Shown in pieces: positions 1-35,478 of a stretch of 35,478 bases of DNA. The notes under the pieces are model-generated. The model ran no database searches, was not told the origin of the DNA, and was given only the letters and a program-made list of their open reading frames with translations. A program made the position numbers and the translations under genes. How positions within the stretch are numbered: the first letter of the stretch is position 1; each line of letters begins with the position of its first letter. Source of the DNA: a virus (taxonomy: Duplodnaviria; Caudoviricetes); IMG/VR virus record IMGVR_UViG_3300027518_000022, positions 1 through 35,478 of that record. One strand, written 5' to 3'.

Positions 1-104
1 CGGTTTGAGGCGTGGCAAATGATCGAGTGCATGGAGCGGAATCCAACTGCCTTTGAGACAAATCACCCGGGCGAGAATCAGATTATTGATCTCTCCGCAA
101 ACAC
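1..104. repeat. 104-bp exact direct repeat, copy 1 (copy 2 at 33507-33610)
   Basis: cggtttgagg...ctctccgcaaacac is identical at both places; the copies diverge immediately afterwards (taaagc vs ccaagc). Confidence 0.95.
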
Positions 105-132
105 TAAAGCGCAGGCAACCCAGCCCGAATGA
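1..132 (+). CDS. 5'-truncated second copy of the 33384..33626 hypothetical gene, with a different C-terminus (...SANTKAQATQPE*)
   Basis: Frame 1 translates RFEAWQMIECMERNPTAF...IIDLSANT, identical to ORF 33384. TGA at 130-132 overlaps ATG at 129. Confidence 0.8.
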   Translation, partial: RFEAWQMIECMERNPTAFETNHPGENQIIDLSANTKAQATQPE

Positions 133-196
133 CTGAGATGGAAAACAGAAACGACAAAGTAGAGGGCGGGGTTGCCGCTGCCGCGATTTGTTCGCA
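96..196 (-). mobile_element. attC-like recombination site 1
   Basis: CGCAAAC, 6 nt, arm gcgcaggcaacccagccc ... arm gggcggggttgccgctgccgc with unpaired extra bases, 5 nt, GTTCGCA. Confidence 0.8.
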
Positions 197-488
197 GAAG
201 CGAGCGACCCCGGACGCCCATCGCGCCATCACTCGCGGAGCCAACGAGTGTTGGTATCGGTTCGTGATCCGACAAAAGAATGAAGTCGAAAAGATGGAAC
301 TCGAACGGGACAGGCTCAGGGATGCAATCCCCCTGCTCCAGGACCTCGCTGTTTATTTTGGGGAATCGTGCTGTCATCCCTTGGCTGTGCGGGTCCGAGA
401 ATTTCTTTCTGCGAACACCGCAACGATGGCAGGCGATGAAATCGCCTTGCCATCCGTGCATGGTTCTGCGGCCCGAATTTCAGATTGA
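129..488 (+). CDS. Cassette-borne hypothetical protein (119 aa)
   Basis: ORF starts inside site 1 and runs through site 2; short coiled-coil-like stretch (EVEKMELERDRLRDAIPLLQDL). Confidence 0.65.
   Translation: MTEMENRNDKVEGGVAAAAICSQKRATPDAHRAITRGANECWYRFVIRQKNEVEKMELERDRLRDAIPLLQDLAVYFGESCCHPLAVRVREFLSANTATMAGDEIALPSVHGSAARISD
410..469 (-). mobile_element. attC-like recombination site 2 (60 bp)
   Basis: TGCGAAC, 6 nt, acgatggcaggcgat, GAA loop, atcgccTtgccatCcgt, 5 nt, GTTCTGC. ttctgcgaac (407-416) is the reverse complement of gttcgcagaa (190-199). Confidence 0.9.
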
Positions 489-523
489 ACCCTGTTACAC
501 GAAAGACCAAACCCTGTTGAATT

Positions 524-970
524 ATGACTGAAGAAGAACTGAAAAAAGAGCTAGGACTTGAGCGAGTCAGGAGAATAAAGGCTGAGAATGACGCTGTTTT
601 ACAGAGCATCCAAGTCGAGCTTTTAAAGCAGGATCTCGGGACCATTCGCCGAATCATTGGAAAGGGTGGAAGCGCCGTCGATGTTCTTGCGTTTCTCGAT
701 ACCCCTAATTCTTTCCTTCCAGGCGAAATCAACGAGGACGACGCCGACATGATCGCCAGAATCTCCGGCGCGGTAATTTCAAAAGACTGGCGAAAATTCG
801 CCGAACTCGTCGTCGAGGCTCCAGACATTGATGTAGTCGGGAAAGCAAACGTCGCGATCAAGTGGATTGCGGAGGCGGCGATTGAAAAGCTCGGAAACTC
901 CAGCCAATCCAGACACCTTGAGGGCATCGTCGATCTGGCGATCATCTCGGAAAGAAATTCCCGCCTTTAG
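524..970 (+). CDS. Cassette-borne hypothetical protein (148 aa)
   Basis: ORF track. The stop TAG overlaps GCAGAAC (970-976), the complement of GTTCTGC at 463-469. Confidence 0.75.
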   Translation: MTEEELKKELGLERVRRIKAENDAVLQSIQVELLKQDLGTIRRIIGKGGSAVDVLAFLDTPNSFLPGEINEDDADMIARISGAVISKDWRKFAELVVEAPDIDVVGKANVAIKWIAEAAIEKLGNSSQSRHLEGIVDLAIISERNSRL

Positions 971-1004
971 CAGAACACGCGTTAGCCACAAAAACTTGTT
1001 TGCG
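970..1004 (-). mobile_element. Terminal, non-attC (attI-like or primary insertion) site of the array
   Basis: GCAGAAC acgc GTTAGCC acaaaaactt GTTTGCG. There is no full attC stem; GTTTGCG is the complement of CGCAAAC at 96-102. Confidence 0.5.
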
Positions 1005-1014
1005 AATCCCAAGC

Positions 1015-1371
1015 ATGACCGACAAGACCTTCCACACCGATCTGGACGATGCGATCCTAGACGGGTGGCAAGGTCCGGTGATGCTGCCGATCAACGGCGG
1101 GGAGGTCCACGTTCACGGGCGTCGGTGTCATGTTCGGAATGCCCGACGCGTGGCCTTCCTGCGGTTTGCTATGGGCCGGGGCAGGCTGGTAGCCGAGGAA
1201 CTCATGAGCCTGCTCGACATGGCAACCGGTAGCCAGGTGCATCAGTTCCTGCGGCAGTTGCAGTTTCAGCTATCGGTCGAGAAGTCGCACATCAGGCTGC
1301 AGCTCATCATGGATGGCCGCAGAGGATACTGGGTGGCGTTTGACAAAAGGAAAGGCAATGAGCATGATTAA
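1015..1371 (+). CDS. Hypothetical protein
   Basis: ORF track 1000..1371; ATG at 1015 preferred (MTDKTF...). Confidence 0.6.
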   Translation: MTDKTFHTDLDDAILDGWQGPVMLPINGGEVHVHGRRCHVRNARRVAFLRFAMGRGRLVAEELMSLLDMATGSQVHQFLRQLQFQLSVEKSHIRLQLIMDGRRGYWVAFDKRKGNEHD

Positions 1372-1651
1372 CAACCCCAAAGGGCAAAGGCGTAGGATTA
1401 GCCACCTGCCGTCACGCACGATAGCCAACGAGGTTGACGGCTCCTCGTCTAGGCGAAATCCCGCTCGTCACAACGGGCGTGGACATCGTGCGACCGGGAA
1501 GGGACACTTTAAAAGCCGAGGCGCTAGCTATGCCCTAAACCATTCGCCAGACGCGCCACGGCACTTAGCTGGATGCTGCGGCTGCACTGGATGCGCCATG
1601 TTGCTGGTCATCGGCGCGATCATTCTAACGCTGCTGATGATGGCAGCTTAA
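1358..1651 (+). CDS. Hypothetical protein with C-terminal hydrophobic segment
   Basis: Fills the gap between neighbouring genes and ends GCAMLLVIGAIILTLLMMAA; start uncertain. Confidence 0.35.
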   Translation: MSMINNPKGQRRRISHLPSRTIANEVDGSSSRRNPARHNGRGHRATGKGHFKSRGASYALNHSPDAPRHLAGCCGCTGCAMLLVIGAIILTLLMMAA

Positions 1652-1662
1652 CCAACCAACAT

Positions 1663-1902
1663 ATGAACCAAACAAAGAAACGAGGACGACCTGCCAAGGT
1701 CAGGCAAGAGCAGAGCATCGAGGCGGAAGCTGCGACGGATGAACCCGAGATCGAGATTGAGGCGCGGCCTGTCGAGGATGACGGCGTGACGCTTGTGCGC
1801 CGTGTTGAGATGGAGATTGGGAGGACGAGTAACGCATGGGGCATGGTGGATCCGCTTGAGCTGATTGATGCAGTGAGGCGGGTGATCGCGCATCGTTATT
1901 GA
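1663..1902 (+). CDS. Hypothetical protein with N-terminal KKRGRP motif
   Basis: ATG at 1663 after an A/C-rich leader; MNQTKKRGRPAK followed by an acidic stretch. Confidence 0.65.
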   Translation: MNQTKKRGRPAKVRQEQSIEAEAATDEPEIEIEARPVEDDGVTLVRRVEMEIGRTSNAWGMVDPLELIDAVRRVIAHRY

Positions 1903-1988
1903 GATTAGCTAATGAGATTGGCAGTCAAGCAATAGCGCCTTCATGCCCGTGCCAAAGGATCGCGCCATGCATAAGTCGTTGATTTTAC

Positions 1989-2032
1989 GGGTCCCTCTGG
2001 CGCTATATCTCCTAACAGGGTCGGCGCGACCC
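1989..2032 (+). other. Putative cos site (cosQ-like GGGTCCC plus cosN-like GGGTCGGCGCGACCC)
   Basis: Lies in the largest non-coding gap. TTTACGGGTCC, then 22 nt, then palindrome GGGTCG-gcg-CGACCC; resembles lambda cosQ (GGGTCCT) and cosN (GGGCGGCGACCT) in sequence and spacing. Confidence 0.55.
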
Positions 2033-2202
2033 CTTTTCCTAGTCGCAACAACCCCTAAAAGGGACACCAGACCGACCCTCTGTTGAGACTAGCCCAAAAT
2101 GCGGCCCATTTGCGACCTGCTCGACCGTCTAGGCGAGCCTCCCTCATCTGTTACCGTTTTCGGCATCAGTTTACTGATCTAGACATTCCCGAAAAAATCC
2201 TC

Positions 2203-2237
2203 TTGCGTTTCGTTTTCGTTTTGTGGTGTCTCTCGCA
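2203..2237 (+). promoter_or_regulatory. Putative late promoter motif of the capsid operon
   Basis: TTG at 2203, CGTTTTGTGG at 2217, ATG at 2238. Confidence 0.75.
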
Positions 2238-4232
2238 ATGTCGAAAGGCACTTCCAAACAATTCGCGCCGCAGGTCCGTTCCTTCGACCTGTCACGCTCC
2301 TCGCTCGACGAGGACGAGCGCACTGTCGACGTCATCTTCTCGACCGAAACCGATGAAGTCGAGCGCTCCTGGGGCGTCGAAATTCTGGACCACGGCGCAA
2401 AGTCCGTTCGACTCAAGCGCCTAAACAATTCCGCGCCCTTGCTGCTCGATCACGATCCTCGCGAGCAAGTCGGAGTCATCGAGTCCGCACGCATCAACGG
2501 CAAGACCGGAGCCGCGACTGTCCGCTTTTCCCGCTCGGCAAAGGGCGAGGAAATCTTCCAGGACGTTAAGGACGGGATCCGCTCCAAAATCTCCGTTGGC
2601 TATCGCGTCCATGCCCTCGTCATGGAAAAGCGGGACAAAATGACCGGCAAAGAAACCTACCGCGTCATGGATTGGGAGCCTTTCGAGGTTTCCCTTGTCT
2701 CCATTCCGGCAGACGACAATGCCGGTGTCCGCGATGCCGCATCAATTTTTGGCCAACGCGCCGCTGAACTCTCAACCTCCATCACCATGGAAAACCAAGA
2801 CCAAGACACCCAAGAACGCGCCGACAACGCAACGGCTCCCGCTGCGATCGCTCCGGCGGAAACCAAAAACGAAGTCCGCGCCGCCGCTGAGGTGGAACGG
2901 GAACTGAACAAGCTTCAAGTCGCCCAACTCGCGAAGGAAGAAGCGGCTCGCGCAATCGCCGAAGATCGCAAGCGTGCTGCCGAAATTACCGAATGCGGTA
3001 ATGGATTCCGCCGCAACCAGGCTGAAATCACCAAGGCCATCGAAAGCGGCCTCTCGATTGACGACTACAAGCGCCAACTCCTCGATTCTATGAAAACCGA
3101 AAACCCCGCCTATTCCGCAGGTCGCGTGGAAGTCATCAGCGAGCCTATCAAGAAGGGCAGCCGCCAATACCTTCAAACCACCTGGGCCGAAAACGCAAAG
3201 CGCGCTCTCGGTCAACGCGGCCAGAACATCGTCATCCCTTCCTACGCTGAGTCTCGCGAGTTCTCGCGCAACTACATCGGTGGCGCCCAAACTCCCTTCC
3301 ATCGCTCCATGACCGGATCGGTGACGCTTGTGGACAAGCTCGCCATTGACGAAGGCATCGGCGCTCCCATCGTGGAAGAAGTCGTCTCGCTTTATCCCGA
3401 AATCGCAGTCTTCCCGGTCGATACCATTTCCGGCGACACCGTGACGCTCTCTATCGAAACTGGCAATCCCTCCGTCGGATACCGGAATGCGAACGAAGGA
3501 ACGAGCGCGAAGAAGGGAACTTTCGCCTCGCGCATCTTCCAAACCTCGATCATCGAGCAGTTTATCAACGTGGACATCCAAGGCGTTCTTAATGCCAGCA
3601 AGGATCCCGCTCGCGTGTTGACCGCCGAAGCTCGCAGCGTCACTAAGGCTGTCCTTAGCCACATCGCATTTCAGCAGTGGTATGCTGGCACGACTCAAGC
3701 GTCTGCCGACACCAAGGCCAGCCCCGGCTTCCTCGCTCAGTCCAACAGCGCCGCGACTCACGTTGTCGATGCTACCGGCTCCACCGCCAAGACTTCGGTC
3801 TGGATCATGGAACTCGGCCAAGGCTCCTGCGATCACCTCTACGGCAACGACAACACTCTTCTCTTCGGCGAAGATTGGACCGAAGAAACCGCTGACGATG
3901 CAAGTGGCAACAGCCTCCGCGTTCTCCAGAACTGGATCTCGGGTCGCGTTGCTCCTCGCCTCGCGAACAAAAACTCGGCCATCCGCATCAAGAACATCGG
4001 CACGGATTCCGGCAAGGGTCTCACCGATCTTCTCCTTGCGAAGGCATTCCGCCAAGCTCGCGAACTGGGTATGAATCCCAACGCGATCTTCGCAACGCCT
4101 CGCTCGATTGAGCAGCTCCAAGTCAGCCGCACCACCTACTCGCCCATCGGCGCTCCTGCTCCGATGCCGGAAGAGTATCAGGGTGTTCCGATTTATCAAA
4201 CCATCAACCTCTCCAACGCTGAGACGGTCTGA
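2238..4232 (+). CDS. Prohead protease - major capsid protein fusion (HK97-type)
   Basis: N-terminal protease motifs (VDVIFSTET, PLLLDHD, ISVGY, EPFEVSLVSIPAD), a coiled-coil scaffold region, then a capsid-sized C-terminal domain ending EEYQGVPIY. Confidence 0.9.
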   Translation: MSKGTSKQFAPQVRSFDLSRSSLDEDERTVDVIFSTETDEVERSWGVEILDHGAKSVRLKRLNNSAPLLLDHDPREQVGVIESARINGKTGAATVRFSRSAKGEEIFQDVKDGIRSKISVGYRVHALVMEKRDKMTGKETYRVMDWEPFEVSLVSIPADDNAGVRDAASIFGQRAAELSTSITMENQDQDTQERADNATAPAAIAPAETKNEVRAAAEVERELNKLQVAQLAKEEAARAIAEDRKRAAEITECGNGFRRNQAEITKAIESGLSIDDYKRQLLDSMKTENPAYSAGRVEVISEPIKKGSRQYLQTTWAENAKRALGQRGQNIVIPSYAESREFSRNYIGGAQTPFHRSMTGSVTLVDKLAIDEGIGAPIVEEVVSLYPEIAVFPVDTISGDTVTLSIETGNPSVGYRNANEGTSAKKGTFASRIFQTSIIEQFINVDIQGVLNASKDPARVLTAEARSVTKAVLSHIAFQQWYAGTTQASADTKASPGFLAQSNSAATHVVDATGSTAKTSVWIMELGQGSCDHLYGNDNTLLFGEDWTEETADDASGNSLRVLQNWISGRVAPRLANKNSAIRIKNIGTDSGKGLTDLLLAKAFRQARELGMNPNAIFATPRSIEQLQVSRTTYSPIGAPAPMPEEYQGVPIYQTINLSNAETV

Positions 4233-4268
4233 TTCAAACTGAACTGACAACCCCAACTACCTACGACC

Positions 4269-4673
4269 ATGTCACAAAAAGTGAATCGCCGAAACAAGGT
4301 TGACGCTCTCTTGACCGTCACTAAAGCCCTCCCCGCCGCCGATGCGAACAACGATACCGACGAAATCTACGTCGGCCCCGCTGGACCGCATCGCGAAGGC
4401 ATGAAGCTCCGCGCCTCGTGGCCTGCCAACACCGTCCTCGTGGCCACCAAGCTCCTGACGCTCACGCTCAAGAGTGGTGCGACTGGCGCTCTGGCAGCTG
4501 AAACCGATCCGACTGCCACCTACGTCATCACCGGAGATACCGGTTTCGCCGCTGGCTACGTCGATTTCGAGCTTGGCCAAAATGTCGGTGAGTATGTCGC
4601 CGTCAATCAGGCCGTCGAAACTGGTGGTGGTTCCAACATCGCGACCAGCTTCACCTACTCGATTGTTTGCTAA
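4269..4673 (+). CDS. Putative capsid decoration/cement protein
   Basis: 134 aa beta-rich protein directly after the capsid gene; positional inference. Confidence 0.5.
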   Translation: MSQKVNRRNKVDALLTVTKALPAADANNDTDEIYVGPAGPHREGMKLRASWPANTVLVATKLLTLTLKSGATGALAAETDPTATYVITGDTGFAAGYVDFELGQNVGEYVAVNQAVETGGGSNIATSFTYSIVC

Positions 4674-4685
4674 CAATCCCGCCCC

Positions 4686-4931
4686 ATGCCCGCAGTAAAT
4701 TCAGAAGCGAAAGCCGATGACGCACCGGGGGAGGTTCCGCCTCTTCCCTCCCCTGGTGCGACTGCGGATCGGGTTAATCGCATCCAGCGCATCGTTGACA
4801 TTGTTGAAATGCTCAGCGGAACGCAGGACCAAGAGACGGTCATTGAGGACGAGCGGAAAAACCTCACGGCATTCGTTGCCGAAGGTCTGGACGCCGCCCT
4901 AACCGCCAAAGTCAAAGCCATCCTAAAATGA
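4686..4931 (+). CDS. Hypothetical protein (head operon)
   Basis: ORF track; ATGA overlap with the next gene. Confidence 0.6.
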   Translation: MPAVNSEAKADDAPGEVPPLPSPGATADRVNRIQRIVDIVEMLSGTQDQETVIEDERKNLTAFVAEGLDAALTAKVKAILK

Positions 4932-5227
4932 GCTATGCGACCCTCGATCATCAAGCTGCTCTTGCCGATCTGATCGCATTTGAAGGCAAGATGATTGAAA
5001 TCGACGGCGTCAAGATGAGGGCAATTATCGAACAAGGCGACACCTCCTTTGAGGCCAGTGAATTCGGAATCGACAACCGCGAAAGCACGCTCACCGCTAC
5101 GATCTTAAACAGAGGCACGACGCCGCGCAAACAAGCGCCCGTTTTTTACCAAGGGCAAAAATATCGCATCACGGCAATCAAGCCAGAGGGCGAACGAATC
5201 CTTTCCATTGATCTGACAAATGATTGA
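4928..5227 (+). CDS. Putative head-tail joining (head closure) protein
   Basis: 99 aa beta-rich protein with GQKYRITAIKPEG pattern, FII-like position. Confidence 0.6.
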   Translation: MSYATLDHQAALADLIAFEGKMIEIDGVKMRAIIEQGDTSFEASEFGIDNRESTLTATILNRGTTPRKQAPVFYQGQKYRITAIKPEGERILSIDLTND

Positions 5228-5633
5228 CACCACCCCAGACCTCGCAGAGCGAGTCGAGGATAGCATCGCGCGGGTTTTCCGTGATGCCTTCCCTGGTATT
5301 GTCATCGCCACATCCAGCAAGCCCGAGGAGCGTGTTGGAACGTCCATCGGCATCAAAGCCGAGACCGGAGCAGAGGAGCCAATCGGAACGAACATGTTCC
5401 CCATTTCCATCGACATCGAGACGCGCAACCTAGATGCACAACAGCGCGAACTGATGCGCGAAATGATCGGCAATGCCGACTCTGCCAAGCAGACGGTTTC
5501 CGCCTACTCTGCTAAATCCTTTTCCATGCCGCGAGGCCAAGCCGTCGAAATGATCGGCGCACCTCGCACGGTCGAGAACGAAAACGACCGCATCATCACC
5601 TATTCTCTTGTCGCCACAATCCAACCCATCTGA
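5220..5633 (+). CDS. Putative tail terminator/completion protein
   Basis: 137 aa, directly before the tail tube gene; positional inference. Confidence 0.5.
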   Translation: MIDTTPDLAERVEDSIARVFRDAFPGIVIATSSKPEERVGTSIGIKAETGAEEPIGTNMFPISIDIETRNLDAQQRELMREMIGNADSAKQTVSAYSAKSFSMPRGQAVEMIGAPRTVENENDRIITYSLVATIQPI

Positions 5634-5636
5634 GCC

Positions 5637-6017
5637 ATGCCAACTCCCACTTTTGTATCTGCAACCAACTTCGTAAAAGGCGTAGCTAGCGCCGAAACCG
5701 CGATCAACATTTCGGACTTCCGCCAAGGCTGGACGAATGAAAAGATTTTCATCGAAGACAAAGGCGGATCGCCCACGGGTTTCGTCTACAACTTCCTGAC
5801 TGCAACGACCTGCACCATTACCGGTGAGGTCAATACTGCCGCTCTTAACGGCGTGCTTGAAGTCGCTTTCGGAACCGCCGAAGTCATCGCAAATTCCGTG
5901 TCTGGCTACGGCATCACCACGGGCGGCTTTTACATGGATGACATCGAGATCAGTCAATCGCGAGGCGCTCTGGCCACGGCCACGGTGAACTTTACCAAGC
6001 ATCCTGATATCAACTGA
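5637..6017 (+). CDS. Putative major tail tube protein
   Basis: Thr/Gly-rich beta protein ending GFYMDDIEISQSRGALATATVNF; lies upstream of the chaperone pair. Confidence 0.65.
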   Translation: MPTPTFVSATNFVKGVASAETAINISDFRQGWTNEKIFIEDKGGSPTGFVYNFLTATTCTITGEVNTAALNGVLEVAFGTAEVIANSVSGYGITTGGFYMDDIEISQSRGALATATVNFTKHPDIN

Positions 6018-6019
6018 GG

Positions 6020-6700
6020 ATGAGCGAACTAAAAGGGGCGGGAGTTAATATCATCCCAACGCAATGTCCGCGCTTCTTCGCGGCTTGTGTCACTGCTGGC
6101 GTCGAGCTTGAACCTGGAACTCCAGGCGTCTCTAACGTCTATTCTAAGGGTGTCACCTACGATCCCGACGAGCCGGGAACGATCAGTTATCACCTCGACA
6201 ACAAGACCGTCGGCCCTTTGTCACTCGCCAAAGTTTGGCGGGATCCCTCGCAAGACATGACAGAGGCCGCAGCCCTGCCTGCACGAATGATCAGCGCAAG
6301 GACCGAAGACGATTGGCAAAGCATCGCCGACGACCTAGAGCTCCTTCACGTTTACTGTGCCATTGCCCACATCAAGTCCTTCGCGGACGGCAAATTCGCA
6401 ATCGGAATGCGTTCCGTGACCGACGAGGAGGAGCGTGCCGCTAAAATGCTCTCAGACATGCCTGATACGATCCGCAATGCCACAGGCAGACGCAACGGCG
6501 GAAGGATCGCTGAACGATTTGACGCCATCTGGATGCCTGCCATGTTTGCATGGGTGAAAGCATGGGTGGCCAATTACCTAGAGCTGAAAGACATCTGGAA
6601 AGCTGCGAATCCCGCCATCAAGATTGAGCGCGAAGGTTTTCCCCTCGTTATCCCAAAGGGGCCGCAATTTGAGAAACTAGCCCGTCGTTGGGTCAAATAA
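6020..6700 (+). CDS. Hypothetical protein (tail operon)
   Basis: 226 aa ORF packed tightly between neighbours. Confidence 0.7.
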   Translation: MSELKGAGVNIIPTQCPRFFAACVTAGVELEPGTPGVSNVYSKGVTYDPDEPGTISYHLDNKTVGPLSLAKVWRDPSQDMTEAAALPARMISARTEDDWQSIADDLELLHVYCAIAHIKSFADGKFAIGMRSVTDEEERAAKMLSDMPDTIRNATGRRNGGRIAERFDAIWMPAMFAWVKAWVANYLELKDIWKAANPAIKIEREGFPLVIPKGPQFEKLARRWVK

Positions 6701-6713
6701 CCAAAAAAGAAGC

Positions 6714-7169
6714 ATGAGCGAAATAACCATCGAAGACATCGAAAAAGAGAACAGCGTCACGCCTGACATCGTGGCCGCACGTAGCCGATCCTATCAATTC
6801 AAGGGCAAACCCCTAAAGCCCTTTTCCAAATCCCGCTCGACTGCGGCGCGTTGCATGGGAAACTCGCTTTTCCTTGGACGCGCAAAACCGGACGAAAACG
6901 GAGTCTGGGACCAAATCACGCTCGACTCGATCATGGTGGTCTGGCTCTGCTCTGTCGAGGATTCCCGCGTTGCTCGCGCCTGCCTTAATCGCGATCAGGC
7001 GATCATTGAGATGATGGCATGGTGGGACAAAGAAGGAGGAGAAATCGGAGGCGCGGAGGAGATCGAGGCCGTGCAACTGCTCAACATGATCTGCGAGGAC
7101 ATCCAGACCGTCTCTGCATCCGTCGAATCGCCATCGGGTGGCCGTGACACCTCCAACGTGGGGGAGTAA
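6714..7169 (+). CDS. Tail assembly chaperone (gpG-like)
   Basis: Acidic 151 aa protein ending at slippery GGGGGAG just before the stop. Confidence 0.65.
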   Translation: MSEITIEDIEKENSVTPDIVAARSRSYQFKGKPLKPFSKSRSTAARCMGNSLFLGRAKPDENGVWDQITLDSIMVVWLCSVEDSRVARACLNRDQAIIEMMAWWDKEGGEIGGAEEIEAVQLLNMICEDIQTVSASVESPSGGRDTSNVGE

Positions 7170-7384
7170 TCGGGAGCGATGCCGACTACGTTTCGACCGT
7201 AGCGGCAAAGCTCCCCGGCCAGACTTGGGCATATTACATGGACGAACTGCCGCTCTGCATTGGGATGCAACTACGCAACGCAGATCTTTTCGAGCGCGGC
7301 TGCGACATCGTGCCACCAGGCAGGAGCGCATCGGCAAAGATGCGGGAGATCCTTGGCGAACACGCGGATGCGTGGTTTAGTTAA
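7163..7384 (+). CDS. -1 frameshift extension of the tail chaperone (gpT-like)
   Basis: Open -1 frame GVIGSDADYVSTVAAKLPGQTWAYYMDELPLCIGMQLRNA...DAWFS* fills the gap to the ATG at 7387; absent from the ORF track. Confidence 0.7.
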   Translation, partial: GVIGSDADYVSTVAAKLPGQTWAYYMDELPLCIGMQLRNADLFERGCDIVPPGRSASAKMREILGEHADAWFS

Positions 7385-7386
7385 GC

Positions 7387-7944
7387 ATGGACAAGGTAAC
7401 CGCATCCGTTGACACCCGTGAGTTTATGGCCGCTTTGCAGGCATACGAGAAAGAATCCTCGCGTGACCTAAAAACGGTCGTCAAATCAACAGCAATCGAC
7501 GTTGCCTTTAAAGCGAATCAATCGGCAGCGGCAGCAAAGAAAGGAGCAATCCCAAGTCTAAAAACCGGACTCTACAATGCCTTGGCCGCAAAGGCCGGAT
7601 TCACTCGCGGTAAAGGAAACCAAAAGGAAGCCGAGCGCCTTTATAATCGCCGCATTTCCGCGATCAAATACAGCAAATCTCTGTTTCTCAAGATGGCGCA
7701 GGATCTCGGCGCAAAGGTCGCATCGCTCCGCAAAAAGATTGAAAATGCAGGGGCCGAAGACAAAAGCACCGTTTTGATTCCAGCGATCGAACTCTCGATT
7801 CAAGGCGTTGACATTAACCACGCCAATCAAGTCCTAAGCCAAGCATTGCAGGAGGGCGTCAACAAAAGCGCAGCCAAGATGCAGAAAAGAATCGAAGATA
7901 AAATTGCCAAACGCGCCCAAGCTCACTCAGGAACTCGACGGTAA
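7387..7944 (+). CDS. Putative neck/tail completion protein
   Basis: Basic 185 aa helical protein (VDTREFMAALQAY...) in the virion operon. Confidence 0.5.
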   Translation: MDKVTASVDTREFMAALQAYEKESSRDLKTVVKSTAIDVAFKANQSAAAAKKGAIPSLKTGLYNALAAKAGFTRGKGNQKEAERLYNRRISAIKYSKSLFLKMAQDLGAKVASLRKKIENAGAEDKSTVLIPAIELSIQGVDINHANQVLSQALQEGVNKSAAKMQKRIEDKIAKRAQAHSGTRR

Positions 7945-8357
7945 TGCAACGCTTCTCAATCAAGCAGCTCTCTTCGATGTTTCGCACGAATCGCGAGACA
8001 GTCGAGAAACGCGCCTCGCACCTAGGGCTGAAATACGAGGATGGAGACAATGGAGCAAAGCTCTACGACATCTTTGAAATCGCACAGCTTCGCCCTCCAC
8101 CAGCCCGTAGTGAAGGGGCAATGTCCTTGGAGGAGGCGAGGACGCGAGAGGCTACAGCACGCGCAGAGGGGCTGGAAATGGACAACGCGCGGAAGAGACG
8201 GGAACTTGCCAACGTGGACGAGCTGATGGCGGCTCAGAATGTCCTTTTCGACGAGATTGCGGCCATCGTGAAGAAGTCGAAGATGACAGAGCCGGAAAAG
8301 GAGGATTGTCTGAGCGTCATTTCCTCAGTGCCTCGGAAATGCTGGGGCGAGTTTTAA
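7944..8357 (+). CDS. Terminase small subunit (Nu1-like)
   Basis: N-terminal winged HTH (SIKQLSSMFRTNRETV...KLYD) followed by the coiled coil LEEARTREATARAEGLEMDNARKRREL, typical of lambda gpNu1. Confidence 0.75.
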   Translation: MQRFSIKQLSSMFRTNRETVEKRASHLGLKYEDGDNGAKLYDIFEIAQLRPPPARSEGAMSLEEARTREATARAEGLEMDNARKRRELANVDELMAAQNVLFDEIAAIVKKSKMTEPEKEDCLSVISSVPRKCWGEF

Positions 8358-8383
8358 GGGAGAAAAAAAGTTACATTTGACCG

Positions 8384-8411
8384 TTGACTTGGTGAAACTT
8401 TAAGTTACACT
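8384..8411 (+). promoter_or_regulatory. Sigma70-type promoter with overlapping palindromic operator
   Basis: TTGACT-16 nt-TACACT; inverted repeat GTGAAACTT-t-AAGTTACAC (8392-8410); ATG 6 nt after the -10. Confidence 0.65.
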
Positions 8412-8417
8412 AAGCCC

Positions 8418-8585
8418 ATGACCAACACCAATCAACGCAAGCAAGCCCTCCGCCACGACATCATGAACGTCATCAAGGCCAATGGCCTCGAGGTCACTGG
8501 AGACTTCTGGTTCATGCTGATCTTCCGCACTGAATCCGAACTCAAGAAAATCGCTCGGGAACTCCACATCAAAGCCGCCTGCTAA
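8418..8585 (+). CDS. Small hypothetical protein (55 aa)
   Basis: Own translation MTNTNQRKQALRHDIMNVIKANGLEVTGDFWFMLIFRTESELKKIARELHIKAAC*; below the ORF track cut-off. Confidence 0.7.
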   Translation: MTNTNQRKQALRHDIMNVIKANGLEVTGDFWFMLIFRTESELKKIARELHIKAAC

Positions 8586-8591
8586 AGCAGT

Positions 8592-8792
8592 ATGACCCCC
8601 ACCGAATACAAAACACTCCGCGAAAAGCTCGCCCTTACACAGGGCGGGCTTGCCTCGCGTTTAGGTGTGACGCGCAAGACCATCAACGCACGCGAAACTG
8701 GAGCCGTCCGCATCAGCGAAGAAGCGGCGCTAGCCCTTGAGGCGCTGGCCTTTATGGAGCTGAAACCGGCATCGCAACCTGCTTGCCAATAG
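8592..8792 (+). CDS. XRE-family helix-turn-helix regulator
   Basis: MTPTEYKTLREKLALTQGGLASRLGVTRKTINARETG is a typical Cro/C1 HTH. Confidence 0.85.
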   Translation: MTPTEYKTLREKLALTQGGLASRLGVTRKTINARETGAVRISEEAALALEALAFMELKPASQPACQ

Positions 8793-10197
8793 TCGTCGGA
8801 AGCCCTGCCGCCTCCAGCTTGGCATTGTCGGCCTCGTTCTCGGCGATGATCTTGTCGATGCTCAAGCCCCGATCCTTGGCCGCACGTTCGCGAGAGTTAA
8901 GGGACAGAGCGATTTCCCGCTCGATGGCCTCGATGTCGCCAACAGGATCAACCCAAGTCCAAGTCCTGCCGGAAAACTCAACGTGAGAGAGGCGGTCAAA
9001 GTCGAGGAGCGTATACCCCTCGATTTTCCCCATCATCAGCGCCATGCGGAGCCAACGCTCGAAAAGCGGAATCTCGAAAGTGTCGATGAACCACGAATGG
9101 AGAATCTTGTAGATGTCACGCTCTGACAGGACGCCCTGCCGGATGGAGGAATACGACACCCCTTCCAAATCTTGTGCCCATGTGTTGTAATTAACGTAGA
9201 TGCCTGGGCTGACTCCGCGCAGAATGGCCTTGCGGAAATCAGGCATCGCACTATTCGGATGCGCTGGGTCAATCATCTGGGCCTCGACGCCATGCGGGAG
9301 CGTCTCAAACGTGCCTGGTGCAGAGGGCGCAATGGCCTTGCCGTCGTCGTCCTCGTCGCCAGTATATTGCGCCTCGCCAGTTTGCTTGAAAAAGCCAAGC
9401 TTGTTGGCGCTGATTCGCGCGGCGATAACCTCGGCCTCTTCAAACTTCGCAAGATGCCGAAGTCGAAGGAGGGCGTTGGCGAGCCAAGAATAGCCCTGAC
9501 TCTGGTTGATGCGTCGAGCCAAGAACGTATGGATCATGTTCTCTCCCGGCACTTGAAACGTCTCGCGCGTGTACCTGCCGCTTTTCGGGTCCATTTTCCG
9601 CAGGTGGTATTTCACCGGCTCGTCCCATTCGTCAAACTCGACGCCCATGTAAATACGGGCGGCATCATTCCGGTGGTGCGGATCCAACGCGTCGATCTCG
9701 ATCCCCTGCGCGGCAAAGCGAAACTCGTTTTTAGGAAAGCCATCGACGGTCCTCGTCAAAAAACCGCCATCGCGAACCGCAGACCGGAGCGCGAGACGCT
9801 CGAAAGCCGCCCTCGAAAACTGCCGCGTTACATCGAAATTCCCACGCCTAGAAAAGTCCTCCCACGCCATCTCAACCTTGGACCGCGCATCATTGTCGGC
9901 GCTATTGGAAAGCCCCTTTTTACTCCGCGCATCTGCTCGACGAGCGAGCGATTTCATTCGGATGCCATGCTGGCCGATCACGTTGGACTCCAAGGCCATC
10001 AAGGCGCCCTCGATATAGCCATCGTTGCGCTCAGAATCACGCGCACGGTCTCGCAAGGACTTCGCGTCCTGCTTGATCGCATTGTCCGCTGGGCCTGTCC
10101 CGGCAACCCAGTCGTTGGTGTATCGAGTGCCTTTGGCCGCGTCAAAATTACGCGTGCGGATGGGCTTGTTATTGGGACCGTAGAGTAATGGTTTCAT
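8752..10197 (-). CDS. Portal protein, lambda family
   Basis: LRDRARDSERND, NVIGQHGI, GVEFDEWDEPVKYH, QSQGYSWLA, DLEGVSYSSIRQG, WTWVDP motifs. Confidence 0.92.
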   Translation of the reverse strand: MKPLLYGPNNKPIRTRNFDAAKGTRYTNDWVAGTGPADNAIKQDAKSLRDRARDSERNDGYIEGALMALESNVIGQHGIRMKSLARRADARSKKGLSNSADNDARSKVEMAWEDFSRRGNFDVTRQFSRAAFERLALRSAVRDGGFLTRTVDGFPKNEFRFAAQGIEIDALDPHHRNDAARIYMGVEFDEWDEPVKYHLRKMDPKSGRYTRETFQVPGENMIHTFLARRINQSQGYSWLANALLRLRHLAKFEEAEVIAARISANKLGFFKQTGEAQYTGDEDDDGKAIAPSAPGTFETLPHGVEAQMIDPAHPNSAMPDFRKAILRGVSPGIYVNYNTWAQDLEGVSYSSIRQGVLSERDIYKILHSWFIDTFEIPLFERWLRMALMMGKIEGYTLLDFDRLSHVEFSGRTWTWVDPVGDIEAIEREIALSLNSRERAAKDRGLSIDKIIAENEADNAKLEAAGLPTTIGKQVAMPVSAP

Positions 10198-10730
10198 TCA
10201 AAGCGGGAGTAAATGGTTCGACCGTTGGAAAGGCCAGCGTCTGCGCGAGCCTTGGCGATCTCAGTGTCGAGGTCGCGGCGGTATTTGGTCAAAAGCTCGC
10301 GAGCATCCATTAGGGAAATCTTGGTGATCGGCACGCCGCCCACGGTATACGTTTCCAGCCCTCGGCCCTCGTCGTCGCTGATTCGGCCTTCTAGGTGAGC
10401 TTCCAAAGCTCGGACCATCTTCCGCGCATGACTCGGCAGAGGGGCGCGATCTGGGGGCGCTTGCAGTGTGATATTGCCAATAGACTCGACAGACCGAATC
10501 CCGGACACCTCGAGCGTCAGTGCAACGACGTAGATTCCTGCGGGCAGGTTGGCTGTCTTTTCGGGCGCGTAGGTCGCGGTGGCCGTCGTCCCTGAGACTG
10601 ACAGAGCAACGGTCACGACCTCGCCCGTGTCGATGCTGCGGAAATGAGCGGAGCCTGTAGCGCCTGACGATACAGTTGCGGAAAACTCAATAGATTCGCC
10701 GCAGAAGGCGCGTGAAGGAAGGGAGGCCAT
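10194..10730 (-). CDS. Head completion/adaptor protein (gpW-like C-terminus)
   Basis: Lies between TerL and portal; ETYTVGGVPITKISLMDARELLTKYRRD. Confidence 0.65.
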   Translation of the reverse strand: MASLPSRAFCGESIEFSATVSSGATGSAHFRSIDTGEVVTVALSVSGTTATATYAPEKTANLPAGIYVVALTLEVSGIRSVESIGNITLQAPPDRAPLPSHARKMVRALEAHLEGRISDDEGRGLETYTVGGVPITKISLMDARELLTKYRRDLDTEIAKARADAGLSNGRTIYSRFE

Positions 10731-10764
10731 GTCGATGCATCAACAAAACAAAGCCCGATTTCAA
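10731..10764 (-). promoter_or_regulatory. Putative late promoter motif (gpW-portal)
   Basis: Minus strand: TTG at 10764, TGTTTTGTTG at 10750, ATG at 10730. Confidence 0.7.
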
Positions 10765-10775
10765 GGCGCTTTTGC

Positions 10776-12659
10776 CTATTCCCCTACGAAATCCAGCTTA
10801 TATTCGCGCTCTTTGCCTCGATCTGGTTCGTTTTTAGCCGCATATTCGGCATACTTTTTGGCAATTTTCCCGAAGGCAATGTCGAGCTTCTTAGCGGCGG
10901 CGATGTTGTAAACGCGAACGTCGAGCGGCTCATTGCGGTCGCGCTTGTCTTTCTTGTCGAAGAACTCGTAAAAGCTGCCGTCCTGTCCCTTCTTTAGCGT
11001 GACTTCCTCGATCAAAAGCCGCTGGAAATACTCGACAGTATAACCGTGTCCGCTCGGGAAGTGCATGTAGTTATGTGGAAACTCAGAGCTTCGCTTGTCG
11101 TATCGAAGCGCCGCGTTCTGGTAGATCATCGACTTGCATTCGTGCGTGCCAATCTCGTGGAACGTTCCGCGCTTCTCCCTTTTTGGAGGTGAAACAATGG
11201 GCTTTCCAAGCACAGTCGAGCCGAAGATCGCAAAGACGCCTCGGGCCTGTCTCGGAACCGTAAACGAAAGCACCTGGGCCTGCCGGTATTTCGAGTCGAT
11301 GAACACCGAAGCAGCGCGGAGAACTTTCCCGCATGGGTGCAGGAACTCAGATTGAAGCACCACATCAAGCTTTTGCCACACCTCTGGCTCCATCGTGGAT
11401 CCGCTGAGAACATGGTAGCCAAGCCCCCAGGTTTGCCCGTTGCAGCCGTGACCAACAAACTCAAACTCCAAACGGTCGCCTTGAACGTCGCAGCCGCCAG
11501 TGACGACCAGCACGCCAGCCGGGATTTTGAGCTGGTTTTCTGTCACGCGCTCCAGATAATCGTAAGCTTCCTGAGCAAGGCCGACAGGATCCGGCTTTTC
11601 TTCCTCGGGCGCTTGGTAGGTCTCGGCATCAAAGGTATTTATCAAGACCCGCTTGGCCTTCTCGCGATTGTCTGCCGCCTCGATTTTAAGCTCCTCGACC
11701 GCAGCCCAATGGAGGTGACTCGCGAAGCCCTTCTGCGGCGGATGCGGCGACATCATCCGGCTACCGTGGAAGCCAGCGATGCCGTTAAATGGCCGCGTGG
11801 CCTGCCATCTGCCGTTCCGAATCATCTCCATGCGCTCGGCGTCAGAGATTCGACACTCGCTCTCGGGGCATTCGATCCACGCGTTCTCGGGCGTGTCTCG
11901 ATCATAGCGGAGCTGGCGGCGATGTAGCACAAATTCCTTGCCGCAATGGGGGCAGGGCGCGATCCAGACCCGCCAATCGCTCTGGAGCATCAGCGCCTCG
12001 ATTTTGCTTTTGCCTTTGACGCTCGGATACGACGCCGCAATCTTGATTGTATCGGAATACTCAGAGCCTCGGACCCAGAAGATTTCAAGCGGGTCGCCTT
12101 CGTCGCTCTCAGTCGATTCGATGGCGTCGATCTCGTCGGCGAAAAGGAAATTCCCCTTGGCCCGTCGCATCTCACCTGGTGCATTGCTCCCGAAAGCGTT
12201 CACCAATCCACCAGGGAAAAGCTTATGCAGGATCGTGTTGCCGCTTTTCCGCCGTCCAGAATCGTCGCCGATCAACGTGGCGAGATCCGGCGTCGGATTG
12301 ACCAGCTCTCCCATCAACGTCTCCTTGGACCATTTCTCCGTTTGCGAGATTGTCGGATACATCACAAGGACGCGACGAGGCGCCTCCGCGATGCTGTGGC
12401 CGATCTGGTTCATCACGACCTCCGTTTTCCCCATCCGCGAGGCGAGCATGTAAACCGTCATCTGGACGCGCGGATCGTAGGGCGCTTCCATCATCTCTCG
12501 CTGATACGGCGCAAAGTCGAAGCGGAACCTTCTTCCGCCTTCCATGCGCCGGATCTTCTCGGACCATTCCGGCGCGGTCATCGTGCGCTGGAAACGAAAA
12601 GCCCGCTCTAGATGCCGTCGAGTCCCTCGGTAATACCGATCAAGTGCCGCCTCACTCAT
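10776..12659 (-). CDS. Terminase large subunit (lambda GpA family)
   Basis: PYQREMM, Walker A SRMGKT, Walker B FADEID, CPHC zinc motif, GCDVQGDRLE, FIDS, RNEPLD. Confidence 0.95.
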   Translation of the reverse strand: MSEAALDRYYRGTRRHLERAFRFQRTMTAPEWSEKIRRMEGGRRFRFDFAPYQREMMEAPYDPRVQMTVYMLASRMGKTEVVMNQIGHSIAEAPRRVLVMYPTISQTEKWSKETLMGELVNPTPDLATLIGDDSGRRKSGNTILHKLFPGGLVNAFGSNAPGEMRRAKGNFLFADEIDAIESTESDEGDPLEIFWVRGSEYSDTIKIAASYPSVKGKSKIEALMLQSDWRVWIAPCPHCGKEFVLHRRQLRYDRDTPENAWIECPESECRISDAERMEMIRNGRWQATRPFNGIAGFHGSRMMSPHPPQKGFASHLHWAAVEELKIEAADNREKAKRVLINTFDAETYQAPEEEKPDPVGLAQEAYDYLERVTENQLKIPAGVLVVTGGCDVQGDRLEFEFVGHGCNGQTWGLGYHVLSGSTMEPEVWQKLDVVLQSEFLHPCGKVLRAASVFIDSKYRQAQVLSFTVPRQARGVFAIFGSTVLGKPIVSPPKREKRGTFHEIGTHECKSMIYQNAALRYDKRSSEFPHNYMHFPSGHGYTVEYFQRLLIEEVTLKKGQDGSFYEFFDKKDKRDRNEPLDVRVYNIAAAKKLDIAFGKIAKKYAEYAAKNEPDRGKEREYKLDFVGE

Positions 12660-12667
12660 TGTGATAC

Positions 12668-13639
12668 CTAAACAGGTTGCCCGTGGCTCAACAATACCGG
12701 AGCCAACGTCACCATTTGCGAAAATTGCGTCTCTGTCCCACGCGAGAAGGTCAAGACAGCCGAAACTGGAAGCGCCACGCTGGCCGCATCCAGCAACCGC
12801 AGAACCTTGGAAGTGTCGAGAGTCATAGTGACGCCGATTGGGCCAATAAACGTTTCCGAAACGGTAATGGCTGGATTCACTCCGACCGCAGTGCGCTTCA
12901 GTTCAATCTTAATCGTCTCTCCGGTGGCATCTCGCGCTACAAGAAACTCTCCCGGCTCGATGTCCTCCAGTGCCGTTTCGAGCTGATAGGTGGACACGTT
13001 GGCCGAAAGCCACATCGTGCCGGTATCGGTCGCGGTTCTAATTTGAAACTTGCCAGCATCCGGCAACCTTGAGATCGTGATGCGGTCATTCTGCGCCACG
13101 CTCACGCTCCCGGTCGCCACGTTTGCCACAGTGACAGCCGCCTCGCTAATGTTGGACGCGCTAGTCACCGCGACCAGAGTTTGCAGCGTCAGGTCAATCT
13201 CGACCGTCTCGACGTTGGAAGCACCTCCTGCGATCAGCGTGAGGGCGCGATTGGTCATCGTTCCAAAGGCCGAATGGGCAATCGTGAAGTCTGCTCTCGC
13301 TCCATTGCTGCGGAAAGTGACGGTAAAAAGGCCATCTTTTCCCGTCACATCCACACCGCCAGCGGAAACGATGGCAGAAAGTCGATTTAAGGCGAGGCCC
13401 AGCAAATGAGCGTCAATCCCGACTGCGGGAAGCTCGACTGTGGATCCGCCCCATGTGATCGACCAATCGCCAGACGCAATCGGCACGGGCTTGTCGAGCG
13501 CAAGGGACAGGCTCAGTGTGTCACTGCTACTAATCTCCAAATGATCCGCGATCAGCTCGACGCTCAGGCTGTCGCCGGGGCGAATCGCATCAGGCAATCC
13601 CCGCACCTGTCCTTTGTCGTCGTAGCGCAATTTCAACAT
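12668..13639 (-). CDS. Putative virion structural protein
   Basis: Beta-rich with a repeated unit (GDWSITWGG / GKFQIRT). Start moved to MLKLRY (13639) because the promoter motif sits 35 nt upstream. Confidence 0.6.
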   Translation of the reverse strand: MLKLRYDDKGQVRGLPDAIRPGDSLSVELIADHLEISSSDTLSLSLALDKPVPIASGDWSITWGGSTVELPAVGIDAHLLGLALNRLSAIVSAGGVDVTGKDGLFTVTFRSNGARADFTIAHSAFGTMTNRALTLIAGGASNVETVEIDLTLQTLVAVTSASNISEAAVTVANVATGSVSVAQNDRITISRLPDAGKFQIRTATDTGTMWLSANVSTYQLETALEDIEPGEFLVARDATGETIKIELKRTAVGVNPAITVSETFIGPIGVTMTLDTSKVLRLLDAASVALPVSAVLTFSRGTETQFSQMVTLAPVLLSHGQPV

Positions 13640-13709
13640 GCCGGACGCCTCCACAAAACAAGCGGCAAAATCAAGTTGAAAATCCCTGTCGTTTTGTTGA
13701 CTCATCGTC
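13640..13709. promoter_or_regulatory. Back-to-back divergent late promoter pair
   Basis: CAA-G-TTG at 13672-13678; minus motif TGTTTTGTGG at 13660 (ATG 13639); plus motif CGTTTTGTTG at 13690 (ATG 13710). Confidence 0.75.
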
Positions 13710-15749
13710 ATGCCTGACTCTCCCGTCATTTCCGGCGTTGCCGATCTGCCTAAATTCTATTTTGCAGAGGGCGCACCTTTCCGACTGACGCTTACAATTG
13801 GCGCAGAATTTTCGATGACGGGGAAATTCGTCACCTTCGGAATGAGGGCGCGTTCCGGCACGGTCAGACGCGTTTTCGGAACTGATTCCGGCGAAGCCAA
13901 TTTGACCATCGCAGGGCAGGTCATTACGCTCAACATCGCGACAACCGACGCAACCGTCCCGGCCTTTGCTTCCGGCTGGACCTTGGAAGATGTCCAAGCA
14001 AAAGGCGAGACTGAATACTGGGTGGACATCTCCGCGACCGAAGGCAGCGACGTTTTGTTGCGTCTTCAAGGCCAAGCCGATTGGGTGGCGCCCGGATCTG
14101 ACATCGCGGAATCTTCTGCCGTTGTTTCATCGCCAGCCATTGATGTAAACATCACCAGCGGTGCGGTATCGGCATCGGTGGCAGTCCTCGGCGCTGCGGA
14201 ACCGACGCTTACCACCAACACCGCAACCAGTGGTTTAACGGGCATTCTCAAGGCCGCAAGCAATACGCTCGACGTTGCTGTTGCCGGGACTGATTACGTT
14301 GCAACCAACGATTCACGACTGACCGACGCAAGGACGCCCACAAGCCACGTTCATGGGGGCATTTCCAACGCTGGCGCAATCGGCTCGACCTCGGGCCTGC
14401 CGATCAAGACCGGAACCAGCGGAGTCCTTGAGGTAGGGGCATTCGGAACTTCAGCGGGTCAATTCGCCCAAGGCAACGATGCGCGATTCCATGATCGCTC
14501 GCACGCGATGACCTCGACGAGCGATCACACTGCCGGGAACTGGAAGGTTTTTCACTCAAACGGTAGCGGACAGCTTGTCGAGCTTGCCCTTGGAGCGGAT
14601 GGGACTTACCTAAAAAGCAATGGCGCATCTGCTGCGCCTTCCTTCGCGACTCCTGCGGGAGGTGGATCGTCCATCACCGGAACGGGCATTGCCTATGTGC
14701 GGTCTGGTGGCAACGACACGACAGGCACGATCGGAAACCCGTCCTTGCCCTACCTGACCGCCCAGGCGGCGTGGGATGCGGGGGCAAGGAATCTGGAGCT
14801 TGGGGGTGGCAGTTACACCGTGACCCATTATTCAACATCCGACGGGAGCGGACAAGAAACAGTTCGCGTTCGTGGGATCGGTAAAGACTCAACAAGCCTC
14901 ACAATCAACTGGTCAGGAACTCCTGCCACTGAAGAAAGCCCCGTGGGAAAAACTCCAGTAAAGCTCATATTGATCAGCGATCACTCCGTTGCCTTTACGC
15001 TGACTTTGACTGGTGGAGACGCTCACTCTGGAGACAACAACGGTGGATCATCCCCTGTGTTTGATCTCCAGCATTGTTACATTGCGGCGTTTTCTTCAAA
15101 TGGGGGAAATAACAGCGGGTCAGGAACCTATGGGACCATCAGCGGCGGAATCACGCGCTGGTGTGAAAAGGAATCAGCGTTCTCTGCCGTAACCGTGGAT
15201 TATTATGCTACCCTTGAAGCGGGTTTTTTAAAGGGAGGTTTGATTGCTTCAAACGTCACCTACGGTGGATCTGATGTAGAGGGTGCTCTAGATTCTCTTA
15301 CGGCTCGCGTTGCGCAAGAGACATACATGCGGACAAGTGATTTCACCAGCTCCAGCGCAGTGGTGAGCAATGTGACAGGGCTGGCTTGCTCAGTCGCTGC
15401 CAATGAAAAACTCTTGATCGAAATCGTCGGTTTCCATGCCGGGGGAGCATCTGGCGACGGCTTACGAATTTGTTTTACAGGCCCAGAAAGCCCCACGCAC
15501 GTTCGATACTCATTCACTCACTTTACGACGACAGCCGCGTTGAGAACTGACGCTCCCGCTACGGCGTTTGGAACTGATGTGGTAGATACTTCAGGGACCA
15601 ACATCTCTCTTCCATTTACTGTTACGTTAACGCTAATCAACGGCTCAAACCCAGGCACCATTCAATTCAAAGCCGGGGCCGAAACTACTACTACAACGTC
15701 AACCACGATCTCAAAAGGTTGCACCATGCGCGTGCATCGAATTCCTTGA
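13710..15749 (+). CDS. Tail fibre / receptor-binding protein 1
   Basis: 679 aa, Gly/Ser/Thr-rich, with fibre-type motifs AVAGTDY, NDSRLTDARTPTSHVHG and LKSNGASAAPSF. Confidence 0.75.
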   Translation: MPDSPVISGVADLPKFYFAEGAPFRLTLTIGAEFSMTGKFVTFGMRARSGTVRRVFGTDSGEANLTIAGQVITLNIATTDATVPAFASGWTLEDVQAKGETEYWVDISATEGSDVLLRLQGQADWVAPGSDIAESSAVVSSPAIDVNITSGAVSASVAVLGAAEPTLTTNTATSGLTGILKAASNTLDVAVAGTDYVATNDSRLTDARTPTSHVHGGISNAGAIGSTSGLPIKTGTSGVLEVGAFGTSAGQFAQGNDARFHDRSHAMTSTSDHTAGNWKVFHSNGSGQLVELALGADGTYLKSNGASAAPSFATPAGGGSSITGTGIAYVRSGGNDTTGTIGNPSLPYLTAQAAWDAGARNLELGGGSYTVTHYSTSDGSGQETVRVRGIGKDSTSLTINWSGTPATEESPVGKTPVKLILISDHSVAFTLTLTGGDAHSGDNNGGSSPVFDLQHCYIAAFSSNGGNNSGSGTYGTISGGITRWCEKESAFSAVTVDYYATLEAGFLKGGLIASNVTYGGSDVEGALDSLTARVAQETYMRTSDFTSSSAVVSNVTGLACSVAANEKLLIEIVGFHAGGASGDGLRICFTGPESPTHVRYSFTHFTTTAALRTDAPATAFGTDVVDTSGTNISLPFTVTLTLINGSNPGTIQFKAGAETTTTTSTTISKGCTMRVHRIP

Positions 15750-15752
15750 CCT

Positions 15753-16169
15753 ATGATCTCGATCCATGACATTCTTGCCCATGCCTTCCCAGACCGTGGA
15801 GGTTGGACCGTAGACGGTGAAATCATCACCGCAGGAGACGGTGGAATTGTCCCAACGATGGAGGAAATTGAGGCTCATCGCCCCTCCGCTGAAGCCGCCG
15901 CTGCCGAGCAGTTGGCAAATATTCAATCTAGGGCAAATGGCCGCGCAGCTTTGCGAGCCGCATGGGAAGCTCTCCCCGCCTACATTCGCGGACCATTCCG
16001 AGAAAAGTTTGAGGTGGCCAACACGCTCCTCGACGAAGGCGATGACGAGGCTGCAATCGCGATGATCGAATACGCGGAAGCTCCGGCTTCTTATACTCTT
16101 GAGCAAGCGACAGTCTTCGCTGCAACCAAAACGGCCATGAAGGCAGGCATTGAAAATCTATCCGCATGA
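15753..16169 (+). CDS. Putative tail fibre assembly/accessory protein
   Basis: 138 aa directly after the fibre gene; VPTMEEIEA motif. Confidence 0.5.
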   Translation: MISIHDILAHAFPDRGGWTVDGEIITAGDGGIVPTMEEIEAHRPSAEAAAAEQLANIQSRANGRAALRAAWEALPAYIRGPFREKFEVANTLLDEGDDEAAIAMIEYAEAPASYTLEQATVFAATKTAMKAGIENLSA

Positions 16170-17686
16170 AACTCTTCTTTGACCTTCGCATTGATCGGCT
16201 AGTTGCCGCACCTGGACAGGATTCTGTCATTACGGGTCTAGCCGGTAAATCGGGAGATGGAGCGACTCCGGTGCAGCTGATCTTTGGCCGCAGCTCAGAC
16301 CCGACAAGCACAAGCTCGATTGTCGAAGCTCCAACTTGGACACCGGAAAACCTTCCTGGTGGAACCGTGATCAGGATCGGTATTAAGGAAGATGGTGAAT
16401 ACAGCGACGGCACACTCCTCGCGTCCAATTCAACATGGACGCACGACGCTGGCACTTTCACCTACACCGGAACGCTCGACCTCAACACAAACGAGATCGA
16501 CACGGCGCTTAATCGCGACGATGCGAACGCCGGAAACGACGTTGCTAGCCTCGCCTGTAACTTTGAGCTGACATATCAGCCCAGTGGATCGGGCGGATGG
16601 CGCAGCTCTGTCGAGCCTGTCGAGTTTACGATTTACCATGATATTCTCGTAGGCGATGAGGCCACGCCAACCAATGCAGGAGATCCGACGCAATACCTCC
16701 TCAAGGCGAGCGGCATCGAATGGCTTCCCACCACAACAAGTCAAATCGGCGGGACTGCTGCCGATCTGGATGCAATTGCAACCGTGGGCGTGACCGTTGG
16801 AAAACTCGTCATGTTCAAAGATGCCGATTCGGCGGATTTGCTGCGAACCTATCAACTAACCGCCGGAACCGATGCCGAAAGCGCCCCTGCCGTCATCCGG
16901 CCAGATGACTACAACGCATCAACCAACGCGAAGGTTTGGAAGCAACGCCAAATTGACGGTGAGTCCCTCCTGCCGTCTACCGTGTCTCAGGCAGAGGCGG
17001 AAGCGGGAACCGCAACAACCACTAGGCTGTGGACTGCAGAGCGCGTGAAACAATCCATTTCCGCCCTTGAATCGACAAAGGGACTCGCTTCTAGCGTTGC
17101 CAACGAAGTCGTCTTATTTAACGGGACCGACGGAAGGCAATTAAAGAGGGCCACCACGACCGGCATCGCAAAGCTCACAAGCGGAGTTCTATCTGCCGCA
17201 ACCGCAGGAACTGACTACGCGAGCGCTGGAGCGATCACAGGCTCAGGCTTGACGATGGCGACCGCTCGATTGCTTGGCCGCACCACGGCAAGCACGGGAG
17301 CGCCCGAGGAGATTACGATTGGCACAAACCTGTCGATGGCGGCAGGAACTCTTTCCGCGATTGGGATTGACGGTCTGCCTCTTGGGACTATCCAGCTAAA
17401 CCTCGACACTACGCTTCTTTATGGGACGCATGACCGCTATTATATCGAAGGAGTGGGATCAATCGCAACGATAACAATTTCCGCTCAGTCTACTTCATCT
17501 TGGGCTGCAAATTCGCATTTTTGGATTGTGAACCGACGCAGTGCCGGAACCTTTACCATTGCCGCAGCTAGCGGCGTTAGCTTGATCTACTCAGGCAGCT
17601 CAGCTGGCAATATCACTCTTGATCACACAGATAGGCCCGTCCACATCTGGCGTTCCGCATCCGACGTTTGGAGGGTAATTTCCTAA
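16166..17686 (+). CDS. Tail fibre / receptor-binding protein 2
   Basis: SQAEAEAGTATTTRLWTAERVKQSI, AATAGTDY and RLLGRTTASTGAPEEITIG fibre motifs. Confidence 0.75.
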   Translation: MKLFFDLRIDRLVAAPGQDSVITGLAGKSGDGATPVQLIFGRSSDPTSTSSIVEAPTWTPENLPGGTVIRIGIKEDGEYSDGTLLASNSTWTHDAGTFTYTGTLDLNTNEIDTALNRDDANAGNDVASLACNFELTYQPSGSGGWRSSVEPVEFTIYHDILVGDEATPTNAGDPTQYLLKASGIEWLPTTTSQIGGTAADLDAIATVGVTVGKLVMFKDADSADLLRTYQLTAGTDAESAPAVIRPDDYNASTNAKVWKQRQIDGESLLPSTVSQAEAEAGTATTTRLWTAERVKQSISALESTKGLASSVANEVVLFNGTDGRQLKRATTTGIAKLTSGVLSAATAGTDYASAGAITGSGLTMATARLLGRTTASTGAPEEITIGTNLSMAAGTLSAIGIDGLPLGTIQLNLDTTLLYGTHDRYYIEGVGSIATITISAQSTSSWAANSHFWIVNRRSAGTFTIAAASGVSLIYSGSSAGNITLDHTDRPVHIWRSASDVWRVIS

Positions 17687-17688
17687 TC

Positions 17689-17991
17689 ATGAAAGACGCC
17701 GCCATGTCCCTTGCCAACGCGCTGAAGGTCAATCCGATTGTGACCGCCGCTGTTATTCTGCTCGCCGCTGCTTGCGTCACATCGTGGAGGGCTGCGGTGG
17801 CATTCACCAGGCTCAGCCGCGCCGTTGAGCAGTCATGGAGCTACAACATGGAGCGTGAAAGCTGGGACAAGTTCGCGAGGCTCAACGCTCAAATCCAGAT
17901 TCCCGACGTTGAAAAGATTCGCAAGGAGCATATTTCAGCGAGCGAAGACTCCAACGACCTTTTTGAGTTCCTCGGTCAGGCCGGGAAGTGA
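17689..17991 (+). CDS. Hypothetical membrane protein
   Basis: One hydrophobic segment (IVTAAVILLAAACVTSW). Confidence 0.55.
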   Translation: MKDAAMSLANALKVNPIVTAAVILLAAACVTSWRAAVAFTRLSRAVEQSWSYNMERESWDKFARLNAQIQIPDVEKIRKEHISASEDSNDLFEFLGQAGK

Positions 17992-18698
17992 GTCGCGATT
18001 GAGACGGAAGCGACTGGGAAACATCCGCCTTCACCTTGACCTTGACCGCCTCTGTCGTTGATTCCTAAATACGACGATCCGACATCGAACATTGGGAATG
18101 TCCTGACAAATGGATACGGTCCAGATGTGTCTACTCTTTCAATTTCAACGTTGATGATCAGGGGGCTTCCAACAATAGCCCAAACGTAGTTACCGTCTTG
18201 ATCTTTTGCTGGCCTTGGAATTGGAGCGTGCATAGTCACATCTAACGTCCAATACCCGATATCTTCGGTAAAATTCAAAATCTTAGAATAACGAAACCCA
18301 GAAAAACCGACCCCACTGAAATATATGGATTCTTCGTCTGGGTCAGTATATCTTTCAAAGAGCTTTACCTGCGTGTCCCATTTATAGTCGAGGTTAAACG
18401 TTTCAAGTTGAGTTCGCGTATCGTAATATTTCCAAGTTCCCGATTCGCAAACGACCGAATAAGCTACATCCTCTGGGAAATCTTCGCCAAATTCCGCGTT
18501 AAAAGCAGCAGAGTTAAACTCGAAAGCGAACGTGAATTCCTTCGCCGTAAGCAAATCGCAAACCTTCCCCGGCGGGACTCTCCAATCGCCAGCAACGTTC
18601 CATTTTGGAAACTCTTCTGTGGTATCAATTTCAAAAAACGTATCAGGCACAGCAAACGGCCACGCCATGCGATAGCGATTCTGAAAAGGCGCGATCAT
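17976..18698 (-). CDS. Hypothetical protein (tail tip operon)
   Basis: 240 aa aromatic/acidic ORF, last gene of the tape measure operon. Confidence 0.65.
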   Translation of the reverse strand: MIAPFQNRYRMAWPFAVPDTFFEIDTTEEFPKWNVAGDWRVPPGKVCDLLTAKEFTFAFEFNSAAFNAEFGEDFPEDVAYSVVCESGTWKYYDTRTQLETFNLDYKWDTQVKLFERYTDPDEESIYFSGVGFSGFRYSKILNFTEDIGYWTLDVTMHAPIPRPAKDQDGNYVWAIVGSPLIINVEIERVDTSGPYPFVRTFPMFDVGSSYLGINDRGGQGQGEGGCFPVASVSIATHFPA

Positions 18699-19342
18699 AG
18701 GAACGTTGGAACAACGCGCGTCCTGCTTTGATCTGGCACGGTTGTTAGCGTGTAGGCGAGCGTTGGGTATGGACTGACTAGCTTTGTGGCCCAGACGTTT
18801 TCAGCGATCAAAATGGCATCACCAGTGTTTGGTGGATCGCCTGGCGCAGGAGGTTCAACGTATTCGACTTTGTGGAGCGGGATTCTGGTAACTTGCCAAT
18901 CAAACGGATCGGGGCCGAATTCGTAGGCGGAAGGGTAACTTTCCCAATCTGCTTGGGCTAAAACTTCAATTGTAATAATCGGGTTTAAAAGAAAATCATT
19001 AATTGGACCAACCATCTTTGCAACTACCCATTTATCTTGGGCAAGTTCAAACGGCGTAATTTCAATGGTGATTTCTCGCGTTACATCTTCAAGCGAATAG
19101 GTGACGGAAGGGTTAAGCAACGTCCATTTCTCTGGTTCACTCTTCGATCTTTCCAAGTCCCATCGAAAAGAACTTGTCGCGGTGCTGAAGATATGCGGCG
19201 GTAGCCATCCGTTTTCTGTCTCTGACCATCCCGGTCTGCCACCGGGGTTGACGCCGTGTTTTTTTGCAGCAGCAACGACGGCGTTTAACGCGTTGACAAA
19301 GTTTGTGTTGCCGCTTTTGAATGTTGGGAATGAGTAACTCAT
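18695..19342 (-). CDS. Putative minor tail protein
   Basis: Second gene downstream of the tape measure gene; overlapping stop/start. Confidence 0.55.
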   Translation of the reverse strand: MSYSFPTFKSGNTNFVNALNAVVAAAKKHGVNPGGRPGWSETENGWLPPHIFSTATSSFRWDLERSKSEPEKWTLLNPSVTYSLEDVTREITIEITPFELAQDKWVVAKMVGPINDFLLNPIITIEVLAQADWESYPSAYEFGPDPFDWQVTRIPLHKVEYVEPPAPGDPPNTGDAILIAENVWATKLVSPYPTLAYTLTTVPDQSRTRVVPTFL

Positions 19343-19968
19343 CACTCTGCTGCTTTTGGTTCAACGAGATTTTTCCACGTTTCTGTCACTGCCCAAACAG
19401 TCTTTGCCAGACGCACGCGCTGGAATCCTGCAAGCACGCCTTCAAGTTCATATTGGCCCGCGATGTCGCCAGTAAAGTTCGGCGGATTCGGTTGTCGAAG
19501 CAAACCCACCGGAAGGCTTGTTGGAACCACGCCGGGAAACTTTGGTTTTTTTGGATATGTCTTTGATCTGCTGATCCATCGCGTTGTCGCAGTCTGGGCA
19601 AAATATCGGAAACTCACGTTTTCTCCTGTTGTGGTGGTGATTGTCACGCTTTCCTCTGCAATGTCATCAGTGATGTCGATGACGCCTTTGTCCGTATCAG
19701 TTGCGTCAAGAAATCCGAGGTAATTCAGAACGACATCGCAAACCGGCCCACGTTCCTGCCACGATACGGTCTGAAGGAACATGTTTTTGTATGTTGAATG
19801 AGCCGCGCCACGCTTCCATTGCGCCAGCTCCGCGTTAAGCTGCGCGTTCGCAGTCCCCACAGCGCCGCGTCGGGTCACGGTCAATGTGTCAGGGCCGTCG
19901 AACCCCTTAGCGGAATCGACTGAAAAATCGCGGAATGACGTTGTTCCTCTAGATGCGGCGGTTGGCAT
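19342..19968 (-). CDS. Putative distal tail/hub protein
   Basis: Directly follows the tape measure gene; beta-rich. Confidence 0.55.
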   Translation of the reverse strand: MPTAASRGTTSFRDFSVDSAKGFDGPDTLTVTRRGAVGTANAQLNAELAQWKRGAAHSTYKNMFLQTVSWQERGPVCDVVLNYLGFLDATDTDKGVIDITDDIAEESVTITTTTGENVSFRYFAQTATTRWISRSKTYPKKPKFPGVVPTSLPVGLLRQPNPPNFTGDIAGQYELEGVLAGFQRVRLAKTVWAVTETWKNLVEPKAAE

Positions 19969-19969
19969 G

Positions 19970-21730
19970 TCAGTTAACGGTTACGGCGGATTTGATGTTG
20001 CTTTCAATGGATTGAAGAGATGCGGCTTGTTGCTCTTGCAGCGAAAGGTTCTTTTTCGCTTCCTTGTCGTTTGCCGATGTGTTGAGACGGCGCTTTTCGC
20101 CAAGGCCGCCGGTCGAAAGGCCAGACGCAATTCCTAAGCGGGAGCGATCTTGGGAAAACGCATTGCCGCCGCCGAGCGCCGCCCCAGGCTCGCCAAACAA
20201 TCGCCCATTGCGGCTGCTCATTGCAGATCGAGGAGGGCCAAATTGCTGGAACCTTGGATCTGGAGGGCCGTAGGTTGTGCCGTCGATCTGCGGGACTTTG
20301 TAGGAGTCTTCTTTTGCAGCGGCGGCGGCGGCGGCAGCGGCAGCGGCAGCGGCTTTGTCGGTGGTGTCTTGTTTTTTATCGTTTGCCTCTTGTTGGCGCT
20401 TGGCCTTTTCAGCATCTCGCGTCTTTGCGAATTCATCCGCCGCCTCCTTGATTCGGTCGCCAAGCTCCGTAAAGCGTTTAGCGTCCTCCTCGGGCATCTT
20501 CATTACATCGCCAGCCGCTTCAAAGTTTTTCTTGAACTGCTCAAAGAATGATGGGCCGCCTTCTTTCTCTGCGGCCTTGGCCTCCATCTCGGCATCAATT
20601 ACATCCGCCGACGCCCTATTGTAATCAGCGGCGACCTTTGCTCTTTCACCAAGAATCGGCTCAAGGCTCTCAAGAAGATCTGCGCCAGCCAAAAGCAAAG
20701 CCTGTCGCAGCTTCATCCCAACGGTTTCAAACATTTCGCCAGCTTCGCCGCCCTTAAACATTTCGATGACTGCTGAAATGCCCTTGGCGAGAAAGTTTAC
20801 TGACTCAATAAATGCATTTTTAAGAGTCAGCCCTGCGTATTCAAACATTTCACCAAGGTCTAGGGCTTGGAACATGCCTTTGATGTTGTCGATAGTGCCA
20901 GCAAACATTTCACCGAGTTTTAATCCGAGCGCGGCGAAGTCAAACGCTTCAAACGTGGTCAAAATCTCGTCAATATCGCCAGCAATCGGCTCAAGAAACC
21001 CAACGAAGAAGCCTTGAAGCTTTTCGGGAATCCTCGCCATCTTGTCAGAGATCGAATCAAACAATCCTGCGGAGCGATCAAGGATTTCCGCTTGAGTCCC
21101 AAGGAAAGCGCCAGCATTGGCAAACGCTTGCCCATCCGCGAAGAGCGTCAAAAGCTCACCGCCGGATTTGCCAAATAGCTGCATCGCGACCGCAGCCCTT
21201 TCCGCTGGAGATTGAATTGCCGCAATCTTGCTTTGGATCAGCTCAAACTGCGCGGCTGGATCAAGCTTTGCAATATCCTCAAACTTGATGCCCAGCGTCT
21301 CAAAAGGTTTGGTGGCCGTCTTTGATCCATTGCCGAAATCCGTAATGGTTTTCTGGAGCTTGTTGATCACGCCGCCTATCTTGTCCGCCGAGACGCCATT
21401 GTCCTCAAAGGCTCGGCCCAGTTTTGCTAGGTCGCCTGCGGCAATTCCCGTGCGAGCTGAAAGGTCAGCGAGCTTTCCGCCTAGATCGGCTGCGCTTTTG
21501 ATTCCGACAATAAGTCCCGCGCCTGCGGCGGCGGCTCCGAGTGCCGCGAGTTTAATGGTGGCAACCCCTGCGCTTTTAACGATGCCGCCTATCGCGCTGC
21601 TGGCGCTACCGAGAGACTTTCCGATTCCATCTCCCGTATTTCGCGCCAAAACTCCAGCCCTCCGCATCGTCGCGGAGAAGCCGGTCATATCCGCCGAGAT
21701 GGTAGTTTTAAGGTCAGCTTTTGCGGCCAT
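19970..21730 (-). CDS. Tail tape measure protein
   Basis: DLKTTISADMTGFS start, LADLSARTGI, ERAAVAMQLFGKSGGELL; Ala-rich helical protein. Confidence 0.9.
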   Translation of the reverse strand: MAAKADLKTTISADMTGFSATMRRAGVLARNTGDGIGKSLGSASSAIGGIVKSAGVATIKLAALGAAAAGAGLIVGIKSAADLGGKLADLSARTGIAAGDLAKLGRAFEDNGVSADKIGGVINKLQKTITDFGNGSKTATKPFETLGIKFEDIAKLDPAAQFELIQSKIAAIQSPAERAAVAMQLFGKSGGELLTLFADGQAFANAGAFLGTQAEILDRSAGLFDSISDKMARIPEKLQGFFVGFLEPIAGDIDEILTTFEAFDFAALGLKLGEMFAGTIDNIKGMFQALDLGEMFEYAGLTLKNAFIESVNFLAKGISAVIEMFKGGEAGEMFETVGMKLRQALLLAGADLLESLEPILGERAKVAADYNRASADVIDAEMEAKAAEKEGGPSFFEQFKKNFEAAGDVMKMPEEDAKRFTELGDRIKEAADEFAKTRDAEKAKRQQEANDKKQDTTDKAAAAAAAAAAAAAKEDSYKVPQIDGTTYGPPDPRFQQFGPPRSAMSSRNGRLFGEPGAALGGGNAFSQDRSRLGIASGLSTGGLGEKRRLNTSANDKEAKKNLSLQEQQAASLQSIESNIKSAVTVN

Positions 21731-21802
21731 GCTCAAACCCCTCTACAAAACGACGCTAAAATTCAACTTGCGTTTTTCATTCGTTTTGTGGACTCCTCCG
21801 GC
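21731..21802. promoter_or_regulatory. Back-to-back divergent late promoter pair
   Basis: CAA-C-TTG at 21764-21770; minus motif CGTTTTGTAG at 21752 (ATG 21730); plus motif CGTTTTGTGG at 21782 (ATG 21803). Confidence 0.75.
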
Positions 21803-21979
21803 ATGGATACGAAACTTCTCCTTGGCCTTCTCCTCCGTCACGGTCTGACCATCGCAGGTGGTTACGCGACCGGGGCTGGTATCGTCTCACAGGCCGATCT
21901 CCAGACCGGTATCGGTGCAGCGGTCGCGCTTATAGGCGTCGTGATGTCGGCTCTCGAAAAACGCAAGCGGATCAAATGA
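21803..21979 (+). CDS. Putative holin
   Basis: 58 aa, two hydrophobic segments, LLRHGLTIAGG motif, basic C-terminus, coupled to the endolysin gene. Confidence 0.75.
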   Translation: MDTKLLLGLLLRHGLTIAGGYATGAGIVSQADLQTGIGAAVALIGVVMSALEKRKRIK

Positions 21980-22680
21980 CAAAAGCTGAGATCGTCGAAA
22001 TCCAAACGCGCCTCAAGGCCCATGGCTTTGAACCTGGTGAATTGGATGGAATGATCGGGCCGAAAACCCGAGCGGCGATCATCGCGTTTAAGGTGTCGAA
22101 AGCCCTATCGCCTCGCGACTACGTTGGGCCGATCACGCTGGCCGAGTTGCGCAAGGAGCCGCAGGCATCGGTCGCACCTCCAAAGGTCGCGGGAGAGCCT
22201 ATTTGGCTACGCCGCGCAAGGCAGGAAATCGGCGTTTCCGAGATTGCCGGGCGGCAGCATAGCAAGCGCATCTTGTCGTATTGGCAGCTTGCCAAGCTCT
22301 ACTTCTCCGACGACGAGACTCCTTGGTGCGCCGGTTATGTCAACGCAATGCTCGAGGATTGCGGGATTGCCGGAACTCGCAGCGGCATGGCGCGAAGCTT
22401 TGAAAAGTGGGGGCAACCCTGCGGCCCCATTCCCGGGGCCATCGTTGTTTTCTGGCGCGGCTCGAAATCGAGCGGATCCGGCCACGTTGGATTTGTGACC
22501 GGGAAAGATCAATACGGCAATATCATGGTCCTAGGTGGCAACCAAGGCGATGCGGTCAACGTCAAGCCTTTCGACACTTCCCGAGTCGTTGGCTACAGAT
22601 GGCCGAAAGGTTTTGATATTGGAAGCGATGCGCTTGAAACCGTGACCACCGACGGGCAAACGTCCAAAAACGAAGCATGA
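21976..22680 (+). CDS. Endolysin (peptidoglycan-binding domain plus CHAP/NlpC-like catalytic domain)
   Basis: DGMIGPKTRAAIIAF binding motif; DETPWCAGYV, GHVGFV, LGGNQGDAV catalytic motifs. Confidence 0.88.
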   Translation: MTKAEIVEIQTRLKAHGFEPGELDGMIGPKTRAAIIAFKVSKALSPRDYVGPITLAELRKEPQASVAPPKVAGEPIWLRRARQEIGVSEIAGRQHSKRILSYWQLAKLYFSDDETPWCAGYVNAMLEDCGIAGTRSGMARSFEKWGQPCGPIPGAIVVFWRGSKSSGSGHVGFVTGKDQYGNIMVLGGNQGDAVNVKPFDTSRVVGYRWPKGFDIGSDALETVTTDGQTSKNEA

Positions 22681-22796
22681 TACCTTCCGCCATCTTTGGC
22701 TCGCTCCTGATGATCGCGGCTTTCGTCTTGGTCATCAAGTGCACCAAGGATGATGACGACGATGATTTTCCCGATTACCCCAGCGGATACCGATAA
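22677..22796 (+). CDS. Small membrane peptide (39 aa)
   Basis: Own translation MIPSAIFGSLLMIAAFVLVIKCTKDDDDDDFPDYPSGYR*; ATGA overlap with the endolysin stop. Confidence 0.5.
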   Translation: MIPSAIFGSLLMIAAFVLVIKCTKDDDDDDFPDYPSGYR

Positions 22797-22800
22797 ACTC

Positions 22801-23232
22801 ATGGACGAGGCAAAAAGAGACAGAATTCTGGCAGGCATCGCAAGACGACCGAACGCGGCCAACTACGACATCTCGAAAAACCTCTCTGCGGTGACATCTG
22901 CGGAGGTTGCCGAGGTCAGGGCGTCGATGACAGGCGAAGTGATGAGATGGCCGCAGGACGACAAAGAGAGCGAACTAGAGGCCATTCCGTTGAACCAAAA
23001 GCGAGTGATGCCGCAAAAACCACAAGGCTCAGACTGCCGCCGAAGACTGCATGAGATCAAGCGGGGCGTCTGCTATCGAGTCGCGGACTTCGCCCAGCAC
23101 ATTGGAGCCTCAGAGGACACAATCAGGCGTCACGCTAAAAGCCTCCATTGCCTCAAATGGGTAGAGATGTCGCCAGACAATTTCGAGGAGGCCGTGATGA
23201 ATCCAGAAACCGCCAAGCAATACATGCGATGA
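22801..23232 (+). CDS. Hypothetical protein, possible HTH
   Basis: YRVADFAQHIGASEDTIRRHAK resembles an HTH. Confidence 0.55.
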   Translation: MDEAKRDRILAGIARRPNAANYDISKNLSAVTSAEVAEVRASMTGEVMRWPQDDKESELEAIPLNQKRVMPQKPQGSDCRRRLHEIKRGVCYRVADFAQHIGASEDTIRRHAKSLHCLKWVEMSPDNFEEAVMNPETAKQYMR

Positions 23233-24224
23233 ACGAAGAGATCGACCTTTCCAATAAGCTCGTCAGCGACTCCGACGCAATGAACCGCGTCGTAAAGGCA
23301 CAGGCGGAACTGGCGAAGGCAAGGGCGGAAGTCTCCGCATTGCGAAAAGATCGCGATGATGCCTTGGACGAATACAATGCATTGCGAGCGGCGAAGTTTC
23401 CGATTAAGCGGGACTACACACCGAAGCCTAAGACCAAAACCGAAACCGTCCGAATCATCGCCAACGATGTCCACGGCTCCATGATGGATCGGCCAGCGGT
23501 CGAAGCTTTTCTCGCAGACGTTCGCCGGATCCAGCCCGATGAGATCGTTCTCAACGGTGACATCGTGGAGTGTGGCGGCTTCCTCGCGAAGCATCACGCG
23601 GCCAACTACATCGCCCAGACGACCTACAGTTATCAGGATGACATCGCGCACGGGAACTGGTTCCTTGATCAGTTGCAGGATGCGGCTCCTAACGCGCAAA
23701 TTCATTTCATCGAGGGCAATCATGAGGATCGTGTCGAGCGTTGGGTGATTGACGAAACCATGTCAAACTCCCGTGACTCTGAGTTTCTGCGGCAGCTCAA
23801 CGCGCCCGAGTTCCTACTTAAGCTCAAAGAGCGGGGCGTTATTTACTACCGGCGATCTGAGACGCACGTTCCCGGCCTTCCTCCCGGCTGGATCAAAATG
23901 GGGAAAATCTTTTTCGTGCATGAATTAAGCGGCAGCAAAAACGCCGCGAGCGATTCGGTATCAAGGACGGCAGGAAACGTAGTCTTTGCCCATACCCATC
24001 GCGAGGACAGTGCCACAAGAGTCCTTCCCGGCGTCGGCCTCGTCAAAGCTTGGAATCCCGGCTGTCTTTGCCAGCGGCAACCCCTCTGGAGGCATTCGGA
24101 CCCGACTGGATGGAGTCACGGCTACGGCTATCAGGTCATTGCCAAATCGGGCGAGTTCCTGCACATCAACGTTCCGATCTGGGAGGGTAGAAGTCTCCTC
24201 GGCAACATGCTCGACGGTCGATGA
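23229..24224 (+). CDS. Calcineurin-like metallophosphoesterase with N-terminal coiled coil
   Basis: NDVHG, LNGDIVE, EGNHEDR, FAHTHR motifs. Confidence 0.88.
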   Translation: MNEEIDLSNKLVSDSDAMNRVVKAQAELAKARAEVSALRKDRDDALDEYNALRAAKFPIKRDYTPKPKTKTETVRIIANDVHGSMMDRPAVEAFLADVRRIQPDEIVLNGDIVECGGFLAKHHAANYIAQTTYSYQDDIAHGNWFLDQLQDAAPNAQIHFIEGNHEDRVERWVIDETMSNSRDSEFLRQLNAPEFLLKLKERGVIYYRRSETHVPGLPPGWIKMGKIFFVHELSGSKNAASDSVSRTAGNVVFAHTHREDSATRVLPGVGLVKAWNPGCLCQRQPLWRHSDPTGWSHGYGYQVIAKSGEFLHINVPIWEGRSLLGNMLDGR

Positions 24225-24553
24225 AAAGTTTCGAGCAAGCGTTCCGATCCGCGCAGGATGCCCTCGGCCTTGCTCATTACGACGTTCGCTTTTCGGTTGA
24301 GCCTGGTGCGGGAAATTACGCTAGCATCGAACCGGACCCAGCATCCTGCACTGCGATCTGCCGCGTTGATGTTGAGCTTTGCGAGCGAGAGCAGCAAACG
24401 GAGCAGGTCGCCGCGCATGAGGTTTTGCATCTCCTTCTTGCGGAGCTTCGCCATGCCGCGTCAATCTCAGACGAGACTGCGGACTGGGTCGAGGAGCAGA
24501 CCGTGCGGAAAATAGAGGCGGTGGTTTTTAAGGGGCTGTTCACGCAAACGTGA
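24221..24553 (+). CDS. Small HExxH protein (putative metallopeptidase fold)
   Basis: AAHEVLHLLL followed by a downstream EE. Confidence 0.6.
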   Translation: MKSFEQAFRSAQDALGLAHYDVRFSVEPGAGNYASIEPDPASCTAICRVDVELCEREQQTEQVAAHEVLHLLLAELRHAASISDETADWVEEQTVRKIEAVVFKGLFTQT

Positions 24554-24810
24554 ACGTAAGACGAATGAGTTGCCTTTGCTCGCCTGTCCTTGGCTTTGTC
24601 TGCGCGCAGCATCGCGGACGAGAGCAATGCCCGTGGGATCCTGACGACCTGCCGGGGCGTCTGCGCGGATTCGGGCATCGCGGAGCCGATCAAGATGGAT
24701 ACGACGGCTCAGAGTGGATCTGGCCGCAGGAGGATTTCGAGGCTCAGATTATCGAGGCGGCTCGCGTGCTCCTCGATGCGGTCGAGATCGAGGTGGCAGA
24801 AGGGTTTTAA
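24550..24810 (+). CDS. Hypothetical protein
   Basis: GTG start overlapping the previous stop; ends just before the T-rich intergenic region. Confidence 0.4.
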   Translation: MNVRRMSCLCSPVLGFVCAQHRGREQCPWDPDDLPGRLRGFGHRGADQDGYDGSEWIWPQEDFEAQIIEAARVLLDAVEIEVAEGF

Positions 24811-24849
24811 GGTTTTTTGCAAAAAAACGTTTCTGGTGGTTTTTTTTGT

Positions 24850-24878
24850 TTGACGTGTAAACCGAGTTGTGGCAATCT
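24850..24878 (+). promoter_or_regulatory. Putative early sigma70 promoter
   Basis: TTGACG-17 nt-CAATCT with TG extension and A/T tracts upstream; ATG 6 nt after the -10. Confidence 0.65.
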
Positions 24879-24884
24879 CTCGCC

Positions 24885-25067
24885 ATGGCAACACCAGAAC
24901 CTAAAACGGTTGCAACCAAGCTCGACGAGGATTCCCTTGTCGGCCTTGGGCGCGTAGCCGAAGAGACGGGCCTCAAAATCGCCGACCTGTTAAGAATTGC
25001 AGTTCGTGAGTTTTTGGCCAAATACAACGAGACCGGGAAGCTTGAGCTTGGAAAGGGGGCAGTATGA
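24885..25067 (+). CDS. Ribbon-helix-helix (CopG/Arc-like) regulator
   Basis: KTVATKLDEDSLVGLGRVAEETGLKIADLLRIAVREFL pattern; first gene of the early operon. Confidence 0.7.
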   Translation: MATPEPKTVATKLDEDSLVGLGRVAEETGLKIADLLRIAVREFLAKYNETGKLELGKGAV

Positions 25068-25333
25068 ACATTCTTCAAAATCGCAAAGAGGACAACCTCC
25101 GCGCACGCATGGCGGAGTTTTTCGACTTTTCAACAGTCGACACCGTGCAGGACATCATCAACCGCGCTTTTGAGGCCGGAGTCGCGGCCAAAAGCGATGC
25201 GGACTTCTTCGCAATAGAGGACGCGCTCCGCCGCGCTCGCGCTCGCTACGAGGCCCAGCGCCGCACTGAGCCCGTTGCGTTCCTCGACGTTGAGCCTGGA
25301 ACCTTAATTAAGTTGGCCGTCCATGAACTTTGA
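25064..25333 (+). CDS. Hypothetical protein
   Basis: ORF track; ATGA overlap. Confidence 0.6.
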   Translation: MNILQNRKEDNLRARMAEFFDFSTVDTVQDIINRAFEAGVAAKSDADFFAIEDALRRARARYEAQRRTEPVAFLDVEPGTLIKLAVHEL

Positions 25334-25420
25334 TCCCATCGACTTCATCATCAAGCTGCTGACGACGCTCGCCGTCTTCGCAGTTTGGAACGTCCCGGCC
25401 CTTTTCGATCTGATCTGGCC

Positions 25421-25621
25421 ATGATTCCACATTCCGTTTCCGGTATCGTGAAACGATACCTCCTCGACGGTCCAAACGCTGAAACGCTTGTGACAATCGA
25501 GATCGAGCGGTCCGAAGTCGTCGCGGTCATCGACAACGAAACTGGCGAGGAACTCCCGGTCGAGTCGATTGGACGGCGTGACTACGACTATGCCATCGAC
25601 TTTCTTATTACCCGAATTTGA
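25421..25621 (+). CDS. Hypothetical protein
   Basis: Internal ATG of ORF 25385..25621. Confidence 0.55.
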   Translation: MIPHSVSGIVKRYLLDGPNAETLVTIEIERSEVVAVIDNETGEELPVESIGRRDYDYAIDFLITRI

Positions 25622-25622
25622 T

Positions 25623-25865
25623 ATGAACATCGAACAACTGTTGGCAGTGCATGAGCGCGAAACTGACGCTCTCCTTGCTGAAATCCGCGCCTTCCGCCGT
25701 CGCAAGCGTGAGTCCTGCGACCATCTGATCTATGACGGCCTCGCTGTCCAGGTGCGCATGCTCAAAAACCTAGGCATCCGGCTCAACGCCGTCGATGCCA
25801 TCGAGGAGGAGCTTTACGGGCTGGCGCTTGACATTTTTCCCGATAACGGGCAGGGGCGCGACTGA
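25623..25865 (+). CDS. Hypothetical protein
   Basis: MNIEQLL start 1 nt after the previous stop. Confidence 0.6.
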   Translation: MNIEQLLAVHERETDALLAEIRAFRRRKRESCDHLIYDGLAVQVRMLKNLGIRLNAVDAIEEELYGLALDIFPDNGQGRD

Positions 25866-25896
25866 TACGCGGAATAACAAAAAAAGAAAACCAACA

Positions 25897-26073
25897 ATGG
25901 CAAACAAAAACACACTTCGCCTTCGTCGCTTGATGGAATCCAGCCGCAAAACTGGCGCGGCAATGGTCACGGAAAACAACCACAAGTGGAAGGGCGAGAA
26001 GACATCGGATTACGACAAGATTGTAGGCGCAATCCGCGAACAAACTCGCCGCCTCTACGGGCGATCCGCCTAA
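25897..26073 (+). CDS. Small basic hypothetical protein
   Basis: ATG after an A-rich leader. Confidence 0.5.
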   Translation: MANKNTLRLRRLMESSRKTGAAMVTENNHKWKGEKTSDYDKIVGAIREQTRRLYGRSA

Positions 26074-26126
26074 CCCGTTCAGCACAAAACCGGGCCGCGC
26101 ATGGTAAAAACGCGGAATAAAAAGAG

Positions 26127-26891
26127 ATGACTACAGAAATCGCAAAACAAGAACCGCCGCGAACCATCAAGGCGCTAATCAATACGGATGCAGTCCGCCA
26201 GCAAATCGCTCGCGCACTGCCTTCCCACATGACGCCGGATCGTTTCCTGCGTGTCGCTACTACGCTTCTCCTGCGCTCTCCCAAGCTCGCGGAATGCTCG
26301 CAAGAGAGCTTCATGCGAGCGATGCTCGACTGCTCATCGCTGGGCCTTGAGCCTGACGGGCGGCGCTGCCACCTCATCCCCTATGGTAAAGAGGTTCAGC
26401 TTATCGTTGACTGGAAAGGCCTTGTCGAACTGGCGAAACGATCCGGTGAGGTCGTCGCATGGAAGGCCGAGACGGTAAAGGAAAACGATTCCTTTGAGTG
26501 GATCAACGGAGAGATCAGCCATTCGGTCAACTGGCGGGAAGATCGCGGCAAGCTCCAGGCGGTCTATTCAATCGTCAAAATGACCAACGGCGACATCGAC
26601 ACCGAGGTCATGACGTTGGCCGAGGTCGAAGCGATTCGCAAACGCTCTAAAGCGAGCGGATCCGGCCCATGGGTCACTGATTTCGAGGAGATGGCCAAAA
26701 AGACGGTGATTCGCCGCCACAGCAAGCGCCTGACGCTTTCGCCTGAGTTCCACGACGCGCTCGAGAAGGACGGCGATAAGCTCGCTGACATCTATGTCAA
26801 CCGCGCCGCCAACGAGGCCGCGAAGGTTTCGTTCTCGCAGCCCGCTATTGAGGCGGAATCTGAAATCGTTGAAAAAGGAGGTGAGGCATGA
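26127..26891 (+). CDS. recT: RecT-family single-strand annealing recombinase
   Basis: ALPSHMTPDRFLRVA, LGLEPD, HLIPYG, WKGLVELAKRSG, GPWVTDFEEMAKKTVIRR. Confidence 0.93.
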   Translation: MTTEIAKQEPPRTIKALINTDAVRQQIARALPSHMTPDRFLRVATTLLLRSPKLAECSQESFMRAMLDCSSLGLEPDGRRCHLIPYGKEVQLIVDWKGLVELAKRSGEVVAWKAETVKENDSFEWINGEISHSVNWREDRGKLQAVYSIVKMTNGDIDTEVMTLAEVEAIRKRSKASGSGPWVTDFEEMAKKTVIRRHSKRLTLSPEFHDALEKDGDKLADIYVNRAANEAAKVSFSQPAIEAESEIVEKGGEA

Positions 26892-27697
26892 ATACCACGC
26901 TTTACCATGACGGTGTCGAGGTTTCTTTTGAAACTACCTCCCGCGAAATCTGCGAGGCGTGGCTGGCAACATTGCCAGAGTTTCAGCGAGCCGTGAAATT
27001 CCGCGCGGTGCAAATGATGGCTAGAGACATGGTGAATGATCGCTGGGTTTTCACCGGAGATTCAATCCGCTTTGACTCTAACGGCCATTTGATTGACGGT
27101 CAGCATCGGCTGCTCGCGTTCCTGCAAGCTGATTTTTTCCCAATTGTCCTAGTGATTCGCGGATTGAAATCTCAGGTCTACTTTGCAATCGACGGAGGAA
27201 CGAGCAGAACTTACGCGGACGCATTTAAATACGCAGGGGTTTCCGCATATACGACAACGTCCAGTGTTGCGAGAATGTGGCTCAGTTACGCTGATGGGAA
27301 AAATCTAGGAAATCACCGATTTTCAAAGGCTGAGGCGCTTGAAGCATACGATCAGCACGCTGATTCTATTCACTGGGCAATCGAACGCTGGAATGTGCTA
27401 GAAGGATTGTTGAGCAAAGTGCGAAAAACATTTCTGGCATCATTGGCGCTTGAGCGAATCGGACCCGCGAAAACTGAGTCATTCTTTTTCGCTCTTGAAA
27501 GCGGAATCGGCAGTGCTGCGGCAATTGCCTTCAGAAAACTGCTCATCCGTGAATCTAACAAGACTAGGGGTAAATTGAGTCAGTCAGAACTGGCGGCACT
27601 AGGAATCAAAGCAATAAAAGCGCACGCAGAAAATAAGCCCATTTCGTTGCTTAAATGGGTCTCCGAAGAAGTATTCCCACACCTTGAAAAGCAATGA
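26888..27697 (+). CDS. ParB/Srx-like DGQHR-motif protein
   Basis: MARDMVNDRWVFTGDSIRFDSNGHLIDGQHRLLA; ID-G-R motif downstream. Confidence 0.65.
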   Translation: MNTTLYHDGVEVSFETTSREICEAWLATLPEFQRAVKFRAVQMMARDMVNDRWVFTGDSIRFDSNGHLIDGQHRLLAFLQADFFPIVLVIRGLKSQVYFAIDGGTSRTYADAFKYAGVSAYTTTSSVARMWLSYADGKNLGNHRFSKAEALEAYDQHADSIHWAIERWNVLEGLLSKVRKTFLASLALERIGPAKTESFFFALESGIGSAAAIAFRKLLIRESNKTRGKLSQSELAALGIKAIKAHAENKPISLLKWVSEEVFPHLEKQ

Positions 27698-28125
27698 AAG
27701 AATTTTCCATCTATCACCGGGACCGATTTGGGAAGGCCGCGACTATCCGATTCAACCTCGCCGCAGTCAGGCGCCTTCTCCCAGAGTATCAAATCACGGG
27801 CTTTGGCCTGACGACTCGCCAGCGAACCAAAATGCAAAGGCGCGTCAATCTCTACGTTGGCCTTGGGGGCAAATGCGATTTCCAGACGGGCATCGACGCT
27901 TCCGAGGAGCGTGTCATTCCCGCCCGAATCATCCCGGCAAAAGACGCAAAGATGGTTCGCGGGAAAATGGTCCCGGCATCTAAGCGCGAGGTCATACCGG
28001 CACGGATCGAGCCGGCTAAACCGGAGATCCTTCCGAGTATCAACCACCTGCCAAACGATGACATCCTAGACAGGGCGCTTCGTCTCGACTTTGCAACCAA
28101 ACCCAGAACGCTCGCATCAGCATGA
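27694..28125 (+). CDS. Hypothetical protein
   Basis: ATGA overlaps on both sides; repeated (V/I)IPA motif. Confidence 0.6.
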   Translation: MKEFSIYHRDRFGKAATIRFNLAAVRRLLPEYQITGFGLTTRQRTKMQRRVNLYVGLGGKCDFQTGIDASEERVIPARIIPAKDAKMVRGKMVPASKREVIPARIEPAKPEILPSINHLPNDDILDRALRLDFATKPRTLASA

Positions 28126-28754
28126 AAGAATTTCCAGACTGCACAATCTACCATTGCGAGCAACGCTCCGAGGAGTGGCACGACCTTCGCCGTGGAGTAT
28201 TGACCGCATCGAACTTCGGTCCTTGGCTGATCAACTCGGGCAAGGTCGCGGAACAAGCTCGCGAGCGTGCGATCTGTAAACTGATCGCTGAACGCGCAAA
28301 CTGCGAGTCCGCTCCAAACTACGAAAACTGGGCAATGCAACGCGGCACTGAACTGGAACCGCAGGCAGTTGCTGCTTTCGAGGGCGAGACCGGGATCAAG
28401 GTCGTGGATGTCGGATTCTGCCTGTCCAAATTCGGGAACTTCGGATGCTCACCGGATGGTCTTATTGTTGGTCAGTCTGTCGGTTTCGAGGGCAAAGTCC
28501 CTGTTCCCGAAACGCATATTCGCTACCGTCGCGCAAACGAACTGCCGGAAGAATATCGTTTCCAAATTTATGGCAGCATGGCCGTGACGGGCGCAACAGC
28601 GTGGCATTTCCAAAGCTGGAATCCCGGTCTCGCGCCGCTCCGCATCCTTGTCGAGCGGGATGAGTTTACCGAAAAGCTCAAAGCCGCGTTGATTTCGTTC
28701 TCGGAGCAATACGAGGAAGCGTGGGAGCAGGAGATTGCTGCAAACAAACGATGA
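28122..28754 (+). CDS. YqaJ/lambda-exonuclease family protein
   Basis: EQRSEEWHDLRRGVLTAS, MQRGTELEP, GCSPDGL, EGKVP. Confidence 0.9.
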   Translation: MKEFPDCTIYHCEQRSEEWHDLRRGVLTASNFGPWLINSGKVAEQARERAICKLIAERANCESAPNYENWAMQRGTELEPQAVAAFEGETGIKVVDVGFCLSKFGNFGCSPDGLIVGQSVGFEGKVPVPETHIRYRRANELPEEYRFQIYGSMAVTGATAWHFQSWNPGLAPLRILVERDEFTEKLKAALISFSEQYEEAWEQEIAANKR

Positions 28755-29068
28755 AACAATCCCCCACTGCTCGCAGTCTGGCTCACCTCCGAAAAACCTG
28801 CCAACTGGTCCAAGTTGTTGAGCGGTGGAACTCCTTCACCAAAACCCGACACGATCTCTTCGGCATCATCGACATCCTCGCGATCCGCGACGGTGATACG
28901 GTTGCGGTGCAATCAACGAGCTGGAGCAACACAAAAAGCCGCATCAACAAAATGACAGAGTCGGATGCGCTACCGCATCTGCGAGCCGCCGGATGGATCT
29001 TGCTGGTCCACGGTTGGAAGAAGAACAAAAACGGAAAATACGAAGTTAAGGAAATCGACATATCATGA
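28751..29068 (+). CDS. Small PD-(D/E)xK-type nuclease (putative resolvase)
   Basis: VERWNSF, DLFGIIDILAI, VAVQSTS, VHGWKK. Confidence 0.6.
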   Translation: MKQSPTARSLAHLRKTCQLVQVVERWNSFTKTRHDLFGIIDILAIRDGDTVAVQSTSWSNTKSRINKMTESDALPHLRAAGWILLVHGWKKNKNGKYEVKEIDIS

Positions 29069-29610
29069 ATCAAAAATACAAAATTGTTGACGGGCGTTGC
29101 GTTGCGATACGCGATTTTGGCGATGTAAAAACTGGCGATGTTGGTGGTCGCCTAGAGACAGAAAGGAATTTGTCTCATCACGGAGACTGCTGGGTCTATG
29201 GCGATGCGCGGGTCTCTGGCAATGCGCGGGTCTATGGCAATGCGTGGGTCTTTGGCGATGCGTGGGTCTTTGGCGATGCGCGGGTCTCTGGCAATGCGCG
29301 TGTCTTTGGCGATGCGCGGGTCTTTGGCGATGCGCGTGTCTTTGGCGATGCGCGTGTCTTTGGCGATGCGCGGGTCTCTGGCGATGCGTGGGTCTCTGGC
29401 GATGCGTGGGTCTCTGGCGATGCGTGGGTCTCTGGCAATGCGCGGGTCTCTGGCAATGCGCGGGTCTCTGGCGATGCGTGGGTCTATGGCGATGCGTGGG
29501 TCTCTGGCGATGCGTGGGTCTTTGGCAATGCGCGGGTCTTTGGCGATGCGTGGGTCTCTGGCAATGCGCGGGTCTTTGGCGATGCGCGGGTCTATGGCGA
29601 TAAAAACTGA
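29065..29610 (+). CDS. Hexapeptide-repeat (left-handed beta-helix) protein
   Basis: DVKTGDVGGRLETERNLSHHGDCWV followed by about 22 G(D/N)A(R/W)V(S/F/Y) repeats. Confidence 0.88.
   Translation: MNQKYKIVDGRCVAIRDFGDVKTGDVGGRLETERNLSHHGDCWVYGDARVSGNARVYGNAWVFGDAWVFGDARVSGNARVFGDARVFGDARVFGDARVFGDARVSGDAWVSGDAWVSGDAWVSGNARVSGNARVSGDAWVYGDAWVSGDAWVFGNARVFGDAWVSGNARVFGDARVYGDKN
29191..29601 (+). repeat. 18-bp coding tandem repeat
   Basis: Unit GGC RAT GCG YGG GTC THT repeated without spacers. Confidence 0.95.
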
Positions 29611-29626
29611 AAGAAATCGACATATC

Positions 29627-29806
29627 ATGAAAGACTACGCAATCGCATTACTCTGCCTCGTCACCGGACTTGGCTACGGACTCGCCTTCTACTTTGCCCT
29701 CGAAATGGGCGAGCAGAGGGATGAGAAAGATCGAGCCATCGCAGAATTGACTGAGGTCAGGGTTATGGCGGAATGGAGCAAGTTTGAAGAGGGGAGGGCG
29801 AAATGA
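29627..29806 (+). CDS. Small membrane-anchored hypothetical protein
   Basis: MKDYAIALLCLVTGLGYGLAFYFAL. Confidence 0.6.
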   Translation: MKDYAIALLCLVTGLGYGLAFYFALEMGEQRDEKDRAIAELTEVRVMAEWSKFEEGRAK

Positions 29807-30018
29807 GCGTTTCCGACTTCCTCGAAATGCCGGATGAAGTCCCGCAATGGAAACGAGACGCCGCGCAAATGGGCATCACGACGTTCTATGTTTTCGACAT
29901 GGCAGACTCATATTGGGAAGCCAGCATTGACTGGTTTGGTGATGTTGAGACCCAGTGCGGTGAGACTGAGCGTGAGGCCGTGAATTCGCTGATGTTTAAA
30001 CTGAAACTGGACGCATGA
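29803..30018 (+). CDS. Hypothetical protein
   Basis: ORF track; ATGA overlap. Confidence 0.6.
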   Translation: MSVSDFLEMPDEVPQWKRDAAQMGITTFYVFDMADSYWEASIDWFGDVETQCGETEREAVNSLMFKLKLDA

Positions 30019-30105
30019 CGGAACTTTCACTTTTCATCCTCTTCGCGATCCTGACTGCGGTTGCAATGATCGACGGAGTTCTTAAACAATAACCCGATAC
30101 AATAG

Positions 30106-30477
30106 ATGACAACAAAAGAAGCGATACAAAAACTAGAACCATACAACGCATGGATGAACGGCCATGGCCAATCCACAATGCCGGGACCGAAGGAAATTGT
30201 CGCGGCGATTCAATTCGCAGCTGAAGCTCTAAGGCAAATGCAAAAGCTTGAAGCGGTTTATAATGGAATTGATCCCGAAGGCTGGATTACCCATGAGCCA
30301 GGTGATCGCTTGCCGGTCGAGGAAAACGAACGGGTTGAAGTGCAATTGCGAAATGGGGAAACGTTCTCAGCCTTCCCTGCTTATTTTTGGGGATTGCCTG
30401 GCGGATTCTTTTCGATGTGGGAAGTGCTGCCGGAAAATCACGATGCTGAAATCGTAGCATGGAGGAGGCCGCGATGA
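30106..30477 (+). CDS. Hypothetical phage protein
   Basis: GWITHEPGDRLPV...VEVQLRNG...EIVAWR pattern seen in small phage early proteins. Confidence 0.65.
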   Translation: MTTKEAIQKLEPYNAWMNGHGQSTMPGPKEIVAAIQFAAEALRQMQKLEAVYNGIDPEGWITHEPGDRLPVEENERVEVQLRNGETFSAFPAYFWGLPGGFFSMWEVLPENHDAEIVAWRRPR

Positions 30478-30797
30478 GCAATTCTTTTATCAAAGACTTG
30501 TCGCTTTCCATCTCTCGGATTGAAGCGGCTTACGGCAATGCTGACGCATGGCCCAGAGTTTGCAAGACCCACCTGGAGCTTTTGACAGAGCTTGCACAAA
30601 GCCCTCGACCACTGCATCTCGGGGAGATTCAAGCGACCAGCAATATGGTCCCTTCCTGCGCTCAAGTCACGCTCAGTGCGCTTGCTGGATTGCTGGCAAT
30701 ACATTCGGCCCCGGTTACCATTCGGCGCGAGCGTGTAGCAATGCCAAAAACAGGCCGATGGGCCTATTTTTACCGCCTCGCTAAAGTAGAGGATTGA
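30474..30797 (+). CDS. Hypothetical protein, possible winged helix
   Basis: ORF track; ends ...GRWAYFYRLA. Confidence 0.5.
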   Translation: MSNSFIKDLSLSISRIEAAYGNADAWPRVCKTHLELLTELAQSPRPLHLGEIQATSNMVPSCAQVTLSALAGLLAIHSAPVTIRRERVAMPKTGRWAYFYRLAKVED

Positions 30798-30811
30798 TTA
30801 AAAGATTGGCG

Positions 30812-30868
30812 TTGCCATCCACTCTCGTTTTGTTGAACCTTTACGTAACGCTTCACCGTTACAGTAAC
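30812..30868 (+). promoter_or_regulatory. Seventh copy of the promoter motif plus iteron-like operators upstream of the initiator
   Basis: TTG at 30812, CGTTTTGTTG at 30826; GTAACGC at 30845, GTTAC at 30858, GTAAC at 30864. Confidence 0.55.
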
Positions 30869-30871
30869 ATC

Positions 30872-31753
30872 ATGCCAAACTACACAAAGCTTTTCAATTC
30901 CATCGTGACTTCCACAATCTGGACCGAAGATGACAAGACGCGGATCGTCTGGATCACGATGCTGGCGATTGCGGACCAAAATGGCGAGGTGCAGGCATCC
31001 ATACCTGGGCTGGCCAGATTGGCGGCGGTTAGCATCAGTGACGCCGAAATGGCCATCGCCAAGTTCCTTGGGCCTGACCCTTACTCGCGAACTCCTGATA
31101 ATGACGGGCGGCGAATTGCCAAGATTGACGGGGGCTGGGAGCTTTTGAACCACGCCAAATACCGCAGGATGGCAAGTTTGGCCGAGGCCAAGGAGGCCAA
31201 TGCTGAGCGGCAACGACGCCACCGCGAGCGTAACGCCCCCGTAACGCATAGTAACGCCTCCGTAACGCACCGTAACGCTACCGTAACGCCTCAGACCGAC
31301 AAAGCAGAAGCAGAAGCAGAAGCAGATACAAAAGAAAATAAGAGCGGCAAAGCCGCATCGGCGAACAAGTCGCCTCTTTCTTTCCCAGATTCATTTTCTG
31401 AGAATCGGAAACAGACTTTCCTCCTCTGGGCAAAGCACAAGGCAGAAAAGGGTCAAAGCTACAAGCCCACCGGATGGGAGCAGCTATTGAGCAGTCTCGA
31501 CAACATGACCGATGCCGAGCTTGACCAAGCAGTGAGGCATTCGATGGCTATGAACTATCAAGGCATCTTCCCGGCTCCAAAGGGCGAGCAGAACCAGCAA
31601 GGCCAAGAAACAAAGCCCAAGCTCGCCACCGCCCCGGCCAACTGGCAGCAAACAGCCGAGGAGCTTTACGAGCAGAGCTTTGCCGGAATGGCGTGGGAAG
31701 CGATCACCCCAACGCAACGCGGACAGATCGCGATGCACATCAACCAGGCATGA
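30872..31753 (+). CDS. Replication initiator protein
   Basis: YTKLFNSIVTSTIW N-domain, NAERQRRHRER, internal iterons, AEAEAEAD linker, AMNYQGIF C-domain; lies directly before DnaB. Confidence 0.8.
   Translation: MPNYTKLFNSIVTSTIWTEDDKTRIVWITMLAIADQNGEVQASIPGLARLAAVSISDAEMAIAKFLGPDPYSRTPDNDGRRIAKIDGGWELLNHAKYRRMASLAEAKEANAERQRRHRERNAPVTHSNASVTHRNATVTPQTDKAEAEAEADTKENKSGKAASANKSPLSFPDSFSENRKQTFLLWAKHKAEKGQSYKPTGWEQLLSSLDNMTDAELDQAVRHSMAMNYQGIFPAPKGEQNQQGQETKPKLATAPANWQQTAEELYEQSFAGMAWEAITPTQRGQIAMHINQA
31230..31289 (+). repeat. Iterons of the putative replication origin
   Basis: GTAACGC at 31230, 31241, 31251, 31262, 31272, 31283. Confidence 0.8.
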
Positions 31754-33057
31754 GCGCGAACTACCCATCCGATCCAGACGCAGAGAGGGCAGTCCTGTCC
31801 TGCGCCCTGCAATGGCAAGACTGCTACGACAAGGTCGCCGCGCATCCATCGGGAGCCGATCTTTTCTACCTGCCCCATCACCGCCTCATCTGGAGCGCCA
31901 TGCTATCGGCCAAGCTCAGCGCCGGGGGATTGGATCTCGTCACGCTCACATCGTCTCTCAGGGCGAGCGACGACCTCGACGCCGTGGGCGGGGCCGTAAT
32001 GCTCTCAGAATTGCTCTCAGACGTCCCCAGCCCCAAAATGCTGGCCGGATACCTCAAGACCGCCGAGAACGCCTCAAAACGCCGCAGAATCGCAAGGGAG
32101 TGCCATTCGCTAGCCGCAGATGCCTGCGACATGGGGAAGGACGTTGATGGTCTGGTCCAGAGGGCAGACTCAATCATCCAAGGACTCCTTCGGTCATCCA
32201 GCCAATCGAGGGCAAGGCGATGGAACGACGTTTTGGGTAAAACGCTTCAGCAGATCGACGATGCCAGAAGTGCCGGTGGAAGGATCCCCGGCCTGTCCAC
32301 GGGCTACGGATGCCTCGACTCTGCAACAAATGGCTATCAACCCGGCCAATTGTGGGTTGTCGCTGCTCGCCCTGGTGCTGGCAAGACCGCCCTCCTGATG
32401 TGCATGGTGCGCCACCTCGTCGAGGCCGATCACGCCACAGCCATCTTTTCCGCTGAGATGTTCGCCGAGGAGCTGGCGATTCGGGCAATCTCAGGCCAAA
32501 GCAAAATCGACTCTCTGAAACTCGCGAGCGGTAAACTCGACCGCATGGACTTTGGAAAGATCACATCGGCACTAGAGCAATCGACATCGTGGCCGCTATG
32601 GGTAGACGACCGTGCAGACATGCGCTTGGTTGACATCCAAGTTGGGGCGCGTAGACTCGTCAAAGAGGAGGCGGTCAAAGTGATATTTGTCGATTACCTG
32701 CAATTGATCAAAGAGCCAGACGGGAGCCGCAATCGAGAAGATGCCGTTCGCCGATTGTCTGATGGGTTTAAGCAACTGGCTAAAGAGCTTGGCATCACAA
32801 TTGTGGCATTGGCACAGCTCAACCGATCCAGTGAAAGGCGAGAAGGCAGGAAGCCCGTCGTTTCCGATTTGCGAGACTCTGGGGCAATCGAGCAGGATGC
32901 GAACGTGATCCTCCTACTCAACCCGCAGGAATCTGAGGCCGACGAGGATGCTGTCGATGTCGAGCTGATCGTGGCCAAGTGTCGCGGTGGCAGACTTGGA
33001 GCTTTGGAATTTGGATTCAACAAACCGACAACGACTTTTTACCCCAAACAAAAATGA
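31750..33057 (+). CDS. dnaB: Replicative DNA helicase
   Basis: DAERAVL, AARPGAGKT, FSAEM, VDYLQL, LAQLNR, DLRDSGAIEQDA. Confidence 0.95.
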   Translation: MSANYPSDPDAERAVLSCALQWQDCYDKVAAHPSGADLFYLPHHRLIWSAMLSAKLSAGGLDLVTLTSSLRASDDLDAVGGAVMLSELLSDVPSPKMLAGYLKTAENASKRRRIARECHSLAADACDMGKDVDGLVQRADSIIQGLLRSSSQSRARRWNDVLGKTLQQIDDARSAGGRIPGLSTGYGCLDSATNGYQPGQLWVVAARPGAGKTALLMCMVRHLVEADHATAIFSAEMFAEELAIRAISGQSKIDSLKLASGKLDRMDFGKITSALEQSTSWPLWVDDRADMRLVDIQVGARRLVKEEAVKVIFVDYLQLIKEPDGSRNREDAVRRLSDGFKQLAKELGITIVALAQLNRSSERREGRKPVVSDLRDSGAIEQDANVILLLNPQESEADEDAVDVELIVAKCRGGRLGALEFGFNKPTTTFYPKQK

Positions 33058-33347
33058 GAACAGCAAACATCAACGTAACCAAGATCGACAAGACCGCCCT
33101 TTACGAAGGCAAAAACGGCAAATACCTGAGCCTGGTCTTCTTTGATAACAAAGACGGGCCAGACCAATTCGAGAACGATGGCTTCGTGACTCAAGACTTG
33201 GGCAAGGAGCGCCGCATGGCAGGAGAGAAAGGGCCGATCATCGGCAACTGGAAGGAAGTTGGAACTAAGGGGCCGACTCCTGCGCCAACCAGACAGGAAA
33301 GCTCCGTGATTGTTTCCATTGAGGATGACTCTTCAATCCCTTTTTGA
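33054..33347 (+). CDS. Putative single-stranded DNA-binding protein
   Basis: INVTKIDK...GKYL core and acidic C-terminal tail EDDSSIPF. Confidence 0.65.
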   Translation: MRTANINVTKIDKTALYEGKNGKYLSLVFFDNKDGPDQFENDGFVTQDLGKERRMAGEKGPIIGNWKEVGTKGPTPAPTRQESSVIVSIEDDSSIPF

Positions 33348-33383
33348 TTAACGGTATTTGCGAACTAAACACCAGAGAATACT

Positions 33384-33626
33384 ATGAACAATAACCCACA
33401 AAAAGGAACCGCTACACGCAAGGCTGGCGGATGGCATCCGACGCTGGAATATACCAACGGAGGACGGTTGATCGGCGCTATAAGTTTTTGGACTGAGGAC
33501 CAAGCTCGGTTTGAGGCGTGGCAAATGATCGAGTGCATGGAGCGGAATCCAACTGCCTTTGAGACAAATCACCCGGGCGAGAATCAGATTATTGATCTCT
33601 CCGCAAACACCCAAGCTGACCTATGA
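33384..33626 (+). CDS. Hypothetical protein whose 3' end is the cassette insertion point
   Basis: Ends ...SANTQADL* here and ...SANTKAQATQPE* in the copy at 1-132. Confidence 0.7.
   Translation: MNNNPQKGTATRKAGGWHPTLEYTNGGRLIGAISFWTEDQARFEAWQMIECMERNPTAFETNHPGENQIIDLSANTQADL
33507..33610. repeat. 104-bp exact direct repeat, copy 2
   Basis: Identical to 1-104. Confidence 0.95.
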
Positions 33627-33700
33627 CCACCGCGCCAACAGACTCCGAATCCACTGAAACCGCCGACGCGGTGGGCATTAGGTCCAGCGCCTTGTTCGGG
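33602..33700 (-). mobile_element. attC-like recombination site (99 bp)
   Basis: CGCAAAC, 6 nt, gctgacctatgaccaccgcg ... cgcggtgggcatTaggtCcagc, 5 nt, GTTCGGG. The complementary GCCCGAAC is at 34694-34701. Confidence 0.88.
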
Positions 33701-34549
33701 CTTTTTGATCCACCACCGGCGACCAAATACAACTTCCTGTCTCTCGGGGCAGGGGTGCAATCCTCAACACTGGCACTCATGGCCGCGCATGGCGAAATCG
33801 GCCCGATGCCGGATGCCGCAATCTTCGCGGACACGCAGGCAGAACCGGAGAGCGTCTATCGCTGGCTCGACTGGCTGGAAAAGCAACTGCCCTTCCCGGT
33901 GCATCGCGTGAGCAAAGGCAATCTCACTGAGGTTGCGCTGACGATCCGCCAGAGGAAAGACGGAACGGGGCAATGGGCAAAAAGCCTGATTCCGGCATAC
34001 ACGTTGGAACCGGACGGCACAGCAGGGCACATGGGGCGAGCTTGCACATACGACTACAAGCTCTTACCGCTTCTGTCGGCCCAGCGAAAACTTGCCGGAA
34101 TCAAGCGGGCACAAAAAGAATGCACGGTCACAAGCTGGATTGGAATAAGCTACGACGAAATCCAGCGAATGAAGAACAGCCGGGAACCGTGGGTGCAACA
34201 CCGCTTCCCGCTTATCGAGCGCAAGATGCGGCGGCAGCAATGTTTGGAATGGATGGAAGTGAAAGGCTACCCGAAGCCACCAAGGTCCGCTTGCGTGTAT
34301 TGTCCTTATCACGGAAATCGTGAATGGCGACGGCTACGGGACGAGGAACCGCAGGAGTTCGCACGCGCCATCAAGTTTGAGAAAGACTTACAGGCCGCAA
34401 AATCGCAAACCGACAACATGCGCGGCGTTCCCTACCTCCACCCGTCCCGTGTGCCACTGGAGCAAGTGGACCTGCGCGACCCCGACGAAAACCAGATGCA
34501 ACTATGGAACACAATGCAAAACGAGTGCGAAGGAATGTGCGGCGTATGA
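33623..34549 (+). CDS. Cassette-borne PAPS-reductase-like (adenine nucleotide alpha-hydrolase) protein
   Basis: LSLGAGVQSS loop, AIFADTQAEP, RACTYDYK, WIGISYDE, FPLIE, PPRSACVYCPY, C-terminal CEGMC. Confidence 0.8.
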   Translation: MTTAPTDSESTETADAVGIRSSALFGLFDPPPATKYNFLSLGAGVQSSTLALMAAHGEIGPMPDAAIFADTQAEPESVYRWLDWLEKQLPFPVHRVSKGNLTEVALTIRQRKDGTGQWAKSLIPAYTLEPDGTAGHMGRACTYDYKLLPLLSAQRKLAGIKRAQKECTVTSWIGISYDEIQRMKNSREPWVQHRFPLIERKMRRQQCLEWMEVKGYPKPPRSACVYCPYHGNREWRRLRDEEPQEFARAIKFEKDLQAAKSQTDNMRGVPYLHPSRVPLEQVDLRDPDENQMQLWNTMQNECEGMCGV

Positions 34550-34755
34550 TCCCACAAGAAAAACTCCCGCGTGAAGCCCGAGAAGCTATCAACGAGGAAA
34601 TCGACTGCTGGGAGACGCCAGACAGTCCCGAAGCCTTTTGTTTTGCGATGAAACACTTGATGATTCTCCGTGACAAAATCGACGCGATTCTTTGCCCGAA
34701 CACCCGTGAATTTGTCCCATCAGCACCCACTCCACCCGCTTTTCAAAAGGCTTAA
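34546..34755 (+). CDS. Cassette-borne small hypothetical protein
   Basis: ATGA overlap with the previous gene; reads through CCCGAAC as P-N. Confidence 0.55.
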   Translation: MIPQEKLPREAREAINEEIDCWETPDSPEAFCFAMKHLMILRDKIDAILCPNTREFVPSAPTPPAFQKA

Positions 34756-34759
34756 TTAT

Positions 34760-35080
34760 ATGAAACATAAAAACGCATTTATTTTTTCAATGGGGGATTT
34801 GAAAAAGTTCCATCAAGCGAAGCGCGGGCGGCTGGTCGAAATGCACGGGGCGGATCGCGTCAGGCGTGCGGAGGAGCTAGCAAAGGTTACTGCTGCTTCG
34901 GTTGAAGAATGGCTGCAATACTCTCCTGAATATTTCGATTTGAGTTATGAGCAAGCCGGATTTCAAAGGTTCGCAATCGCTTCGGAATTGAAACGGGCCA
35001 AATGGGATGCCGGATATTGGGCCGGTTTGGCGATCTTGCTTTTTTTGGGCTGGCTACTCGACAGGATTTTGAATTTTTGA
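34760..35080 (+). CDS. Hypothetical protein with C-terminal hydrophobic segment
   Basis: MKHKNAF start; TGA abuts GCCGAAC at 35081. Confidence 0.6.
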   Translation: MKHKNAFIFSMGDLKKFHQAKRGRLVEMHGADRVRRAEELAKVTAASVEEWLQYSPEYFDLSYEQAGFQRFAIASELKRAKWDAGYWAGLAILLFLGWLLDRILNF

Positions 35081-35229
35081 GCCGAACGGCGGCGGTGAGG
35101 TGGCCCCCTGAAAGGGGGCTTGCTCTCCACTGTGTGTTGCCCGGTCGCGACCGAACTAGATTTGAAATGAATACCTCACCGAAAACCGAACCAGAGAGTG
35201 GAGAGCCCACCTCACCGCCGCCGTTGCCC
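35081..35229 (-). mobile_element. Atypical/composite attC-like site
   Basis: GCCGAAC at 35081; GTTGCCC at 35136 and 35223; perfect 19-bp inverted repeat 35085-35103 / 35207-35225. Confidence 0.6.
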
Positions 35230-35406
35230 GGACGGAGGTGCCCCTCGTGCAAAGGCACGGGATGGGTAATGCGACACTCATCACATGCGACCCACCCTAT
35301 CGGGTGTCACGCGTGTGGGGGCACCGGAGAGCGGAGAGAGCGAAGCGACCGGAGCGATCCGGGCAACACCACTACGCAGGGAGGGCGAAGCCCTTCCCTG
35401 CCGTGA
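35167..35406 (+). CDS. Cassette-borne small zinc-ribbon protein (two CxxCxGxG motifs)
   Basis: CPSCKGTG and CHACGGTG; starts inside the hairpin and ends inside the next site. Confidence 0.65.
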   Translation: MNTSPKTEPESGEPTSPPPLPGRRCPSCKGTGWVMRHSSHATHPIGCHACGGTGERRERSDRSDPGNTTTQGGRSPSLP

Positions 35407-35415
35407 ATGTTCTGC
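35361..35415 (-). mobile_element. attC-like recombination site (55 bp)
   Basis: GGGCAAC, 6 nt, acgcagggagggc, GAA loop, gcccTtccctgcCgt, 4 nt, GTTCTGC. tccgggcaac is the complement of gttgcccgga (35223-35232). Confidence 0.85.
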
Positions 35416-35427
35416 GTTTCGATTAAG

Positions 35428-35478
35428 ATGAAAAGATACGATCCAATCCAATACCTCTCGCAAGGCGGCTCTGCTTAT
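35428..35478 (+). CDS. 3'-truncated ORF of a further cassette
   Basis: MKRYDPIQYLSQGGSAY... open to the window end. Confidence 0.35.
   Translation, partial: MKRYDPIQYLSQGGSAY

Follow-up and report, generated by a model that had tools for sequence, protein, structure and literature searches.

What kind of genetic element places a row of integron-like hairpins among the genes of a virus, each hairpin standing in front of a gene rather than behind it, and are genes indeed exchanged there? The question was raised by a stretch of 35,478 bp, analyzed here at its full length and referred to as the window, which is a single viral contig (record G000); the original prediction, made from its letters, was a phage-borne array of attC-like cassettes oriented oppositely to ordinary integron cassettes. 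Family searches of the contig revealed a lambda-type portal and terminase, a capsid-protease fusion, a tape measure protein, RecT, a YqaJ-family exonuclease and a DnaB helicase. For many of the 55 scanned ORFs there was no family match, and the closest terminases of cultured phages were just 32-33% identical. A gene at 29065-29610 encodes YdcK beta-solenoid hexapeptide repeats. Search of genome contigs for the host, with the pattern of the E-type hairpin and with the helicase, gave zero matches.

The first 104 bases of the window repeat positions 33507-33610, the divergence beginning two bases after AAC; thus the two ends of the window form one locus with a single array, and one left flank opens onto two different cassettes (Table 1). 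In its shortest form the genome seems to be a closed circle of about 33.5 kb; CheckV rates the record as linear and 41% complete, so that a part of the genome may still be missing. The locus is located downstream of the helicase gene and of an SSB-like gene, whose sole family match (phrog_24909) is of unknown function. The last codons of the adjoining 80-aa gene vary with the first cassette. A promoter and terminator scan of 24500-35478 gave results at chance level.

Table 1. Features of the array, its flanks and the recombination genes of the window (spacers are given as nucleotides after AAC/before GTT; a hyphen within a core marks the position of its AAC).
Feature	Position	Strand	Remarks
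Left flank L, assembly duplicate	1..104	+	Copy of 33507-33610; branch point L to A or L to B
attC-type site A	96..196	+	6/5 spacers
Cassette A	100..413	+	Gene 129-488, reading through site F
attC-type site F	410..469	+	6/5; extra C and T
Cassette F	414..973	+	Gene 524-970, 148 aa, without family
Fixed right-end site	970..1004	+	AAC at 974, GTT at 998
118-aa conserved gene, right anchor	1015..1371	+	Without family
RecT gene	26127-26891		Family search
YqaJ-family exonuclease gene	28122-28754		Family search
SSB-like gene, conserved left anchor	33054..33347	+	Name suggested by position and sequence
80-aa gene	33384..33626	+	Fixed left core CGCA-AAC inside its 3' end
attC-type site B	33602..33700	+	6/5 spacers; extra C and T, right arm
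Gene B, PAPS-reductase-like	33623..34549	+	phrog_424, E 1.7e-48
Small second ORF of block B	34546..34755	+	Block end CCCG-AAC, 34695-34701
Putative collapsed site relic	34699..34720	+	No fold; apparently similar to both ends of E-type hairpin
Gene C, 106 aa	34760..35080	+	Without family; GCCG-AAC comes next
attC-type site D, short fold	35081..35142	+	6/4, extra C
Cassette D, 280 bp	35085..35364	+	Gene from 35167, CXXCXGXG zinc-finger-like
attC-type site E	35361..35415	+	6/4
Gene E, start only	35428..35478	+	Cut at contig end

All five hairpins that had been predicted are bounded by AAC and GTT, and the eight seven-mers named with them lie where they were placed (8/8). The predicted spacers were likewise found, 6/5 at 100-192, 414-465 and 33606-33696 and 6/4 at 35365-35411, as were the extra bases on the right arm, the one nearest to the core being C in 13 of 13 aligned sites. 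According to the accessible part of the supplement of PMC9892861, the bottom strand of the aadA7 attC site has a 6-nt spacer after AAC, a 5-nt spacer before GTT and an extra base on the 3' arm; measured by this spacer criterion, sites A, B and F have the 6/5 layout, and E and the short fold of D have 6/4. Inverted R boxes with conserved AAC/GTT occur in all 13 aligned sites, and on their 3' arm the extra C is invariant and a T near-invariant, the C standing where the usual base is G, a change of the extrahelical base which, as far as the available text of PMC2727003 goes, IntI1 tolerates. The hairpins are thus attC-type sites. Since their anatomy is, apart from C for G, that of the aadA7 bottom strand, the plus, coding strand is the attC bottom strand, and consequently each site stands in front of its gene. 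Several hairpins contain start codons, among them that of gene A (129) in site A and that of gene B in site B; a gene whose start codon falls within a long hairpin could not leave its site behind.

The prediction was only partly right about 35081-35229: a perfect inverted repeat is present, but it is bulge-free, and the attC-like fold is 35081-35142 (6/4, extra C). The most stable fold of D has no bulges; the bulged fold would have to compete with the perfect 19-bp inverted repeat that lies over site D. Folding as single-stranded DNA, which had been proposed as a check for each site, gave z-scores below 0 throughout (200 shuffles each: -2.4 for A, -4.3 for F, -1.8 for B, -2.7 for E, -8.4 for 35081-35229). 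By these values single sites stand modestly above chance, as 12 of the 200 shuffles of site B fold as well as the site itself. No hairpin was found by this folding at 34699 (z +1.1) or at 974 (z +1.0).

A looser first hairpin detector did not discriminate (5 matches vs 0-4 in 12 shuffles), and the loose versions were set aside in favor of a stricter geometry detector and a covariance model. The strict detector, which misses A and D, yielded three matches in the window, all within the array, vs a mean of 0.13 (max 1) in 60 shuffles. In an alignment of 13 sites of the window and related phages (4 of 17 gathered sites and site D were left out for bad alignment), 91.7% of the cells are paired and 10 of the 11 stem pairs show two-sided changes; none of 500 shuffles was as good and slid controls reached 33-48%, the structure having been derived from the same sequences on which it was tested. 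The home-made covariance model built from these aligned sites (R1) has four matches in the window, all on the plus strand and all four belonging to its training set. It misses the sites of phage TJE1 and scores those of H101 and MW202573 at E 0.3-4.5; the model is therefore family-specific, and its blanks are not absences. An Rfam scan of the window gave one chance-level match and nothing relevant. Comparison of site B with cultured phages was discarded, as it produced chance matches only.

Complementarity between the seven-mers that open and close each block had been advanced as an argument for reverse orientation. The rule itself holds: the match is 4/4 in 19 of 21 blocks, and 82 of 84 outer bases are complementary vs a mean of 48.6 and a maximum of 66 in 10,000 permutations. 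Ordinary cassettes obey it too, so it supports cassette status and not orientation, and as an orientation test it was dropped as non-discriminating. The orientation is deduced from the geometry of spacers and bulges and from the junctions. Instead of the canonical layout, in which a top-strand gene is followed by attC, the genes are on the bottom strand with the site upstream. Among 50 site copies, 15 pairs have the left flank alone in common and 17 share hairpin and right flank, with no pair (0) sharing left flank and hairpin only, or the right flank only, which places the crossover at the left AAC in 32 pairs and at the right GTT in none, the pairs not being independent. In this comparison 12 of 13 'hairpin-only' pairs are terminal sites whose right flanks were compared out of register, and the left coordinate of one row (L083) is off. 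In one pair (L021/L054), hairpins 93% identical to each other precede different genes, a pattern that crossover on the right-hand side could produce as well.

Alternative junctions within one population bear directly on these points. In contigs from three samples of one study (X1, X2 and X3), cassette D is skipped by a joint from 35084 to 35365, the two sides sharing just the three letters AAC; the depths of this joint are 14.6, 20.1 and 4.6, its short side in X3 being 114 letters long. A joint from 33605 to 35365 was detected in X1 only. Shared sequence at the five skip-type junctions amounts to 3, 6, 5, 6 and 6 nt and includes AAC in all of them. The absence of junctions at AAC had been named in advance as a finding that would speak against the array; the alternative junctions do fall within AAC, and the joint between C and E is bounded to it. 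Assembled contigs present the orders L-A-F-R (L002), L-G-F-R (L033), L-B-C-D-E-F (L148) and D-E-A-F-R (L150); possibly the window itself derives from X1, and L148 and L150 may not be independent of it. Skip joints and differing assemblies together demonstrate loss and gain of cassettes. Position 33610 is a loose end in X1, and the L-A join is spanned independently by L002. Cassette A occurs behind L or behind E, and cassette F behind A, behind an E allele or behind another cassette (L033); gene E is complete in L148 and L150, with F or A behind it. In X1, X2 and X3 there are loose ends at which A runs into an E-type hairpin, and in X1 the end of E is likewise joined to A; these loose ends suggest true reordering, with A before an E-type unit, the molecules being unphased. 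No circle (go-back) junction is listed in the contigs of the runs examined.

Gene C lacks its own site, and no relative of it was found in viral contigs, so that an intact C cassette was not recovered; its depth in X1 (35.5 over 34756-35087 vs 15.3 over block B) implies a second, unseen upstream context. In X1, two alleles at about equal depth are observed at 1170-1890 and 33100-33290. This sample therefore holds at least two strains, and some of the junctions could be inherited alleles, not ongoing events.

Variable genes between the same flanks, which the original prediction had expected in related phages, were found there: the number of other cassettes ranges from none to two, and they join at the left AAC throughout. 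In 14 of 46 loci with the SSB-like gene, the right anchor gene follows within about 130 bp, and these 14 loci therefore have no cassette; four of six cassette-free loci inspected retain a decayed hairpin. In L009, L012, L014 and L017 the decayed E-type hairpin between the SSB-like gene and the homologue of ORF 1015 has lost its GTT, a dead site being kept. One family (L018/L019, L021/L022, L043) combines a common left flank and right-end site with three different hairpin-plus-gene inserts. In another series, empty L028 is a single intact site, and filled L029, L032 and L058 have one or two cassettes at its left AAC, the insertions leaving the terminal hairpin whole. Relatives of ORF 1015 were found in 18 loci, mostly known records, and the new one inspected (L182) has no cassette. 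The claims of reverse orientation, of crossover at the left AAC and of a site-specific gene-shuffling locus in a phage are thus borne out, the first two by alternative junctions, which contigs and related phages both display, the last by content and neighbors that vary within one population and between relatives. At the same locus L020 has an inserted gene without attC sites (L020:5144-5563), HNH/resolvase-like by eye. In L030 (2484-2581) a site with ATC replacing the left AAC stands before an MT-A70 gene and is probably fixed in place.

Sites of the same kind occur beyond this locus. A homologue of gene B with 88% nucleotide identity lies in a reversed array at a different locus, behind an exonuclease gene (L068). 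In 80 loci with B homologues the model gave 13 matches, all on the gene strand, most loci having none. A 43-kb record rated complete (G004) has eight model matches and no PF00589 match; its seven-site chain matches in 6 of 6 blocks. Among 24 cargo proteins, which were picked by hand and are not an unbiased sample, ten have Pfam matches: eight methyltransferases, one PAPS reductase and one Lar.

Which enzyme would recombine these sites? No tyrosine recombinase or integrase was found in the 35,478-bp window by family searches and ORF scan, and PF00589 matches 3 of 22 related records. In one of these three, G009, an IntI-like gene lies directly behind a reversed cassette with a B homologue (61% amino acid identity), its own frame departing near the C-terminus; relatives 62-100% identical to it were found in 19 viral loci. 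All 12 full-length IntI-like proteins tested have TIGR02249 as their best family, three of them scoring above the cut-off; identity to IntI1 is 36.8%. The R, K, H-x-x-R, H and Y positions, which we take to be the catalytic motif of IntI-like proteins, are invariant in the eight that were aligned. One IntI homologue carries the label Caldilinea in a MAG (cluster look-up). In all 14 loci examined, a core AAC-N5-TT/AT precedes the intI start codon by 29-53 bases. In L158-L174 the attI-like sites, 30-55 bases upstream of intI, include a second, AAC-N4-GTT-like element close before the start of that gene, which may be a repressor box or another site for the integrase. The proposed search with an attC model, done here with R1, bore fruit in that the same site family adjoins IntI-like genes in other phages: 14 of 18 IntI-bearing records searched contain such sites, mostly upstream of intI and ending at the attI-like site, and 43 of 46 matches at E<=5 in intI loci are on the intI strand, duplicates included. 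In 9 of 13 loci the last cassette detected is directly complementary to the attI-like core; in three more the complementary 7-mer lies further on, at a site that escaped detection. Judged by their sequences, the IntI-bearing loci are complete integrons with the usual intI-attI-attC polarity and flipped genes. Terminase was confirmed in 4 of the 18 IntI-bearing records with the one Pfam family searched.

The right-end site of the window is fixed at the position where attI would be, with the genes pointing towards it, not away, and it is conserved in a contig from another study (X7), which is the one examined of 16 small-share runs (X5-X20) that carry no weight as habitat evidence. Against the phage attI profile it ranks 8 of 1060 AACs with 0.7 bits vs 7.4-18.7 for leave-one-out values, a weak match, and its reading as a proven attI was rejected on this account. 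Its last 7-mer is complementary to the left flank, so a collapsed attC is possible instead; by its letters the site may be regarded as a candidate attI or as a collapsed attC.

Considering that no tyrosine recombinase was found in the window and that an IntI-like integrase with the same site family is present in other viral loci, recombination by IntI acting in trans is likely. With good confidence we regard the locus as an integron-type cassette array in the early-gene region of a phage, in which a hairpin and the gene behind it form a unit that is gained or lost at the left AAC, recombination being likely due to an integron integrase from outside the phage. At least two same-strand attC sites with no integrase nearby define a CALIN; the locus, in which no intI was found in cis, is one by definition and is neither a canonical cassette array nor a complete integron. 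A mechanism for the established site anatomy, polarity, crossover position and variable content might be as follows. The coding strand would fold as single-stranded DNA, and IntI supplied by the host or by a co-infecting IntI-encoding phage would cut between AA and C, excising or inserting circular cassettes; the promoterless cassette genes would be expressed by read-through from the upstream replication genes. More speculatively, if genes are co-directional with the replication fork, the coding strand would be the lagging-strand template, and shuffling would be increased; lagging-strand placement raises cassette excision according to the part of PMC5371416 available.

Could the same site-specific shuffling be the work of a recombinase other than IntI, either a Xer-like enzyme encoded by the host or by a different phage, or a protein of the window phage that went unrecognised? 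There is no IntI in the contig, many of its 55 ORFs are without a family, and one record (G007) has a single site with a non-IntI tyrosine recombinase about 8 kb away; but the 6/5 spacers and 3'-arm bulges are what IntI reads, and sites of this family stand next to IntI-like genes with an attI-like core, so we hold this to be unlikely. Somewhat less probable still is that the hairpins are decayed attC relics between which genes are swapped by the RecT/YqaJ system of the phage or by replication slippage. Homology-driven exchange would be expected to break within the similar stems, whereas the junctions share just 3-6 nt with AAC always included, and insertions into empty sites preserve the whole terminal hairpin; these observations outweigh the presence of RecT and the YqaJ-family exonuclease in the contig and the integrase-independent loss of small cassettes reported in the accessible text of PMC5371416.

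The least credible alternative, to which we give hardly any weight, explains the junctions as assembly chimeras of co-occurring strains and the hairpins as RNA regulatory structures over start codons. It could draw on the two strains at about 50/50 in X1, on the junction between E and F in L148, which resembles a hybrid of two hairpins, and on the start codons that several hairpins contain. A chimera would hardly recur as the D-skip joint does, in three samples and at the depths given above, separate viral contigs obey the same rule, and RNA hairpins give no account of 82/84 complementary outer bases across genes.

Clusters of attC sites without integrase are already known from phages, and five/six tested sites were recombined by IntI1 with preference for the bottom strand, as given in the available part of Qi et al. 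(2023; PMC9892861). The CALINs described there resemble the array of the window in that attC clusters lie in phage early regions, lack intI and have methyltransferase cargo. In the text seen of that paper the arrays of TJE1 and H101 are termed typical, with no word of reversed genes, gene arrows possibly being given in its Figure 2. When the published phage arrays were rechecked, TJE1 proved ordinary, H101 and one P12002L site (attC1) reversed, and MW202573 reversed by eye. The H101 sites active with IntI1 in the accessible portion of PMC9892861 have the bottom strand on the coding strand; the reversed P12002L attC1 gave no recombination there. Phage H101 (L067, 2400-4500), published as a typical array, has four attC sites, two of them identical, whose bottom strand is the coding strand. 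Unlike the CALINs in the consulted portion of PMC9892861, the window locus offers in-population junctions and an empty/filled series, and it is these, in an integrase-less phage, that it adds to the published phage attC clusters. In the literature searched, beyond whose reach most subscription papers lay, neither phage arrays with reversed genes nor this IntI group turned out to be described.

Integrons have been seen as devices of bacteria, and attC clusters in phages as scarce remnants. In the present case an integrase-less phage gains and loses cassettes with base-pair precision in natural populations, in a polarity that bacterial integrons avoid, and the matching integrase is carried by other phages. 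We lean slightly towards a broader view, in which environmental phages would run an integron economy of their own, with a phage-associated IntI clade and a pool of reverse-polarity phage-gene cassettes (DNA modification, anti-restriction) in which integrase-less phages, the one of the window included, would share in trans and which would undergo active reshuffling within a population; flipped polarity would place the recombining strand on the coding strand, supply the start codon from the site and keep genes silent if captured by a host integron. If confirmed, the gain and loss of cassettes at this locus would be a site-specific route to phage mosaicism and to exchange of DNA-modification genes. 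The locus offers substrates, namely named sites, an empty/filled series and candidate enzymes, for the study of strand choice and of the origin of new cassettes.

With bacterial integrons the phage arrays share the site anatomy, the AAC/GTT core and the complementary outer 7-mers of each cassette, and the IntI-bearing phages also the position of intI on the attC bottom strand beside an attI-like core. They differ in that the genes are on the bottom strand with the site 5' of the gene, often together with its start codon, that no intI was found in the window phage, which apparently lacks Pc as well, and that in IntI-bearing phages the genes run towards intI. The E-type site family is also present in ordinary orientation, in a 1.1-kb metagenome contig (L151) whose longest ORFs are on the top strand; no intI was found on this fragment. 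As described in the part seen of 10.1101/2022.09.11.507474 (SALINs/attG), short GWT sites outside integrons can receive cassettes through IntI, and arrays at new phage loci, L068 for example, may plausibly have arisen in this way; the loci studied here differ from the SALINs outlined there in being multi-cassette arrays of phage-type genes with one polarity. Inverted-integrase integrons of the Treponema type (10.1101/030866, accessible part) likewise have intI and cassette genes on one strand, but there intI is flipped relative to attC, whereas in the phage arrays the genes are flipped and intI has its usual polarity. In the virus Rctr41k (KX853513; L191, 3989-8760), an IntI-like gene is co-oriented with ordinary top-strand cassettes, by eye of the inverted-integrase type, which would represent a second way of aligning intI and cassettes with a phage operon.

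Follow-up and report, generated by a model that had tools for sequence, protein, structure and literature searches.

attC hairpins, inverted genes, and a shared reading frame in a cassette array of a tailed phage

The array and its hairpins

The stretch of DNA that we analyzed (the window; 35,478 nucleotides) is the whole IMG/VR record IMGVR_UViG_3300027518_000022, from a tailed phage. Its 50 ORFs include matches to capsid, portal, terminase, tape measure, RecT-like, exonuclease, and DnaB proteins, and no tyrosine recombinase is encoded among them. Bases 1-110 repeat 33507-33616. We rejected this end repeat as a real duplication: in Logan contigs its depth is that of a single copy (37.8-39.3 versus 30-37 in the flanks), and the related locus L120 runs straight through it, continuing from the equivalent of 29404-33616 directly into that of 1-1886. 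We infer that the genome is circular, that its array is polymorphic, and that the record traces one of the paths through it; the gene at 33054 (97 aa) bounds this array on one side and that at 1015 (118 aa) on the other. The 34.5-kb sequence of a relative (G002) has direct terminal repeats. The array sits in the phage's replication operon.

Other repeats lie elsewhere in the window. An 18-nt tandem repeat array at 29101-29673 is within a coding region and is flanked by a 32-nt repeat (29038, 29600), and related promoter-like repeats of 34-64 nt (2193-2226, 13637-13700, and 21742-21805) precede oppositely oriented blocks of late genes. L120 also has a ~1-kb insertion with an HNH-like ORF (5990-7000), after its homologue of window position 1886; contigs from another sample (X2, see below) have a loose end there too. 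A search of Rfam gave no match.

All genes and sites of the array are on the + strand. At its left end, an 80-aa gene (33384..33626) crosses AAC 33606 in frame 0 (the AAC is read as asparagine) and receives its tail and its stop from whichever cassette comes next; its 3' 110 nt recur at 1-110 on another allele path. The attC site that it enters (33606..33696; detector score 13) has ATGA at 33623-33626 in its stem, and a PAPS-reductase-like cassette gene (phrog_424; 33623..34549) is predicted to start there. A 69-aa gene (34546..34755) overlaps this gene at another ATGA, which has no site, and reads C-P-N-T across AAC 34699. Next is a 106-aa gene (34760..35080), which ends at TGA 35078-35080, just before AAC 35085. 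An assembly branch at ~34756 in one sample (X1, see below), away from any AAC, implies that the gene at 34760 has a different upstream neighbour in part of the population. AAC 35085 opens an atypical site (35085..35225), an attC-like part at 35085-35138 followed by a partial copy of it in inverted orientation, up to GTT 35223-35225, which serves as a junction though it scores below the detector's threshold. The inverted copy (within 35085-35231) encodes the N-terminus of the following gene, a 79-aa DnaJ-type zinc-finger cassette gene (35167..35406); together, the site and the copy make a 140-nt hairpin whose loop contains the ATG, and long sites with internal starts may have arisen in this way. 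This gene crosses AAC 35365 in frame 0, into an attC site (35365..35411) whose bottom strand is on +. Its frame-0 stop (TGA 35404-35406) is followed immediately by ATG 35407, whose frame stays open to the contig end.

At the other end of the record, an attC-like site with extra bulges (100..192; predicted fold -18.8; below the detector's threshold) carries ATGA 129-132 in its loop and represents the allele that is also present in L120. The 119-aa cassette gene that begins there (129..488), which matches none of the families searched, reads through AAC 414 in frame 0 and has a tail of 24 residues. The site at 414 (414..465; detector score 14) has textbook geometry and does not hold the start codon of the next gene, which encodes 148 aa (524..970) and stops at TAG 968-970, 4 nt before AAC 974. 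The fixed right end of the array (974..990) is attI-like: AAC-N5-TTAG with a frame-0 TAG at 983-985 and no hairpin. The 118-aa gene that follows (1015..1371) occupies the position where relatives carry intI; a weak lead hints at a winged-helix regulator.

These sites are integron attC hairpins, with the recombinogenic (bottom) strand on the coding strand, which is the reverse of bacterial cassettes. At 414, 33606, and 35365, inverted AAC and GTT cores close an imperfect hairpin with an unpaired central spacer, and on the coding strand all three read AAC-N6-3 bp-6 bp-stem, with a T and a C as extra bases on the 3' arm and with GTT preceded by N4-5 (at 33606, AAC-N6-3 bp-[C]-6 bp-[T]-stem-N5-GTT, the bottom-strand geometry). 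The sites at 100 and 35085 fold and miss the strict attC model; 34699 and 974 fail it. The two extrahelical bases on the R''-L'' arm are positioned as in attC, the second being a T 6-8 nt beyond the first. The first of them is mostly C (105/119), versus the usual G, and bacterial sites of the same family likewise have C here (289 of 310). In 458 kb of shuffled DNA (both strands), our detector found no site with a score of at least 11; sites scoring below 11, sites less than 150 nt from a locus end, and near-duplicates were excluded from our counts. A 16-base core pattern run over viral contigs gave 119 loci, almost all of them due to chance, and we used none of them. A similar site was not found in 50,697 GenBank phage records, and the same hairpin family is common in bacterial chromosomal integrons.

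Integron cassettes are regarded as promoterless genes that lie upstream of their own attC and are read from Pc. In the window, all of the array genes lie on the bottom strand of attC, so the canonical order (a top-strand gene upstream of attC) does not hold; instead, each cassette begins with its own hairpin and ends at the next AAC. As a control for polarity, we used bacterial loci with the same site family (131 loci of an estimated ~1000 stretches). The longest ORF between consecutive sites was on the top strand in 145 cases, the bottom strand in 15, and ambiguous in 31, versus 6, 28, and 26 for viral loci. One conceivable reason for the inversion lies in replication, with the coding strand serving as the lagging-strand template. 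Neither the inverted genes nor the relatives with their own integrases (see below) were part of the original prediction.

One reading frame across the sites

It had been predicted that every ORF that crosses a crossover triplet reads it in the same frame. The frames themselves are as described: S-A-N-T at 100, 33606, and 414, C-P-N-T at 34699, and P-G-N-T at 35365; and two genes do stop at the core (TAG 968-970 before AAC 974 and TGA 35078-35080 before AAC 35085). Not all of these are separate crossovers. The S-A-N-T at 100 and at 33606 belongs to the same upstream gene, given the repeat of 33507-33616 at 1-110, and counts once. At 974, a gene does stop just before the core, but this is the attI-like fixed end rather than a hairpin. 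We rejected AAC 34699 as a recombination site: it has no hairpin (-0.9 kcal/mol), no attC geometry, and no assembly joint. The three independent crossings that are left in the window are not significant (0.47^3 to 0.55^3, or 0.10-0.17); the significance of the frame comes from related loci.

We collected such loci by three routes (protein-seeded, pattern-seeded, and integrase-seeded); part of the viral set was obtained by the site pattern, and the sites share ancestry. The gene caller of our early frame count favoured overlaps by a bonus, and we therefore repeated the count without gene calls and without the bonus. With no gene calls, upstream genes cross the AAC in frames 0/1/2 in 71/2/1 of 118 distinct contexts from 53 viral loci; in the rest, the upstream sequence stops earlier or is non-coding (31) or is top-strand (13). 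Control AACs in genes of the same loci are in frame 0 in 47% of cases, or 55% if matched to the core (p = 7e-20 and 2e-15). The independent integrase-seeded set gave 30/0/0 across 49 new contexts, with 15 that stop earlier or are non-coding and 4 top-strand. The bonus-free gene caller gave 126/2/1 for 213 sites in 95 loci (a redundant set), with a median tail of 9 residues beyond the AAC. In this set, the upstream gene stops before the core at 35 sites and at the core (TAA|C) at 23, or 58 of 213 together; 20 had no gene and 6 were top-strand. If each upstream protein family is counted once, the tally is 90/1/1 among 127. The predicted frame bias is overwhelming in viral homologues.

The sites also supply stops in this frame. 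A stop is found within the site in frames 0/1/2 in 85/46/42 of 92 viral sites, versus 55/51/50 of 101 bacterial sites of the same family, which show no preference. ATGA with its TGA in frames 0/1/2 is found 47/19/3 times in viral sites versus 10/4/7 times in bacterial sites, and the 47 viral frame-0 cases are at 15 different offsets (8 of them at one offset). The coding frame that leaves the site has an ATG within it in 80 of 155 viral cassettes versus 5 of 276 bacterial ones; the other 75 viral cassettes do not have an in-site ATG start. Only 6 of the 80 in-site ATGs are themselves in frame 0. The first frame-0 stop falls at -11 to +12 nt of the ATG for 70 of the 80 (21 and 7 for frames 1 and 2), and in 5,000 permutations the mean was 35.6 and the maximum 52. 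Stop and start form ATGA in 35 of the 80 (permutation mean 3.5, maximum 13).

These starts are predicted, and homology forces an in-site start for 13 of 27 testable genes, several of whose homologues may themselves carry hairpins. The gene at 33623 is an example. Its homology starts near residue 28-37, the first start codon past the site is codon 44, and the stretch from the site to the conserved domain offers no ATG, GTG, or TTG, which requires a start within the site. The two ATGAs at 129-132 and 33623-33626 are where the original prediction placed them. The start of the gene at 35167, which was also said to lie in a hairpin, is inside the long composite (35085-35225) only, and the frame-0 stop (35109-35111) is 55 nt upstream of it.

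We think it fairly probable that this is an integron-type array of the phage in which the shared frame borrows a stop from the next site and passes ribosomes to the start in that site; translational coupling is suggested by the spacing of stops and starts. It is likely that the shared frame, together with the in-site stops and starts, keeps the operon translatable in any order of cassettes. Alternatively, the frame might just supply a stop and avoid fusions after shuffling, and the closeness of stops and starts might be ordinary compaction with no special coupling. This would fit with the sites at 414 and 35085 of the window, which are uncoupled, with the many genes that stop before the core, and with some of the in-site starts, whose A-rich loops could recruit ribosomes unaided. 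Also, ATGA overlaps of -4 are not commoner at sites (27/99) than at ordinary phage gene junctions (883/2,757; p = 0.38); the predicted enrichment of ATGA stands relative to bacterial attC sites and to permutations, but not relative to the phage background. On the other hand, compaction does not account well for a stop near 70 of 80 starts when permutations never exceeded 52, and ATG 33623, which is paired in the predicted mRNA fold (P = 0.83-0.99), would need to be opened. On balance, we consider this alternative unlikely.

Cassette exchange and the integrase end

Logan contigs from three samples of one study (X1, X2, and X3; X1 is possibly the source sample) show rearranged versions of the array within a population. 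All three contain a joint of 35084 to 35365, which skips exactly 280 nt with 3 shared letters, and X1 also joins 33605 to 35365 (6 shared letters). In addition, the end of the cassette at 100-413 is joined to the site at 35365, further ends are joined to 100 and 414, and there are loose ends at 33610, 100, and 412/425. Related loci (L120, L146, L131, L134, and L156) switch cassettes at the same AACs. The same 80-aa gene leads, at the same AAC, into three different cassettes (two in the window and one in L146); a different cassette ends at AAC 414 in L146; different cassettes end at AAC 974 in L131, L134, and L156; and the breakpoint at 974 is common to L131, L132, L134, L135, and L156. These joints and allele breakpoints are placed at the AAC to within 3-6 shared letters, and the alleles may go back to old events in strains that coexist. 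Depending on the allele, the 80-aa protein ends in NTQADL, NTKAQATQPE, NTTTQVGR, or NTTTQGGRSPSLP, so the swapping of short C-terminal tails that had been proposed from a single sequence is seen directly in assemblies from three samples.

The variable regions of L134 and L146 include cassettes with promoter-like stretches (TTG...TATAAT-type) and small helix-turn-helix-like genes, suggesting regulatory cassettes. A scan of 31500-35478 found matches to the promoter consensus at the chance level.

Neither this genome nor five related records (G001-G005) encodes intI, so the integron is not complete. In three other phage loci (L183, L253, and L272), an integron integrase gene immediately follows the array and shares the strand of its cassette genes; L272 scores above the cut-off of TIGR02249, and L183 and L253 score below it. 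The integrase of L272 has at least 120 metagenome relatives at 65-97% identity and is 36-39% identical to three bacterial IntIs. Across 27 integrase-seeded phage loci, 76 of 79 sites are on the strand of intI. We checked the surroundings of four of these loci and found phage replication, Mu-type, or terminase genes. The bottom strand carries intI in the phage loci and in the regular bacterial integron L426 alike, which means that these are not inverted-integrase integrons.

In 21 of 22 loci, intI is preceded, at a distance of 31-56 nt, by a non-hairpin motif, AAC-N4-6-TT. At these 21 attI-like sites, upstream genes cross in frame 0 (11) or stop before the motif (10), with no other outcome, and the frame-0 stop overlaps the start of intI in three loci. 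The motif at 974 has the same form, lies 41 nt before the 118-aa gene, and has its TAG in frame 0; it is a fixed breakpoint without a hairpin, like the motif before the phage intI genes, and a putative attI. The spacing between motif and gene matches that of attI1. Because the array genes point towards attI, Pc cannot drive them. In four loci (L272, at 5910-5965, and L497, L501, and L502), the frame 0 that runs through the attI-like site terminates at an ATGA shared with the start of intI; in L272, this ATGA is made by a short ORF that starts just before the AAC, which is reminiscent of ORF-11 (see below) except that it feeds the integrase.

Might the phage's own RecE/RecT-like system have exchanged the cassettes by homologous recombination between similar hairpins, with no role for an integron integrase? 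The window does encode a RecT-like protein and an exonuclease and no tyrosine recombinase, and L166 has a hybrid-looking site. But the joints share just 3 letters (35084 to 35365) or 6 letters (33605 to 35365), the breakpoints fall on the triplet that IntI cleaves, and relatives have IntI beside such arrays. We find this quite improbable.

Interpretation and relation to known integrons

Returning to the coupled, integron-type array, we propose that an IntI acting in trans, from a host integron or a co-infecting integron phage, would cut the folded coding strand at AA|C. A cassette would then consist of C, the hairpin, the gene, and AA, usually without a stop of its own; and since the cassette would end before the stop of its gene, all cassettes would have to use one frame. 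Genes caught in frames 1 or 2 would be counter-selected because they would run on or be fused with the next gene, while the common terminator frame would make cassettes interchangeable and prevent fusions. Ribosomes that enter in frame 0 may open the hairpin in the mRNA, terminate there, and start again at the ATG that overlaps the stop or lies near it. It is very improbable that the frame is instead a functionless relic of a few ancestral sites that were copied along with their neighbours: the sites do form sequence families, with 8 of 47 frame-0 ATGAs at one offset, and the set is partly pattern-seeded, but 90 upstream protein families use frame 0 versus 2 others, ATGA keeps its phase at 15 offsets, the integrase-seeded set shows the same bias, and bacterial sites of the same family are unbiased, so this explanation is largely refuted.

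On the origin of the parts, the original prediction suggested that the cassettes evolved for phage operons rather than being captured from hosts. This agrees with the layout, which is phage-specific, and with the stop/start pairs, which bacterial hairpins of the same family do not have, but the hairpin family is bacterial. The hairpins look host-derived and the cargo looks phage-derived, as if hairpins from bacterial integrons had been combined with phage genes to assemble cassettes. Ordinary phage genes occur both with and without sites. For example, we detected a site in 3 of 78 viral PAPS-reductase-like homologues (the detector has known misses), and in a quick tree of 79 such proteins, the 4 site-bearing rows were on 4 separate branches, which suggests repeated recruitment of these genes into cassettes, with the caveat that degenerate sites in L166 and L185 escaped the detector.

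A bolder reading, whose chances of being right we put at about even, is that these arrays form a class of phage integrons of their own, which would have a separate IntI subfamily, attI in the early operon, a frame code used throughout the population, and coupled starts; phages without an integrase, like this one, would go on shuffling with IntI supplied in trans. In this class, cassettes would be made by cutting at an AAC near the 3' end of a phage gene, which would give combinatorial C-terminal tails. If this is true, then the recombination sites are plug-and-play translation couplers.

In any case, the polarity of cassettes is reversed here, the site carries a shared translation grammar, and phages reshuffle the array within one population. 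The array is a natural example of recombination sites that double as coding sequence and suggests a design rule for shufflable operons. The occurrence of phage genes with and without sites also gives a way into the open question of cassette formation. And because sites encode the N-termini and C-terminal tails of many small phage proteins, these ends should not be taken for domains.

We did not find a description of bottom-strand cassette genes with a shared frame in the openly accessible literature. What is new here is the frame statistics with controls and the joints at the level of a population. The sites resemble integron attC (Bouvier et al. 2009, PMC2727003) in their AAC/GTT cores, their unpaired central spacer, and the extrahelical bases on one arm, and the accessible text of that paper places the crossover at AA|C of the bottom strand. 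Also, the relatives keep the regular order of intI, attI, and array. Unlike integron cassettes, the genes here are on the bottom strand and the hairpin precedes the gene, holds the gene's start and N-terminus, and supplies the stop of the preceding gene.

By the definition of CALINs in the part of 10.1101/030866 that is accessible (at least two attC on one strand within 4 kb and no intI), the window contains one. Qi et al. 2023 (PMC9892861) described CALINs and integrons in phage genomes. As far as the accessible text goes, those CALINs are similar to this one in having attC arrays without an integrase and methyltransferases as cargo (here in L131, L156, and L253), and it does not mention inverted genes, a shared frame, or in-site starts. 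By our computation, however, their phage CALIN TJE1 has the ordinary polarity, with the bottom strand on - and the genes on +; our detector did not score the sites of their ctTUS972, so this contrast in polarity rests on TJE1. Incidentally, Virus Rctr41k (KX853513.1; our L542) carries a phage integron of the inverted-integrase type at 4680-10100, with at least six attC sites of ordinary polarity; its integrase is annotated only as xerD-like, and the phage is absent from the accessible lists of Qi et al. Inverted-integrase integrons (Cury et al., 10.1101/030866; PMC13323075) are similar to ours in that intI and the cassette genes are co-oriented. In the accessible accounts of them, though, intI is flipped relative to attC and the genes are top-strand, whereas in the phage loci it is the cassette genes that are flipped, beside a regular intI.

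Two known cases involve a frame that crosses a site. In the gcuF1-blaOXA-28 fusion, as described in the accessible part of Hocquet et al. 2012 (PMC3375312), the frame across attC decides whether the next cassette is expressed, as we propose here, but that is a single in-frame fusion rather than a general frame that supplies stops. ORF-11 of attI1, according to the available text of PMC8876359, reads across the crossover point, ends at an in-phase stop that the inserted cassette provides, and couples translation to that cassette. But ORF-11 and the short attC ORFs involve one leader peptide at the first position, whereas in the phage arrays it is the full-length genes of all of the cassettes that cross, on the opposite strand and in one frame at every junction.
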